Positions 1 through 64,000 of a stretch of 64,000 nt of DNA are shown in pieces. The notes under the pieces were generated by a model that saw nothing but the letters and a program-made list of their open reading frames with translations, searched no databases and was not told the DNA's origin. Position 1 is the stretch's first letter; each line of letters starts with the position of its first letter. The stretch spans positions 1-64,000 of the forward strand of contig JBJOKS010000004.1 in the NCBI GenBank assembly GCA_046045965.1, read 5' to 3'. This DNA comes from Cyanobacteriota bacterium (GTDB lineage: Bacteria > Cyanobacteriota > Cyanobacteriia > Cyanobacteriales > Nostocaceae). A program made the translations under genes and the position numbers.

Positions 1-180
1 ATTTTAAACCAACCAGATCCAAAAGCCAGAGTTTGGGGAACAGCAGCGGCCTGTTGTGCTGCCATTTTTAATGGTGCTGATATTCTCAGAGTTCACGATG
101 TTGCCGAAATGCGTGATGTCTCCCTGGTTGCTGATGCTATCTATCGAACAGGTGACAAGGAATATGGGAGAAATGACTAA
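1..180 (+). CDS. folP: Dihydropteroate synthase, C-terminal fragment (runs off window start)
   Basis: Frame +1 translates ILNQPDPKARVWGTAAACCAAIFNGADILRVHDVAEMRDVSLVADAIYR..., containing the DHPS G-A-x-I-L-R-V-H-D-V motif; TAA at 178-180. Confidence 0.9.
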   Translation: MLNQPDPKARVWGTAAACCAAIFNGADILRVHDVAEMRDVSLVADAIYRTGDKEYGRND

Positions 181-201
181 TGACTAATGACTAATGAGCT
201 A

Positions 202-1050
202 TTAATTAGCACCATTACCATTACCAGAAGTTTTAATATCATCATCTTTATTTACGGACTCAGCAATTAATTCTTGAAACATATCTGTTGAGTTAGCTGG
301 ATCTACAAACACAATTTTGGCATTATTACTTTCTCCCAGTTTTTGGCTGGCTTGTACATAATCTTGAGCAACAAGATACCGTAAAATGTCCTTGCTTTCG
401 GGGTGGGAACGTAAGACTTCAGAAATAATTTCCATCGAAGCTCTAGTTCCTTCCGCTTTTTTAACCGCTGCTTGTCTTTCCCCTTCAGCAGCAGCAATTA
501 CAGCCCGTCTTCTGATTTCTGCTGCTTGTTGCTCTGCCATTGACTTTTGTACACTTTCAGGTGGTGTAATTCTCTGAATGTCTAACCTGATGATAGTAAC
601 TCCCCAATCTCTTGTAATTGGATTTAATTGATCTAATATAGTTCTGTCCATATCTGCCCTAGACATATTAGTATCTTCTAAGGAGTTTTGGGCAATAATT
701 TCCCGCAGTGTAGTTGTGGTTAAATTAATAAGTCCTTGTTGTAGATTGTCAATTGCATAAAAGCTTTTTTCAATTTCCGTGATCCGCCAGTAAACAACTG
801 CATCAACTTCCAGATAAACACCATCTTTTGTGATCACATTCTGAGGCTTGATGTCTAAAACCTGTTCCCGTGTTGTATCCTCCATGACAATTTGATCAAG
901 GAAAGGAACTATGAAGTTAGGTCCTGCTTTAAGTTTCCGATGATACCGTCCTAATCTTTCAACCAGGGCTTCATTACCTTGGTTAATCAGTTTAGCCGAT
1001 CCCAAGGCATAACCTATGAGTGCTAAAACTATAGCAATAATTGGCTCCAT
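202..1050 (-). CDS. SPFH/Band 7 (stomatin/paraslipin-like) membrane protein
   Basis: N-terminal TM segment, ERLGRY...GPNFIVPFLD, QNVITKD and WGVTIIRLDIQRITPP motifs. Confidence 0.9.
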   Translation of the reverse strand: MEPIIAIVLALIGYALGSAKLINQGNEALVERLGRYHRKLKAGPNFIVPFLDQIVMEDTTREQVLDIKPQNVITKDGVYLEVDAVVYWRITEIEKSFYAIDNLQQGLINLTTTTLREIIAQNSLEDTNMSRADMDRTILDQLNPITRDWGVTIIRLDIQRITPPESVQKSMAEQQAAEIRRRAVIAAAEGERQAAVKKAEGTRASMEIISEVLRSHPESKDILRYLVAQDYVQASQKLGESNNAKIVFVDPANSTDMFQELIAESVNKDDDIKTSGNGNGAN

Positions 1051-1277
1051 ATATGCTCCTATTTAGGGTTTGGGAGAATTGAGTGTAAAACGTCATGATA
1101 CCATTTTCAATTTTAGATTTTATATTTTGGGTTTAGAAAGACTGACTATAGCTCCTGTATAAATTACTTTTAGCTACGCTTATATTCGTTAAATAGAAGT
1201 TACAACATGAAATTTTACACTGCTCCTGCGTCATCTCAATTTAATCATAAAATATGTAAAAATTCAGCGAATATAAT

Positions 1278-1432
1278 ATGGCTTCGCCACGCTGGCGCGA
1301 ACGCTACCACACAAGCAAAGTCCACCTGCGTGGACTAACGAAAAATTAGGGGTTTCAAACCTGCGTAGGTAGGTTTTGTCTGTTGAGATGTGATTTATAA
1401 TCACCCAAGTTAGACTTTTCAAACATCCTCTG
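1278..1432. repeat. REP-like palindromic repeat composite, homologous (inverted) to 53990-54153
   Basis: Hairpins AGTCCACCTGCGTGGACT and AAACCTGCGTAGGTAGGTTT; aligns by eye with the reverse complement of about 53990-54116. Confidence 0.75.
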
Positions 1433-1467
1433 AGCATTGCTAAACCCCTACTGACTAGAACTATAAT

Positions 1468-2319
1468 TCATCCCCCCACATTCATTGCTGCTAAAAAAGC
1501 CTTTTGACTCACATCTTTGTACACGGTTTGTAAATAATTCATGGTGACATCACCCGCAGATGAATTCACTAAACTTTCCTCATCTTTAGCTAGGGGAATT
1601 GTTCCTAAAACATCTAATACTGTCTCACTTACACTAGGCGAAATTACCACTAAAGATGATTCTAAAGGCTCATGATATTGCCAGAAATTATCTAATGTTA
1701 ATGAATATTGATGCTTAGGTTCTGTCTGTTGAGTTTCTCCTTTCTCCTGTTTTAAAGGTTTTTCCTCAGCCTTTTCTAAATTTTTAGTGTTGCGTAACTG
1801 CCGTAAATCACTAATTATTTGCTCTCTGGTGCGTCCCCGTAATTGAAATAAAACAAAGGGATCTTCACTAAAGCGATCGCCTAATTGATAATACACAGCA
1901 CCAATATGTTTACAAGGTACTGCTTTATCAGGACAAGAACATTTACCGTGAACGTCCCCCAAGGTAAACGGAAATAATGAAAGTCCGTTACTTGTAAATA
2001 CATCTTCTATATTTTGGGGCATTTCTCCCGCTAGTAATTTAGCCGCAAAAATCGACTTATGGGACATCGTTTCAATCACATAACCCCACTCTTCATCACT
2101 AAAAGCATCCAAGGAAAGAGAAACCTTATAAGGTTCTACTTCACTACCTTGAACCCGCGCTAAAACTTTCGCACCTTTAAACTCAATACTCAAAACATTG
2201 CCTTGTCTAGAATAATTTCTAGCCCGTTCCAGACGCTTTTTAAACCGATAAGAATCTAGTAAATCTAGCCATCGCTGTGACCACCATTCTCTACTTGCTT
2301 GCAGGGTATCATTAGTCAT
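1468..2319 (-). CDS. SWIM zinc-finger protein (SNF2 partner)
   Basis: CSCPDKAVPCKH SWIM motif, RLERARNY and DPFVLFQLRG; likely start MTNDT at 2319. Confidence 0.9.
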   Translation of the reverse strand: MTNDTLQASREWWSQRWLDLLDSYRFKKRLERARNYSRQGNVLSIEFKGAKVLARVQGSEVEPYKVSLSLDAFSDEEWGYVIETMSHKSIFAAKLLAGEMPQNIEDVFTSNGLSLFPFTLGDVHGKCSCPDKAVPCKHIGAVYYQLGDRFSEDPFVLFQLRGRTREQIISDLRQLRNTKNLEKAEEKPLKQEKGETQQTEPKHQYSLTLDNFWQYHEPLESSLVVISPSVSETVLDVLGTIPLAKDEESLVNSSAGDVTMNYLQTVYKDVSQKAFLAAMNVGG

Positions 2320-2420
2320 AATTAATGCAAAAATTTGGATAAGGTATACAAACAAAATACTGGCAATAAAATGATTTTAGCCTATCAAAAAGACTTATAG
2401 GAGTTATTATTATTCCTATA

Positions 2421-3347
2421 TCAAACATCCTCTAACCAATTTTGCAAATCTTCCACAGTCTCTAAATCAAATATTGCCTCTCCTAAAGCTTCAACGATTT
2501 CTATATTTAAACTTCTAATTTTGGTTGCTAACTCTAGATCAATTTGTCCGAATTTTCTCTTAATTAGACGGAGAATTAAATTTTTTTCTCTTTCAATTCC
2601 TGTTTCAATTCCTCTTTCAATTCCTTCTTCCATCCAACTGGTGACAATTTGCATAACTTCCTCCTTTTCTTCTTTAATTAATGTGCCTATTTCTGTTTGA
2701 AATTTCTCTTTTTCTATTTTATTCAATCTCAAATATGTGTCAATGAAACCTGATATCAATTGCATTTTAGCTGGATTTAATTTTAAGGTGACTAATAACC
2801 TTAAACATTCTGCTTTGACTTTTGGCCTATCTTCTGGTGCTATACTCATTTTTGACATCAAAGCTGATGCAACTGGATTTGGACGGTTTAAAAAATCCCG
2901 CCAGTTGAGTTGATTGAGTTGCACTACTTGATAATTAAATTTTAGCACTTCAAAATCAGGAAAGTTGATTTGATAGTTATTCACGGCTACAGTTTTGGGT
3001 GAGTCGTAGGAAAATATAACTATCGGATATATTGGCAAGTCCAATTTTTCATCTAATCTCGCAAAATAACGAAACATTCTTTGATTAAATTTCGGTCTTG
3101 CACCTGATTCAGCTTCAATATGAATCAGAAAATAAGAAGGTTGACCTAAAAATTTAACTTTGGCTATCAGGTCAGTTTCATATTTGTCTCCTGCGGTGAC
3201 ATCAGTAAATATTTCTTTGTCTAAGAATGTAATTGATTCAGTGTCTATATATTCCAAAACTTGGGGGAAGAACAATTCTATAAATTCTATAAAAAAGGTT
3301 GATATTAGTTCTTTGAACAAGCGGTCATGGTCTATATTTTCTGTCAT
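2421..3347 (-). CDS. Rpn family (RpnC/YadD-like) PD-(D/E)xK nuclease with C-terminal DUF4351
   Basis: DHDRLFKEL start, TDLIAKV...IHIEAES nuclease motif, RMFRYFARL, EEGIERGIETGIE repeat, LIKRKFG...LGEAIFDL tail. Confidence 0.85.
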   Translation of the reverse strand: MTENIDHDRLFKELISTFFIEFIELFFPQVLEYIDTESITFLDKEIFTDVTAGDKYETDLIAKVKFLGQPSYFLIHIEAESGARPKFNQRMFRYFARLDEKLDLPIYPIVIFSYDSPKTVAVNNYQINFPDFEVLKFNYQVVQLNQLNWRDFLNRPNPVASALMSKMSIAPEDRPKVKAECLRLLVTLKLNPAKMQLISGFIDTYLRLNKIEKEKFQTEIGTLIKEEKEEVMQIVTSWMEEGIERGIETGIEREKNLILRLIKRKFGQIDLELATKIRSLNIEIVEALGEAIFDLETVEDLQNWLEDV

Positions 3348-3394
3348 CGTTTTATCTAAGTTAGGATTTATAGGATGTTTATGAGTATTGTTCT

Positions 3395-6300
3395 TTATTC
3401 TTCATCCTCATCAATAATTGCATTACGGTCTAATAATAGTAAATCACGTAATTGATCTGTATCTAATTCAGTTAACCATTCCTCACCAGCACCCACCACT
3501 TGTTCTGCTAATTGCTTTTTACTTTCAATCATCTCATGGATTTTTTCTTCTAAAGTTCCCGTACACACAAATTTATGAACTTGGACATTCTTAGTTTGTC
3601 CAATTCTAAATACTCTATCTGTGGCTTGATTTTCTACAGCAGGGTTCCACCATCTATCAAAGTGAAAGACATGATTTGCTCTGGTTAAATTCAAACCCAC
3701 ACCACCAGCTTTTAAAGACAGAATCATAATTGGTGGTCCTTGGGGATCATGTTGAAAACGGTCAATCATTTCTTCACGTTGCTTTTTAGTGGTGCTACCA
3801 TATAAAAAGAAAATTTCCCTACCTAAACGTTTTTCTAAATAAGGTTTAAGCAATTTCCCCCATTCCGCAAATTGGGTAAAAATTAAAGCGCGGTTTTCTT
3901 CTGCTAAAACTTCCTCTAACATTTCTTCTAAACGTTGTAATTTCGCAGAATTATGTTTTGATAAACTTGACTCTTTCAAATATTGTGCAGGGTGATTACA
4001 AATTTGTTTGAGTTTAACCAATAAAGCTAAAATCATTCCTCTGCGCTGTAAACCTTCTGCTGATTCAATTTCCACCAAAGATTCATCTACCAACTGTTGA
4101 TATAATTGCCCTTGTTCAGCAGTTAAACCACAAAATACAGTCATTTCTTGCTTTTCTGGCAAGTCTTGAATAATTGATTTATCAGTTTTTAATCTTCGTA
4201 AAATAAAAGGTTGAACTAATGACCGTAATTGTGTTAAAGAAGCAGTATCACCATACTTTTCTATCGGCATAGCAAACCGTCTTTGAAAAAACTGTTTATT
4301 ACCCAAATAACCAGGATTGAGAAAATCTAAAATAGACCATAATTCCTGCAATCTATTTTCTACCGGTGTTCCTGTTAAAGCAATTCTAAATGTAGTTTCT
4401 AATTGTCGTACGGCTTGAGATTGTTTTGCCTCGGCATTTTTGATATTTTGGGCTTCATCTAAAACAATGATTTGCCAATTCATGGTTTTTAATAAGTTGA
4501 TATCTCTTTGTACCAATGAATAGCTAGTAATTACTAAGTCGTATTTATTTACTGTAGCAGTAAAAGTTTTACCTTTGGGGCGTTTATCACCGTGATATTC
4601 TAAAACTTTCAGAGTAGGAGCAAATTTCTTAACTTCTCTTTCCCAATTACCTAAAACCGAAGTAGGACAAACTAAGAGAGTTGGGTTTTCTAGTGCATCT
4701 TGTTCTTGGAGATGGAGTAAAAAAGCGATGAACTGCACGGTTTTACCTAATCCCATATCGTCCGCTAAACACGCACCCAAACCCCACCTTTCCAGAAAAG
4801 CCAACCAAGCTGCACCACGTTCTTGATAAGGTCGTAATTGTCCCCGAAAATTATTAGGAGTTGGTAAAGGTTGAATTTCTTGATTATTAGTTAAAGCCCC
4901 AACTAATTCCTGTAATGCACCAGAAGCTTCAAAACTAACAACAGGCAATTTTTCAATGACTTGAGTATCTCCGGTACTAATTCTCAAAGCATCTTCTAAT
5001 GACAAAGACATCTGTTCTTTGCGAGATGCAAAAAAGTTTTGGGCGGTTTTAATATCTTGTGATCGCAGTTCTACCCACTCACCATTAATTTCTACCAAAG
5101 GACTATTTAAAGCTGCCAATTTATCAAACTCAGCTTTAGAAATTGTCTGTCCACCAATTGCTAATTGCCACTGAAAATTTAACAAACTTTGTAAACCCAA
5201 ACGTCCCTGTTTTTTCTTGGGTGGTTCGGCGCTAATTTTTAATCCTAAACGGTTAGCCCATCCTTCACGGTTAGCTAAACTTGGTGGTAAAATTACTCCT
5301 AAACCGCTATCTTCTAACCTCCAAGCAACAGACTTGATAAACTCATAAGCTTGCATGGGTGTAAGGAAGCAAAATTGCGGAGATTCGGTTTCTAAACTAG
5401 GTGCAATAATTGGATACAATCGAGAAGCCAAACCCAAACCCCGCAAAAATGTTTCCTGCGGTTGTTCAATTGTCCGATTTTGATAAGTTAACTTTTCAAC
5501 TGGATAATTCCAAATAGTTTTAGCATCTATTAAAAATTCCGCATCATCGGCTGCTTGCAGAAAATAAGCTAATATCCAATCTGTTTTTCCTTCTTCTGGG
5601 GGATGCAATTCAAAACAAGTCCGAAATGAAGCTTTTCCTGTTAATTGATATTGTAATGGTAAAGTCCATGCTTTTATTGCTGCTTCTAATCTTTCCAATC
5701 CCATTGCATCAGCATTAATTATTTTAGATGCCCCAGTTAAAGCCTGTAACCACTGTTGTACCGCAGGTGGTAAAGACATCATTAATCTATTCTCAATGGG
5801 AGATTGAGAACCAACCATATCGCGGATTTGGGCATCTATAATACTGTTGAGAAATCCCCAAATTAACTCTTGTGGTTCTTCAGGTAAATCAACTGCAAAA
5901 TTAACTTTAATATCTTCCCTATCTTGTTGATAAGTTCGACAAACTAAGGGCATTTTAGCTGCAAATTTTTCTAGCCGAGTTGCATCTACAGCACTGTCTA
6001 AAAGTACCTGCCATTTAGCAGTTACAGAACCATCTGATTCTTGGTGAATAGTTGGTAAAAATTTACCACGGGAAATTAAATCTAAACTCCAACGCGCCAT
6101 TTGTACCCAAAAACGTAAATCTCCCCCCAAAAAGGCATCTTTACTATCTGTTGAACTCAATGGTAAAGCGGTGAGAAATTTAATTGCTGCGCTGGGGTTG
6201 AGACAAAAACCATCTATTTTCCAAGGTTGTAAATATTGTGGTGAATTGATATCAATACCTAAACTAGCAGAATGTACCGTCGAGATTACTTGATCATTGT

Positions 6301-6628
6301 CGAAAAAGTTAGTTGATAGGGCAATAATTTGTGACTGGGTAGGTAAGGTTTTTTCTGTCCTGGGTTCTATTTTACGTCCTTTACCTTGACTAACAGTAAC
6401 TGGAGATGTTTTAATATTTTGATGATTTTGAATATAATTAGAAAGTTCTAAATTATTTGCTGTTAACCATTCACTCAACTCCGTTGGTGTCATTGCCAAG
6501 GGATTTAATGGTATTTCTGCTGAGGTAATAAAATCAAGGCTAATTTGGGAACTACGCCACATTTCTCCCCACACAAATAAACAAGGATTTTGATTTTTGT
6601 TCAACCAACTGCTGTGTAGAATTGCCAT
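3395..6628 (-). CDS. SNF2-family (DEAD/DEAH-box) ATP-dependent helicase
   Basis: LADDMGLGKT, DEAQNIKN, LTGTPVEN, GGVGLNL and WWNPAVENQATDRVFRIGQ motifs. Confidence 0.95.
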   Translation of the reverse strand: MAILHSSWLNKNQNPCLFVWGEMWRSSQISLDFITSAEIPLNPLAMTPTELSEWLTANNLELSNYIQNHQNIKTSPVTVSQGKGRKIEPRTEKTLPTQSQIIALSTNFFDNDQVISTVHSASLGIDINSPQYLQPWKIDGFCLNPSAAIKFLTALPLSSTDSKDAFLGGDLRFWVQMARWSLDLISRGKFLPTIHQESDGSVTAKWQVLLDSAVDATRLEKFAAKMPLVCRTYQQDREDIKVNFAVDLPEEPQELIWGFLNSIIDAQIRDMVGSQSPIENRLMMSLPPAVQQWLQALTGASKIINADAMGLERLEAAIKAWTLPLQYQLTGKASFRTCFELHPPEEGKTDWILAYFLQAADDAEFLIDAKTIWNYPVEKLTYQNRTIEQPQETFLRGLGLASRLYPIIAPSLETESPQFCFLTPMQAYEFIKSVAWRLEDSGLGVILPPSLANREGWANRLGLKISAEPPKKKQGRLGLQSLLNFQWQLAIGGQTISKAEFDKLAALNSPLVEINGEWVELRSQDIKTAQNFFASRKEQMSLSLEDALRISTGDTQVIEKLPVVSFEASGALQELVGALTNNQEIQPLPTPNNFRGQLRPYQERGAAWLAFLERWGLGACLADDMGLGKTVQFIAFLLHLQEQDALENPTLLVCPTSVLGNWEREVKKFAPTLKVLEYHGDKRPKGKTFTATVNKYDLVITSYSLVQRDINLLKTMNWQIIVLDEAQNIKNAEAKQSQAVRQLETTFRIALTGTPVENRLQELWSILDFLNPGYLGNKQFFQRRFAMPIEKYGDTASLTQLRSLVQPFILRRLKTDKSIIQDLPEKQEMTVFCGLTAEQGQLYQQLVDESLVEIESAEGLQRRGMILALLVKLKQICNHPAQYLKESSLSKHNSAKLQRLEEMLEEVLAEENRALIFTQFAEWGKLLKPYLEKRLGREIFFLYGSTTKKQREEMIDRFQHDPQGPPIMILSLKAGGVGLNLTRANHVFHFDRWWNPAVENQATDRVFRIGQTKNVQVHKFVCTGTLEEKIHEMIESKKQLAEQVVGAGEEWLTELDTDQLRDLLLLDRNAIIDEDEE

Positions 6629-6710
6629 ATTTCTAGTACGCTAATTTTTGGACAGAGCTAATATTTATTTATGAAATAATTTAGATTTGTTAATTTAGAA
6701 ATTAAATCTG

Positions 6711-6761
6711 CCTCCTGACACCTGTACGGACGAACGGCCGTTCCCCCCTCCTGACACCTGT
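6711..6761. repeat. Small palindromic REP/SDR-like element between 15-bp direct repeats
   Basis: CCTCCTGACACCTGT at 6711 and 6747 flanking ACGGACGAACGGCCGTTCCCC; related copy at 32701-32735. Confidence 0.65.
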
Positions 6762-6877
6762 GACGATGTTCAATTTAGTCTGTGAAACTAATATATCTAA
6801 CAGAAGCCGTCTATAGTGCATAAATGTTAGGATTGCCACAGAGAGAGAATAGCGTGCATAGAAGGAAAAAAAACTGA

Positions 6878-9034
6878 ATGGCAGAAGTTGATAAGTCAAT
6901 ATCCTTTGATGGACGGGATATTCGGCTGAAGGTTGGACTGTTAGCCCCCCAAGCTGGTGGGTCTGTGTTGATACAATCGGGGGATACAGCTGTTTTAGTC
7001 ACAGCTACGCGATCGCAAGCCAGAGAAGGCATTGATTTTCTTCCTCTTACGGTGGATTATGAAGAAAGATTGTATGCAGCGGGGAGAATCCCTGGTGGTA
7101 TCATGCGGCGGGAAGGTCGTCCACCAGAAAGAGCAATTCTTACCAGCCGCTTGATCGACCGTCCCCTTCGTCCTTTATTCCCTTCATGGTTACGGGATGA
7201 TTTGCAAGTAATTGCTTTCACCATGTCAATGGATGAGCAAGTACCGCCCGATGTGTTAGCTGTAACAGGTGCGTCTATTGCGACCCTAATTGCCCAAATT
7301 CCTTTTAATGGACCAATGGCAGCAGTGCGGGTAGGTTTAGTGGGTGATGATTTTATTATTAACCCCACCTATGCAGAAATTGAAGCAGGAGACTTGGATT
7401 TGATCGTAGCTGGTTCACCTGATGGTGTGATCATGGTGGAAGCGGGAGCAAATCAGTTACCAGAGCGCGATATTATCGAAGCGATTGATTTTGGCTACGA
7501 AGCAGTGCGGGATTTAATCCAAGCACAGCTGGATTTAGTAGAAGAACTCGGTCTAAAAATCGTCCAGGAAGCACCACCGGAAGTAGACCAAACACTAGAA
7601 AACTATATCCGCGATCGCGCAAGTGCTGAAATTAAAAACATCTTGGCGCAATTTGAGTTAACCAAAACTGAACGTGATACGGCTTTAGATGTAGTTAAAG
7701 ATGCTATCAAAGCTGAAATAGAAGCCCTACCCGAAGAAGACCCAATTCGATTAGCTGCTACAGCCAATAGCAAGGCACTTGGTAATACCTTTAAGGATAT
7801 CACCAAATATTTTATGCGCCGTCAAATCGTTGAAGACAACGTGCGCGTTGACGGTCGCAAACTAGATGAAGTCCGGCCTGTTTCCTGTCAAGTAGATGTT
7901 TTACCTAAGCGGGTACATGGTAGCGGTTTATTTAACCGAGGACTAACCCAGGTTCTAAGCTGCTGCACTCTCGGCACACCAGGAGATGCCCAAAACCTCA
8001 ATGATGATTTACAAGTAGATCAACATAAGCGTTACCTGCATCATTACAATTTTCCTCCCTTCTCAGTCGGGGAAACTAAACCGATGCGTGCGCCAGGAAG
8101 ACGGGAAATAGGTCACGGGGCTTTGGCAGAAAGAGCGATTTTACCCGTACTACCACCAAAAGAACAATTTCCTTACGTAATTCGCGTAGTCTCGGAAGTT
8201 CTTTCTTCTAACGGTTCTACCTCAATGGGTTCAGTCTGCGGTTCTACCCTCGCCCTCATGGATGCTGGTGTACCCATTACCAAACCCGTTAGCGGTGCTG
8301 CAATGGGCTTGATTAAGGAAGGAGACGAAGTGCGTGTTCTCACTGATATTCAAGGTATTGAAGACTTTTTAGGTGACATGGACTTCAAAGTTGCCGGTAC
8401 TGACACTGGGATCACAGCTTTACAAATGGATATGAAAATATCCGGGTTGTCTATAGACGTAATTAAACAAGCTGTTGACCAAGCTAAAGCTGCCCGGTTG
8501 CACATTCTGGACAAAATGCTCCAGACTATCGACACCCCCAGACAGGAAACTTCAGCCTTTGCCCCACGCCTGTTGACGATCAAGATTGATCCCGACATGA
8601 TTGGTTTAGTCATTGGACCCGGAGGCAAGACTATTAAGGGTATCACTGAAGAAACTGGTGCGAAAATTGACATCGAAGACGATGGTACTGTCACCATTTC
8701 CGCTGTTGATGAAGGCAGGGCGAAAAGAGCTAGGAACATTGTCCAAGGCATGACTCGCAAGCTGCATGAAGGTGATGTTTACGTTGGTCGTGTGACACGG
8801 ATTATACCAATTGGTGCATTTGTGGAATTTCTGCCCGGAAAAGAAGGCATGATTCACATTTCTCAACTCGCTGACTATCGTGTTGGTAAAGTTGAAGATG
8901 AAGTAGCAGTCGGTGATGAAGTGATTGTCAAAGTGCGCGAAATTGACAATAAGGGAAGAATTAACCTGACACGCTTGGGTATACACCCAGATCAAGCTGC
9001 TGCTGCGCGGGAAGCTGCGGCTACAAATCGTTAA
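6878..9034 (+). CDS. pnp: Polyribonucleotide nucleotidyltransferase (PNPase)
   Basis: [37 protein letters not shown] motifs plus KH and S1 domains. Confidence 0.98.
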
Positions 9035-9257
9035 TAACGATTAAGGATTTTAGATTTTGGATTAGAGATAAATCCCAATTCTAAAATCCGCGATGCCTTA
9101 TTTTACAGTGGGCATCGCTGTACGATTTTTTAATTATTATGAATAGTGAAATGATAAAAAGCCGAACGACAGAAGTTGCGGCTACACTAATACATAAGTT
9201 AGTATCATTATGAGTACGAGCAAGTACACAAACGATTTTATTGAGAATTTATAAGAT

Positions 9258-11750
9258 ATGCAAAATGAGGCAATACTAAAACTAAAGCCGCGTCCTCTCC
9301 GCTTAGTTTATTTAGCAAATACAACAACAGACCTAAAAAATGCCGTGACACTTTACACGCATTTATGGGGTGGGTTCTCAAATGCTATCTTTCCAGTACC
9401 TGATGATCCTGATAAACTTATTCTCTTGCAGTACGCCTTACAGTCAATTAATCCTGATTATATTTTCTTGCCAGAACAAGACCTTCCAGAAAATGTCACT
9501 GAAATTTTAGATCAGTTTCCAAGTCGTTACTTAACACTTCCATCCGACCGAATTGAAAACATAGCTAATCTTAATGATTATCTTCTTGGTCTTCCATTGG
9601 AGACAGTGAATGGTGGTAAAATTGGAGAATTTCCACACATTTTTAGGGTAATAAATTCTATATACAAAAATTCCTTATCTGACACTAATATTTGTTTAAT
9701 TTCAGATAATTCTATATTTGAACATGAGATATTTTTGCAGTTTGGTAAACCATCGAATCAATATCAAGAATACCTAAAAAACCATCTAAATGCTCTTTCA
9801 ATTACCATTGATTCTATTGAAGGTTTGCTCAAGACAAGCTTACTAACAGCAACAAGAATATTCACAAACTCACTCTCTATGACGAAAATGGAGATTGTAA
9901 ATACACAATCTTCAGGTGGCTGGTCAGTTCGAGATGATGAAAAAGTTTGCAATTTATTCCTTTATGAATCTAATGATATTAATATCGCAGCTATTTTTTG
10001 GAACTACCGCCGTTTAGATATAGGTTATATTAATAAGTTATGTTTGCCTAAAAAAGACTTCCTGCAAAACTTAGAAAATTGCATTTCAATTTTGTCTAAT
10101 TTTTTTCTCTCATTGCAGGAATTGATAATTTATGTTAATTTATCCAATGATGAAGCGATAAATTTAGCAAACCAAATTCATAATATTTTTAATAAATTTG
10201 ATAGAAATATTTTTGTAAGAGTTTTTTATAATAATTCCGGTTTTGATTTTAAGCCAGGTAACGTTTACTCTAGCAAACCAGTTATTACAACACGAGAAAT
10301 TTCATCATTAGATAAATCCATACGCTTTAGTCCTATCATACCCTCTGGACACGAAAATTCAGATTATCTTTTTGGGTATGATGCAGAAATTGAGTTTTCC
10401 TCTGGTAAATCATTTTCTGCTCCTTTTACACAAACTTCTGCTGTACTCCTATCTAATCACATACAACAAATTAAATATTCAGAAAATTCTCAAGACCCTC
10501 TATTAAAAGATTGGCAAAAGCGGAAAACACAACCTGTAAGACCTGCTGAAAAGGGTGTTACGGGGTTAGTTTACTCTAACGCAGAATGCCGTATATATTT
10601 ACCTGAAAGCGAAGAAATTATTGCAAGATGGTTAAAAAGTAAAGGTTTCATTTTTAAATTAAATGATCATACTCGGTATGCTAAAGGTTTTATTAAGCGT
10701 TGTGGAGGTTTTGATAAAACTAGAGATTTAATTATGTCAGGTGGAGCGAAAATATTTAGGGCTTTTGGTACTAGTGAATCCTCGGAAATCAATAAAGAAG
10801 ATGGAAATAAATTCAAGCATTCACATAAATCTGAACAAAGTGGATTGAAATATTCAGAAATAAAAGGACGTTTAGAACGAGAATTAAATCTGATCCGGAA
10901 AGATGCAAAGAATACGAAAGATGCAAAGAATATAGTAGAGCAAAATCTTCCGGCATTATTGGAAGCAGGGTTATTATACCGAGGATATGCCCTAAAATGC
11001 CCACATTGTGGGTTAAAAGACTGGTATAAATTGGAAAAAACTAATGAATTTGTTGAATGCAATGGTTGTGCAGAAAATTTCCAGTTAGGTTGTAAAGAAA
11101 ATTTTCAGTTTGACAATTTGGATAAGTTAGAATTTGCATATAAACCTAATGAATTAGCAGCCCGTTTTCTAAAAACTGGTGGAGAGGCTGTACTTTCAAC
11201 AGAAGCTTTTTTATCCTGGCTTGCTTCTTCTGGACATATTCAACTTGGAGGAGACATTTCACGCTTAGATGAAAAGCAGTCCTTCGCAGAAATTGATTTA
11301 TTTATCCTTGTTAAAAATGTTTTAATACTTGCTGAATGTAAGTCTTGGCGTTTAATAGATGAATCAAAGGCAAACGATATAATCAAGCATCTTGAAAAAG
11401 TAATTGAAACAGCAGTCCTTGTAAGCGCCAAAGTAGTTGTTTTAGGTGTTGTGACTACATCAGTTACCTGTGACTTACATTCCCTTGTGAGCGATGTGGC
11501 ACAAAATGCAACCGAAAAAGGAATCGGTGTACATCTACTGCTCAATGATACGTTTTATCTAATGGGTCAAAAAGAGAACGCAGTAACAGAACAATGGAAA
11601 CTCAATGTGTGGGATCTTATAGTTCCAGACAAGGACTTGCCTCATTATCAAGTTGTATCTGTAGGAGAACCTGTCCGAGAATATCGTTGGAATGAGGGAG
11701 ATCAACTGGTAAATAGAGACTTACTGGAAAGCTGGAAGCAAGAGTTTTAA
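9258..11750 (+). CDS. Uncharacterised 830-aa protein with C-terminal zinc ribbon and putative PD-(D/E)xK nuclease domain
   Basis: Long ATG-initiated ORF; CPHC...CNGC; EIDLFILVKNVLILAECKS. Confidence 0.7.
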   Translation: MQNEAILKLKPRPLRLVYLANTTTDLKNAVTLYTHLWGGFSNAIFPVPDDPDKLILLQYALQSINPDYIFLPEQDLPENVTEILDQFPSRYLTLPSDRIENIANLNDYLLGLPLETVNGGKIGEFPHIFRVINSIYKNSLSDTNICLISDNSIFEHEIFLQFGKPSNQYQEYLKNHLNALSITIDSIEGLLKTSLLTATRIFTNSLSMTKMEIVNTQSSGGWSVRDDEKVCNLFLYESNDINIAAIFWNYRRLDIGYINKLCLPKKDFLQNLENCISILSNFFLSLQELIIYVNLSNDEAINLANQIHNIFNKFDRNIFVRVFYNNSGFDFKPGNVYSSKPVITTREISSLDKSIRFSPIIPSGHENSDYLFGYDAEIEFSSGKSFSAPFTQTSAVLLSNHIQQIKYSENSQDPLLKDWQKRKTQPVRPAEKGVTGLVYSNAECRIYLPESEEIIARWLKSKGFIFKLNDHTRYAKGFIKRCGGFDKTRDLIMSGGAKIFRAFGTSESSEINKEDGNKFKHSHKSEQSGLKYSEIKGRLERELNLIRKDAKNTKDAKNIVEQNLPALLEAGLLYRGYALKCPHCGLKDWYKLEKTNEFVECNGCAENFQLGCKENFQFDNLDKLEFAYKPNELAARFLKTGGEAVLSTEAFLSWLASSGHIQLGGDISRLDEKQSFAEIDLFILVKNVLILAECKSWRLIDESKANDIIKHLEKVIETAVLVSAKVVVLGVVTTSVTCDLHSLVSDVAQNATEKGIGVHLLLNDTFYLMGQKENAVTEQWKLNVWDLIVPDKDLPHYQVVSVGEPVREYRWNEGDQLVNRDLLESWKQEF

Positions 11751-11891
11751 AGGTTTATATGTTCGTGTAGCTGCTGCAATTTCATTCATCCGGCTACCCT
11801 TTACCAATTTGTCAATTTCAGAGATTTTTGGTACATAAAGATTAAGTAACCTACATGGTTTACTTTTATCCCATACTTGACACAAAGCATA

Positions 11892-12155
11892 GTGAGTGCT
11901 AAACGTCTACCAGAAACCACCGCCAATGTCAGAATCACCCGCCAATCTTGGCAACATGGCTTTCTTGAAGGTGATGTCAGCGCCGGCGATTTTGAATGGC
12001 ATTTTGAATGGCATTTCCGTCGAGGAGAACTGACTGTCAAGCCTTCCCAGGGTCGCGCTTTAATTAAAGAACCTCTCGGCCGCTTTTTAGAAAAACAAGA
12101 TTATCAACTAGAACCTGGGGGAGATTATGCCTTTACTATTCGCGCAGAACTGTAA
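11892..12155 (+). CDS. Conserved cyanobacterial protein (DUF3146 family)
   Basis: MSAKRLPETTA...LEPGGDYAFTIRAEL; typical neighbour of ruvX/ntcA; GTG start at 11892. Confidence 0.8.
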   Translation: MSAKRLPETTANVRITRQSWQHGFLEGDVSAGDFEWHFEWHFRRGELTVKPSQGRALIKEPLGRFLEKQDYQLEPGGDYAFTIRAEL

Positions 12156-12159
12156 TTAG

Positions 12160-12597
12160 TCAGTTGTCAGTAGGACTGCTGGAAGTTAAGCGGTTGAGGT
12201 AGCGTTCAATCAATAAGATGGCTACAATGTCATCTATTGGTCGTGGTGGCTGTCGCAAACCTTTTGGTAAGAGTTTGGTGAGTCCTGTGGGTGGAAACAT
12301 CTGCCAATAGCGATCGCGTGCTTCTAGAGTTGTATAACGCTCATCAACTAAAATAATATTCAGAGAGGGAATTAATTCCTGATGAAGTTGTTGTTTCCAC
12401 TTTTTTGCCGTGGTTTGATCTCCCATGACAATTAAGGAAATAGGAAATCTTTGGCGCAGTGACGAAATTTGCGCGATCGCCTCAGCAGCAGGAACAACTT
12501 GATGATAATACAACTGCCGATCCAATCCCATCACAGCTACACCACATTTATCTCGACCAGGATCAAAGCCTAAAATTGCAGGTTGTGTATTAGTCAT
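12160..12597 (-). CDS. ruvX: YqgF/RuvX-like RNase H-fold nuclease
   Basis: ILGFDPGRDKCG, VDERYTT and IDDIVAILL motifs. Confidence 0.85.
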   Translation of the reverse strand: MTNTQPAILGFDPGRDKCGVAVMGLDRQLYYHQVVPAAEAIAQISSLRQRFPISLIVMGDQTTAKKWKQQLHQELIPSLNIILVDERYTTLEARDRYWQMFPPTGLTKLLPKGLRQPPRPIDDIVAILLIERYLNRLTSSSPTDN

Positions 12598-12688
12598 AGG
12601 GAATAGGGAACTCTTAACAGGGAACCGGGAATAGGTAATGGGTAATGGGTAATTGTTGATAGTTAATTGGGAAACATAAAATTTATTA

Positions 12689-12720
12689 CCCAGTCCCCAG
12701 TCCCCAGTCCCCAGTCCCCA
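12689..12720. repeat. STRR heptamer array (CCCCAGT)n
   Basis: Tandem CCCCAGT units; GGGAATA/GGGTAAT arrays just upstream. Confidence 0.9.
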
Positions 12721-12729
12721 ATCACCTTT

Positions 12730-14220
12730 TTAAGTGCTAAAAATAATTTGTCCATTCAAAATTGCTACAAGTTTTACTCTCAACGGACCGGCTGTATAGG
12801 TATCCTGAGCAGCTATAGCTTTAATTTCCAGGGGTTGTTCGGATTGTTGCAATTGAGCAAAAAAGCGCAGAAAAGTGCCATCTATCTGCACAGTTTCCAC
12901 AATACCAGCATTACGAGCGCGAAATTGAGAAGCAGAAATGATCAAGTCTAGACGTTGCCGTAATTGATATGATGTCATAGTTTTCGTATCGGCAGAAGTT
13001 GTAGCCAGAATCTCACCTGCGGAAAATACCAGTTGATTTGGCATTGCATCAGCAAAAAATTCTATCTGTTTTTCTCCCCTCACATAATTACCCGCAGAAA
13101 AAATTCGCACTACATATTCGCGACCATCTTGAATTTGTTTAATCAGTTGTTCAACTCTCTCTTGGGTAACACGCAATAATTCTGTATTTCCCGGAGTTGC
13201 ACCAGGTTCACTTAATTGAATGTTGGCATTGCGGTTAGCTTCCTGCAAAATTTGGATTACCACCTCACGAGCAGCCGTAGGTTGATCTACACGAACTACA
13301 CCAGCAGCCATAACTTGACCACGAACTAAGGCCAGTTTACCCAAACGCAGGTCACGGTATGACTGATAATATTTTTCTAGCCTTGCTACTTCCTGTTCTA
13401 AATATTGTTGCTGTGTTTCCAATTCTTTGAGGCGAGATTCCCTAGTTGCAATTACCTGTTCTCGCTTTTTAATTTCTAAGTTGCGATTTTGAATAAGTTT
13501 ATCTAAATTAGCAATTTTCTGATCACGCTGTTCAATAACTTCTTGGCGATTAGCAAGTTCGCGATCGCGTTTTTCAATCGCTGTCTTTGCCTCTTCAATC
13601 GCTTTTTTGGCTTCAGCATATAGTCGCTGACGTTCTGACCTTAATTCTTCAACGGCGGACTGTAATGCCTGACGCTGATTATAAAGGCTTTCTAGTTCAG
13701 ATATAGCTTGTCTATACTGAATAACTACTTCACCCAGTCTACTTTGAGTGCCTTGGAGTTGCGCTTGGGTTTTGGCTTGTTGGCTGATAGTCCGGTTGAG
13801 TTGAGCTTGTGTGATCTGTTGTTTGGCATTCGCCGCTTGTAAAGACTGATTAATTTTCTGTAAATCCTGCTGTGCCTGAGCTTGTTCTTTTCTAGCATCA
13901 TTCAGCTTTTCTTCTACCTGGCTTTTTTGGGTTTCTGCAATTTTTAGTTGTTCTCGCTTGTCTCTGAGGTCTTTTTGAATATCCTCTAACTCAAATACCC
14001 CTTTCCGCAACCCCTCATCAGCAGCAAATAAAATTGCTAAAGTTGAAGCGGAAATTATACCACCCGTAAAAATAGTTACTATTACCGCAGTGTTTTTGGG
14101 ACGTAGATTGAATAAAGATAGGCGTGCCTTTCCTACTTTAGTGCCGATGCGATCGCCCACAGTGGCAATCACACCTCCCAGAATTAAAATTGCTGCTATC
14201 AGGATGTACCCGGTGGCCAT
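12730..14220 (-). CDS. DUF3084 membrane-anchored coiled-coil protein
   Basis: GGVIATVGDRIGTKVGKARLSLFNLRPKNTA N-terminus and long coiled coil; directly downstream of ntcA. Confidence 0.85.
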   Translation of the reverse strand: MATGYILIAAILILGGVIATVGDRIGTKVGKARLSLFNLRPKNTAVIVTIFTGGIISASTLAILFAADEGLRKGVFELEDIQKDLRDKREQLKIAETQKSQVEEKLNDARKEQAQAQQDLQKINQSLQAANAKQQITQAQLNRTISQQAKTQAQLQGTQSRLGEVVIQYRQAISELESLYNQRQALQSAVEELRSERQRLYAEAKKAIEEAKTAIEKRDRELANRQEVIEQRDQKIANLDKLIQNRNLEIKKREQVIATRESRLKELETQQQYLEQEVARLEKYYQSYRDLRLGKLALVRGQVMAAGVVRVDQPTAAREVVIQILQEANRNANIQLSEPGATPGNTELLRVTQERVEQLIKQIQDGREYVVRIFSAGNYVRGEKQIEFFADAMPNQLVFSAGEILATTSADTKTMTSYQLRQRLDLIISASQFRARNAGIVETVQIDGTFLRFFAQLQQSEQPLEIKAIAAQDTYTAGPLRVKLVAILNGQIIFST

Positions 14221-14391
14221 CTTCAACTACCGCCAGAAATGCTTCCAGATACAGCCTACTACTTTCAACCATAGTCTGTGGGGGAAAGAAGATTGGCAAA
14301 AGTAGAATTTAGTCAATTTTTAAATTACCTCCGATTGTGGGTATTTTTTCTGAAAACACAACAGCTTACCAACTTTCTCCCCCAGCAGCTT

Positions 14392-15063
14392 TTACGTAAA
14401 TTGCTTACTTAATGTGACAGGTTTATGCACAGTAATCTTTTTCTTGTGGATGGAAATCATTTTTTTCTCGCGTAAATCTCCCAGTAACCGGGTGACAGTA
14501 ACGCGAGTAGAACCGATTGCTTCAGCGATCGCCTGATGAGATAGCTTCAAATCAATGGTAATGCCATCAGCACAGGGTACACCAAAATCTCGACAGAGAA
14601 TTAACAAAAAGCTGATCAACCGAGAACCCATATCGCGGTGTGCAAGAGTTTCAATCATCATCTCTGTTTGGAGAATCCGCGAAGATAACCCCCGCAGCAT
14701 CAACATTGATAATTCTGGATTTTCCTTGAGCGATTGCTCTACTTGTTCAATTGGTGCAGAAAGTAATTCTACCGCCGTGAAGGCAACTGCATGGTAGAAT
14801 CTATCTGACTTATTACCCGTTAGCAATGACAAAACGCCAAAAACACTATTTTCCCGCAGCAGTGCTACCGTTATTTCTTCTCCTGCTTCATATACCCTGG
14901 AAAGTTTCACAGCACCCTTGAGAAGAAAATAAACTCGTTCGGCAGGATCGCCGGGAAAAAAGATCGTTTTGTTGCGTTCAAACGTCTCCACAACTGGCGG
15001 AAATGCTCCAGTTGCCATCTGACGAAAAACATTTGCTAGGGCTTTATCTTGTGTCACGATCAT
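14392..15063 (-). CDS. ntcA: Global nitrogen regulator NtcA (CRP family)
   Basis: [15 protein letters not shown] start and [27 protein letters not shown]. Confidence 0.99.
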
Positions 15064-15151
15064 CTCCCTTCCCCTACCCAATGCCGGAAAAACAAAAACT
15101 GATTACCTAAGAATACACCTGAAAAATCAAGAAAGCACCGTCAACCTTTCT

Positions 15152-15205
15152 GTTTTTTCCTATACTCAAATCTTTTACTTTATATTCTTATGTTTATCAT
15201 GATAC
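15152..15205 (-). promoter_or_regulatory. Two NtcA-box-like sites in the ntcA promoter (autoregulation)
   Basis: Minus strand GTATAGGAAAAAAC (15152-15165) and GTATCATGATAAAC (15192-15205), both GTA-N8-AAC, about 95 and 135 nt upstream of the ATG. Confidence 0.65.
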
Positions 15206-15381
15206 CTAATTGTTGTTATTTTTAGCTAAAAATTGTTGATCAGTAGTTTCTCAAACTGAACTAACGAGGTTTTTTGGTAGAAAAATTGTCAATATCTTTA
15301 TAACTTCTTAAACAATTAGCAGAAATTTTGTGGTTCTCAACACGCTACTGAATGATTTTTTTTGAAAAATCTCGTCCTCAA

Positions 15382-15493
15382 CTAGTACAGCACGGCGTAA
15401 AATAAACCAACCATTCTCAATTGCTAAAAAGCTTACGACCTAATATTTTTGACTTTTGACTTTTGACTTTTGACTTCCGCGCAGCGGTACTAG
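15382..15493. mobile_element. Putative MITE with CTAG ends containing a (TTTTGAC)n array
   Basis: Imperfect terminal inverted repeats CTAGTACAGCACGGCGTAA / TTCCGCGCAGCGGTACTAG. Confidence 0.6.
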
Positions 15494-15571
15494 GTCAAAA
15501 TATACTCAGCTTCTAGTATAGAATAAGCTATTAACTATGCTCCTAATGATTGATCACATTGACCTATTTCT

Positions 15572-16348
15572 ATGCTGAATCTGTCCGGAAAAAACGCCCT
15601 AGTCACAGGTATTGCCAATAACCGCTCCATTGCTTGGGGTATTGCTCAACAACTACACCAAGCAGGTGCTAACCTGGGCATTACCTATTTGCCAGATGAA
15701 AAAGGCAAATTCGAGAAAAAAGTCGCAGAGTTGGTAGAACCCCTCAAGCCCAGTCTATTCCTTCCCTGTAACGTTGAGAATGAGGAGCAAATTCAATCTA
15801 CTTTTGAAACAGTGCGTCAGCAATGGGGTAAATTAGATATCCTCATTCACTGTCTGGCTTTTGCAAACAGAGATGATTTAACCGGAGATTTTAGTCAAAC
15901 CTCCCGTTCTGGTTTCAATAAAGCTTTGGAAGTGAGTACCTATTCACTGGTACAGTTAAGCGGTGCTGCTAAACCTTTGATGACAGAAGGCGGTAGTATT
16001 ATTACTCTCTCCTATTTGGGTGCAGTCCGAGCTATCCCTAACTATAACATCATGGGTGTAGCTAAAGCTGGATTAGAAGCCAGTGTTCGTTACTTAGCAG
16101 CAGAACTAGGACCCCAAAATATTCGCGTTAATGGTATTTCCGCAGGACCTATCCGCACTTTGGCATCCTCAGCAGTAGGCGGCATTTTGGATATGATTCA
16201 TCATGTGGAAAAAGTTGCTCCCCTGCGTCGCACCGTCACACAATTAGAAGTAGGCAATACAGCAGCGTTCTTGTGTAGTGATTTGTCTAGTGGCATCACT
16301 GGGCAAATCCTCTATGTAGATGCAGGATATGAAATCATGGGAATGTAA
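15572..16348 (+). CDS. fabI: Enoyl-ACP reductase
   Basis: GIANNRSIAWGIA, YNIMGVAKAGLE and ISAGPIRTLA motifs. Confidence 0.97.
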   Translation: MLNLSGKNALVTGIANNRSIAWGIAQQLHQAGANLGITYLPDEKGKFEKKVAELVEPLKPSLFLPCNVENEEQIQSTFETVRQQWGKLDILIHCLAFANRDDLTGDFSQTSRSGFNKALEVSTYSLVQLSGAAKPLMTEGGSIITLSYLGAVRAIPNYNIMGVAKAGLEASVRYLAAELGPQNIRVNGISAGPIRTLASSAVGGILDMIHHVEKVAPLRRTVTQLEVGNTAAFLCSDLSSGITGQILYVDAGYEIMGM

Positions 16349-16353
16349 AGAAT

Positions 16354-16499
16354 AGGAGTTCAGGAGTTCAGGAGAAAGCAGATTGTTCTTTTCTCTGTCT
16401 CCTCTTCCACTAAGTTGCTCCATGTCAGGAGTTCAGGAGTTCAGGAGAAAGAAGATAGTTCTCTTCTCTGTCTCCTATTCCACTCAGTTACTCTATATC
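16354..16499. repeat. Diverged tandem duplication of a 73-bp intergenic unit
   Basis: AGGAGTTCAGGAGTTCAGGAGAAAG...TCTCC... units at 16354-16426 and 16427-16499. Confidence 0.85.
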
Positions 16500-16522
16500 A
16501 AATTACAGATGACAAATTATAA

Positions 16523-17119
16523 ATGACTACTAACCGCATTGCTACAGTTAAACGCACTACCGGGGAAACTGATGTGCAAGTAACTATCAACCTTGATGGT
16601 ACAGGCATCTGCAAAGCTGCTACAGGGATTCCCTTTTTAGATCACATGATCCACCAAATTGCCTCTCATGGGCTGTTTGATTTGGATATTCAAGCCCAAG
16701 GTGACTGGGAAATTGATGATCACCACACTAATGAAGATGTGGGTATTACCTTGGGTCAAGCTTTACATCAAGCACTAGGTAATAAAAAAGGTATTGTCCG
16801 CTTTGGTAATTTCCTTGCACCCCTTGATGAAGCTTTGATTCAGGTGGCTTTGGACTTTTCTGGACGGCCTCATCTTAGTTATGGTTTAGATATTCCTACT
16901 CAACGGGTAGGAACTTATGATACTCAATTAGTAAGGGAATTTTTTGTAGCGTTGGTAAATCATAGTCAAATGACCTTGCATATTCGCCAACTTGATGGTG
17001 TTAATTCTCATCACATTATTGAAGCAACTTTTAAAGCCTTTGCTAGAGCTATGCGGATGGCGATTGAAATCGATCCTCGTCGTGCTGAGACTATTCCCAG
17101 TTCCAAAGGTGTGCTATAA
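16523..17119 (+). CDS. hisB: Imidazoleglycerol-phosphate dehydratase
   Basis: [17 protein letters not shown] and [12 protein letters not shown] motifs. Confidence 0.98.
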
Positions 17120-17228
17120 GTTACTATTGGTATTTTTACAAAGCTACTTTTTTGGCGATAATTGACACATTCACATCCTCTAACTTGTAATCAATCAAAC
17201 CCTGTCGGTAATTGGTAATTTGACTACA

Positions 17229-18203
17229 ATGAATTCTGTTACAGACACCCTTGATCCTCAACTGCATCCTGTAGATCAGCCACCAGTAGTCCTTACTTCT
17301 GAGTTGCGAAAAGTCTATCACACGGGGTTTTGGCTGAATCAAAAAGTTGTATCTCTCAAAAGTTGTTCTTTACAAGTTTACCCAGGGGAAACCTTTGGTT
17401 TACTAGGTCCTAATGGTGCAGGAAAAACCACTCTGTTAAAACTTTTGCTGGGTATTATCCGCCCTTCTGCTGGCAGGGGATTATTATTAGGGAAGCCACT
17501 AGGCGATCGCTCTGTGAAGCAACGTATTGGTTACTTACCAGAAAATCCCTATTTATACGACTATCTCACCGGGTGGGAATTTTTGGAATTAGCTGCTGGG
17601 TTGTTCCAAATTCCCCACAAGGTACAACGTCAACGTATTCCCCAACTACTGGAATTAGTCGGTTTATCCCAAGCTGACGCGCGTAAAAAACAAATGCGTC
17701 GTTATTCTAAAGGAATGCTTCAGCGTGTTGGCATGGCTCAAGCATTAATTAATGATCCAGATTTAGTATTTTTAGATGAGCCTATGTCTGGACTTGATCC
17801 CTTGGGACGTTACCAAATGCGAGAAATTATTCTTTCTCTCAAAGCATCTGGGAAAACGATATTTTTCAACAGTCATGTTTTGAGTGAAGTAGAACAAATT
17901 TGCGATCGCATTGCTATCCTAACTAAAGGAGAATTAATTTGCGCTGGTTCTCTCCATGAACTGTTAGGCACAGAAAACACATATCATGTTAAAGGTCAAG
18001 GTGGTGATGGGGAAGTTCTGAAAAAAAGAATACCCCATTTACAATTTGAACCTGATGGCACTTGGCACGGTATTTTACAAGAAGATTACTATGATTTTCT
18101 TGCCAGTCTGCGATTAATGGGAGGAAAAATCATCACCATTAACTTATCTCGTCAATCTTTAGAAGAGTTCTTTATCCAACAGGTACAAAAACAAAATCAG
18201 TAA
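17229..18203 (+). CDS. ABC transporter ATP-binding protein
   Basis: GPNGAGKTT, YSKGMLQR, LDEPMSGLDP; ATG at 17229. Confidence 0.92.
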   Translation: MNSVTDTLDPQLHPVDQPPVVLTSELRKVYHTGFWLNQKVVSLKSCSLQVYPGETFGLLGPNGAGKTTLLKLLLGIIRPSAGRGLLLGKPLGDRSVKQRIGYLPENPYLYDYLTGWEFLELAAGLFQIPHKVQRQRIPQLLELVGLSQADARKKQMRRYSKGMLQRVGMAQALINDPDLVFLDEPMSGLDPLGRYQMREIILSLKASGKTIFFNSHVLSEVEQICDRIAILTKGELICAGSLHELLGTENTYHVKGQGGDGEVLKKRIPHLQFEPDGTWHGILQEDYYDFLASLRLMGGKIITINLSRQSLEEFFIQQVQKQNQ

Positions 18204-18623
18204 TAATTCATAAGTCAGGAGCAACAATTAATTTTCTTCCTCTCCTTTCCCTGAACTCGTGTATTTATAATACAATTTTTTGACCTTTCCCCGACCCAAA
18301 GGTGCGGGGTTTATTAAGCAGCCCAAAAACGAACTCTTAAAGGTGTATCCAAAGCACCTATTATATTTAAATATAAATTCTGATTCTTAACTATTGACTA
18401 ATTGAATAAAAATTGCTCTAATCGTTAACAATTAATTTATTTACACGAGTTCAGCTTTAAATTAACTTCACTAAAAATTGAGAATCCTTACTAAATTATA
18501 TCCGGACTATCAGGATTACTTAAGAAGATAACATTGTTGGGGAACTTCAATAATTAAGTATAGTCAACATTAAAATGTTTAGACATTACAGTACAAATCC
18601 TACTCTCACATTCTCAGGTAAAT

Positions 18624-20057
18624 ATGCTTAATATACATTTGTGGAAAATTTTAACCCATTCAACCACGGCTGTAGTTTTATTAACAAGTGTCAATATTGC
18701 TTTACCATCTGTCAGCCTAGCGCAACAACGAAAAGTATCACCAAGCTCAACCATATCTACAGATTACTTATTAGGAGGCGGTGATCGGATACGTGTCAAT
18801 GTATTTGAAGTACCCGAATACACAGGGGAATACCAAGTTCCCCCCGGTGGTGCGATTAATTTGCCTTTAATTGGCAGTATATCCGTTCTTGGATTAACAA
18901 CCGAACAAGCATCTGACGAAATAGCCAGAAGATATGCTCGCTTTCTGAAACGTCCCCTAATTTCAGTTAATTTATTATCACCTCGTCCCATCAACGTTTT
19001 TGTAGCTGGGGAAGTAACACGACCAGGGTCTTACACTCTTAACTTACAGGGAAGTGGGGGAGATAGTCCTGGTGTACAATATCCAACAGTCCTAGCTGCA
19101 CTCACCACAGCCCAAGGGGTAACACTAGCAGCAGATGTAACTAATGTACAATTACGTCGTAAGATAGGACGTTCTGGTGAACAAGTTATCAGTCTTAACT
19201 TAAAGGAAATCACCCAAACAGGCAGAATACCCCAAGATATTACCTTACGGGATGGAGACACCATAGTTGTACCCACCGGCACAAATTTCAACGTTGCTGA
19301 AGCCCGCAATTTATTTGCAGCTAACTATGCTGCTAGTCAAACAGCACCCCGCACAGTAGCCATTACCGGTCAAGTTCATCGTCCTGGTTCTTATCTGGTG
19401 TCACCAGGTGGTGGTGGTGGGAATGATGGTGGAGCGCCAGGAACTGGTTTACCAACTGTCATGCGAGCAATTCAACTAGCTGGGGGAATTACATCACAAG
19501 CCGATGTTCGCAGCATTAGAATTCGCCGTCCTACCAGAATTGGCTCAGAACAAAGTTTAAATATTAATCTCTGGGAATTATTGCAGAGTGGGGATCTCAA
19601 TCAAGATGTGGTATTGCAAGATGGAGATACAATTGTTGTTCCCACCGCCACAGAGATTAACACAGCAGAAGTTACACAATTAGCCACTACTACTTTGTCA
19701 CCTGCAAGAATTCAGGTAGGGGTAGTAGGAGAAGTTAAAAGACCGGGATTAACAGATTTACAACCTAATAGCTCTTTAAATCAGGCATTGTTAGCGGCTG
19801 GTGGCTTTAATGATGCTAGAGCTAGTAGCGGTGCTGTAGATTTGATTCGCCTCAATCCCAATGGTACTGTTACTAAGCGGGTAGTAAAAATAGATTTCTC
19901 CAAGGGAATTAATGAGGAAACCAATCCTATACTACGCAACAATGATGTAGTCGTAGTTCAACGTTCTGGTATTGCTAAGACTAGCGATACAGTTGGTACT
20001 GTATCTGGTCCTTTAGGCACTATCTTGGGTATTGTCAGATTGTTTTTTGGATTCTAG
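18624..20057 (+). CDS. Polysaccharide export protein (Wza/OPX family, SLBB repeats)
   Basis: Signal peptide, DYLLGGGDRIRV, GEVTRPG and repeated L.DGDTIVVP motifs. Confidence 0.88.
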   Translation: MLNIHLWKILTHSTTAVVLLTSVNIALPSVSLAQQRKVSPSSTISTDYLLGGGDRIRVNVFEVPEYTGEYQVPPGGAINLPLIGSISVLGLTTEQASDEIARRYARFLKRPLISVNLLSPRPINVFVAGEVTRPGSYTLNLQGSGGDSPGVQYPTVLAALTTAQGVTLAADVTNVQLRRKIGRSGEQVISLNLKEITQTGRIPQDITLRDGDTIVVPTGTNFNVAEARNLFAANYAASQTAPRTVAITGQVHRPGSYLVSPGGGGGNDGGAPGTGLPTVMRAIQLAGGITSQADVRSIRIRRPTRIGSEQSLNINLWELLQSGDLNQDVVLQDGDTIVVPTATEINTAEVTQLATTTLSPARIQVGVVGEVKRPGLTDLQPNSSLNQALLAAGGFNDARASSGAVDLIRLNPNGTVTKRVVKIDFSKGINEETNPILRNNDVVVVQRSGIAKTSDTVGTVSGPLGTILGIVRLFFGF

Positions 20058-20112
20058 TTTACTGTTCACGCTTGAAGTCTTTTCTATTTTCCCAAAACAG
20101 AATAATGTATTT

Positions 20113-20175
20113 AAGCCTGCTAATGCAGGCTTGACTTTTTCAGAGATCAAAAAACTCTTGCTGTAAAGCAAGAGT
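20113..20175. terminator. Two hairpins between convergent wza-like gene and psbC
   Basis: AAGCCTGC-TAAT-GCAGGCTT and ACTCTTGC-TGTAAA-GCAAGAGT. Confidence 0.65.
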
Positions 20176-20228
20176 CAAGAGTAAGAAGATTAATTGACTG
20201 TCAGTGATCAAAGAAATCTTAAAATCAC

Positions 20229-21614
20229 TTAGTCGAGATCGTTCATGAACATAACTGGTTCGTTCTCACGGTCGATACCTTTCTCAAAACCACCAGCAGC
20301 AGCACGAGCCCGTCCTGCGTGCCACAAGTGACCAATGAGGAAGAAGAAACCTAACACGAAGTGAGAAGTAGCCAACCATGCACGGGGAGATACATAGTTG
20401 AAGGAGTTGATTTCGGTAGCCACACCACCTACAGAGTTCAAAGAACCCAGAGGAGCGTGAGTCATGTATTCAGCAGCGCGGCGAGCTTGCCAAGGCTGAA
20501 TATCGTTCTTGATTTTTTCCAAGTCAAGACCGTTAGGACCGCGGAGAGGCTCTAACCAAGGGCCACGGAAATCCCAGAAGCGCATGGTTTCACCACCGAA
20601 GATGATTTCACCGGTAGGAGAACGCATCAAGTATTTACCAAGACCAGTCGGACCTTGAGCAGAACCAACGTTAGCACCTAAGCGTTGGTCACGAATCAAG
20701 AAGGTTAAAGCTTGTGCTTGAGAAGCTTCAGGGCCAGTAGGACCAAAGAATTCACTGGGGTAAACAGTGTTGTTGTACCAAACCATGATGGAAGCAATGA
20801 AGCCCATCAAGGAAAGAGCGCCCAAGCTATAGGACAGGTAAGCTTCACCAGACCAGATGAAAGCACGACGCGCCCAAGCAAAAGGCTTGGTAAAGATGTG
20901 CCAAATACCACCAGAGATACAAATTAAAGCAATCCAGATGTGACCGCCAATAACATCTTCCATGTTATCAACGCTGACAATCCAGCCTTCGCCACCGAAG
21001 GGAGCTTTAATTAAATAACCAAAGATGATGGCTGGGTTGAGGGTGGGGTTAGTAATCACACGCACATCACCACCACCAGGAGACCAGGTGTCATAAACAC
21101 CACCGAAGAACATAGCCTTCAGCACCAGCAGCAACGCACCACATCCCAGGATGATTAGGTGGAAGCCGATGATGTTGGTCATCTTGTTCTTGTCTTTCCA
21201 GTCGTAACCAAAGAAAGAGGAATACTCTTCTAAGGTTTCTGGACCACGAACGGCATGATAGATACCGCCAAAACCGAGAACAGCGGAAGAAATGAGGTGC
21301 AGTACACCAGCTACAAAGTAGGGGAAGGTGTCGATAACTTCACCACCTGCACCAACGCCCCAACCTAATGTGGCGATGTGAGGGAGAAGAATCAACCCCT
21401 GTTCATACATGGGCTTTTCTGGGATAAAGTGAGCAACTTCAAATAAAGTCATTGCTCCAGCCCAGAAGACGATTAAACCAGCATGGGCAACGTGAGCGCC
21501 AAGTAGTTTACCAGACAGGTTAATTAAACGAGCGTTTCCAGACCACCAAGCAAAACCGCTTGATTCTTGATCGCGTCCGCCGCTTATAACTGATCTATTA
21601 GAGAGCGTTACCAC
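20229..21614 (-). CDS. psbC: Photosystem II CP43 protein
   Basis: [11 protein letters not shown]...; canonical GTG start at 21614 overlapping the psbD end by 17 nt. Confidence 0.99.
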
Positions 21615-22653
21615 GTGGTAGTACCTCCTCTGGGAATACGAACTGTTCGTGGGGTTGGTCTTGAGGAGCCATCCAAGCGCGGATACCCTCATTTAACAAA
21701 ATGTTTTTGGTATAGAAAGTTTCAAACTCTGGGTCTTCTGCTGCCCGTAATTCTTGGGAAACGAAGTCATAAGCCCGCAGGTTTAAAGCTAAACCGACAA
21801 TTCCGACTGCGCTCATCCACAAGCCTGTGACGGGGACGAACAACATGAAGAAGTGTAACCAACGTTTGTTAGAGAAAGCAATCCCGAAAATCTGTGACCA
21901 GAAACGGTTTGCTGTCACCATGGAGTAGGTTTCTTCAGCTTGGGTAGGATTGAATGCGGGGAATGTATTAGAACCTTCGCCGTCTTCAAATAGGGTGTTT
22001 TCTACTGTTGCACCGTGAATAGCACAAAGTAAAGCACCACCTAAGATACCCGCTACTCCCATCATGTGGAAGGGGTTCAGTGTCCAGTTGTGGAAACCTT
22101 GCAGGAACAACAGGAAACGGAAGATTGCGGCTACTCCGAAACTGGGTGCAAAGAACCAGCTAGATTGTCCCAAAGGATACATCAAGAAGACGCTGACGAA
22201 TACGGCGATGGGACCGGAAAATGCTAGAGCGTTGTAAGGACGAATGCCTACGAGTCTAGCAATTTCAAATTGACGTAACATGAAGCCAATTAGACCGAAA
22301 GCTCCGTGTAAAGCAACAAATGGCCATAGACCACCTAGTTGAAACCAACGGGTTAAGTTGCCTTGAGCTTCTGGTCCCCAGAGCAACAATAGGGAATGTC
22401 CCATGCTGTCTGCGGGTGTGGATACTGCCACTGTGAGGAAGTTAGCGCCTTCTAAATAGGAGGATGCTAAACCGTGGGTGTACCAGGAGGTGACAAAGGT
22501 TGTACCGGTGAGCCAACCGCCTAGTGCGAGGAAGGCACAGGGGAATAATAATATTCCTGACCAACCTACGAATACGAAGCGATCGCGCTTCAACCAGTCG
22601 TCTAGTACGTCAAACCACCCTCTTGAGGGGGCGCGTCCAACTGCGATGGTCAT
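21598..22653 (-). CDS. psbD: Photosystem II D2 protein
   Basis: [26 protein letters not shown]...[10 protein letters not shown]. Confidence 0.99.
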
Positions 22654-23260
22654 TGAACTAAAATCCTCTTTTTTACTAAAATTGCGACGTTTTTAAGGCA
22701 GGATGCTTTTGGAGGTTGTTTCCTGAGCGACTGCCGCGAGGAATTCAACGTTTTTTTGACACTCTTTAACTACCTGTAGGTAGCTAAGATGCTGAGAATT
22801 GATTGCCTAACTAATTAGGCTTTTCTCAGAATTATGCCATTACGCTTACCACTCCCCGGTAATCCAGCTTGTGGTAACTTAATGATTCTTAACTTATCAC
22901 ATTCGTCAGGGTTTGCGCTGGAGATACGCAAATTAATTGGATCTTGAGGAGGTTAAATATTATGGATATCAGAATTTTAACAAAATGACACACCTTTTCT
23001 CATAAATCTTATAACTTGGAATGAGGAGTTATAGGAGTCAGGAGTATGGCTGGCGCCAGAAGAATTTTTCACCCCTGCACCCTCACAAATTCAGGAGTAT
23101 GGGTAACGGAAATTAACCTTCCACAATATTTGATAAAATTATCAGCGACTTGAGAAAATATATTTTGATGGTTTGGGTGAGGTTAAACTCTAGATCCATA
23201 CCTGTCTCATTACCCATTCCCCTGTTCACAAAGAGTATCTAACGGTCTAAGGTAGTTCAA

Positions 23261-23830
23261 ATGACGGCATCAACAACGATTAATAAAAGCGATGGTCTCC
23301 TGCATCAAAACGTTCTCGGTTCTCGTCGGTTGAGTAACTACTGGTGGGCAACTATTGTTAGTTTAGGAGCATCTGGCTTTTTGTTGGCTGGCATTTCCAG
23401 CTATCTCAAAGTCAATTTACTCATTGTCACCGATCCCACTCAATTGGTATTTGTCCCTCAAGGATTGGTGATGGGATTATATGGCATAGCTGGTGTACTG
23501 TTAGCCTTATACTTGTGGCTAGTTATTTTATGGGATGTAGGCGGCGGTTACAACGAATTTAATCAGGAAACTGGTAAATTCAAAATTTTCCGCTGGGGGT
23601 TTCCTGGTAAAAACCGCCAAATTGAAATTGAAAATCGCATCCAAGACGTACAATCTGTACGCATCTCAATTAAGGAAGGTCTAAATCCTCAACGCGCACT
23701 TTATCTCAAGGTGAAGGGAAGAAGAGATATTCCTCTGACAAGGGTAGGTCAACCCTTATCTTTGGCTGAGTTAGAAACTCAAGGCGCTCAGTTAGCACGC
23801 TTTTTAGGTGTACCCTTAGAAGGACTGTAA
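23261..23830 (+). CDS. ycf4: Photosystem I assembly protein Ycf4
   Basis: GSRRLSNYWWA, FVPQGLVM, FRWGFPGKNR, LARFLGVPLEG. Confidence 0.97.
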   Translation: MTASTTINKSDGLLHQNVLGSRRLSNYWWATIVSLGASGFLLAGISSYLKVNLLIVTDPTQLVFVPQGLVMGLYGIAGVLLALYLWLVILWDVGGGYNEFNQETGKFKIFRWGFPGKNRQIEIENRIQDVQSVRISIKEGLNPQRALYLKVKGRRDIPLTRVGQPLSLAELETQGAQLARFLGVPLEGL

Positions 23831-23999
23831 GAATTTTGGATTTTGGATTGTTTTTGTTAACTCCAATCTAAAATCTAAAATCTAAAATCTAAAATTTTCT
23901 TCCCCCAGTCCCCAGTAAAGAGTCCCCAGTCCCTAATCATCAGTGCCTAATCTAAAATCCAAAATTGCTAAGATACTGTGGTTGAGTCAGTAACTGTCA

Positions 24000-24764
24000 A
24001 TGCGGTTAAAATTTTCACAATTTTTAGTGCTTGTGTTGATGATTGGTAGTTTGACGTTGGCAGGATGTTCGGCAGAGCAAGTTGCTTCTAGTACATCTCC
24101 ATCTGCGACAGATGCTTCAAAGCCAACCCAGACAAGTTCCAAGTCCACTGCACAAGCAAAAACCCCATCAAAAAATAATAGTGAGAGTGTTCCAGGAATG
24201 AATAATTTACCACGGCTCGAAGGTAAAGCGACTGTAGTCATGACAGTTAACGGCGCACCAATTACCATCGAAGTCGATGGTGAGAATGCTCCCATAACTG
24301 CGGGAAATTTTGTTGATTTAGTTCAAAAGGGTGTTTACAACGGTTTAGTATTCCATCGGGTTGTACGTGAACCTCAGCCGTTTGTAGTACAAGGTGGTGA
24401 TCCTAAAGGAGATGGAACTGGTGGCTATATAGACCCAAATTCAAAACCAAAAACTGAACGCCGTATACCATTAGAAATTAAGCCTGAAGGTGCAGATGAA
24501 CCAGTTTACGGTAAAACAATTACTAAAAAACCTGTTTTGACTCACAAGCTTGGTGCAGTAGCAATGGCAAGATCCCAAATGCCTAATTCTGCTTCTTCTC
24601 AGTTTTATTTTACTCTAGCGGATCAGGGATTTTTGGATGGTAACTACGCCGTTTTCGGTTATGTTACCGATGGCTTTGATGTGGTTAACAAAATTCAGCA
24701 GGGCGATCTCATTGCTTCTGCTAAAGTCATTAAAGGTGCTGAAAACTTGAAAAATCCCCAGTAG
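24000..24764 (+). CDS. Cyclophilin-type peptidyl-prolyl isomerase (lipoprotein)
   Basis: LAGC lipobox; [18 protein letters not shown] and LDGNYAVFG motifs. Confidence 0.93.
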
Positions 24765-24894
24765 TTAGTTAACAGAGGCAACAGGGGACAGGGAACAGGA
24801 GACAGGGAAGAGGTAATATTTATTCTGACTCCTGAACGGCAGTTGCTCCACTTGGGGTTTCCCCAAGACCGCACTGCCTCCTCCTGACTCCTCA

Positions 24895-24943
24895 TCTAAA
24901 ATCTAAAATCTAAAATCTAAAATCTAAAATCTAAAATCTAAAA
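24895..24943. repeat. STRR heptamer array (TCTAAAA)7
   Basis: Seven tandem units ending just before the fabF-like start; similar array at 23867-23894. Confidence 0.9.
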
Positions 24944-26122
24944 TTGATTAGGGTTGTTGTCACTGGTATTGGTTTAGTTTCTGCTCTAGGTAACAGTTTA
25001 GAAGATAGCTGGCAAAATTTACTAGCTCGGAAAACGGCAATTAAATTACATCAACTATTTCCAGAGCTAGGAATAATTCCTCTGGGTTTAATTGGTCAAC
25101 AACCTTCTGATTTAAGTACCCTGACTCAAAGGGTTGTTATTGATGCTTTACAAGATGCTGAATTAGTAACGCCTTTACCTGATTGTGCGGTAGTCATTGG
25201 TTCTAGTCGCAGCTATCAAGCATCTTGGGAAAAGTTTGCAAGACAGATGTATATTAATGATACTAACCCTGAATTATTAAATCTAGAAAATTTAGAACCT
25301 TGGTTGGATACTTTACCACAGATGAATGCGATCGCTGTCGCTAGACAAATCGGGTCTTGTGGTACAGTTTTAGCACCAATGGCCGCTTGTGCTACGGGAA
25401 TTTGGGCAATTTCCCAAGCTACAATGTTAATTCAAACTGGTCAATGTCAACGAGCGATCGCTGGTGCTGTGGAAGCACCTATTACCCCCCTGACCATCTG
25501 TGGATTTCAGCAAATGGGAGCTTTAGCAAAAACAGGCGCTTATCCTTTTGATTTAAACCGAGAAGGTTTAGTATTAGGTGAAGGTGGTGCGGTATTTGTT
25601 CTCGAATCTGCGGAGTTGGTAAAACAGCGTCAAGTCAAGCCAGAAAATATTTATGGAGAAATTCTTGGTTTTGGGTTGACAGCAGATGCGTTTCATGGTA
25701 ATAAACCAGAGACACAAGGAAAAAGTGCGATCGCTGCTATCAAGCAATGTTTAGAACGCAGTTTTTTAACACCCGCAGATATAGACTACATTCATGCTCA
25801 TGGTACGGCTACCCTCCTCAATGACCGTATAGAAAGCAAAATAATACAGTATTTATTTCCCCCAATAGTAGCAATTAGTTCTACCAAAGGTGCTACAGGG
25901 CATACACTAGGAGCATCAGGAGCTTTAGGTGTAGCATTTTGCCTTATGGCTTTAAAGCATAAAATATTACCTCCTTGTGTGGGATTGCAACAACCAGAAT
26001 TAGATTTAAGTTTTGTAACAGCAGCAAGAGAAAGTGAAATACAGCGAGTGCTGTGTTTTAGTTTTGGTTTTGGTGGACAAAATACAGCGATCGCTTTAGG
26101 TAGTAACAATTTGATATATTGA
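24944..26122 (+). CDS. Beta-ketoacyl-ACP synthase (FabF-like paralog)
   Basis: RVVVTGIG, AACATG, HAHGTAT, STKGATGHTLGA and SFGFGG motifs; TTG start. Confidence 0.88.
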   Translation: MIRVVVTGIGLVSALGNSLEDSWQNLLARKTAIKLHQLFPELGIIPLGLIGQQPSDLSTLTQRVVIDALQDAELVTPLPDCAVVIGSSRSYQASWEKFARQMYINDTNPELLNLENLEPWLDTLPQMNAIAVARQIGSCGTVLAPMAACATGIWAISQATMLIQTGQCQRAIAGAVEAPITPLTICGFQQMGALAKTGAYPFDLNREGLVLGEGGAVFVLESAELVKQRQVKPENIYGEILGFGLTADAFHGNKPETQGKSAIAAIKQCLERSFLTPADIDYIHAHGTATLLNDRIESKIIQYLFPPIVAISSTKGATGHTLGASGALGVAFCLMALKHKILPPCVGLQQPELDLSFVTAARESEIQRVLCFSFGFGGQNTAIALGSNNLIY

Positions 26123-26436
26123 TATAAGTGATAAATTTGAAACTATGAGAGAGTAATTAACTAGTTATTGTGAGCTTTTTTGTATCGGAACACGGTTGAT
26201 AAATATCACGTCTTTTAAGTTTTACATCGTGTGTAAAAAATTATCAAATTATTCAGGCTAGTGAGTAAAGCTTTATTTAAGCCTTGTATCACATACTATT
26301 GAGTCATTCCAGCCATCGTAGTCAGGGGATGCACAACTATCTAACCAGACTACATCTCTAGACCTAGAGTAAATTCACAAAACCTAGTTTTAAAGTATTG
26401 AGAGTATAAAAGAATTAATCCAGGGGATATTTAACC

Positions 26437-27252
26437 ATGAAAATGCTCCAGACATATCTATACTTTCTTGTATTTTCTTTAACTTTATACCCTGTTGCTC
26501 CCTCCGTACTAGCTCAGTCATACCCAACAAAAAAAACTTGGCAAACAAGTCAAAAATTGAAGCCTCTAGTAGATAATCAATCTAATCCTCTAGCTATAGG
26601 TGCTGGAATCCGATTTAAACCACCAATAGATGATAACCCCAACCCTCCAACATCTGGTGCTGCAACCCGTGGGTCTTCATGTCTGGAAAAACAGGTAATG
26701 ACTCCCCTGCTCCCTACCAATAAATCAGGACTGACCTTCAAGAAGTATCCCACATTTACTTGGCATATACCTCCGACTTCGGTCAAAAATGCTGAATTTG
26801 TGATTATCACTGATGGAAACCAGAAAGATGGAGAGGAGAAAGTATTTTATCAAACAACTTTGACCCTTCCCGAAAAACCAGGAATTGTCAGCTTTACTTT
26901 ACCTAAAACTGTAGCTCCGCTAGAAGTCAATACTACTTATCGTTGGTATCTAACTCTGATTTGCGATGCTGAAGACTATAGCAGCAATCCTAATATAGAG
27001 GGTTTGGTCAAACGCATCCCAGCACAATTACCCTTATTAGAGTCTTTAGCAAAGCCAAACTTACTCCAGATAGCAACTAGCTATGCACAAGCTGGAATTT
27101 GGTATGATGCACTGGATTTGTTGGTTAAATTACGTTGCAATCAGCCCCATAACCCAATATTAAAGCTAAATTGGAGACAATTTTTAGACTCTGTGGAATT
27201 AAATAATATTGCATCTGAGCCATTAGTCAATTCTTGCAAAATCAAGAATTAA
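26437..27252 (+). CDS. DUF928 domain secreted protein
   Basis: Signal peptide, GAATRG, YPTFTWHIP, YRWYLTLIC, YAQAGIWYDAL. Confidence 0.85.
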   Translation: MKMLQTYLYFLVFSLTLYPVAPSVLAQSYPTKKTWQTSQKLKPLVDNQSNPLAIGAGIRFKPPIDDNPNPPTSGAATRGSSCLEKQVMTPLLPTNKSGLTFKKYPTFTWHIPPTSVKNAEFVIITDGNQKDGEEKVFYQTTLTLPEKPGIVSFTLPKTVAPLEVNTTYRWYLTLICDAEDYSSNPNIEGLVKRIPAQLPLLESLAKPNLLQIATSYAQAGIWYDALDLLVKLRCNQPHNPILKLNWRQFLDSVELNNIASEPLVNSCKIKN

Positions 27253-27264
27253 TAATTTTTTTGT

Positions 27265-29478
27265 ATGTGGGAAAAACTGAAAAGGCGAATATGGGAATGG
27301 CGTGGTGTTATTATTGCTGTTCCCAATGTGACATTAATTGTTATAGCAATCCGTTTAACTGGACTGCTTCAGTCTCTAGAATTAATAGCATTAGATCAAT
27401 TGTTTATTTTACGTCCACAAGAAACAATTGATCATCGTATAATTATAGTTGAAATTAATGAGCAGGATATCACTAATCAGAAAAGTTGGCCAATTTCTGA
27501 CTTAGCATTAACCAAATTATTGCATAAAATTAAACAGCAAAATCCCAGAGCTATCGGCTTAGATATTTATCGTAACTTACCAGTAAATCCTGGACATGAA
27601 GACCTAGCTAATTTATTTGAATCTACACCTAATTTGATAGGTATTGAAAAGTTATTGGAAAGTACAGATAGTTCCTTAGTCCAGCCATCACCTATTTTGA
27701 AAAGACTTCAACAAGTGGGAGGAAATGACCTACCTATTGATGATGACGGGAAAATTCGCCGGGGATTTTTGTATTTTTATTTAAGTAAAAAAGATTATAG
27801 AGAAAGCCTCAGCCTTAAATTAGCACTGTTATATTTAAAAGCTGAAGGAATAACTGAACAAGCAGCAATTACTAATCCCAAATACTTACAACTAGGACGG
27901 GGAATTTTCTCCAGGTTTGATGCTAATTATGGTGGCTACATTAGGGAAAATGACGGCAGTTATCAAATACTATTAAACTATCGAGGGAACAAACAGAAAT
28001 TTCCTACTGTTTCCCTGACAGATGTTTTAGAAAATCGTGTCAAACCAGATTTAATGCTAGGAAAAATAGTTTTAATTGGTTCCACTGCCGAGAGTTTAAG
28101 AGATATATTTTTTACACCTTATAGTAGTAACTTATTTGAGCCATCAAAAAGAATGACAGGTGTAAATATTCATGCAAATTTAACTAGTCAAATATTGAGT
28201 TCAGCTATAGATGACCGTCCGCAAATTCAGTCTTGGTCTGAATCTCAAGAATGGCTATGGATTTTACTTTGGTCTACTATTGGCGCTATATTATGCTGGC
28301 AACAACGTCACAATATATATCTAATTAGTGTCAGTGTTTTGATCGCTAGTATTGCTTTGATTTACTGTTGTTTTTTAGCATTTCTGTATGGTTGGTGGAT
28401 TCCTTTAGTACCACCAATATTGGCCTTAGCAGGATCAACAATTACTATTATTCAATATATTGCCCACAGTGCCAATAATATGCAGAAAACCTTTGGACGT
28501 TATCTCACAGATGAAGTTGTCACTAATTTAATAGATACACCTTCTGGTTTAAAACTAGGAGGAGAACGGAGAAAAGTCACTATTTTAGTTTCTGATGTCC
28601 GGGGATTTTCTGCGATTTCTGAAGAATATCCACCAGAACAGGTAGTAGAAATTCTCAATCTTTATTTAGAAGTTATGACTGATGTGATTAATCAGCATAA
28701 AGGTACAATTAATGATTTTATGGGTGATGGAATTTTGGTAATGTTTGGTGCGCCTATTAGTCGTGAAGATGATTCTCAACGAGCAATTGCTTGTGCTGTG
28801 TCCATGCAATTAGCAATGGAAAAGGTAAATAAAAAAAATCAGCAAATGAATTTACCAATTTTAGAAATGGGAATTGGGATCAATACAGGAGAAGTTGTAG
28901 CCGGAAATATTGGTTCTCAAAAACGGGCTGAATATACAGTTATTGGCAGTCATGTAAATTTAGCTGCTCGCATTGAGTCCTATTCTGTAGGAGGACAGAT
29001 TTTAATTTCTGAGCATACTTGGCAAGATGCCAATATTGATTTGAGAATTGATAGCCAATTTCCAGTAGAACCAAAAGGAATTAAACATCCCATCAATATT
29101 TATGAAATTGGTGGTATCGGTGGAAAATATAATTTATATTTACCCAAGGTCGATGAGGATATAGAGATTATGAGTGAGGAATTACCTATTGAATTTATTG
29201 TTTTACACGGTAAACACGCAGATGGAAAACTCTTACCTGGTGCATTAGTCGGATTGTCAGAAAATGGCGCACAATTGCGTTATAAATATGATTTGGAAAT
29301 AAAAACTAATATCAAACTCAAATTATTAACAGAAACATCTCTGGTTACAGAAGCACCAGATATATATGCCAAGGTTATTAAAAAATTTGATGTGACGGAA
29401 AATATTTTTTTGATTCGGTTTACAGGAATTCCTCCCAAGGGACTCCAACGATTGAGGAAAGTAAGAGACAAGATTTAG
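27265..29478 (+). CDS. CHASE2-sensor class III nucleotidyl cyclase with C-terminal PilZ-like region
   Basis: IIIVEINEQDI/WPISD/AIGLDIYR CHASE2 motifs, TM helices, SDVRGFS, FMGDG, VNLAARIE. Confidence 0.9.
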   Translation: MWEKLKRRIWEWRGVIIAVPNVTLIVIAIRLTGLLQSLELIALDQLFILRPQETIDHRIIIVEINEQDITNQKSWPISDLALTKLLHKIKQQNPRAIGLDIYRNLPVNPGHEDLANLFESTPNLIGIEKLLESTDSSLVQPSPILKRLQQVGGNDLPIDDDGKIRRGFLYFYLSKKDYRESLSLKLALLYLKAEGITEQAAITNPKYLQLGRGIFSRFDANYGGYIRENDGSYQILLNYRGNKQKFPTVSLTDVLENRVKPDLMLGKIVLIGSTAESLRDIFFTPYSSNLFEPSKRMTGVNIHANLTSQILSSAIDDRPQIQSWSESQEWLWILLWSTIGAILCWQQRHNIYLISVSVLIASIALIYCCFLAFLYGWWIPLVPPILALAGSTITIIQYIAHSANNMQKTFGRYLTDEVVTNLIDTPSGLKLGGERRKVTILVSDVRGFSAISEEYPPEQVVEILNLYLEVMTDVINQHKGTINDFMGDGILVMFGAPISREDDSQRAIACAVSMQLAMEKVNKKNQQMNLPILEMGIGINTGEVVAGNIGSQKRAEYTVIGSHVNLAARIESYSVGGQILISEHTWQDANIDLRIDSQFPVEPKGIKHPINIYEIGGIGGKYNLYLPKVDEDIEIMSEELPIEFIVLHGKHADGKLLPGALVGLSENGAQLRYKYDLEIKTNIKLKLLTETSLVTEAPDIYAKVIKKFDVTENIFLIRFTGIPPKGLQRLRKVRDKI

Positions 29479-29487
29479 ATTAATATA

Positions 29488-29596
29488 TAGCAATCCTATT
29501 TGATTTATGAACGGCGTTTTTAAAACGAACCGCTCCAGACGCAGAGAGCGCAGAGGTAGAGAAAAAGAGGTGTTCATATCTTATTTAGGATTGCTA
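29488..29596. mobile_element. MITE (109 bp) with TAGCAATCCTA inverted ends and TA flanks
   Basis: TA|TAGCAATCCTA...TAGGATTGCTA|TA; near-identical inverted copy at 47700-47799. Confidence 0.85.
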
Positions 29597-29729
29597 TATA
29601 GCAATCCTATTAGAATTGAGAACTTATTTGTGAGGTAATTACTGAATTTTTTTAAATTGAGAATAATTGCTCAGAGTTTCCTCAATATCTTGTAAAATCG
29701 GTTGGCAGCTAATTCTGAGGTAAAAAGCT

Positions 29730-30773
29730 TTGTTAGCAGCTTTACTTTACGGACAAGAAAATTTACGTCTGGAACAAGTCCCAGATCCAACTCCCGCAGA
29801 TGGGGAAGTGGTTATTCAGGTAGGAGCAGCTACTACCTGTGGTACAGATTTGAAGGTGTGGCGACGTGGTGGCCATGCTAGGATGTTGACACCTCCAACG
29901 CTGTTTGGTCATGAAGCAGCAGGAACGGTTGTTGCTGTTGGTGCTGGTGTGAATAACTGGCAGGTAGGTGATCGCATTGTCGCTAATAATTCTGCCCCCT
30001 GCATGAAATGTTTTTTTTGCCAACGTCAAGAATATTCACTTTGTCCAAATTTGACCTGGAATAATGGCACTTTTGCTGAATATCTCAAGATTCCTGCACC
30101 TATTGTCCAGCATAATCTGTTGCAGATCCCCGATGAATTGCCGTTTGCTTTAGCAGCGATGACTGAGCCTTTAGCCTGTGTTCTGCACGGGTTGGGGCGT
30201 TCTCATGTCAAACCTCAAGACCGGGTAGTTGTGCTGGGAGATGGGGCTATTGGGTTAATGTTTGTGGCGGTTTTAGCGGCGGAAAAAAAAGCTGAGGTGT
30301 TGCTGTGGGGGGGTAATGACCAACGGCTAGAAATTGGCAAAAAATTAGCTGCAGCACAGACTTTTAATTATCATCAAGTTGCTGATATTCCTGGTGCAGT
30401 CAAGGAGTTAACTCAAGGCTGGGGTGCAGATGTGGTGATAGAAGCTACCGGAGTTCCTAGTGTTTGGGAAGTAGCGATCGCTTGCGCTCGTCCTGGTGCG
30501 ACTGTAAATTTATTTGGTGGCTGTCCTAGAGATACAACGATTTCAGTCAATACAGAACAGCTACATTATAGTGAATTAACTTTAAAAGGTGTGTTTCACA
30601 ATACTCCTGAATATGTAAAGGCTGCTTTGTCACTCATAGCTAGTAGGAAAATTCCTTTTGAGTTACTCATTAGTGAACAACGCCCATTAAAAGATTTAGA
30701 ACAGGTGTTTACGGATATGAAAGCACGTAAGGTTATTAAGGTGGCGATCTTACCTTCCCATCCCAGTTCTTGA
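29730..30773 (+). CDS. Zinc-dependent alcohol/polyol dehydrogenase (MDR family)
   Basis: CGTD, GHEAAG, CxxCxxC...C and GDGAIG motifs; TTG start. Confidence 0.92.
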   Translation: MLAALLYGQENLRLEQVPDPTPADGEVVIQVGAATTCGTDLKVWRRGGHARMLTPPTLFGHEAAGTVVAVGAGVNNWQVGDRIVANNSAPCMKCFFCQRQEYSLCPNLTWNNGTFAEYLKIPAPIVQHNLLQIPDELPFALAAMTEPLACVLHGLGRSHVKPQDRVVVLGDGAIGLMFVAVLAAEKKAEVLLWGGNDQRLEIGKKLAAAQTFNYHQVADIPGAVKELTQGWGADVVIEATGVPSVWEVAIACARPGATVNLFGGCPRDTTISVNTEQLHYSELTLKGVFHNTPEYVKAALSLIASRKIPFELLISEQRPLKDLEQVFTDMKARKVIKVAILPSHPSS

Positions 30774-30787
30774 TGAATATGGACTCA

Positions 30788-30818
30788 GATCCTCGACTTC
30801 TCAAATAAGTCAGGGATC
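30788..30818. repeat. AGATCCCCGACTT...AAGTCGGGGATCT-type palindromic repeat
   Basis: Related copies at about 38637-38669, 57803-57834 and a half copy at 49962. Confidence 0.7.
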
Positions 30819-30962
30819 TATCTCCTGATCTTGACTTAACTTAGTGGTAATTATTTTAGCTTTGCAGTCCTAACGAAAAGCTCAATCTTGAGATAAAGTT
30901 TAATGCTATGGAAAAGACAGGGAAAACTATTTTCAATGGTGATGTTATTCGTAAATAGGAAA

Positions 30963-31574
30963 ATGATCAAAAAATATCTGCGTAACTTTTTAATTTTTTC
31001 TTGCCCTATTATACCTTACGTATCCTGCGAAATACTGGTAAATTCTCCAGCCCAAGCATTACCAGGACAAAGCACAGAGGAAGTAATCACTTGGATTCAA
31101 GCCCATCCAACTCTTCGCCCTAGAAGTGGGGAAAGATTGTTTGTGAGTAAGAGTGATACAGCAGCCCAAAGGTTCACTTTTCAAGCGTCGGTATTACCAC
31201 CAGGTAAGGTGACATTTACTAAAGACCGCAGCACCATTCGTACTGAACGCATGACTATGTATGATGGTGTTAATGGTGTTACACTTCAGCGCCTTGAGGA
31301 GTCTTTGCGGATCATTTATGGAGTAGATATTTATCAAGACTATAATCGCGCTCAGATAGTTTATGATTATCCTAACCAAAGTGCAATTAATCAAGCAAGG
31401 TTGGCAAAAACCCCAATTCGGGAGGCTTTAACAGGAGAATTACGAGTAGGCGATCGCTACGCCTATTGGATAGAAATTGCTAAACCCAGAGAAGGTAAAG
31501 CTTTGAGTGGGAAGGTAACGGTTTTTCTGAAGTCTGATCTAGACAAGTTAGAAGCAGAACTCAGAACACGTTAG
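30963..31574 (+). CDS. Conserved cyanobacterial hypothetical (secreted) protein
   Basis: Signal-like N-terminus ending PAQA-LPGQ; ORF of typical composition. Confidence 0.75.
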   Translation: MIKKYLRNFLIFSCPIIPYVSCEILVNSPAQALPGQSTEEVITWIQAHPTLRPRSGERLFVSKSDTAAQRFTFQASVLPPGKVTFTKDRSTIRTERMTMYDGVNGVTLQRLEESLRIIYGVDIYQDYNRAQIVYDYPNQSAINQARLAKTPIREALTGELRVGDRYAYWIEIAKPREGKALSGKVTVFLKSDLDKLEAELRTR

Positions 31575-31921
31575 TTGAAACTCCCGGTTTCCCATGTACC
31601 TGAAAAAATACTTTCAGCTGCTAGGGAAATGCGTTGTAAATCTTCTTTTAGCAGTGGCGGCCATTCAATACCTGCTTTGCGTCCTGTAGCAAATAATTGT
31701 AAAGCTCTAATACCCAATTTATATAAGGCCAAGGCTAGTTCTTTATCTAAGCTATTAGCATCTTTTAGAGCTTCAAACACCACTTTTAAGGCTAACAAAA
31801 CGGAGGTAATTTGACCTGGTACTGGTGGTCTTCCTTGTTTTAGGCGATTTAACAAGGTATCTGGGTTTTGATCGGTTGCTGTTTGGTCTATGAGTAGTTT
31901 GCGTGCTATTTCGTAGTTCAT
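31571..31921 (-). CDS. Conserved cyanobacterial hypothetical protein
   Basis: RLKQGRPPVPGQITSVLLALKVVF and WPPLLKEDL; convergent 4-nt stop overlap. Confidence 0.75.
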   Translation of the reverse strand: MNYEIARKLLIDQTATDQNPDTLLNRLKQGRPPVPGQITSVLLALKVVFEALKDANSLDKELALALYKLGIRALQLFATGRKAGIEWPPLLKEDLQRISLAAESIFSGTWETGSFN

Positions 31922-32059
31922 GCATCCAGCTTACCAGAACTAGGGTTAATTAACAGTGTAGGTGAATGTCAAAGCAAAGCTTTAAAAGCAAAAAGCAACC
32001 CACCCCGCACTCGGAATGGGTTACTTTTATTCTTCGCAAATTAAGGATTGATGGGAAGT

Positions 32060-32383
32060 TTAGTAGCGACCACGACCGCCGCCGCCACCACCGTAACCAC
32101 CGCGACCGCCGCCACCACCACCGTAGCCACCACCACGGTCTTCTTTGGGCTTGGCTTTATTAACTTTTAAATCGCGACCCATCCATTCAGCACCATCTAG
32201 TGCTTCAATAGCTGCTGTTTCTTCTGCTTCTGTACCCATTTCCACGAAAGCAAAACCGCGTACACGGCCTGTTTCCCGGTCAGTGGGAATCTGAACACGC
32301 TTTACAGTACCATATTCTGCAAATACGGAAGTTAAAGCATCCTGTGTAACTTCGTAAGAAAGATTACCTACGTAAACTGACAT
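32060..32383 (-). CDS. rbp: RRM RNA-binding protein with glycine-rich tail (Rbp family)
   Basis: MSVYVGNL (RNP2), RGFAFVEM (RNP1), Gly-rich C-terminus. Confidence 0.97.
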
Positions 32384-32495
32384 ATTATGTCTCCAAAATC
32401 ACGAGTTTGTAGAGATTTAGATTTCGGAGAGCAGTCTGTAAATACCACAAGTAAAAAGCCTGTCAATACTAACAACAAAACGCTAATCGCCGAAT
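32384..32495 (-). promoter_or_regulatory. Conserved rbp 5' leader boxes
   Basis: Minus strand TTCGGCGA ... TCTCCGAA ... TCTCTACA ... TTTGGAGA (RBS) before the ATG. Confidence 0.65.
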
Positions 32496-32830
32496 TAATT
32501 CTCTCTCTCATCATGACATACAAATCAAATTTTTGGGGCAAGACTTTACAAAATTTTCATAAATTTTCTCAAAAATTTTGTCAATCATGCCGGACTGGGT
32601 GCTGGTGAGAATTTTAAGCTGATAACTGAGGGTTGCTCGCTACTTATGATGATTGACATTGTTGAACAAGTTGAAAATGGTGACAGATACAGCGGGAGTC
32701 AGGAGAGGCGAACGGCCGTTCGCCCGTACAGGAGTGAAACAGGCGAATGTGTATAGGGTTCATTTTTTATTCTGTACGTCATTGATCTGCAATCTGCTGT
32801 ATAAAGATGAAAAGCCTATATAGCAAGACT

Positions 32831-33391
32831 TTAACAATCCAAAAAAGTATCAGTCTCAATGCGCTTTTCTAAGTATTGGCCAATCATTAACTGCTCACCA
32901 GCACGGGAAATAATACTTTGTCTGGTGCGATATTTATCACCAATGAGTTTGATTTCTTCCTCAAATACTGAATTATTGTACTCAGTTCGCAAACACAGGG
33001 TTTTCAGGCTGGGAAAATTATATTGAGCGGTGACTGGTTTGGTTGTTGCAAAACCGCGATCGCGATACAAAATATTTCCCAAAGCACCAAACACAGTCTC
33101 ACCACTGGCTTCTTTTTTATTGTTGTGTGAATTGATACTTTCCCAAGTAACTTTTGCACCACAAGTCAAACTTCCTAAATCCAGCAAATCGTGTAACTGA
33201 GCCAAATTTTGCAATTCATCATCCCCCTGTGCCAAAAACCGGATAGTAATAATACTTACTATTTCCTTAGTTTCTCCTGCGGGTAAGGTGTAATAACGCC
33301 GTTCAGAGCGCCATTGACCTTCTGAAGCTTGGAAAAACTCAGCAATCTGCTGTTCATCAGCAGTTTGGGCAATTTTGAGCAGTGATGTCAC
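32831..33391 (-). CDS. CpcS/CpeS-family phycobiliprotein lyase (CpcV-like)
   Basis: EFFQASEGQWRSERRYY, ILYRDRGF, EEEIKL...RTRQS and YLEKR; GTG start. Confidence 0.8.
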   Translation of the reverse strand: MTSLLKIAQTADEQQIAEFFQASEGQWRSERRYYTLPAGETKEIVSIITIRFLAQGDDELQNLAQLHDLLDLGSLTCGAKVTWESINSHNNKKEASGETVFGALGNILYRDRGFATTKPVTAQYNFPSLKTLCLRTEYNNSVFEEEIKLIGDKYRTRQSIISRAGEQLMIGQYLEKRIETDTFLDC

Positions 33392-33888
33392 TTGTTACCT
33401 TCCTCACCTAAAAGTCAAGCAGTTGCTTGGGTGGCTGTACCTGTTTTGCTTTATGTATGACCATGACTGGTCAAAACCCCGCAATATACTATAGCAGTTA
33501 CAAAAGCAATATTTGTTTAATATTCTTAATATATACACCAAAACTTGAAAAATACTAGTTTGTTAGGCACATTTTTAATGATGACTAGGTACTGGATGAA
33601 CTTAATTTAGTGTTGAGCAACTAAATCATGACCTATTTCCTATTACCTATTGCTGGCATAATCTTTATACTAACTTTATAATCTTGGAGATTGTCAGAAA
33701 TTATATACATCTATATCTACAGGATATGGAGAGAATTCTGTCAGTTTTATTGAGTAAAAAAAGTAATTTGGAATACATAAAGAAATAGCATAATTTGACT
33801 GCTACCATTTGTAATTCATACCTATTCCAAATTACTGGCAAATAAATGGCTGTATGAGTGCAAAGACTGCCCAATTGGAGAAAAATTC

Positions 33889-35316
33889 ATGGTTTTGGAC
33901 ACAAATAAGTCACAAAAACAGGTGAAAACATCAACTCCTATAGTTGTCAGCCCAGTGATGAATAAACTGATGAACAAGCAAAATTTATTCATGTTCTGGA
34001 TGCTATTACTGGGATTACTAACAGCCAGTTGTGGTTCATTACCGAAAGAATCAGCCGAAGCTCAATCGAGGCGGCCTGGTGGTGGAGAAAGAGGTAATAG
34101 TGAAACATCTGTAGATGTAGCGATCGCTCGGACAAACCAATTACGTCCCCCAGCAGATTATATAGGTAACACCACCCCATATCGGACGGTATCAGTGCGA
34201 TCGCAAGTAGAAGGAAGACTGCTGTCCTTAAATCTAGATGTGGGAGATACAGTCACACAAGGACAAATCATTAGCCAGTTAGATGATGTTTTGCTGGTAA
34301 CAGCATTACAGCAAGCAGAAGCAGAACTAGCCGCCAGTCAATCAGAAGTAGCCAGAGCGATGACGCAGGTAAGTAATGCTCAAGTAGAAGTCGAAAAGGC
34401 AAAGCTAGAACTGATCCAAGCCCAAGCTGACTCCCAAAGACAGCAACAATTATTGAAAGAAGGAGCAATTTCCGAACAAACTGCCCAACAAACCAGAACC
34501 CAAGCCCAAACAGCCAAACAAACCCTACAAGCGACTATTGAACAAGTTCGCACAGAAAAACAAGCCGTAGCAGCCGCCCAAGGTAGAGTATTTGCCCAAA
34601 AAGCAATAGTTAAAGCCGCTAAAGAACGCCGTTCCTACTCCCGCTTAATCTCCCCCATCGCTGGCGTAGTTACAGAAAAAGTTACAGAACCCGGTAATCT
34701 CCTGCAACCAGGAAGCGAAGTCTTAAAAATTGCTGACTTGAGCCGGATTAAAGTTATAGTTCAAGTTTCTGAATTGGAATTAGCAAAAATACAGGTTGGG
34801 GGATCTGTGCAAGTGCGTTTAGATGCCTTTCCCGATCAAACAATCATAGGTAGAGTAGCGCGTATTTCTCCATCTGCTGATAGCACAGCCCGGTTAATAC
34901 CGATAGAAGTAGTCATTCCCAACAGTGGCGGGAAAATTGGTAGCGGACTACTGGCACGAGTTAATTTTAACACCCAAACACCACAGCGAGTCGTGGTGTC
35001 ACAAACAGCAATTAATGGAACAGATCAACAAACAAAATCAGAAAACAGCACAGGAACGGTATTTATCGTCCAAGAAACCGAAGGTAAATTCAAAGTAAAA
35101 GAGAAATCTGTAACTTTGGGGAAAAAAGCTGATGGGAATGTAGAAGTTCTTTCTGGGTTACAACCAGGAGCAAGTTATGTTGTTCGTAGCAGTAAGCCTT
35201 TAAAAGATGGTGAAATTGTCCAGTTATCAATATTGTCAGAAGGCAGGAGCCAGGAGCCAGGAGGCAGAAGGCAGGAGCCAGGAGCCAGGAGCCAGGAGCC
35301 AGGAGGCAGAAGGTAA
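33889..35316 (+). CDS. RND efflux periplasmic adaptor (lipoprotein)
   Basis: TASC lipobox, VSVRSQVEG, LISPIAGVV, EVLSGLQPG; start may be a later Met. Confidence 0.9.
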   Translation: MVLDTNKSQKQVKTSTPIVVSPVMNKLMNKQNLFMFWMLLLGLLTASCGSLPKESAEAQSRRPGGGERGNSETSVDVAIARTNQLRPPADYIGNTTPYRTVSVRSQVEGRLLSLNLDVGDTVTQGQIISQLDDVLLVTALQQAEAELAASQSEVARAMTQVSNAQVEVEKAKLELIQAQADSQRQQQLLKEGAISEQTAQQTRTQAQTAKQTLQATIEQVRTEKQAVAAAQGRVFAQKAIVKAAKERRSYSRLISPIAGVVTEKVTEPGNLLQPGSEVLKIADLSRIKVIVQVSELELAKIQVGGSVQVRLDAFPDQTIIGRVARISPSADSTARLIPIEVVIPNSGGKIGSGLLARVNFNTQTPQRVVVSQTAINGTDQQTKSENSTGTVFIVQETEGKFKVKEKSVTLGKKADGNVEVLSGLQPGASYVVRSSKPLKDGEIVQLSILSEGRSQEPGGRRQEPGARSQEPGGRR

Positions 35317-35385
35317 GAGAAAGAAACATATTTATTCCCAGTCCCCAGTCCCCAGTCCCCAGTCCCCAGTCCCCAGTCCCCAGTC
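35240..35385. repeat. STRR arrays (AGGAGCC/AGGCAGA)n and (CCCCAGT)n
   Basis: Heptamer tandem units in the adaptor 3' end and intergenic spacer. Confidence 0.9.
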
Positions 35386-35398
35386 ACCTGTGATCAAG

Positions 35399-38300
35399 AT
35401 GCAAACAACAAACAAGAACGGCTTTAGTATTAGCGCCATTTCTATCCGTCAGCATATCGGTACTTTGATGCTGACTTTGGCTGTAATTGTCATGGGCGTA
35501 TTTTTCATTATTCGTTTACCTGTAGATTTACTGCCATCAATTACTTATCCCCGCATTGGTGTGCGAATAGAAGCACCGGGAATTTCTCCAGAAGTAGCAG
35601 TTGATGAAATCACTAAACGTCTAGAAGAAGCTTTTTCAGCAACAGAAGGTGTTATTCAAGTTTTTTCTCAGACCCGTGAAGGTCAAGTGAGTTTAGATTT
35701 GTATTTTCAACCAGGAGGAAATATTGATCAGGCATTGAATGATGCTACAGCTACTTTTAATAGAGCCAGAAATAGATTACCAGATACTATTCAAGAACCG
35801 CGTTTATTCAAAGTCGATCCTTCCCAATTACCAGTTTATGAATTTGCACTCACTTCACCTACTCTTAAAAGTGTTGATTTGCGAGTTTTTGCCCAAGAAG
35901 AATTAGCTCGTGAATTGGGAGTAGTACCAGGTGTAGCGGTAGTAGATGTCTCAGGAGGAGTCCAGGAAGAAATTAAAGTCAATATTGATTTAGAGCGTCT
36001 TCAAGCTATTGGTGTCGGTTTAACTGATGTTTTAAACGAGCTGCAAAATCGTAACCAAGATATTTCTGGAGGTAGAATTTTAGGATCAAATTCTGAACCG
36101 TTAACTCGGACTGTGGGACGCTTTCAAAATGCAGAGGAAATAAACGATCTTTCCTTTGAAGTATCCACATCTAATTCTAATATCACAAATCGCGTTTATT
36201 TGCGTGACTTTGCCCAAGTTATTGACGGTTCAGAAAAACAGCGGGTTTACGTTTTACTCGATGGACAAGAAGCGGTAAAAGTCAGCATTCAAAAACAAGC
36301 AGATGCGAATACCGTCAACGTTGTTGATGGAGTCAAAAAAAGATTAGAAGAACTGAAACAAGCTGGTGTTATTCCTCCCGAAGCAACTTTTACTGCTACT
36401 TTAGATGAATCAATATTTATCCGTAATTCTCTAGCTAATGTTACCACTTCCGGGTTAATTGGTTCAGGGTTAGCAGCAATCGCTGTTCTCCTATTTTTAG
36501 GTTCTCTACGGCAAACTTTCATTATTGTCCTGTCTATTCCCTTAGCAACCTTAGCAGCAATAATTATGATGGGATTATTTGGTTTATCCCTGAATATTTT
36601 TAGCTTAGGTGGTTTAGCATTAGGTGTGGGAATTGTAGTTGATAATTCCATCGTCATGTTAGAAAATATTGCCGAAGGAATTAATCAATCAAAATCACAA
36701 AATCAAACATCAAAATTATCACCTGAGTTGGTTATTCAACAAGCAGCACAAAGCAGTCAGGAAGTTGAATCTGCTTTACTTGCTTCTACCAGTACAAACT
36801 TAGTAGCAGTATTACCATTTTTGTTAATTGGTGGTTTTATTTCATTACTATTTAATGAGTTAATTCTCACCATCAGCTTTTCCGTAGCAGCTTCAATTTT
36901 AATTGCTGTCACCGTTGTCCCCATGTTGACATCGCGGTTATTAGCGTTACCAATTCCTATTTCCCTAACTAATTTTTGGTTTTTCCAGGCATTTAATCGC
37001 CGTTTTGAAGCAGCTACAAGAGCATACAGCAGTTTTCTAACTGGAGTAGTACGGTGGCGGTTATTAACAATTGCGATCGCCATTATTTTATTAGGTGGCG
37101 GTAGTTATTGGATAGCACCTCAACTTCCCCAAGAAATTATTCCCCCCATCAACACCGGACAAGTTAGTTTAATAGCTCAATTTCCCCCCGGTACACCTTT
37201 AGAAACCAACCAAAAAGTGATGAAGGCGGTAGATGATATTCTCCTTCAACAACCAGAAACAGAATATGTTTTCTCCACAGTTGGCGGTTTTCTCTTTGGT
37301 GCTAATAGTACCGCCAACCCCCTGCGGAGTTCCAGCACCATCACCCTGAAACCAAACTCAGATATAGAGAATTATATTGAACGTGTCACCAAAGAATTTA
37401 GCAAGCTGAATTTAGTAGATATTCGTTTGCGTCTTTCCCCTGGTAGAGTGCGGGGTTTAATTCTCAACAACTCTCCTGTTCGTGGTGCTGACGTTGACAT
37501 CATTCTCCAAGGAAATAAATCAGATACTTTAGAAAAAGCCGGTCGTGAATTATTAAAAACCTTAGAAGAGAAAGTCACCGCCGTTAGATTTCGTCCTGAC
37601 GCAGACGCAAGACAACCAGAAATCCAGATTTTACCAAATTGGGAACGAGTTGCAAATGTGGGTTTAAATACCAAAGATATTGGCGATACAATTCAGACCG
37701 CAATTACAGGCAGTATACCGACCCAACTGCAACGCAGTAACCGTTTGATTGATGTGCGAGTTGAGTTAGATAAAGATTCGGTAAAAACAGTTTCTCAGTT
37801 AGAGAGATTACCTTTATTTGTAGATAACAATTACCAAATTCGTTTGAGTGATGTAGCGACAATTGCCGAAGGTCAAGCACCAGGAGAAATTCAACGTATT
37901 AACCAGCGTCAAGTCTTTTTAATTGCTGGTAATTTGGCAGAAGGAGCAAGTCTGAGTCAAGCTTTAAATCAAGTTAATGAAGTCCTCAAAAATGCCGATT
38001 TTCCTCAAGGTATAAGTCTTTTACCCAGTGCCACAGTAGAATCAAATCAACAACTACAAAACTCGCTGCAACTGTTAGGAGGTTTGGCGATCTTTTTAGT
38101 CTTTGTGGTGATGGCTGTACAATACAATTCTCTGATTGACCCTTTGGTAATTCTGTTTACCATTCCTCTAGCATTAGCTGGGGGTATTTTTGGGCTTTAT
38201 ATGACCGAAACTGCCATTGGTGCAACGGTAATTGTGGGTGCAGTTTTATTAGTAGGTATTGTGGTTAATAACGCCATTATTATGGTCGAATTAGCAAATC

Positions 38301-38617
38301 AAATTCGAGAACGAGAACAAATAGATCGTCGTACCGCAATTTTAAAAGCTGCACCCCAACGTTTACGCCCCATTTTAATGACTACAATTACTACAGTTTT
38401 AGGGATGTTTCCCCTAGCTTTGGGAATTGGAGAAGGTTCAGAATTTCTTCAACCTTTGGGTGTGGTAGTCTTTTCTGGGTTGTCTTTAGCAACACTATTA
38501 ACTCTATTTATTATTCCCTGTTTTTATACACTGCTGCACGATGTAATTGGTGGACGTTGGGCAAAACCTGTATTTATCAAATTTCGGATCTGGAAGAAAA
38601 ATTTCAACAAAGCGTAA
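35399..38617 (+). CDS. RND efflux permease (AcrB/AcrD/AcrF family)
   Basis: LPVDLLP, GIVVDNSIV and RLRPILMTT motifs; true start MQTTNK at 35399 after the repeat array. Confidence 0.95.
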   Translation: MQTTNKNGFSISAISIRQHIGTLMLTLAVIVMGVFFIIRLPVDLLPSITYPRIGVRIEAPGISPEVAVDEITKRLEEAFSATEGVIQVFSQTREGQVSLDLYFQPGGNIDQALNDATATFNRARNRLPDTIQEPRLFKVDPSQLPVYEFALTSPTLKSVDLRVFAQEELARELGVVPGVAVVDVSGGVQEEIKVNIDLERLQAIGVGLTDVLNELQNRNQDISGGRILGSNSEPLTRTVGRFQNAEEINDLSFEVSTSNSNITNRVYLRDFAQVIDGSEKQRVYVLLDGQEAVKVSIQKQADANTVNVVDGVKKRLEELKQAGVIPPEATFTATLDESIFIRNSLANVTTSGLIGSGLAAIAVLLFLGSLRQTFIIVLSIPLATLAAIIMMGLFGLSLNIFSLGGLALGVGIVVDNSIVMLENIAEGINQSKSQNQTSKLSPELVIQQAAQSSQEVESALLASTSTNLVAVLPFLLIGGFISLLFNELILTISFSVAASILIAVTVVPMLTSRLLALPIPISLTNFWFFQAFNRRFEAATRAYSSFLTGVVRWRLLTIAIAIILLGGGSYWIAPQLPQEIIPPINTGQVSLIAQFPPGTPLETNQKVMKAVDDILLQQPETEYVFSTVGGFLFGANSTANPLRSSSTITLKPNSDIENYIERVTKEFSKLNLVDIRLRLSPGRVRGLILNNSPVRGADVDIILQGNKSDTLEKAGRELLKTLEEKVTAVRFRPDADARQPEIQILPNWERVANVGLNTKDIGDTIQTAITGSIPTQLQRSNRLIDVRVELDKDSVKTVSQLERLPLFVDNNYQIRLSDVATIAEGQAPGEIQRINQRQVFLIAGNLAEGASLSQALNQVNEVLKNADFPQGISLLPSATVESNQQLQNSLQLLGGLAIFLVFVVMAVQYNSLIDPLVILFTIPLALAGGIFGLYMTETAIGATVIVGAVLLVGIVVNNAIIMVELANQIREREQIDRRTAILKAAPQRLRPILMTTITTVLGMFPLALGIGEGSEFLQPLGVVVFSGLSLATLLTLFIIPCFYTLLHDVIGGRWAKPVFIKFRIWKKNFNKA

Positions 38618-38673
38618 TTCGTAATTCGCCAGAAAAAAATCCCCGCATTCTTCAAGAAGTCGGGGATCTGGGT

Positions 38674-39732
38674 TTAAGTAACTAACTCTTGATACACTGC
38701 TAAAGTTTCCTGATGCACACGGACAACATTTAGCCTTTCTAAATTTTCCTGTGCGCGATATTTCCACTCTTTTAAAACATCTGAGTTACTTAATAAATTT
38801 ACTAATGCTTCAGCTAAAGTTTGACTATCTTTAGCTGGAACTAAAACACCAGCTTGTCCATTATCCAAAGCTTCTGGAATACCGTCTACCTGTGTAGCGA
38901 CAATAGCAGCGCCGGCTTCCCTAGCTTCAGAAATTACTAAAGGACATGGATCACGGTGAGAAGCCAAAACAAAAATATCACAAGCTAGTAAATAACGTTG
39001 TGGTTCGGGTTGGAAACCTTCAAAATGGATGCGGTTACTGACAGAAGTTGCTTTTGCTTGTTCTTTAAATATCTCTTTATCAGGTCCATTTCCCACTAAA
39101 TAAAGATGTGCTGTAGGAAAGTCCAAAGCAATTTTTTCAAAAGCAGCAATTAACTCAGCTATACCTTTACGTTTATACATTCCTGCGACAGTAGCGATCG
39201 CTGGATGTTGTAATTTTAAAGGTTGATAATCGGAAATTTTTTGCGTGCGAGGACTACCCAAAGTTCCATTGTTTACTACGCGCAATTTGTTCTCTAAAAT
39301 ACCACGTCGCGCCATCGAAATTTCCACAGCTTTACTAACAGCAATTACCCGATCAGCTAAACCCATCAATAAACTAGCACGCTGGAATTCATTGTGTACT
39401 GTGGAAACTAAAGCATACTTATTTCTGAATCTCAAAATACTGGCTAAAACTATCCCCGTCATCATGTGAGCATGAACAATATCTGGTTGGAATTCTTGCA
39501 CAATTGTTCGATAACTCACCGATGATTTAAGAATATTTATTGGCTGACGATTTTGATCTAATTTGTAATGTTTAACACCAAATTTATCCAATAATTTTTC
39601 ATATTCTCCACCACCGGAAATTACTGCTACAGTATACCCAGTTTTTGCCTGTAAACAAGCTAAATCCACAGCCACATTAACAATTCCATTTCCGATTTCC
39701 TGAACATGATTCAATATATGTATAATTCGCAT
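38674..39732 (-). CDS. Glycosyltransferase family 4
   Basis: PDIVHAH, RKG, DIFVLAS..DPCPLVISEA motifs. Confidence 0.9.
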   Translation of the reverse strand: MRIIHILNHVQEIGNGIVNVAVDLACLQAKTGYTVAVISGGGEYEKLLDKFGVKHYKLDQNRQPINILKSSVSYRTIVQEFQPDIVHAHMMTGIVLASILRFRNKYALVSTVHNEFQRASLLMGLADRVIAVSKAVEISMARRGILENKLRVVNNGTLGSPRTQKISDYQPLKLQHPAIATVAGMYKRKGIAELIAAFEKIALDFPTAHLYLVGNGPDKEIFKEQAKATSVSNRIHFEGFQPEPQRYLLACDIFVLASHRDPCPLVISEAREAGAAIVATQVDGIPEALDNGQAGVLVPAKDSQTLAEALVNLLSNSDVLKEWKYRAQENLERLNVVRVHQETLAVYQELVT

Positions 39733-40483
39733 GAGCTTTAAAAATGTTCAAGGTTTACAGTTATTTACACTGTTGGAAACAGCAGAAAGACCAAAGATTC
39801 TACACCCTAAAGTTCAATTAAATACAGCAGAAATTATCAGTGTTTAGCAATAAAACAATGTTGATTTTCTAAATTCTGTCATTTATGTAGCTACAATCTA
39901 ATATCAATCCTATTTCTAGGGTTGATTCTCTCTTATTTATAAGTTGTATGTTCTGAGCGGCCATATTTCTGCTCAATCATATACAGCGTGATAAAATTTT
40001 TTATATTTCTCCAGAAATATCTTTTGATTAACTTCAAGTCTCCGAATATTTGGGCAATTAATTTTATTTCTCTTATACATAACTCCTATGCAATTTTTGG
40101 TTATACATAAAATCTCAATGCGTAATGCTTAAAATAAAATATTGATATAATAAATTCGTGCTTTGGATTACTCACAGTCCAGTAATAGATATCAATCCTC
40201 TAAAAATCACTGATTGCAGTCAGCATATACCCCAATATCTGTCAGTCAAGGAGAGGAAAGGAAAGCAAAAACCTTTACCCACATAACAGCAACTTTTTCC
40301 CCAACCAAGTTGAAAGTTTCAGGTTCAAAACAAGAGTCCAGTATTGACTTATACCCAGGAAATAGTCCTGGATGAGTGTATTTTCTAAATAAAAAATCAA
40401 AAATCTCAAATATATATAGACTGTCAGGCAGTAATAGATTTATGATTGATGATCGTGGGTTTTTTTCAGAAAATAGCTAAATT

Positions 40484-40846
40484 ATGAACGCTCAAGAAAT
40501 AATTCGCTCCATCGAAGCGGAACACATCAAAACCGACCTCCCCCAAATTTATGTAGGTGATACAATACGGGTAGGAGTCAAAATTAAAGAAGGTGAGAAA
40601 TACCGCGTCCAACCCTATGAAGGAGTGGTAATTGGTAAGCGCAATGGCGGAATTAACGAAACAATCACCGTCCGTCGAGTTTTTCAAGGTGTAGGCGTTG
40701 AGAGAGTATTTTTGCTGCATTCACCCCGGATTGATAACATCAAGGTTATGCGCCGTGGTAAGGTAAGACGCGCCAAACTATATTATCTGCGCCAGCTATC
40801 TGGTAAGGCCACCCGGATTAAGCAACGGTTTGACCGCGCCCTGTGA
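40484..40846 (+). CDS. rplS: 50S ribosomal protein L19
   Basis: GVERVF...[14 protein letters not shown]. Confidence 0.99.
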
Positions 40847-40999
40847 TTCGGTTGGTCTTAGTAGTAGGACCCAGGAATCTCAAGCTAAAAGCGGCATCTG
40901 CCGCTAATTTGCTTTTTCCAAAAAATTAAGTTACAATAAAAAAGGAATTGTGTTAAACTAAAAAAGTTCAGCGCAATCCCTGAAACAAAAACAGCTTGT

Positions 41000-41072
41000 G
41001 CGCTCTTAGTTCAGTTGGTAGAACGCAGGTCTCCAAAACCTGATGTCGGGGGTTCAAGTCCTCCAGGGCGCG
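41000..41072 (+). tRNA. trnW: tRNA-Trp (CCA)
   Basis: GCGCTCT/AGGGCGC acceptor stem, CAGGT-CTCCAAA-ACCTG anticodon arm, GTTCAAG T-loop; usual position before secE. Confidence 0.97.
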
Positions 41073-41250
41073 CTCAAAAGCAAAAAATATAGCCCGAAAC
41101 AAAAACGCATCTGCTAAAATAGCGGCAAGCGTTGATTATTTCGGGTCTAATTATTTTTTACTGACAGCTTTTTTTGTTTCCATCACATGGGTCAAAACTG
41201 TAAACCTTGGTGCAAAATAACAAGGTGAAGCAATGTAAGAAACGGGGGGT

Positions 41251-41481
41251 ATGACGACCGTGGCCAAAAAAAACGAAGCAGAAATGCCAGAAACTGGAAA
41301 TGGGTTTAGCTTAAACAACTTCTTCCAAGGCACAAAAGAAGAACTTGACAAAGTAGTTTGGCCCAGTCGGAAGCAGTTGGTGAGTGAATCAGCAGCTGTG
41401 TTATTAATGGTGACACTCTCCGCATCTTTGATATATTTGGTCGATGGATTGTTTGCTTGGGCAGCAAAACAGGTATTCTGA
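41251..41481 (+). CDS. secE: Preprotein translocase subunit SecE
   Basis: EELDKVVWPSRK; alternative GTG start at 41260. Confidence 0.95.
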   Translation: MTTVAKKNEAEMPETGNGFSLNNFFQGTKEELDKVVWPSRKQLVSESAAVLLMVTLSASLIYLVDGLFAWAAKQVF

Positions 41482-42110
41482 TGACTTTTGCAACAGACGA
41501 ACCACGGGATGCTTTGCAGTCAGAGGAAGCACTAGAAGCAGCGCACAAAGAAGCACGCTGGTATGCGGTGCAAGTAGCTTCTGGCTGTGAAAAGCGCGTG
41601 AAGACAAACTTAGAGCAGCGCATCCAAACTTTTGATGTAGCTGACAAAATCATCCAGGTAGAAATTCCCCACACCCCAGCGGTGAAAATCCGTAAAGATG
41701 GTAGCCGCCAACACACTGAGGAAAAAGTTTTTCCAGGGTATGTGTTAGTGCGGATGATGTTGAGTGATGATACCTGGCAGGTGGTACGGAACACTACCCA
41801 TGTAATTAACTTTGTGGGAGCCGAACAGAAACGTGGTAGCGGCCGAGGTCGTGGTCACGTCAAGCCAGTACCCCTGAGTAACTCAGAAGTAGAACGTATA
41901 TTCAAACAAACGACAGAACAAGAACCAGTAGTCAAAATTGATATGGCTACAGGTGATAAGATAATGGTGCTTTCGGGTCCGTTCAAGGATTTTGAAGGTG
42001 AGGTGATTGAAGTTTCGCCAGAACGGAGTAAACTAAAAGCTCTACTCTCGATTTTCGGACGAGATACACCAGTAGAATTGGAATTTAATCAGGTAGAAAA
42101 ACAGAGCTAA
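41481..42110 (+). CDS. nusG: Transcription termination/antitermination factor NusG
   Basis: WYAVQVASGCE, FPGYVLV, GPFKDFEG, IFGRDTPVEL; ATG overlaps the secE TGA. Confidence 0.98.
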   Translation: MTFATDEPRDALQSEEALEAAHKEARWYAVQVASGCEKRVKTNLEQRIQTFDVADKIIQVEIPHTPAVKIRKDGSRQHTEEKVFPGYVLVRMMLSDDTWQVVRNTTHVINFVGAEQKRGSGRGRGHVKPVPLSNSEVERIFKQTTEQEPVVKIDMATGDKIMVLSGPFKDFEGEVIEVSPERSKLKALLSIFGRDTPVELEFNQVEKQS

Positions 42111-42116
42111 ATCCAA

Positions 42117-42542
42117 ATGGCGAAGAAAGTAGTAGCGGTCATTAAATTGGCCTTGAACGCTGGGAAAGCCAACCCAGCACCGCCTGTAGGACCCGCACTG
42201 GGTCAACATGGCGTTAACATCATGATGTTCTGCAAAGAGTACAACGCCAAAACAGCAGACCAAGCTGGAATGGTGATACCTGTAGAAATTTCGGTGTTTG
42301 AAGACCGGAGTTTTACATTTGTACTCAAAACACCCCCAGCATCAGTATTGATTCGCAAGGCAGCGAAAATTGAAAGAGGTTCTAATGAACCCAACAAAAA
42401 GAAAGTTGGGAGCATTACTAAAGCTCAATTGCGAGAAATTGCCCAAACTAAACTTCCTGACCTCAATGCTAATGACATTGACGCAGCGATGAATATTGTG
42501 GCAGGAACAGCTAAAAACATGGGTGTTACCATCACAGAATAA
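42117..42542 (+). CDS. rplK: 50S ribosomal protein L11
   Basis: [19 protein letters not shown]. Confidence 0.99.
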
Positions 42543-42670
42543 GAAATGAATAAATTTTGAATTTTGAACATTGGGTTAAAAAATACACTCAATGCAAAAT
42601 CCAAAATCTAAAATCCAAAATTTTATCGGGGGAGAGGTGAGAAACTTCGAGATTACCCCAGGAGAGAAAA

Positions 42671-43387
42671 ATGGGAAAGAAAATATCACGCCGTTTACAG
42701 GCGTTGCAAGACAAAGTAGAAGATAGGGACTACACACCTTTAGAAGCTCTGGCTCTGTTAAAAGAGACAGCAACAGCTAAATTCGCTGAAGCCGCAGAAG
42801 CACATATCCGGCTAGGAATTGACCCCAAGTATACAGACCAACAACTGCGGACAACGGTAGCACTGCCTAAAGGTACAGGGCAAATAGTCCGGGTAGCAGT
42901 GATTGCTAGAGGGGAAAAGGTAACAGAAGCTACGAATGCTGGTGCGGATATCGCTGGTTCAGAAGAACTGATTGACGATATTCAAAAAGGCATGATGGAC
43001 TTCGACAAGCTAATTGCCACCCCAGATGTGATGCCACAGGTAGCAAAGCTGGGTAAATTGCTTGGTCCTCGTGGTTTGATGCCATCACCCAAAGGTGGTA
43101 CAGTCACATTTGATGTTGCTAGTGCGATCGCCGAATTCAAAGCTGGTAAATTAGAATTTCGTGCAGATCGGACTGGTATTGTCCATGTTATGTTTGGTAA
43201 GGCTTCCTTTGCACCAGAAGATTTGTTAGTCAACCTCAAAGCATTGCAAGAGACAATTGACCGTAACCGTCCTTCAGGAGCAAAAGGCCGGTACTGGCGT
43301 ACATTCTACGTCTCTGCCACCATGGGTCCGTCAATTAAAATTGACATTAACGCCCTCAGAGATTTAAAACTGACTGAAGCTGCATAA
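42671..43387 (+). CDS. rplA: 50S ribosomal protein L1
   Basis: [14 protein letters not shown]. Confidence 0.99.
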
Positions 43388-43488
43388 TTGGGTAATGGGT
43401 AATGGGTAATGGGTAATGGGTAATTGGTGAATATAAACCAATGACCAATACGAATGACTAATGACCAATAACCAAAATTAAATAAGCA

Positions 43489-43630
43489 AAGCCGGAGACA
43501 GCAGGTGCTAATAGCTTAATATCCTGCCGAGGTTGTAATTTTAAGTGACTGAAGTTTGCTCAAGAAAAATTTGAGAACTAAAGCATCAAAATTACCACTG
43601 TGAAACCCCGGCCAAGATAGCTGGGGTTAA
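43489..43630 (+). ncRNA. L10 leader cis-regulatory RNA
   Basis: CCGGAGACAGCAGG...TTAATATCCTGCCGAGG core and CCCCGGC...GCTGGGG hairpin upstream of rplJ. Confidence 0.8.
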
Positions 43631-43702
43631 TTGTTTTCGGCAAGTCAGAAGAAAGGTGACTGGGGACTGGTGACTGGGAAGATGGGGAGAAATATTTACC
43701 TT

Positions 43703-43733
<31 letters not shown>

Positions 43734-43791
43734 CTTTTTGCCTTTTCCCACTGACCACTAATAAGATTTTGCCCTTGGAGGTGAAAAGATA

Positions 43792-44343
43792 ATGGGTCGA
43801 ACGTTAGAAAACAAGAAAGAGATAGTAGCTGACCTCAAAGGAACTTTAAGCGAGTCAACTTTAGCACTGGTAATTGATTACCAAGGTCTAACAGTTGCAG
43901 AAATCAGTGACTTAAGGCGGCGTTTACGTCCTAGTGGCACAGTCTGTAAGGTGACAAAAAACACCTTTATGGGCATTGCCATTCAGGAAGATGAAAAATG
44001 GCAACCTTTGTCAGAACTGCTCAAAGGTTCTTCTGCCTTTTTACTAGTTAAAGAAGATTTCTCTTCAGCAATTAAGGCTTACCAAGAATTCCAAAAAACC
44101 TCCAAGAAGACAGAACTTCGTGGCGGCGTTATGGACGGTCGCCTGTTGCAAGAAGCGGATGTCAAAGCACTAGGAGACTTGCCATCTAAGGAACAACTCA
44201 TGGCGCAAATTGCTGGAGCTATCAACGCTTTGGCTACCAAAATTGCTGTGGGTATCAACGAAGTTCCCAGTTCTTTGGCTCGCGGTATTCAGGCTGTCGC
44301 TGATAAAGACAAAGACGATAGTGCTGAAACTGCGGCTGAATAA
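43792..44343 (+). CDS. rplJ: 50S ribosomal protein L10
   Basis: [27 protein letters not shown]. Confidence 0.98.
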
Positions 44344-44442
44344 AACTTTTTCATTAGTTGAATGCTGTTAGTCACAACTAATAACTAATGACTAATGAAT
44401 AACTGACAAAAAACAAATCAAAATTTTTTAGGAGTTATATCC

Positions 44443-44832
44443 ATGTCTGCTGCAACCGAACAAATTTTAGAACAGTTGAAATCTTTGACCTTGTTGGAAG
44501 CTTCCGAATTAGTTAAGCAAATTGAAGAAGCTTTTGGTGTAAGTGCTGCTCCTGCTGCTGGTGGCATGATGATGATGGCTGCTCCTGGTGCTGCTGCTGC
44601 TGAAGTTGTAGAAGAAAAGACCGAATTTGATGCAATTCTGGAAGCTGTACCTGCTGATAAGAAAATTGCAGTTCTGAAGATTGTCCGTGAAATCACGGGT
44701 TTAGGTCTGAAAGAAGCTAAAGACTTAGTAGAAGCTGCTCCTAAGCCAGTTAAAGAAGGTATAGCTAAGGACGCTGCTGAAGACATCAAGAAGCGCATCG
44801 CCGAAGCTGGTGGTACTGTAACCATCAAGTAA
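44443..44832 (+). CDS. rplL: 50S ribosomal protein L7/L12
   Basis: [19 protein letters not shown]. Confidence 0.99.
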
Positions 44833-44882
44833 TTCATAATTGTTAATTCCTAATTCATAATTAAGGATTAGGAATTATTAAT

Positions 44883-45084
44883 TAGGGTTTGCTGAAAAAG
44901 TCCTTTCGTTAGGGCTAGGAGTCAGGAGTCAGGAGGAGAGTTAAAAACATTTTTTCATCTCTGGCTGCTCACAAAAGTGCAAAGTTTTTCAGACACAAGA
45001 CACTATAACCTTGCATCTCCCGTCTTTTTTATGAGCTTCAAACCTTTGATTTATCGAGGTTTTAGCTTTATTCACCAAGCCCTA
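44883..45084. mobile_element. Putative MITE of about 200 bp
   Basis: Imperfect TIRs TAGGGTTTGCTGAAAAAG / CTTTATTCACCAAGCCCTA; TAATTA on both sides. Confidence 0.6.
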
Positions 45085-45103
45085 ATTATTAATTATTAAT
45101 TAG

Positions 45104-45128
45104 GGAGTCTTTCAAAGACTCCTTTTTT
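45104..45128 (+). terminator. Rho-independent terminator of rplJL
   Basis: GGAGTCTTTCAAAGACTCC hairpin followed by a T run. Confidence 0.75.
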
Positions 45129-45202
45129 AATTTTGACGAAAAAACTTGCCTCTGTATATTTATGCTACTAACAAATATTCTGACTCCTGACTCCTGACAT
45201 TT

Positions 45203-47107
45203 TTAACATTTGTTAGCTGTTGCAGGATCAACAAAATCATGTAAATCTGCTTCCCAAATACTAATGTAAATAGAATCGCAGTTTTGGCGAATTATTTGCC
45301 CTTTAACTCCACCTTTTCTAAAGGTAAAATTATCTGTTTGACGCTGTTGAATTTGTTGTAGTCCTTGTTGAATTTCTGCGGTAGCTTTTCCTGCTAATAA
45401 ACCATTTAAAGTTGTTTGCATTAATTGATGATCTACAGTTCCCGCAAAACCGACTTCTGTTTGTCTGAGTCTACCAGTATCACGGTCAAATAAATAACCC
45501 AGGTCTATTTTATCGGGTACTACTTCATATATAACTGCACGGGTATTAGGCCACACACCCCTTAAATCTCTTTTAGGCTTACCCAGTGTTGCTTCTACAC
45601 TACTTCTTGATGTACCTGTGGGAAATACTGGTACACTTTTCCTAATGTTAGTGGCTAATTGATCAGGTAATTCCTTTTTTTTCTGGCCTGGTTTTTTCTT
45701 GTCATCGGCAAATTCAACTTGTGGAGAGACTAGTTCTGGTTGAATTGCTAAATCTTGATTTTCTGGTTCTGATTGTTTCTTTTCATCAGAAAATACCTCT
45801 TGTGTGGTAGCTTGTTCAGATTGAGGTTGCTGTTGTATTTCTCCTTGCTGTATGGGAGTATTTTCACTTACAGGCTCATCCCCTGTTGGTTGTGTTAATT
45901 CCTGGTCAGAATTAGTTTCTGGAATAGGATGAGAAGAGATTTCTTGTTGTTGAATAGAGTCAGTTGGTGTAATTATTGGTGTTGGGGAAACTTGCTGAAG
46001 TGGGATATTTGTTGGTAAAGCTGTGGAAGTTTCTGTTTCTGTTTTAACCGAGGATTGGGTTACTACTGAGGCTGAGGGTTGTGGCTGACGGTTGGACGCT
46101 GTGACTATACCAATTAAAATACCAATTACTACACCACCAATGATGATAGCGGGTTTTTGCCAGCTGGTAGGATTGTTAACTTGTTTGATAACGGGAGTTT
46201 TTGCGGGTGAATATATTGCCTGGGTTGGCTGGCTAAGGATGTTTGTGGCGCTCGTGGTGGGAGAATGGGAAGAAATATGATTATGACCAGATTTTAAAGC
46301 ATAGAGCATTTTGCTGGCTGTGGTGTAGCGATCGCTCGGACGTGGTTCAATGGCTTGAGTAATTATCTGTACCATTGCTGGGGATATACCAGCAGCGTAT
46401 TGTTGCCAAAGTATTTGTCCTGTTTGGGGGTGAGTTTCTAACTCTTGGGGTTGTTTACCTGTGAGTAGATAAATTGCCGTCAAGCCTAAACTATAGATAT
46501 CTGTAGCATAAACTGGACGACCGATGGCTTGCTCACTGGGCATATACCCTGGTGTACCTATGACTATTGATTGTACAGGATTGCCTGAAGGATTGATGAC
46601 AGTACGGATGGTTTCTTTAACTGCACCGAAATCAATTAAAACTGGTTTGTGATCGTGGGAGCGAAGGATGATATTATCTGGTTTTATATCTCGATGAATG
46701 ATACCTTTACTGTGGACATAATCTAAAACTGACAGCAAACTTACAAGAATTTCTCTAACTATAGTTTCGTTTAATTTGCCTTTTGATTGGATAATATTGG
46801 TGAGGGTTTGTCCTTCAATCCATTCTTGCACAAGGTAAAACTTGCCATTTTCTGGGAAATAGGCGTAAAGTTTGGGTATTTGATCGCTGCTTTCTCCCAA
46901 ATTTTCTAATATTGCTGCTTCTCGTTCAAATCTTTGTTGAATGAGTTGAGAAGTTCCAGGATCGTGGTTAATGGGTTTAAGTTCTTTGATGACAAAGCGA
47001 CGACGGGAAGGAAGGTGAATATCTTCTGCGAGGGATGTTTCCCCAAACCCACCTGAACCGAGTACCTGGATAACTTGATAGCGGTTGTTTAACAGTTTTG
47101 TGGTCAT
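45203..47107 (-). CDS. Membrane Ser/Thr protein kinase (Pkn2-type)
   Basis: GSGGFG, HRDIKPDN, DFG, GTPGYM; TM helix then Pro/Thr/Gln-rich linker. Confidence 0.95.
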   Translation of the reverse strand: MTTKLLNNRYQVIQVLGSGGFGETSLAEDIHLPSRRRFVIKELKPINHDPGTSQLIQQRFEREAAILENLGESSDQIPKLYAYFPENGKFYLVQEWIEGQTLTNIIQSKGKLNETIVREILVSLLSVLDYVHSKGIIHRDIKPDNIILRSHDHKPVLIDFGAVKETIRTVINPSGNPVQSIVIGTPGYMPSEQAIGRPVYATDIYSLGLTAIYLLTGKQPQELETHPQTGQILWQQYAAGISPAMVQIITQAIEPRPSDRYTTASKMLYALKSGHNHISSHSPTTSATNILSQPTQAIYSPAKTPVIKQVNNPTSWQKPAIIIGGVVIGILIGIVTASNRQPQPSASVVTQSSVKTETETSTALPTNIPLQQVSPTPIITPTDSIQQQEISSHPIPETNSDQELTQPTGDEPVSENTPIQQGEIQQQPQSEQATTQEVFSDEKKQSEPENQDLAIQPELVSPQVEFADDKKKPGQKKKELPDQLATNIRKSVPVFPTGTSRSSVEATLGKPKRDLRGVWPNTRAVIYEVVPDKIDLGYLFDRDTGRLRQTEVGFAGTVDHQLMQTTLNGLLAGKATAEIQQGLQQIQQRQTDNFTFRKGGVKGQIIRQNCDSIYISIWEADLHDFVDPATANKC

Positions 47108-47185
47108 GAAACGTTACACGCGAGATCCTTTCCCAATGTATATCAGATACTTTGACGATGTAACTACTGAATGTTTCCTGGTTAT

Positions 47186-47638
47186 TTACGATTTTGCAGT
47201 CATCAAATTTGCACCTAGTAGCTGTGCTAATGCTTTTCCTCCTTCTGCCATGATGGTGTTATGATTCGATTCCATTAGGGGACGGATAAATATTGCTAAG
47301 ATGTTCATCCAAGCTTTTGTGGTTTTGACTTTCCAGGTATAACGGATTAAAGTCCCTTTTTCAATTGACTCTAATTCCCATAAACCAATACCATCTACAT
47401 CTCCTTTGGCGATTAATTCTAGCACTATTGGCGGTTCGACTCTGGTTAATTTTGTATCAAATGCAATTTTATAATATAGGGGAGTTTTCCAGATGAAGCG
47501 GTGGTAATCTTGGATGGGAATTACTCTTTCTACATATTTCCACCAAGTTGGCCAGTTTTGATAATTAATAATTTCTGACCATAGTTTTTCTATGGGTGCG
47601 TCGATAATCCAAGTTGTGATAAATTTGTATTCTGTCAT
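47186..47638 (-). CDS. SRPBCC/polyketide cyclase-like protein
   Basis: IDAPIEKLW...NWPTWW motif. Confidence 0.8.
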   Translation of the reverse strand: MTEYKFITTWIIDAPIEKLWSEIINYQNWPTWWKYVERVIPIQDYHRFIWKTPLYYKIAFDTKLTRVEPPIVLELIAKGDVDGIGLWELESIEKGTLIRYTWKVKTTKAWMNILAIFIRPLMESNHNTIMAEGGKALAQLLGANLMTAKS

Positions 47639-47699
47639 ATTAATTTTTGATTTTCGATTATAAATTTACAGTGTTAATTTTTGGTTAATTTGGTAATTA

Positions 47700-47799
47700 T
47701 AGCAATCCTAAATAAGATATGAACACCTCTTTTTCTCTACCTCTGCGCTCTCTGCGGTTCGTTTTAAAAACGCCGTTCATAAATCAAATAGGATTGCTA
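47700..47799. mobile_element. MITE (100 bp), inverted copy of the 29488 element
   Basis: TA|TAGCAATCCTA...TAGGATTGCTA|TA. Confidence 0.85.
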
Positions 47800-47810
47800 T
47801 ATCAACCCAT

Positions 47811-49283
47811 TTATTTAAAATAGCGCAAATTATTACGCTCTTGATATTGATTAATAAATTTTGCATTCTCAATTTCAAATTTTGATAATAAACTTACAGG
47901 AAATTCCTGGGTTGAATATTGGGGATTATACCAAGATTGTTGATTAAAGTAATCTTGTAACCCAGGAGTATCAAACCTGCGTCCATGAACTGCAAAAATT
48001 GTATTTCGCATAATATCTAATTCATAACCACTTTTACCTACTAAATCTGCTTCTGTCACTTGTCTTTGAGAAAGCCAAAAATAATTATTTTCTGTATTTT
48101 CTGTGTTATTTGTGGTTTTTGTTTCTTGAACACTGGATGTTTTAATTTCAGGGTTGTTTATTGTTGTGGGTTTGGGACGGACAACGGATTTAGAAATTTT
48201 GTACTCTGAAGATATTTCTTGTTGTTCATTGGTGGGATTTGTTCTTTTAGTAGAAATTGATATTTCTGCTTCTTTGACAGTTTCTAAGGATGTATTGAGT
48301 ATTTGTGTAATAATAGCAGCACCAGTTAAACTAACAATAATTAAACTACCAATTATGATATTTTTGGGTTTATTATTGATAACTGGTTTAGTAATATTAA
48401 TAGTTGGTGGAATAGTTGGCTGTTGTGTGGGGGTAATTTCTTGATTTTGTATAGTGGAACTAGAATAGAATTGATTTTGTAAAGCATTTAACATTTCTCT
48501 AGCAGAACTAAATCTTTCTCGTGGATGATAAGCTATAGATTTATCAATTACTCCTGCTAAATGAGGAGGTATAGCACTAGCAAAATGTCGCCAAATTATC
48601 TCACCTGTTTGGGGATCTGTTTCTAGGGTTTGAGGTTGTTTCCCGGTTAATAAATAAATTGCTGTTAAACCTAAACTATATAAATCACTAGAATAAACTG
48701 GTCTTCCTGCTGCTTGTTCACTGGACATAAAACCGGGTGTACCAATAACAATTGAACTGGTAGGACTTCCCTGAGAATTTAACATAGTTGTCATTGATTC
48801 TCGCACCGCACCGAAATCAATTAAAACAGGTTTATTATCACGATGTCGAATAATAATATTATCTGGTTTAATATCTCTGTGAACTATTTTTTGAGAATGA
48901 ACATAATCTAAAACAGGTAAAATGTTAATGAATAATTCTTCAATTTCTCTTTCAGTAAATAACCCTTGTTTTTGCATTTTTGCTGTTAAAGTATCCCCTT
49001 CTATCCACTCCTGAACTAAGTAAAATTCTCCTCCTGTAGTGAAGTAAGCATATAAAGCAGGAATTTGATCAGATGCGCTACCAAGTGTTTCTAAAATTGC
49101 TGCTTCTCGTTGGAATCTCTCTTGTACTATTTGTTAAATTTGTGGATTATTGTGAATTGGTTTTAATTGTTTGACCACACAGAGACGCTGTGATGGCATA
49201 TTGGTATCTTGAGCGAGAAAGGTTTCACCAAACCCACCAGAACCCAGGGTGCGAATGACTTGATAGCGGTTGTTTAGCAGCAT
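47811..49283 (-). pseudogene. Ser/Thr kinase with YARHG-type extracellular domain, interrupted by an in-frame TAA at codon 50
   Basis: ATG at 49283 gives MLLNNRYQVIRTLGSGGFGET...NPQI*QIVQERFQREAA, in frame with the 48977 ORF; C-terminal RNTIFAVHGRRF...YFNQQSWY. Confidence 0.85.
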
Positions 49284-49313
49284 TGTTTTTAGGAATGGTT
49301 AAATACGATATCT

Positions 49314-49934
49314 CTAATAGCCATATTTTCGTTTTTTATTAGTAGATTGATTAGCTCTTGATTCTAAGGTAAAAACCGGAATTTCTTCAAGTTCATCTTC
49401 AGTTAAATTATACTGTTCACAAACCAAACTTAGGCGATTTCCAGGAGTTTTAACAGCGTTCACAGAATGGGTTAAATCTCCTTGAAAGTAAACCAAGGTA
49501 TTAGCTTGAGGTGTAACTTGTCCCACTTGGCGTTTAGGCGATTTTAGCACCAATTCTCCCCCTTCCATGTTTTCTGGTACTCGCACATAGAGAACACTAA
49601 CAAGAAGAGGAGGTTCAATGGTTTTACAATAAGAACGCAAAGAGCGATCTATGTGTGGATCAACACGAGAACCTTCTTTTAATAGTAAAGGATTCAGATA
49701 AAAAGCATTACAATTAGACTGAAGTGCTAAATCTAAATAAGGTTTAAAAAAGGGAAATTTTTGTTCAACAGTTGTTAATCCTTGACGTTTAAAAACTACA
49801 GAAAATCCTTTAGTATTGATAAAATCACGATTGAGGTTGTTGATAGCAAAGTAAGGACTAGATTGGATTTCACCCCACAAGTCATTGAGGTAATTATTAG
49901 GTAAAACGTTGGTTTGGAGTTGATAGTATTTCAC
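49314..49934 (-). CDS. 2OG-Fe(II) oxygenase
   Basis: HID, GGEL, HSV and RLSLV motifs. Confidence 0.85.
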   Translation of the reverse strand: MKYYQLQTNVLPNNYLNDLWGEIQSSPYFAINNLNRDFINTKGFSVVFKRQGLTTVEQKFPFFKPYLDLALQSNCNAFYLNPLLLKEGSRVDPHIDRSLRSYCKTIEPPLLVSVLYVRVPENMEGGELVLKSPKRQVGQVTPQANTLVYFQGDLTHSVNAVKTPGNRLSLVCEQYNLTEDELEEIPVFTLESRANQSTNKKRKYGY

Positions 49935-49997
49935 ATTCGTTCAATCACAAATTTACTAACCAGATCCCTGACTTATAAAATCAGTTTATTTCTTAAT

Positions 49998-50867
49998 TCA
50001 CATACTCCGCAAAATTCGCTCAATCATCTGATTTGCTTGGGAAGCATAACCACCACCAAACAAATTAAAATGATTTAAAATGTGATATAAATTATAAAGG
50101 GTTTTGCGTTTTTCATAACCCTCATCTAAAGAAAATACTTCTTGATATCCTTGATAGAAACTTGGAGGAAAACCGCCAAATAACTCTGTCATTGCAATAT
50201 CAACTTCGCGATCGCCAAAATAAGTAGCTGGATCAAAAATCACGGGTTCACCATCAATAGTAAATCCTGCATTTCCTCCCCATAAATCTCCGTGAACTAA
50301 GGCAGGTTGTATTTGATGATCTGCTAATAATTTGGGAATAGAGGCTATTAATTTATCTTGTAAAGGAAAACTCCCTCCTCGTCGCTTTGCTAATTGAAAT
50401 TGATAACCTAAACGATGTTCTGTATAAAATTCTATCCAGTCAGATGTCCAAGTATTAATTTGGGGTGTAGAACCGATAGTATTATTCATGTTCCAACCGA
50501 AACCTTGGTTAGTAGTTTTGTGCATTGCTGCTAAATTACGCCCCATTTTTTGCCAGGTTTCGTTATTACCATCGGTCATTTCTAGCCATTCTAATACTAT
50601 ATAACTAGAATTGCCTGTAGTTCCCCAACATAAAGGTTGAGGAACGCGGATAGTATGTGTTTTATACATTTGTTGTAAACCCAGCATTTCTGCTGCAAAC
50701 ATCTCTGCTTGAGACGCTTGGTTAAGTTTCACAAAGTAGGTGAGTTTACCATCACTAACTGCATAACCTTGGTTAATACATCCACCACTTACAGATAGAT
50801 GTTGGGAAGATTGAAATTTTTGGCCAGTTACTTGGCTAATATGATTATCAATTTCTTGCCAAATCAT
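49998..50867 (-). CDS. Fructosamine kinase family protein
   Basis: SGGCIN, HGDLWGGN, FDPATYFGDREVDIAM. Confidence 0.93.
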   Translation of the reverse strand: MIWQEIDNHISQVTGQKFQSSQHLSVSGGCINQGYAVSDGKLTYFVKLNQASQAEMFAAEMLGLQQMYKTHTIRVPQPLCWGTTGNSSYIVLEWLEMTDGNNETWQKMGRNLAAMHKTTNQGFGWNMNNTIGSTPQINTWTSDWIEFYTEHRLGYQFQLAKRRGGSFPLQDKLIASIPKLLADHQIQPALVHGDLWGGNAGFTIDGEPVIFDPATYFGDREVDIAMTELFGGFPPSFYQGYQEVFSLDEGYEKRKTLYNLYHILNHFNLFGGGYASQANQMIERILRSM

Positions 50868-50953
50868 AGTTAGTTATTAGTTATTAGTCAGAAGCAAAAG
50901 TTATACAATAGTATATTACCAGATACCAATGACCAATGACTAATTATCAATGA

Positions 50954-52231
50954 CTAAGCTGGTTTAATGGTAACTACAGCATAAGCTGCGGGTGATAAAT
51001 ACTGTTGTGCAGCTTGCATTAAATCATGTTCATTTTGTGATTGTATATATTGGGGATAATTAAATGCTGGTTCTAAGTCACCTATTAAAGATTGATAATA
51101 GCCATACAAACCAGAGCGATCGCTTGGTGTTTCATTCCCAAATATAAACCGATTTGCTACCCGTCTTTGTACACGATAAATTTCTGATTCTTTGACTAAT
51201 TCGGTTTGTAGTGTCTGCAAATGTTGAGTGATTGCTGCTTCCACTGCTGTTAAATCTTCCACTTCACATTTAGCAGAAATAGAAAATATTCCTTGCATTT
51301 TATGATTGATATTACTAACAGAAATTGAAGAAACAATTCCTCTTTCTTCTCGTAAATCATGGACTAATCTGGATGTGCGTCCATGTCCCAAAATTCCTGC
51401 CAACACATCTAAAGCATAAGTATCATTTAATTGTATCAATCCAGGTACTCGCCAGAGCATGATTAACCTAGCTTGTTGGAGACTTTCATCAATAAATTCT
51501 CGACGGATAATTTCTGTAAATGCTGGTTCTTGACTAACTGTTAATTGTTGATGGTTAACTGTTGATTTTTGACTATTTTTTTCAAATTCCTCGGCGATAA
51601 TTTCTACTAATTCTTCAACTGGTAAATTACCTACAGCTACCGCAGTTATTGAAGATGGTTGATACCACGTATGATGAAAATCGCGCATTTGTTGGGGTGT
51701 AACTTGGGAAATTACCGCTTCAGGACCAAGTACCGGACGACGGTAGGGTAAAACATCAAAAGCGGTTTCCATTGTACGCCGATAAATGCGCCGTCTCGGG
51801 TTATCTTCTGAACGTCTGATTTCTTCTAAAACTACTAATCTTTCTCTTTCAAAAGCTTCTTTAGGAATGCTAGGATTACACACTACATCTATTTGTAGTG
51901 GTGCTAATTCTGCAAAGTCTTTAGGCGCAGTAGTAATATAATAATGTGTATAATCTTGGCTGGTGGCAGCATTAGTCACAGCACCACGTTCTTCTATGCG
52001 ACGTTCAAACTCACCACTGGCTAGTTTTTCTGTTCCTTTAAATACAATATGTTCTAAAAAGTGCGCCATGCCATTAATAGCATCTGACTCGACAGCAGAA
52101 CCGATTTTTACCCATACATTCAGGTTAATGGCTTCTACTGGCATTTGCTCGGCGATGATGGTTAAACCGTTTGGTAGATGATGTACCTTGGGAGCATGAA
52201 GGCGTGGAAATTTCAACAGAGTTGATGTCAT
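50954..52231 (-). CDS. M16 (pitrilysin-like) zinc peptidase
   Basis: HFLEH inverted zinc motif, NAATSQDYT. Confidence 0.93.
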   Translation of the reverse strand: MTSTLLKFPRLHAPKVHHLPNGLTIIAEQMPVEAINLNVWVKIGSAVESDAINGMAHFLEHIVFKGTEKLASGEFERRIEERGAVTNAATSQDYTHYYITTAPKDFAELAPLQIDVVCNPSIPKEAFERERLVVLEEIRRSEDNPRRRIYRRTMETAFDVLPYRRPVLGPEAVISQVTPQQMRDFHHTWYQPSSITAVAVGNLPVEELVEIIAEEFEKNSQKSTVNHQQLTVSQEPAFTEIIRREFIDESLQQARLIMLWRVPGLIQLNDTYALDVLAGILGHGRTSRLVHDLREERGIVSSISVSNINHKMQGIFSISAKCEVEDLTAVEAAITQHLQTLQTELVKESEIYRVQRRVANRFIFGNETPSDRSGLYGYYQSLIGDLEPAFNYPQYIQSQNEHDLMQAAQQYLSPAAYAVVTIKPA

Positions 52232-52529
52232 TGGTCGTGGTGAGGGCGATATTACTTCTTATATATTACAACGCCCTTAATGGTGTAAATCACAAGTCTC
52301 TGATCGTCTAATTGCGTAGATAATTCGGGAAAGTGATCCGATTTTGGAGTTGGGACGTTTGCATACCGCAGTTGCACCATTTTCCATTGACACCAGGGAG
52401 TAATCCCGTGGGTTGTCACACCTAGTAATTATGGCTCTAAACAGAATAACACGCCATCTAGAAATTTCCAATCCGTGGTTGCGATACTTTCAGTAAGTAT
52501 ACTTATAACCTATAACACCCGTTTTTTCT

Positions 52530-52545
52530 TGTACTTAAGTATACA
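52530..52545. promoter_or_regulatory. Candidate NtcA box
   Basis: TGTA-CTTAAGTA-TACA matches TGTA-N8-TACA; TATCAT at 52569. Confidence 0.45.
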
Positions 52546-52619
52546 TTTTACACAAATTTTACACATTTTATCATTATATTATAATATTATTGAATGTGAG
52601 ACTTCACAAAGGGTAAACT

Positions 52620-53480
52620 ATGGCGATTTCAGGACTCCTATCTGAACTTTCTCTACCAGAAATCTTTCAACTACTAGAGCAAGGAAATAAAACAGGAAGA
52701 CTAACCATTAAATCACACTTACCTCACTCATCTCTGCAAGAGCAAATTTTTCACATTTGGTTTAAACAAGGAATGATTGTTGCTGCTGCTAATAGGTTGG
52801 ATGGACAGGGATTATTATCCATTATCCAACAGCAAGGTTGGCTCAGTGCGCGTGCTGCGGCTCGAATCACAGATGTCTGTGCAACTAATCAACCGACTGG
52901 TTTATGTCTCAAATTACAAGGAATATTGGAAGTACAACAATTAAAAACGTTATTTAGTTATCAAGTGCTTAATCAGGTTTGTAAACTTTTGGAATTGCCC
53001 AATGGACTGTTTCATTTCGACCAAAAAACGCCTATACCTACTTCAGAAATGACAGGTTTGACTGCTAAACCCAAAGAAGTCATACTCAAAGGTTTAAGGG
53101 TATTACGTAATTGGAAATTTCTGGAAGAGAAATTACCAGATCCAACTTGTGCTTTAGTCAGCAAAATTGATAGCAAGCCTCAACTATCCTTAAATCCACT
53201 AGAATGGCAAATTTGGGAATTCACTAAAGGCACAGTTTCAATGACAGCGATCGCTCAACAGTTAGATGTACCTGTAAAAAAGATCCAACAAGCCGCATTT
53301 CGACTTATCGTTGTTGGTCTGGTAGAAGAAGTTCCCATTATTTTAGAAGCACCAGATCAGCTATGTGAGTTAAAACCAACCATACTTGACATACAATTTG
53401 AGTCGAACAAACAAGAAAGAGGTACAGTCAGTCAATCTTTTCTCAAAAGCTTAGTTGGATTTCTCAAAAACAGAATTTAA
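52620..53480 (+). CDS. DUF4388 (PatA-N-like) domain protein
   Basis: GLLSELSLPEIFQLLEQGNKTGRL, C-terminal HTH-like IAQQL...AFRLIVVGLVEE. Confidence 0.8.
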   Translation: MAISGLLSELSLPEIFQLLEQGNKTGRLTIKSHLPHSSLQEQIFHIWFKQGMIVAAANRLDGQGLLSIIQQQGWLSARAAARITDVCATNQPTGLCLKLQGILEVQQLKTLFSYQVLNQVCKLLELPNGLFHFDQKTPIPTSEMTGLTAKPKEVILKGLRVLRNWKFLEEKLPDPTCALVSKIDSKPQLSLNPLEWQIWEFTKGTVSMTAIAQQLDVPVKKIQQAAFRLIVVGLVEEVPIILEAPDQLCELKPTILDIQFESNKQERGTVSQSFLKSLVGFLKNRI

Positions 53481-53989
53481 TTGAGCTTTAAATCCAACAT
53501 ACCAGGGTTCTATCGCTGATTTTTCAGCACCAACATCTGATTTCATTTTTGCAAAATTATATATCTGATTTTCTCTGATTTTCTTCACCTCTTAACATCA
53601 CACTTGTTTAACTGTTGCCTGTTTTTACAATATAACAACATAAGGTATAACTAATCAAATAGTGTGCCTGTATAAATACCATATATCCCACATTCTGCAC
53701 CCTAAACTTTCACACAACTAAAATTTCCAGATTTTTGTATAAAAATCATCATTTGATGTATTCAAAAATCCGAAATTAACGATTGTGACAGCTGGGGATG
53801 CGGAAGGTGGGATATATTGCAATACTGTTCAGTTACCGATATTTACACATTGCCGTTCGCGTAGCGTGTTGTAGGCAACCCCCCTTAGTCTCTCTTAAAA
53901 AGGGGGAAACAATAGGCATTTTAGAGGAATTAGGTTTAGCAGGAACTTCAATTTCATTAGATGAAGCAGTCTAATTTATTACTTGCCTT

Positions 53990-54153
53990 GGCGACTATAA
54001 GTCGCGACTACACAGACAAAACCCATCTTCATGGGTTTCAAACTCTCCATTTTTCGTTAGTCCACGGAGGTGGACTTAGTTTGTGTAGTAGCGTTCGCGA
54101 AGCGTGCCGGAGGCATCTTTCTAATCGCCATAAACTTTTAAAACATCCTCTAA
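53990..54153. repeat. REP-like doublet with SDR insert
   Basis: GGCGACTATAAGTCGCGACTACAC...AAACCCATCTTCATGGGTTT...AGTCCACGGAGGTGGACT...GTGTAG. Confidence 0.75.
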
Positions 54154-54238
54154 GCCCTGGCTGATTTTTGCCTTTGAATTAATGATTTGCAGATGGGCAA
54201 GATGCCCACCCCACAAGAACTAGACCACTAAATTATGA

Positions 54239-54961
54239 TCAACTTTTTGCCATTGTTGGAAAAACAGAAATGTTGTTTGGTACTGCCTCAGAATTGGGGA
54301 AAAATTTCTCTGATAACAGTTGTTGGAAAGTCTTAACTGAATCTAACCAATTTTGAATTATTGTTTGCAAATCTTGTAATTTTTCAACCGGAGTATTTCC
54401 TAATAAGGAATAGTTAAAATTACCAGAAAATAAAATCGCAGCCACTACTTTATCAGGAAACTGTACATTTGCTTGGTTAATACTTAAATTCAGTATTCCC
54501 CGTTGCAAAGGATAACTTAACTGCAAAGAAGCATTAACTTTTGATCCTGCAAATTCCTGCCATGAACCAGGTGCTAAGAGTTTACCATGAATATATTGGT
54601 ACACTTCTGCATCAGAGTTAAAAGTCACAAATCCTCTGGGGTTAATTCCTACTTGCTGATATTCAACTTGAGATAGTTTTTCTACTAGCTGTAGAGTAAT
54701 TTTTGGTACTAGAATTTCTTCAATTTTTTTTGCTCCTATTGCCTCCACTACAGTTACACTATTAGGCTGGGCTGCAATTCCTACTCCTGTGTTGAAGAAA
54801 AGCTGTACGACACTATTAGTATAAACTGGTTGTCTTGCTAATTCCCAATCTGCGGGAACAATCCCTGTATACTTTAAAAAATCGTGATTCAGAACGGTAG
54901 GATTCAGATTTTTAGCGGTAATTGTGATCGCTAATTCCTGTATTTCAAAACGTTGACTCAT
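54239..54961 (-). CDS. Conserved hypothetical protein
   Basis: NPTVLNHDFLKYTGIVPADWEL, VGINP and FSGNFNY motifs; ATG-initiated 240-aa ORF. Confidence 0.75.
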   Translation of the reverse strand: MSQRFEIQELAITITAKNLNPTVLNHDFLKYTGIVPADWELARQPVYTNSVVQLFFNTGVGIAAQPNSVTVVEAIGAKKIEEILVPKITLQLVEKLSQVEYQQVGINPRGFVTFNSDAEVYQYIHGKLLAPGSWQEFAGSKVNASLQLSYPLQRGILNLSINQANVQFPDKVVAAILFSGNFNYSLLGNTPVEKLQDLQTIIQNWLDSVKTFQQLLSEKFFPNSEAVPNNISVFPTMAKS

Positions 54962-55105
54962 GTTTAATTTGTGTCTATTTTTATTACAACATTATTACTG
55001 TATTACAGAATGTCAGTATAAATACAACTTCTGCCCAACTCACATACAGCCCGATTTAATTTAAAATTATGAGTAGTAATATTAAGAATTGTAAAACAAG
55101 TATCA

Positions 55106-56620
55106 ATGCCTAGTCTATCCCTTCACAAAAACCAATCCCGTGTTATCGTCATCGGTGCAGGAATAGGTGGACTAACGTCCGCAGCATTATTAGCACATAG
55201 AGGTTATAGCGTTTTAATTCTCGATCAGGCTTTAGTTCCTGGTGGTTGTGCTTCCACCTTTAAACGTCAGGGGTTTACCTTTGATGTCGGTGCAACTCAA
55301 GTCGCAGGTTTAGAACCAGGGGGAATTCATCACCGCATTTTCTCAGAATTAAATATAGAATTACCCGAAGCAACGTTTTGTGATCCTGCTTGTGCGGTTT
55401 TTCTTCCCGGAGAAAATACACCTATTAATGTTTGGCGAGATCCCCAAAAATGGCAGGAAGAAAGACAAAAACAGTTTCCAGGAAGTGAAGCTTTTTGGCA
55501 ATTATTAGCGACTTTATTTAATGCTAGTTGGGAATTTCAAGGACGAGATCCCGTTTTACCTCCGCGTAATTTATGGGATCTTTTACAGTTAACAAAAGCA
55601 TTACGTCCGAATACATTAATTACTGCACCTTTCACTTTTATGACTGTGGGAGATGCTTTAAGATTATATGGTTTGGGAAATGATCAAAGACTGCGGACAT
55701 TTTTGGATTTACAACTAAAATTATATTCCCAAGTAAGTGCAGAAGAAACAGCTTTGCTTTATGCAGCTACAGCATTGAGTGTATCTCAATCACCCCAAGG
55801 ATTATATCATTTACAAGGGAGTATGCAAGTATTGAGCGATCGCTTAGTTGAATCTTTAGAAAGAGACGGTGGTAAATTATTAATGCGTCACACCGTTGAA
55901 AACATCAAAGTTGAAAATAACCAAGCTAACGCAGTAGTTATTAAAAATCAGAAAACCGGGGAAGTTTTCACAGAAACCGCAGATCATGTAATTGCTAACG
56001 TCACTGTTCAAAACTTAGTAGAATTATTAGCAGAAAAAGCCCCATCTGGATATAAACAAAGAGTAGAAAAATTACCTTCTGCTTCCGGTGCATTCGTGGT
56101 TTATTTGGGTGTTGATAAAAGTGCAATTCCTGATGAATGTCCGCCCCATCTACAATTTCTATATGATATTAATGGTCCAATTGGCGAAAATAATTCTTTG
56201 TTTGTCTCTGTAAGTCATGAAGGAGATGGCCGCGCACCAGAGGGAAAAGCGACAATTATCGCTTCTTCATTTGTTGATTTTACTATGTGGTGGAATACAG
56301 AAAATTATCAAGAATTAAAAGATAAATTCACTCAAGATGCAATTTCCAAACTTTCCCAATATTTCTATTTAAAACCAGAAACTATCATTTATGTAGAAGC
56401 TGCCACACCTAAAACCTTTGCTCATTTTACAGGTAGAGAAAAGGGAATTGTAGGCGGAATTGGTCAAAGAATTCCTACCTTTGGACCCTTTGGTTTTGCT
56501 AACCGTACACCTATTAATAATTTGTGGTTAGTGGGTGACTCAACTCATCCAGGGGAAGGTACAGCAGGGGTAAGTTATTCTGCTTTGACAGTAGTTAGAC
56601 AAATTGAGTCTGAAAAATAA
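55106..56620 (+). CDS. crtD: Carotenoid C-3',4' desaturase (CrtD-type FAD oxidoreductase)
   Basis: GAGIGGL, FDVGATQVAGLEPGGIH, GDSTHPGEGTAGVS. Confidence 0.82.
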   Translation: MPSLSLHKNQSRVIVIGAGIGGLTSAALLAHRGYSVLILDQALVPGGCASTFKRQGFTFDVGATQVAGLEPGGIHHRIFSELNIELPEATFCDPACAVFLPGENTPINVWRDPQKWQEERQKQFPGSEAFWQLLATLFNASWEFQGRDPVLPPRNLWDLLQLTKALRPNTLITAPFTFMTVGDALRLYGLGNDQRLRTFLDLQLKLYSQVSAEETALLYAATALSVSQSPQGLYHLQGSMQVLSDRLVESLERDGGKLLMRHTVENIKVENNQANAVVIKNQKTGEVFTETADHVIANVTVQNLVELLAEKAPSGYKQRVEKLPSASGAFVVYLGVDKSAIPDECPPHLQFLYDINGPIGENNSLFVSVSHEGDGRAPEGKATIIASSFVDFTMWWNTENYQELKDKFTQDAISKLSQYFYLKPETIIYVEAATPKTFAHFTGREKGIVGGIGQRIPTFGPFGFANRTPINNLWLVGDSTHPGEGTAGVSYSALTVVRQIESEK

Positions 56621-56742
56621 AGTCTTTCTCTTTTTTTTAGTCTTGCTGTTCCCTGCTGTATGTAAATAAAGATTTCTAGCTGTAATTTTTATCCCAAAGG
56701 AGGGAATGATGAGCTTTATCTACTCGCGGGAGAAAAAGCTAT

Positions 56743-57804
56743 ATGTACACTGACAAAATTGATAATTTACAATCTTTAACATTAGAGCAGTTTTTAAATT
56801 ATGCACACCTACAACAAACTTCAGATGTGCATATAGCTATTGGGGATATTCCTGATTTTCGTATTCAAGGAAAATTACAAGCAATTTCTGATTTTGTTAT
56901 AGATGAAGTGACTTTTTGGAATTGGGCTGGAAGTATTTTCAATCTTAGCCAAATTCAAAAAATAAAATCAGGTAATGCTGTAAATCTTGTTTATCAATAC
57001 CCTTTTGGTAATGTTTCTATTTCTGGGTTTCTAACTTTACAAAATCCTGTAATGACCATTAGGTTTTTACCTAGTAATATTCCTCCAGTTGATAAGTTAG
57101 GAATTCCTGAAATATTGCAAAAAATTTGCCATAATTCCCAAGGTTTGATTTTAATAACTGGTGTCATCGGTAGTGGTAAAAGTACAACTTTAGCTAGTCT
57201 TGTAAATTATATAAATCAAGAAATGACCCGCAAAATCTTCATCATTGAAGATGGGGTTACTTGTGTTTATCAAAACCGTCAATCGTTAGTTAATCATTTG
57301 TTGGTAGGATCACATACTCCTAATATTATTGAGGGAGTGAAAACAGCATTAAAAAATGATGCAGATGTAATTATATTAAGTGAGTTGAGCGAGCGATCTA
57401 TTGTTGATATTGCTCTACGTGCTGCTCGTTCTGGTATTCTAGTTTTAGCCTGTATGCACGCTGGTAGAACGCACACTGCTATTCAAGAATTATTGACTTT
57501 TTATAGTAACCAAGAACAGGATTTTATTCGCTTTCGTTTAGCTGATAGTTTACAAGCAATTCTTTCTCAAAAATTAGTTCCAACCCTCACAGGCCACTAC
57601 AAACGCGCAGCTATTTTTGATCTCTTGCTCATAAATGATGTGGTTCAGAATTGTATTTTGGAGGGAAAAACACAAGATTTATTAACAGTGATGCAGCAAC
57701 ATCAGGAATTGGGAATGTGTACTTTTGAAACTGAATTACAAAAGTTATTAAATTCACAACGAATTTCTCAGGAAGTTTTTACAGAAACCCTACAGAAAAT
57801 TTAG
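56743..57804 (+). CDS. Divergent PilT/PilU-like ATPase
   Basis: SDVHI, GLILITGVIGSGKSTTLASL, RLADSLQAILSQKL, GMCTFE. Confidence 0.8.
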   Translation: MYTDKIDNLQSLTLEQFLNYAHLQQTSDVHIAIGDIPDFRIQGKLQAISDFVIDEVTFWNWAGSIFNLSQIQKIKSGNAVNLVYQYPFGNVSISGFLTLQNPVMTIRFLPSNIPPVDKLGIPEILQKICHNSQGLILITGVIGSGKSTTLASLVNYINQEMTRKIFIIEDGVTCVYQNRQSLVNHLLVGSHTPNIIEGVKTALKNDADVIILSELSERSIVDIALRAARSGILVLACMHAGRTHTAIQELLTFYSNQEQDFIRFRLADSLQAILSQKLVPTLTGHYKRAAIFDLLLINDVVQNCILEGKTQDLLTVMQQHQELGMCTFETELQKLLNSQRISQEVFTETLQKI

Positions 57805-57880
57805 ATCCCCAACTTATTCAATGAGTCAAGGATCTATTTCTGTATTTTCTCCTTACCAATTACCCATTACCAATTACCCA

Positions 57881-59983
57881 TTACAAACCATCACCAGTTG
57901 ATAATGGAGATGGTTCAGCTTCCGGTGATGGTGTAGGTAAAGACTCAAGCGATGGCGTAGGTAATGCTGTAGGTGATGTCCGAGGTATCAGAAATTGTCT
58001 CCAAGTTCTAATTTGCTCTTGAGCATCTCTGTAAGCAGAACTACCACGGGGAATTAACCTAGCAGTTGCAATACTTCTAGAAATATCAAACTCACTTTGA
58101 GAACGTGCCATTTGTAACAGTTGCTGACTCCATTGATCAATGGCTACATTCGCATCCATGCGTAAAACGTTACGGTTGGAAACTCGATCAGCTAACCTTA
58201 TCGCTTCAGCTAAAGCTTCTGGTGTGCCAGCAATTGCTACTTCTCTGGCTTTTGTCCAGTTTTCTCTAGCGCGAATTTGTTCTTGCCAGGTATCGACTGC
58301 TGTTTGTGCTTCACTAGCAAGAGACCTTCCTGATGAAGCAATTTTTTGAGCTTCCCTAATAGCAGTGTTTAAATCACCACTTTCAGCAATAATCCTGGCT
58401 TGATCTAAATAAGGTTGGTCTTGAATGCGTTGAATTTTAGCAGTCCAAGTGCGGATTTTTTTCCGTGCTTCTGGATATAATGCACGACCAGAGCGAATTT
58501 GACCAGCTTCTGCGATCGCAGCCTGTAAGGAGTTAATATCTTCTAATAAAGCTATTTGTTCCGCACGCTCTAAGTAAGGTCTGTCTTCAATAGACTCTAC
58601 TTGTCCACGCCAGCGATTCATCTCTTGTCTAGCTTCTGAAGCGCGGGGGTTGTTCTCAGGAATCTGTTGAGCTTCAGAAATAGCGGCCGTTAAATCGTTA
58701 ATTGTGCCTTGACTAGCTAAGGTTCGCGCTTTTTCCAAACGAGACACATCTTCAATTTCTAATTGCCAAATAGCAATCAGTTCTTGTGCTTTCTCATACA
58801 CCTCTCTGGAAGCATCAATTTGTTGCGCTTGATAAATGGCAGCCTCTAAACCAGAAACTGTACCTATCCAAGCACTTCTTCGGGCTTCACCTAAAACAAT
58901 AAAGTCATCTATTTCTGATTGTAATGAGGCAATGGGGGGAATTTGTCTGGCAATTTCCAAGGCTGTATCAGCATCTCGCCTATCCATCTTGGCTTGTGCC
59001 AATTTGAGTATATTGCGCCCAAATTCAGGAATCAATTCTTGAGCTTTTTGATATAGGTAACTATCCGACTTAATTGACTCAGCTAATTTAATAGCTTCCA
59101 AGATATTATCTACAGAGCGACCTTTGGCTAGACCTTCAGCTTTATATAGTTTGTCCCCGTCTTCTCGCGCTGTGACAATAATGCGATTTAGTTCGTCGTA
59201 CTTGGTATTTGACCAATATTGATTATTGATGCGTAGCAGTTTGGATGACAGCATAAAAGCTGATTGCCAACGCCTCTGTCGCAGTTCTTTTACTGATTCA
59301 TCATAGATTGCTTCTGCCCTTGACCAGATAGACTGCCATTTAGTAATTTGCTCTTCTACTATTTTACGAGCTTCTAGGTCTTCAGGAATTTGCCGAGCAG
59401 TGGCGATCGCTTCCTCTAAATTTCCAGATTGGAAACTCTGATCTGCTAACTTGAGAATATCCCGTGACCACTCTTCTAAAAAAGTATTAATTTGTCCCCG
59501 CAGTGGGTGATTTTCTGGCAATTCCTTAACAAGTGCGATCGCTTGCAATAAATCATTCACATTCTGCTTAGAAGCAGCCAGGGAAGCGCAATGTAAACGT
59601 ACCGAAGCACTAGCTAAAGGCCAAAATATTTTGGGGCAGTTTGGCGCTGATGGCAGCTTGAGCAACATAGACATTGATATAAAGCCGATGCTGCTAGGAA
59701 TCAACGTTAATAAAATTGACCACAGCACCCAGCTTTTCATCCAGGGTGGTAATTTTCCAACTATCTTACTGAGAGCAAAAGATTCCTCAGAATAGTTTTT
59801 TATAGGTAATCCTTCTGTATTGTTCTCTTCTTGCTGCATCACTGAATTCAAGTTAGAACCAGTAGCTGGGACACCAGATGGTTGAGTTGTCCCGACTTCT
59901 GGAGTTCGGGATAATCTTGTATTTTGATCCGGCTTTCTAGCTCTGGCTGGAGACCAACTATCTGAAATATCCCGCTCTGTCAT
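57881..59983 (-). CDS. Conserved cyanobacterial membrane-anchored helical-repeat protein
   Basis: TM helix, LPSAPNCPKIFWPLASASVRLHC, repeated AI..A..IP helical units. Confidence 0.75.
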   Translation of the reverse strand: MTERDISDSWSPARARKPDQNTRLSRTPEVGTTQPSGVPATGSNLNSVMQQEENNTEGLPIKNYSEESFALSKIVGKLPPWMKSWVLWSILLTLIPSSIGFISMSMLLKLPSAPNCPKIFWPLASASVRLHCASLAASKQNVNDLLQAIALVKELPENHPLRGQINTFLEEWSRDILKLADQSFQSGNLEEAIATARQIPEDLEARKIVEEQITKWQSIWSRAEAIYDESVKELRQRRWQSAFMLSSKLLRINNQYWSNTKYDELNRIIVTAREDGDKLYKAEGLAKGRSVDNILEAIKLAESIKSDSYLYQKAQELIPEFGRNILKLAQAKMDRRDADTALEIARQIPPIASLQSEIDDFIVLGEARRSAWIGTVSGLEAAIYQAQQIDASREVYEKAQELIAIWQLEIEDVSRLEKARTLASQGTINDLTAAISEAQQIPENNPRASEARQEMNRWRGQVESIEDRPYLERAEQIALLEDINSLQAAIAEAGQIRSGRALYPEARKKIRTWTAKIQRIQDQPYLDQARIIAESGDLNTAIREAQKIASSGRSLASEAQTAVDTWQEQIRARENWTKAREVAIAGTPEALAEAIRLADRVSNRNVLRMDANVAIDQWSQQLLQMARSQSEFDISRSIATARLIPRGSSAYRDAQEQIRTWRQFLIPRTSPTALPTPSLESLPTPSPEAEPSPLSTGDGL

Positions 59984-60143
59984 CTCTCACACCAAAGTAA
60001 TTGAATAGCAGTTTTGCTCAAACTGATAATTCTATTTTTGCCATAGTAACTTTCTTTCTGGTCATTAAACAGCTATTTTTTGCATTTTCTATCTTCCTCC
60101 ACAAATACCATTTATATTTCTTGGTTTTAGTAGTATTTCACAC

Positions 60144-61049
60144 TTATTCTGAAACAGAAGCTTCCCTTTGTAAATCAACAATTAATTGTGTTAGATTCTC
60201 ACTACTTGCTTTATAAACACTGCCACAAAAATCACAAGTAGCTTCCGCACCATCATCTTTAACAATCATGTCTTGAAGTTCCGCTTCTCCCAGTATTTTC
60301 AATGCTCCTAGCACCCGATCAAAGGAACAACCACAGTGGAAGCGTAACATTTGACTCTCTGGGAAAATTGTTAGTCCCATATCTCCCAGTAAATCATTAA
60401 AAATTTCCGTCAGCGTTTTCCCGGCTTGCAACAACGGCGTGAAACCTGATAAAGCAGATACTCTTGATTCTAGCGTTGCTACCAAAGCTTCATCTCTAGC
60501 CGCTTTAGGCAAAACTTGGATCAGTATCCCTCCCGAAGCTGTCACTCCATCTGCTCCCACAAACACACCTAAAACCAAAGCTGAAGGTGTTTGTTCTGAA
60601 TTTACCAGGTAATGAGCTACATCATCACCAATTTCTCCAGAAACAAGTTCAACGGTACTAGAGTAAGGATAGCCATAACCAATATCTCGAACAACATAGA
60701 GATAGCCACTACCCACAGCACCACCAACATCTAACTTACCTTTGGCATTGGGAGGCAATTCCACAGATGGATTTCCTACATAACCCCTAACCGTGCCATC
60801 CAACCCTGCATCTACCAATATACCACCCAAGGGACCATCCCCTTTAACTCGCACATTGACCCTAGAGCCAGCACGCTTCATACTAGAAGCCATCAACAAA
60901 CCCGCTGACATGGTTCTTCCCAGTGCAGCTGTAGCTACATAGGACAGTTTATGACGTACTCTTGCTTCCTCAGCTAAACGTGTGGTAATCACACCCACCG
61001 CTCGAATACCCCCATCGGCTGCTGTAGCCCGCATTAATTGATCCGCCAT
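60144..61049 (-). CDS. hslO: Hsp33 redox-regulated chaperone
   Basis: GDGPLG, SEQTPS, CGCS...CDFC zinc centre. Confidence 0.96.
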   Translation of the reverse strand: MADQLMRATAADGGIRAVGVITTRLAEEARVRHKLSYVATAALGRTMSAGLLMASSMKRAGSRVNVRVKGDGPLGGILVDAGLDGTVRGYVGNPSVELPPNAKGKLDVGGAVGSGYLYVVRDIGYGYPYSSTVELVSGEIGDDVAHYLVNSEQTPSALVLGVFVGADGVTASGGILIQVLPKAARDEALVATLESRVSALSGFTPLLQAGKTLTEIFNDLLGDMGLTIFPESQMLRFHCGCSFDRVLGALKILGEAELQDMIVKDDGAEATCDFCGSVYKASSENLTQLIVDLQREASVSE

Positions 61050-61168
61050 GAAAAACCCTTACAATTCTTAACAAGATGACTTTTATATTGTAAGTTCTCT
61101 AGGGAATAGGGAACAGGGGAAGCAGGGGAAGCAGGGGGAGAATAACCAATTACCAATTACCAATTACC

Positions 61169-61555
61169 ATGTTAGGTACTTTTCAACAAAGCCAATTGCG
61201 AATCGAAATCGAAGCATCCGCTGATGCTATTCACGATAGTCTGTTAATTCCAGCACAACTGCAAAAATGGCTACTAGGACAAAGTTTTTCCCCTGGAATG
61301 CCGGAAAAGTTAGCTTCTGGATTGGATTTTACTACTGCCACCGGACCTGTCCAAATTCATCATCACGTTGATGTAGTGAGAAATAATTGCTTGCGTTTGT
61401 TACTCAGTGGTGGAATTGATGGTTTTCATGAGTGGTACTGGGGGGAAGGTTGGGTTCAGTCTCGTTTGGAAGGAATATCAATTTTACCTTTGAATTTGGG
61501 TCAGACTATGAGTTTGTTGAGTTTGCGGGAGTTTTTGAGGGGTAAAAAAAGGTAA
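61169..61555 (+). CDS. Conserved cyanobacterial hypothetical protein
   Basis: MLGTFQQSQLRIE...GIDGFHEWYWGEGWVQSRLEG. Confidence 0.75.
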   Translation: MLGTFQQSQLRIEIEASADAIHDSLLIPAQLQKWLLGQSFSPGMPEKLASGLDFTTATGPVQIHHHVDVVRNNCLRLLLSGGIDGFHEWYWGEGWVQSRLEGISILPLNLGQTMSLLSLREFLRGKKR

Positions 61556-62217
61556 TTCTCACGCAAAGACGCAAAGGGTGGGTCAAACATCAATGTATTT
61601 TTGACATCTGACTCACCCAGTTAGAAATTACAATTTTGCTCATCGGATATAATTAAAAGCGAATAAGTTCTTCTTGATGAATATATTCAGAATACATATC
61701 TATTGGGTGCGATCGCTCTCTCTTGTTTTTTAGATAAGTTTCAGTTATTTAAAACCTAAAATGATTTAGTATTTTCTAACTTCCAAAGTTTTCCTCTTTA
61801 TATTTTCTTAATAATTAATTGAGAATTATTTTTATCTATCAACGCTATTGCAATACTTTCAGCGATCTGCTATGATTTAGGAGAATTTTAAATTGCTCTT
61901 ATTGTGTCTATTTTTAAGACTGCGGTTACAGCAGCAAATTGAAAGCCTTTATTTATAAGTATTTCAGAACTCGCAAAACTGAAAAGCTGAGAAAATTTGA
62001 GCAAATTATCAAGGTTTCCTGACAGGAGCGTTAAGAATATTTGATGCTGTTGTTTGCGGGTTAGGAATTAGAGGCTTGACAAAAAAGATATTTTATGGTG
62101 ATCAGCCTGGATTGGTAAGAAGAATAAATGGGAAATAGCAATGTTAACTATTTTCTATTTTCAGTGAATGAGAAAGAGAAAAGCGTTAGCGTTAGCTTAC
62201 CGAAGGTATCGCACTTA

Positions 62218-62254
62218 TGAAGTCAATGTGGCTAGAGACTAGAGGGCGATCGCT
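62218..62254. repeat. 37-bp direct repeat, left copy
   Basis: TGAAGTCAATGTGGCTAGAGACTAGAGGGCGATCGCT, identical to 63044-63080. Confidence 0.95.
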
Positions 62255-62413
62255 CCATAGGAATCGCACTCACTCCATAATCTCAGATATAAAACTTAGC
62301 CATGCAGTTTAGCAATATTAAATCCTGATTGAGTAAAAAACAGATTACAGATATTGACGTTATGATTTTCTTAAATCAAAATTAGTTAAACAATTAAAAA
62401 GCAGCTAGAAACT

Positions 62414-62656
62414 ATGAAAGCCTTAGAAGTTACTGGAAAAATACATGAAGGACAATTAACCTTAGATTATCCTTTACAAATTGATAATATTAATGCTGTT
62501 AAAGTAATTATTCTTTTACCAGAAGCAGATGATTATGATCTTGATGATACTCCCATTGAAGAAATAAAAGAGAGTTTAACTAGGGCTTTTGAGGAAGTAA
62601 AATCTGGTAAAGCTAGACCTATTTCTGAATTATGGGAGAGAATTGAAAGTGAATGA
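62414..62656 (+). CDS. Putative type II antitoxin
   Basis: Small acidic ORF with ESLTRAFEEVKSGKARPISELW tail, overlapping the downstream toxin. Confidence 0.75.
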   Translation: MKALEVTGKIHEGQLTLDYPLQIDNINAVKVIILLPEADDYDLDDTPIEEIKESLTRAFEEVKSGKARPISELWERIESE

Positions 62657-63002
62657 TATAGATGATATCTCAGTTAAATTTTCTCCTGAATTTGAAAAAC
62701 AATTGTATAAGTTATCAAAACGATATCAGAAAATTCGTGATGATATTGAACCTGTTATTTTACAGTTGCAGGAAGGAGAAATAATAGGCGACAGCTTGGT
62801 AGGGTTAGGAGAGGAATATGAAGTTTATAAGGTTAGGGTGAAAAATAGCAATATTCAAAAAGGCAAAAGTGCGGGATACCGAGTTATTTATTATCTACAA
62901 AATGCCACGAATATTATTTTGTTAACAGTATATTCAAAATCTGATCAAGAGGATATTGGTATTGCAACTATTCAAGGAATTATAGAACAGGTTATGGAAT
63001 AG
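62649..63002 (+). CDS. RelE/ParE-family (HigB2-like) toxin
   Basis: FSPEFEKQLYKLSKRY, VYKVRVKNS..KGKSAGYRVIYY, ILLTVYSKSD; GTG at 62649 (or TTG at 62643). Confidence 0.85.
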   Translation: MNDIDDISVKFSPEFEKQLYKLSKRYQKIRDDIEPVILQLQEGEIIGDSLVGLGEEYEVYKVRVKNSNIQKGKSAGYRVIYYLQNATNIILLTVYSKSDQEDIGIATIQGIIEQVME

Positions 63003-63043
63003 AATAACTAATTTCCATAGATACAGGAAAGCGATCGCTCTTG

Positions 63044-63080
63044 TGAAGTCAATGTGGCTAGAGACTAGAGGGCGATCGCT
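63044..63080. repeat. 37-bp direct repeat, right copy
   Basis: Identical to 62218-62254. Confidence 0.95.
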
Positions 63081-63117
63081 ATAAGTCAATATTCAATTGG
63101 TAAAGTAAATTCAACTT

Positions 63118-63924
63118 CTATTTAGCTAAAACTGATTTTTTACGATTTCTGATGACCAAGCTTCCAGCAGCACCAAAAACTAACAAACCTAAAGTAGTTG
63201 ATGATTCTGGTACAGGCTTTGTATCAGGTACATTATAAGAAAGCGTACCTCTAAAATTTGTCCATGCTAAATCACCTGCTTGGCTAGATAAAGCTTTTGC
63301 AGGTGCATTTGGGTCTGTACTAAATGTGTTATTGACCCAGAATCTTAAAACATTTGTGCCACCTACATTAAATAAATTTGGATTATTGAAATTAAAACCT
63401 TCCCAACCATTGCCATCAAATTGTTTGGAAAAATAATTTTGATTTCCATCCATCATTCTACCTGGAACTGAACTATGAGCAGGAAGCGCAAAAGCAGATA
63501 TAGCTACTTCATTACCATTAATATCTAAAACTACACGATCATCAGCAGCAATGGCACTAAAATCTAGTTTGATATCAGTAGCATCGCTGGGTAGCTCAAA
63601 TGTATGATAAAGATATGCAACCCCATAAAAACTTGGTATATTAGCAGGAACATCAGAACCATAATCATTATTTGATCCAATGTCATTTCTCATGATCCAA
63701 CTGAAATAATCATTGAATCCATAAGTTGCATAACGAGGATCTTGATAATTACCGGAATAATTCCAAGTAAAACTTGAATCTGGATCGCCAATGTTTATTC
63801 CTGCTTTACCTGCTATTCCTGTATTTATAGGAACGGTAATTGTAGCAGCTTGAGCAGAACCAATAATTGCAAATAATGATGCACAAGTAGCAGCAGAAAT
63901 TGTTAACTTGATTAAAGTCTTCAT
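63118..63924 (-). CDS. PEP-CTERM surface-sorted protein
   Basis: Signal peptide ending AQA; C-terminal VPESSTTLGLLVFGAAGSLVIRNRKK. Confidence 0.9.
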   Translation of the reverse strand: MKTLIKLTISAATCASLFAIIGSAQAATITVPINTGIAGKAGINIGDPDSSFTWNYSGNYQDPRYATYGFNDYFSWIMRNDIGSNNDYGSDVPANIPSFYGVAYLYHTFELPSDATDIKLDFSAIAADDRVVLDINGNEVAISAFALPAHSSVPGRMMDGNQNYFSKQFDGNGWEGFNFNNPNLFNVGGTNVLRFWVNNTFSTDPNAPAKALSSQAGDLAWTNFRGTLSYNVPDTKPVPESSTTLGLLVFGAAGSLVIRNRKKSVLAK

Positions 63925-64000
63925 ACATTTACCTCAATATTTGAATTAATGAAAAATTGAATGCGGAGAGAGAGGCTGGTATAATCAAAATAACCAGCCA

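Follow-up and report, generated by a model that had tools for sequence, protein, structure and literature searches.

What is the long gene that stands between pnp and DUF3146 in this Nostocaceae cyanobacterium, and does it encode a single-gene defence nuclease, as an initial annotation of the 64,000-nucleotide window (the whole stretch of DNA that was analysed) had proposed? The open reading frame (ORF) lies where that annotation had placed it, and ORF and Pfam calls identify pnp (6878-9034) on its 5′ side and DUF3146 (11877-12155) on its 3′ side, beyond which lie a RuvX-family gene, DUF3084 and an NtcA-like gene, for which we assume the name ntcA. Every motif that had been quoted was also found in the protein, with RPLRLVYL at residues 12-19, LWGGFSNAIFP at 36-46, CPHC at 581-584, CNGC at 601-604 and EIDLFILVKNVLILAECKS at 678-696, although this last, putatively catalytic segment is not terminal as described, since 134 residues stand C-terminal of it. 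The coordinates of all features are collected in Table 1.

Table 1. Features at the pnp-DUF3146 locus, in window positions.
Feature	Position	Strand	Basis
Terminator-like hairpin after pnp, just upstream of the slot	9104..9122	+	1 found against 0.2 expected in shuffles; consensus match only
Variable slot from pnp to DUF3146, filled here by the 830-aa gene	9146..11799		Comparison with relatives
Intact gene, 830 aa, member of a 750-850-aa family without a name	9258..11750	+	ORF, homologue and selection analyses
Three alpha/beta repeats, predicted CWB2-like (Toprim-like) ring (residues 10-330)	9285..10247	+	Models, structure matches, conservation
Beta-rich domain (residues 331-448)	10248..10601	+	Secondary structure of models; no clear structural match
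Region aligning with the entire nuclease half of Can2/Card1/Cdn1/VC1899 (residues 449-790)	10602..11627	+	Structure model
Predicted winged helix with zinc ribbon inserted in wing (residues 493-632)	10734..11153	+	Placement from the model's secondary structure
C4 zinc ribbon C581, C584, C601, C604	10998..11069	+	Conservation
PD-(D/E)xK catalytic motif E678-x-D680 ... E693-C-K695	11289..11342	+	Conservation in alignment

An AT-rich composition and the absence of the HIP1 octamer had also been remarked upon, and both observations are true but neither is exceptional. The GC content of the ORF is mildly low (33.9% versus 38.1% for the genome), with 201 of 2068 same-sized genome tiles equally low or lower, while GCGATCGC is missing from the ORF when only 1.3 copies were expected and 625 of the 2068 tiles also have none. 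On these tile controls we discarded both properties as proof of foreign origin. Neither a signal peptide nor a hydrophobic leader was found in the protein (maximum 19-residue hydropathy 0.42 at the N-terminus). Comparison with six close relatives gave dN/dS values of 0.33-0.47, which indicates that the gene is under selection yet fast-changing. Contigs from two metatranscriptome runs match portions of the ORF exactly, and such contigs tell neither transcription nor its level. In both RNA runs a short repeat at ~12630-12725 of the window, between the RuvX-family gene and DUF3084, attracted contigs at very high depth, with numerous loose ends, and is probably a common cyanobacterial tandem repeat.

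The gene had been called an orphan that could be assigned to no named family, and while the second part of this stands, relatives abound. Fifty homologues were found at 32-88% identity, the named ones being cyanobacterial and nearly all annotated as hypothetical, together with 482 cluster representatives at E ≤ 0.001. A search with a distant member (P0183) yielded 720 further sequences, and its clade aligns with the near clade by profile over positions 9-676 (probability 99.7%). Named members come from Planctomycetota, Poribacteria, Rokubacteria, Chloroflexi and Margulisiibacteriota, plasmid-borne copies are present in Photobacterium, Rhodococcus, Embleya and Bradyrhizobium, and the proteins span 700-920 aa. 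The query had no significant match in Pfam, NCBIfam or PHROGs, and another 26 members of the family had none in Pfam. PADLOC, which had been suggested as a check alongside DefenseFinder, returned only three weak CARF_PDDEXK matches, all C-terminal and within residues 658-728 (one with an E-value of 1e-5 over residues 658-717), with a weak C-terminal match in 2 of 60 homologues. Likewise, the query and the 60 homologues gave no full-length profile match to named single-gene defence systems (PADLOC 2.0 / NCBIfam 20) and none to the models of SduA or Upx; Shedu (SduA) and Upx are single-gene PD-(D/E)xK defence proteins, but of a different architecture. Sequence searching of the PDB found no match for the query and a best profile E-value of 0.061, and in the Atlas the whole protein led to clusters without a name and residues 10-335 to no named cluster. 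Nothing was found when the cyanobacterial alignment was searched against viral contigs, or P0183 against INPHARED phages. Literature searches found no description linked to the family, which large tables of candidate defence genes may include without a name. This is a large, mobile protein family that has no name in the catalogues searched.

The C-terminal PD-(D/E)xK nuclease that had been postulated is upheld by both fold prediction and conservation. When the predicted fold was compared with 48,161 chains, the best seven were those of Can2, Can1, Card1, VC1899 and Cdn1, ancillary nucleases that combine CARF with PD-(D/E)xK (PDB 7bdv, 8bao, 8q3y, 6wxw, 9u49, 8z4i, 1xmx and 6sce represent this group). 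The range matched in 7bdv was 140-365, in a protein where PMC7969007 gives CARF as residues 3-151 and the nuclease as 166-366. The predicted model matches the restriction-enzyme core fold of the PD-(D/E)xK superfamily and, over residues 450-790, shares with Can2/Card1 (DUF1887) both the E-x-K motif and an additional motif of four helices and two strands ahead of the nuclease core, with weak sequence echoes in the PADLOC result above and in a Can2 match (E 0.06). Its catalytic residues sit on predicted strands 677-685 and 688-696, and among full-length aligned sequences D680 is kept in 120/121, E693 and K695 in 121/121, and position 678 is D or E in 118/121. The catalytic D, E and K are also present in all 74 distant-clade sequences, and are retained among sequences only 16-30% identical. 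All four zinc-ribbon cysteines are found in 121/121, with three in 74/74 and one in 73/74 of the distant clade. This C4 ribbon in the predicted winged helix sets the protein apart from the Can2 group, as do ~450 different N-terminal residues without a CARF match, and a length twice that of Can2/Card1 (355-437 aa for the Can2-type targets and about 370-440 aa for the class). No effector swapping was seen among fetched homologues, nor among proteins of 1415-4040 aa, the latter being weak evidence.

Like the nuclease half and the winged helix, the N-terminal ring is predicted from structure models, and we assign it tentatively as CWB2-like. The best three of the 48,161 chains for residues 10-320 were SlpA, Cwp8 and Cwp6 of Clostridioides difficile, which carry the CWB2 triple module (PF04122; PDB 7acz, 5j6q, 5j72), with 222-227 residues aligned and all three repeats covered, and the other 47 matches listed aligned 88-130 residues. 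Repeats 1 and 3 of the region match one another by profile (E=0.0015), and its conserved residues comprise R12 P13, W37 G38 G39, P46, P66 D67, G163, W248 N249 R251 and P264. The CWB2 fold is a known structural wall anchor. The present protein is no CWB2 wall protein: it lacks a leader, its ring is fused to a nuclease, and PF04122 had no match in it at E ≤ 1 and none anywhere in the genome. No CARF profile matched the N-terminal half in Pfam, PADLOC or NCBIfam, with PADLOC also applied to homologues, and no CARF chain was among the 50 matches listed for the 1-450 model, an absence that does not exclude CARF; one Can2 alignment (8q3y) began at model residue 87. The adjoining beta-rich domain conserves D375, P389, L398 and R428, and had the lowest dN among the compared regions in five of six pairs. 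The lowest Foldseek E-values, to NRPS adenylation domains and protochlorophyllide reductase, were discarded as diffuse alpha/beta matches (rmsd 13-19, TM ≤0.21), and at E ≤ 0.001 no viral structure matched.

If the ring is a sensor, as we infer, the protein could be a second-messenger effector acting in trans, in which a cyclic oligonucleotide from a type III CRISPR or CBASS system encoded at another place in the genome would bind the ring and activate the nuclease. Such a role would accord with a nuclease half nearest to cA-activated enzymes, including Cdn1 with cA3 (8z4i), with a pseudo-threefold ring that would suit a threefold ligand, and with a Cas10-type palm domain in 10 of the 11 carrier genomes. 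However, the background is equal, at 52 of 61 related genomes (p=1.0), and co-occurrence with Cas10 is therefore not enriched. In addition, the organism's own genome (G000, 92% complete) showed neither a Cas10/Cmr2 palm (PF22335) nor a SMODS match, SMODS was present in only 2/11 carriers, residues 1-330 have a net charge of -11, and among the matches listed none of 150 flanking and 95 distal ORFs from the neighbourhoods described below matched Cas10, Csm, Cmr or a CBASS cyclase (E ≤ 1e-10). We consider this quite unlikely. In its predicted effector half the protein is Can2/Card1-like, but it falls outside Can2/Card1 in size and in having no type III CRISPR link.

Presence and absence at the pnp locus had been proposed as a check. 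Among cyanobacterial genomes, to which these figures apply, the gene was present in 2/61 relatives, 10/251 genomes of the family and 5/301 of the phylum, and universal syntenic conservation was thus not seen. The ten family carriers include five with the gene at pnp-DUF3146, three with it near a SUF cluster or HicAB-type genes, and two with it elsewhere. Across 12 fetched regions the slot was empty or differently filled in relatives. G018, G094, G144 and G025 lack any sizeable gene there, and in G018 the flanks are joined with 48 bases between matches. G200, G225 and G213 carry PIN-type toxin-antitoxin and pentapeptide genes at this place, G134 has an IS200 transposase, G108 and G090 have cargo without assignment, and pnp is followed by other genes in G001 and G002. 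In this family of cyanobacteria the interval from pnp to DUF3146 is a small cargo and turnover slot. Two slot ORFs, L049:840-1817 (-) of 325 aa, possibly Schlafen/AlbA-like as judged by eye, and L040:1942-2571 (-) of 209 aa, gave no Pfam match at E ≤ 0.001 and are candidate defence genes. In G239, which belongs to another genus and has the gene at another site, the DNA identity of the gene is 91.7% versus 84% for the pnp end, which indicates lateral transfer; for copies at the pnp site the values run roughly parallel (87-90% for the gene, 84-90% for pnp). Both a patchy distribution and lateral movement are supported. Three of the ten family copies are split or remnant, with two frames in G188 and G116 and remnants only in G118 (loci L028, L035/L038 and L036), which shows that the gene decays in some lineages.

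The copy in the window has housekeeping genes as neighbours, and relatives stand beside defence genes without a fixed partner. At 19 GTDB loci, 16 titled cyanobacteria and three from one uncultured bin, the gene is alone, often adjoining Uma2 or toxin-antitoxin genes, while for the distant clade 80 metagenome and five viral loci were fetched and two duplicate loci dropped. Of 173 ORFs of 120 aa or longer that lie no more than two places from the gene we scanned 150, drawn from 68 loci, and 30 matched PADLOC at E ≤ 1e-10 (25 judged real, five spurious), compared with 7/95 (five judged real) among distal ORFs at least five places away (95 of 134 scanned) and 7/45 in a control from the window, all of the latter generic superfamilies. 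As loci are not independent, the Fisher p values of ~0.01 for near versus distal and 0.67 for raw near versus window are to be read accordingly, and the near-distal difference supports defence-like neighbourhoods for the relatives. A defence-type neighbour was present among the scanned ORFs in 22/68 loci, including GapS1 at L135 and SIR2-nSTAND5 at L137, with no recurrent partner gene.

Restriction genes are among these neighbours. At L097 the family gene is flanked by hsdS and hsdM, and on a Leptolyngbya plasmid (L016:13-15097) it follows an SNF2 helicase, a 171-aa ORF and an Eco57I/MmeI-type methylase, a start that we take to be DISARM-like; downstream at this locus lies an unusual continuation of patatin, HipA-like kinase and HIRAN genes. 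An always-on restriction-type enzyme (type IV-like), recognising modified or foreign DNA via the winged helix, beta domain or ring and supplementing restriction-modification operons, is in our judgement unlikely. Phage-borne copies were also seen: in a prophage (L137:4748-10373) the gene lies between those for a SIR2-nSTAND5 NTPase and a portal, with terminase also adjacent, and it follows a tail-completion gene at L139 and precedes a baseplate V gene at L140. PMC9122126 and PMC13586616 place P2 defence hotspots in the portal-adjacent region and, less often, at tail genes.

The same neighbourhoods bear on whether this is a selfish or accessory nuclease outside defence, serving addiction, competition between elements or DNA repair and building up in variable slots. 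Among the neighbours, transposases, integrases, PIN toxins and Uma2 genes are frequent, the decayed copies would fit such a protein, and PMC7969007 proposes that the orphan Can2 relative VC1899 is degenerate; yet no transposase, antitoxin or repeat accompanies the family gene, its catalytic residues persist at the low identities given above, and P2-like accessory slots and restriction operons fit defence better. Housekeeping repair is made unlikely by a prevalence of 2-4%, and we regard the accessory nuclease as a whole as quite unlikely.

None of the computable tests that the initial annotation had offered for its own refutation came out against a mobile defence nuclease, and some role in defence is, overall, probable. 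The specific reading that we prefer, to which we give an even chance, is a mobile stand-alone cassette whose single protein is a nuclease against phages or plasmids, with a predicted CWB2-like ring of three repeats where Can2/Card1 have CARF. As neither a methylase nor an antitoxin nor any other partner gene accompanies the family gene, the nuclease would have to be held off in uninfected cells. The direct ligand of the ring and adjoining beta domain would be an invader cue, in the simplest case a phage protein or nucleic acid of abnormal structure, and its binding would bring together or reshape the nuclease domains, probably through a dimer like that of Can2. With DNA gripped by the winged helix and zinc ribbon, low-specificity nicking or cutting would then stall the invader or the cell; we infer the gating, trigger, dimer state and protection alike. 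More speculative, and rather doubtful, is the broader proposal that a fold used as an anchor in the cell wall now serves within the cell as an immune sensor of a new class, in place of CARF on a Can2-type nuclease, reading a threefold-symmetric cue, which may be a trimeric phage protein or a small molecule, in a widespread and uncatalogued one-gene defence. If the one-protein nuclease reading is true, the defence catalogue would gain a widespread single-gene immune nuclease with an unassigned sensor, the Can2/Card1 nuclease half would work with non-CARF sensors and outside CRISPR, and the CWB2 fold would have its first intracellular role.
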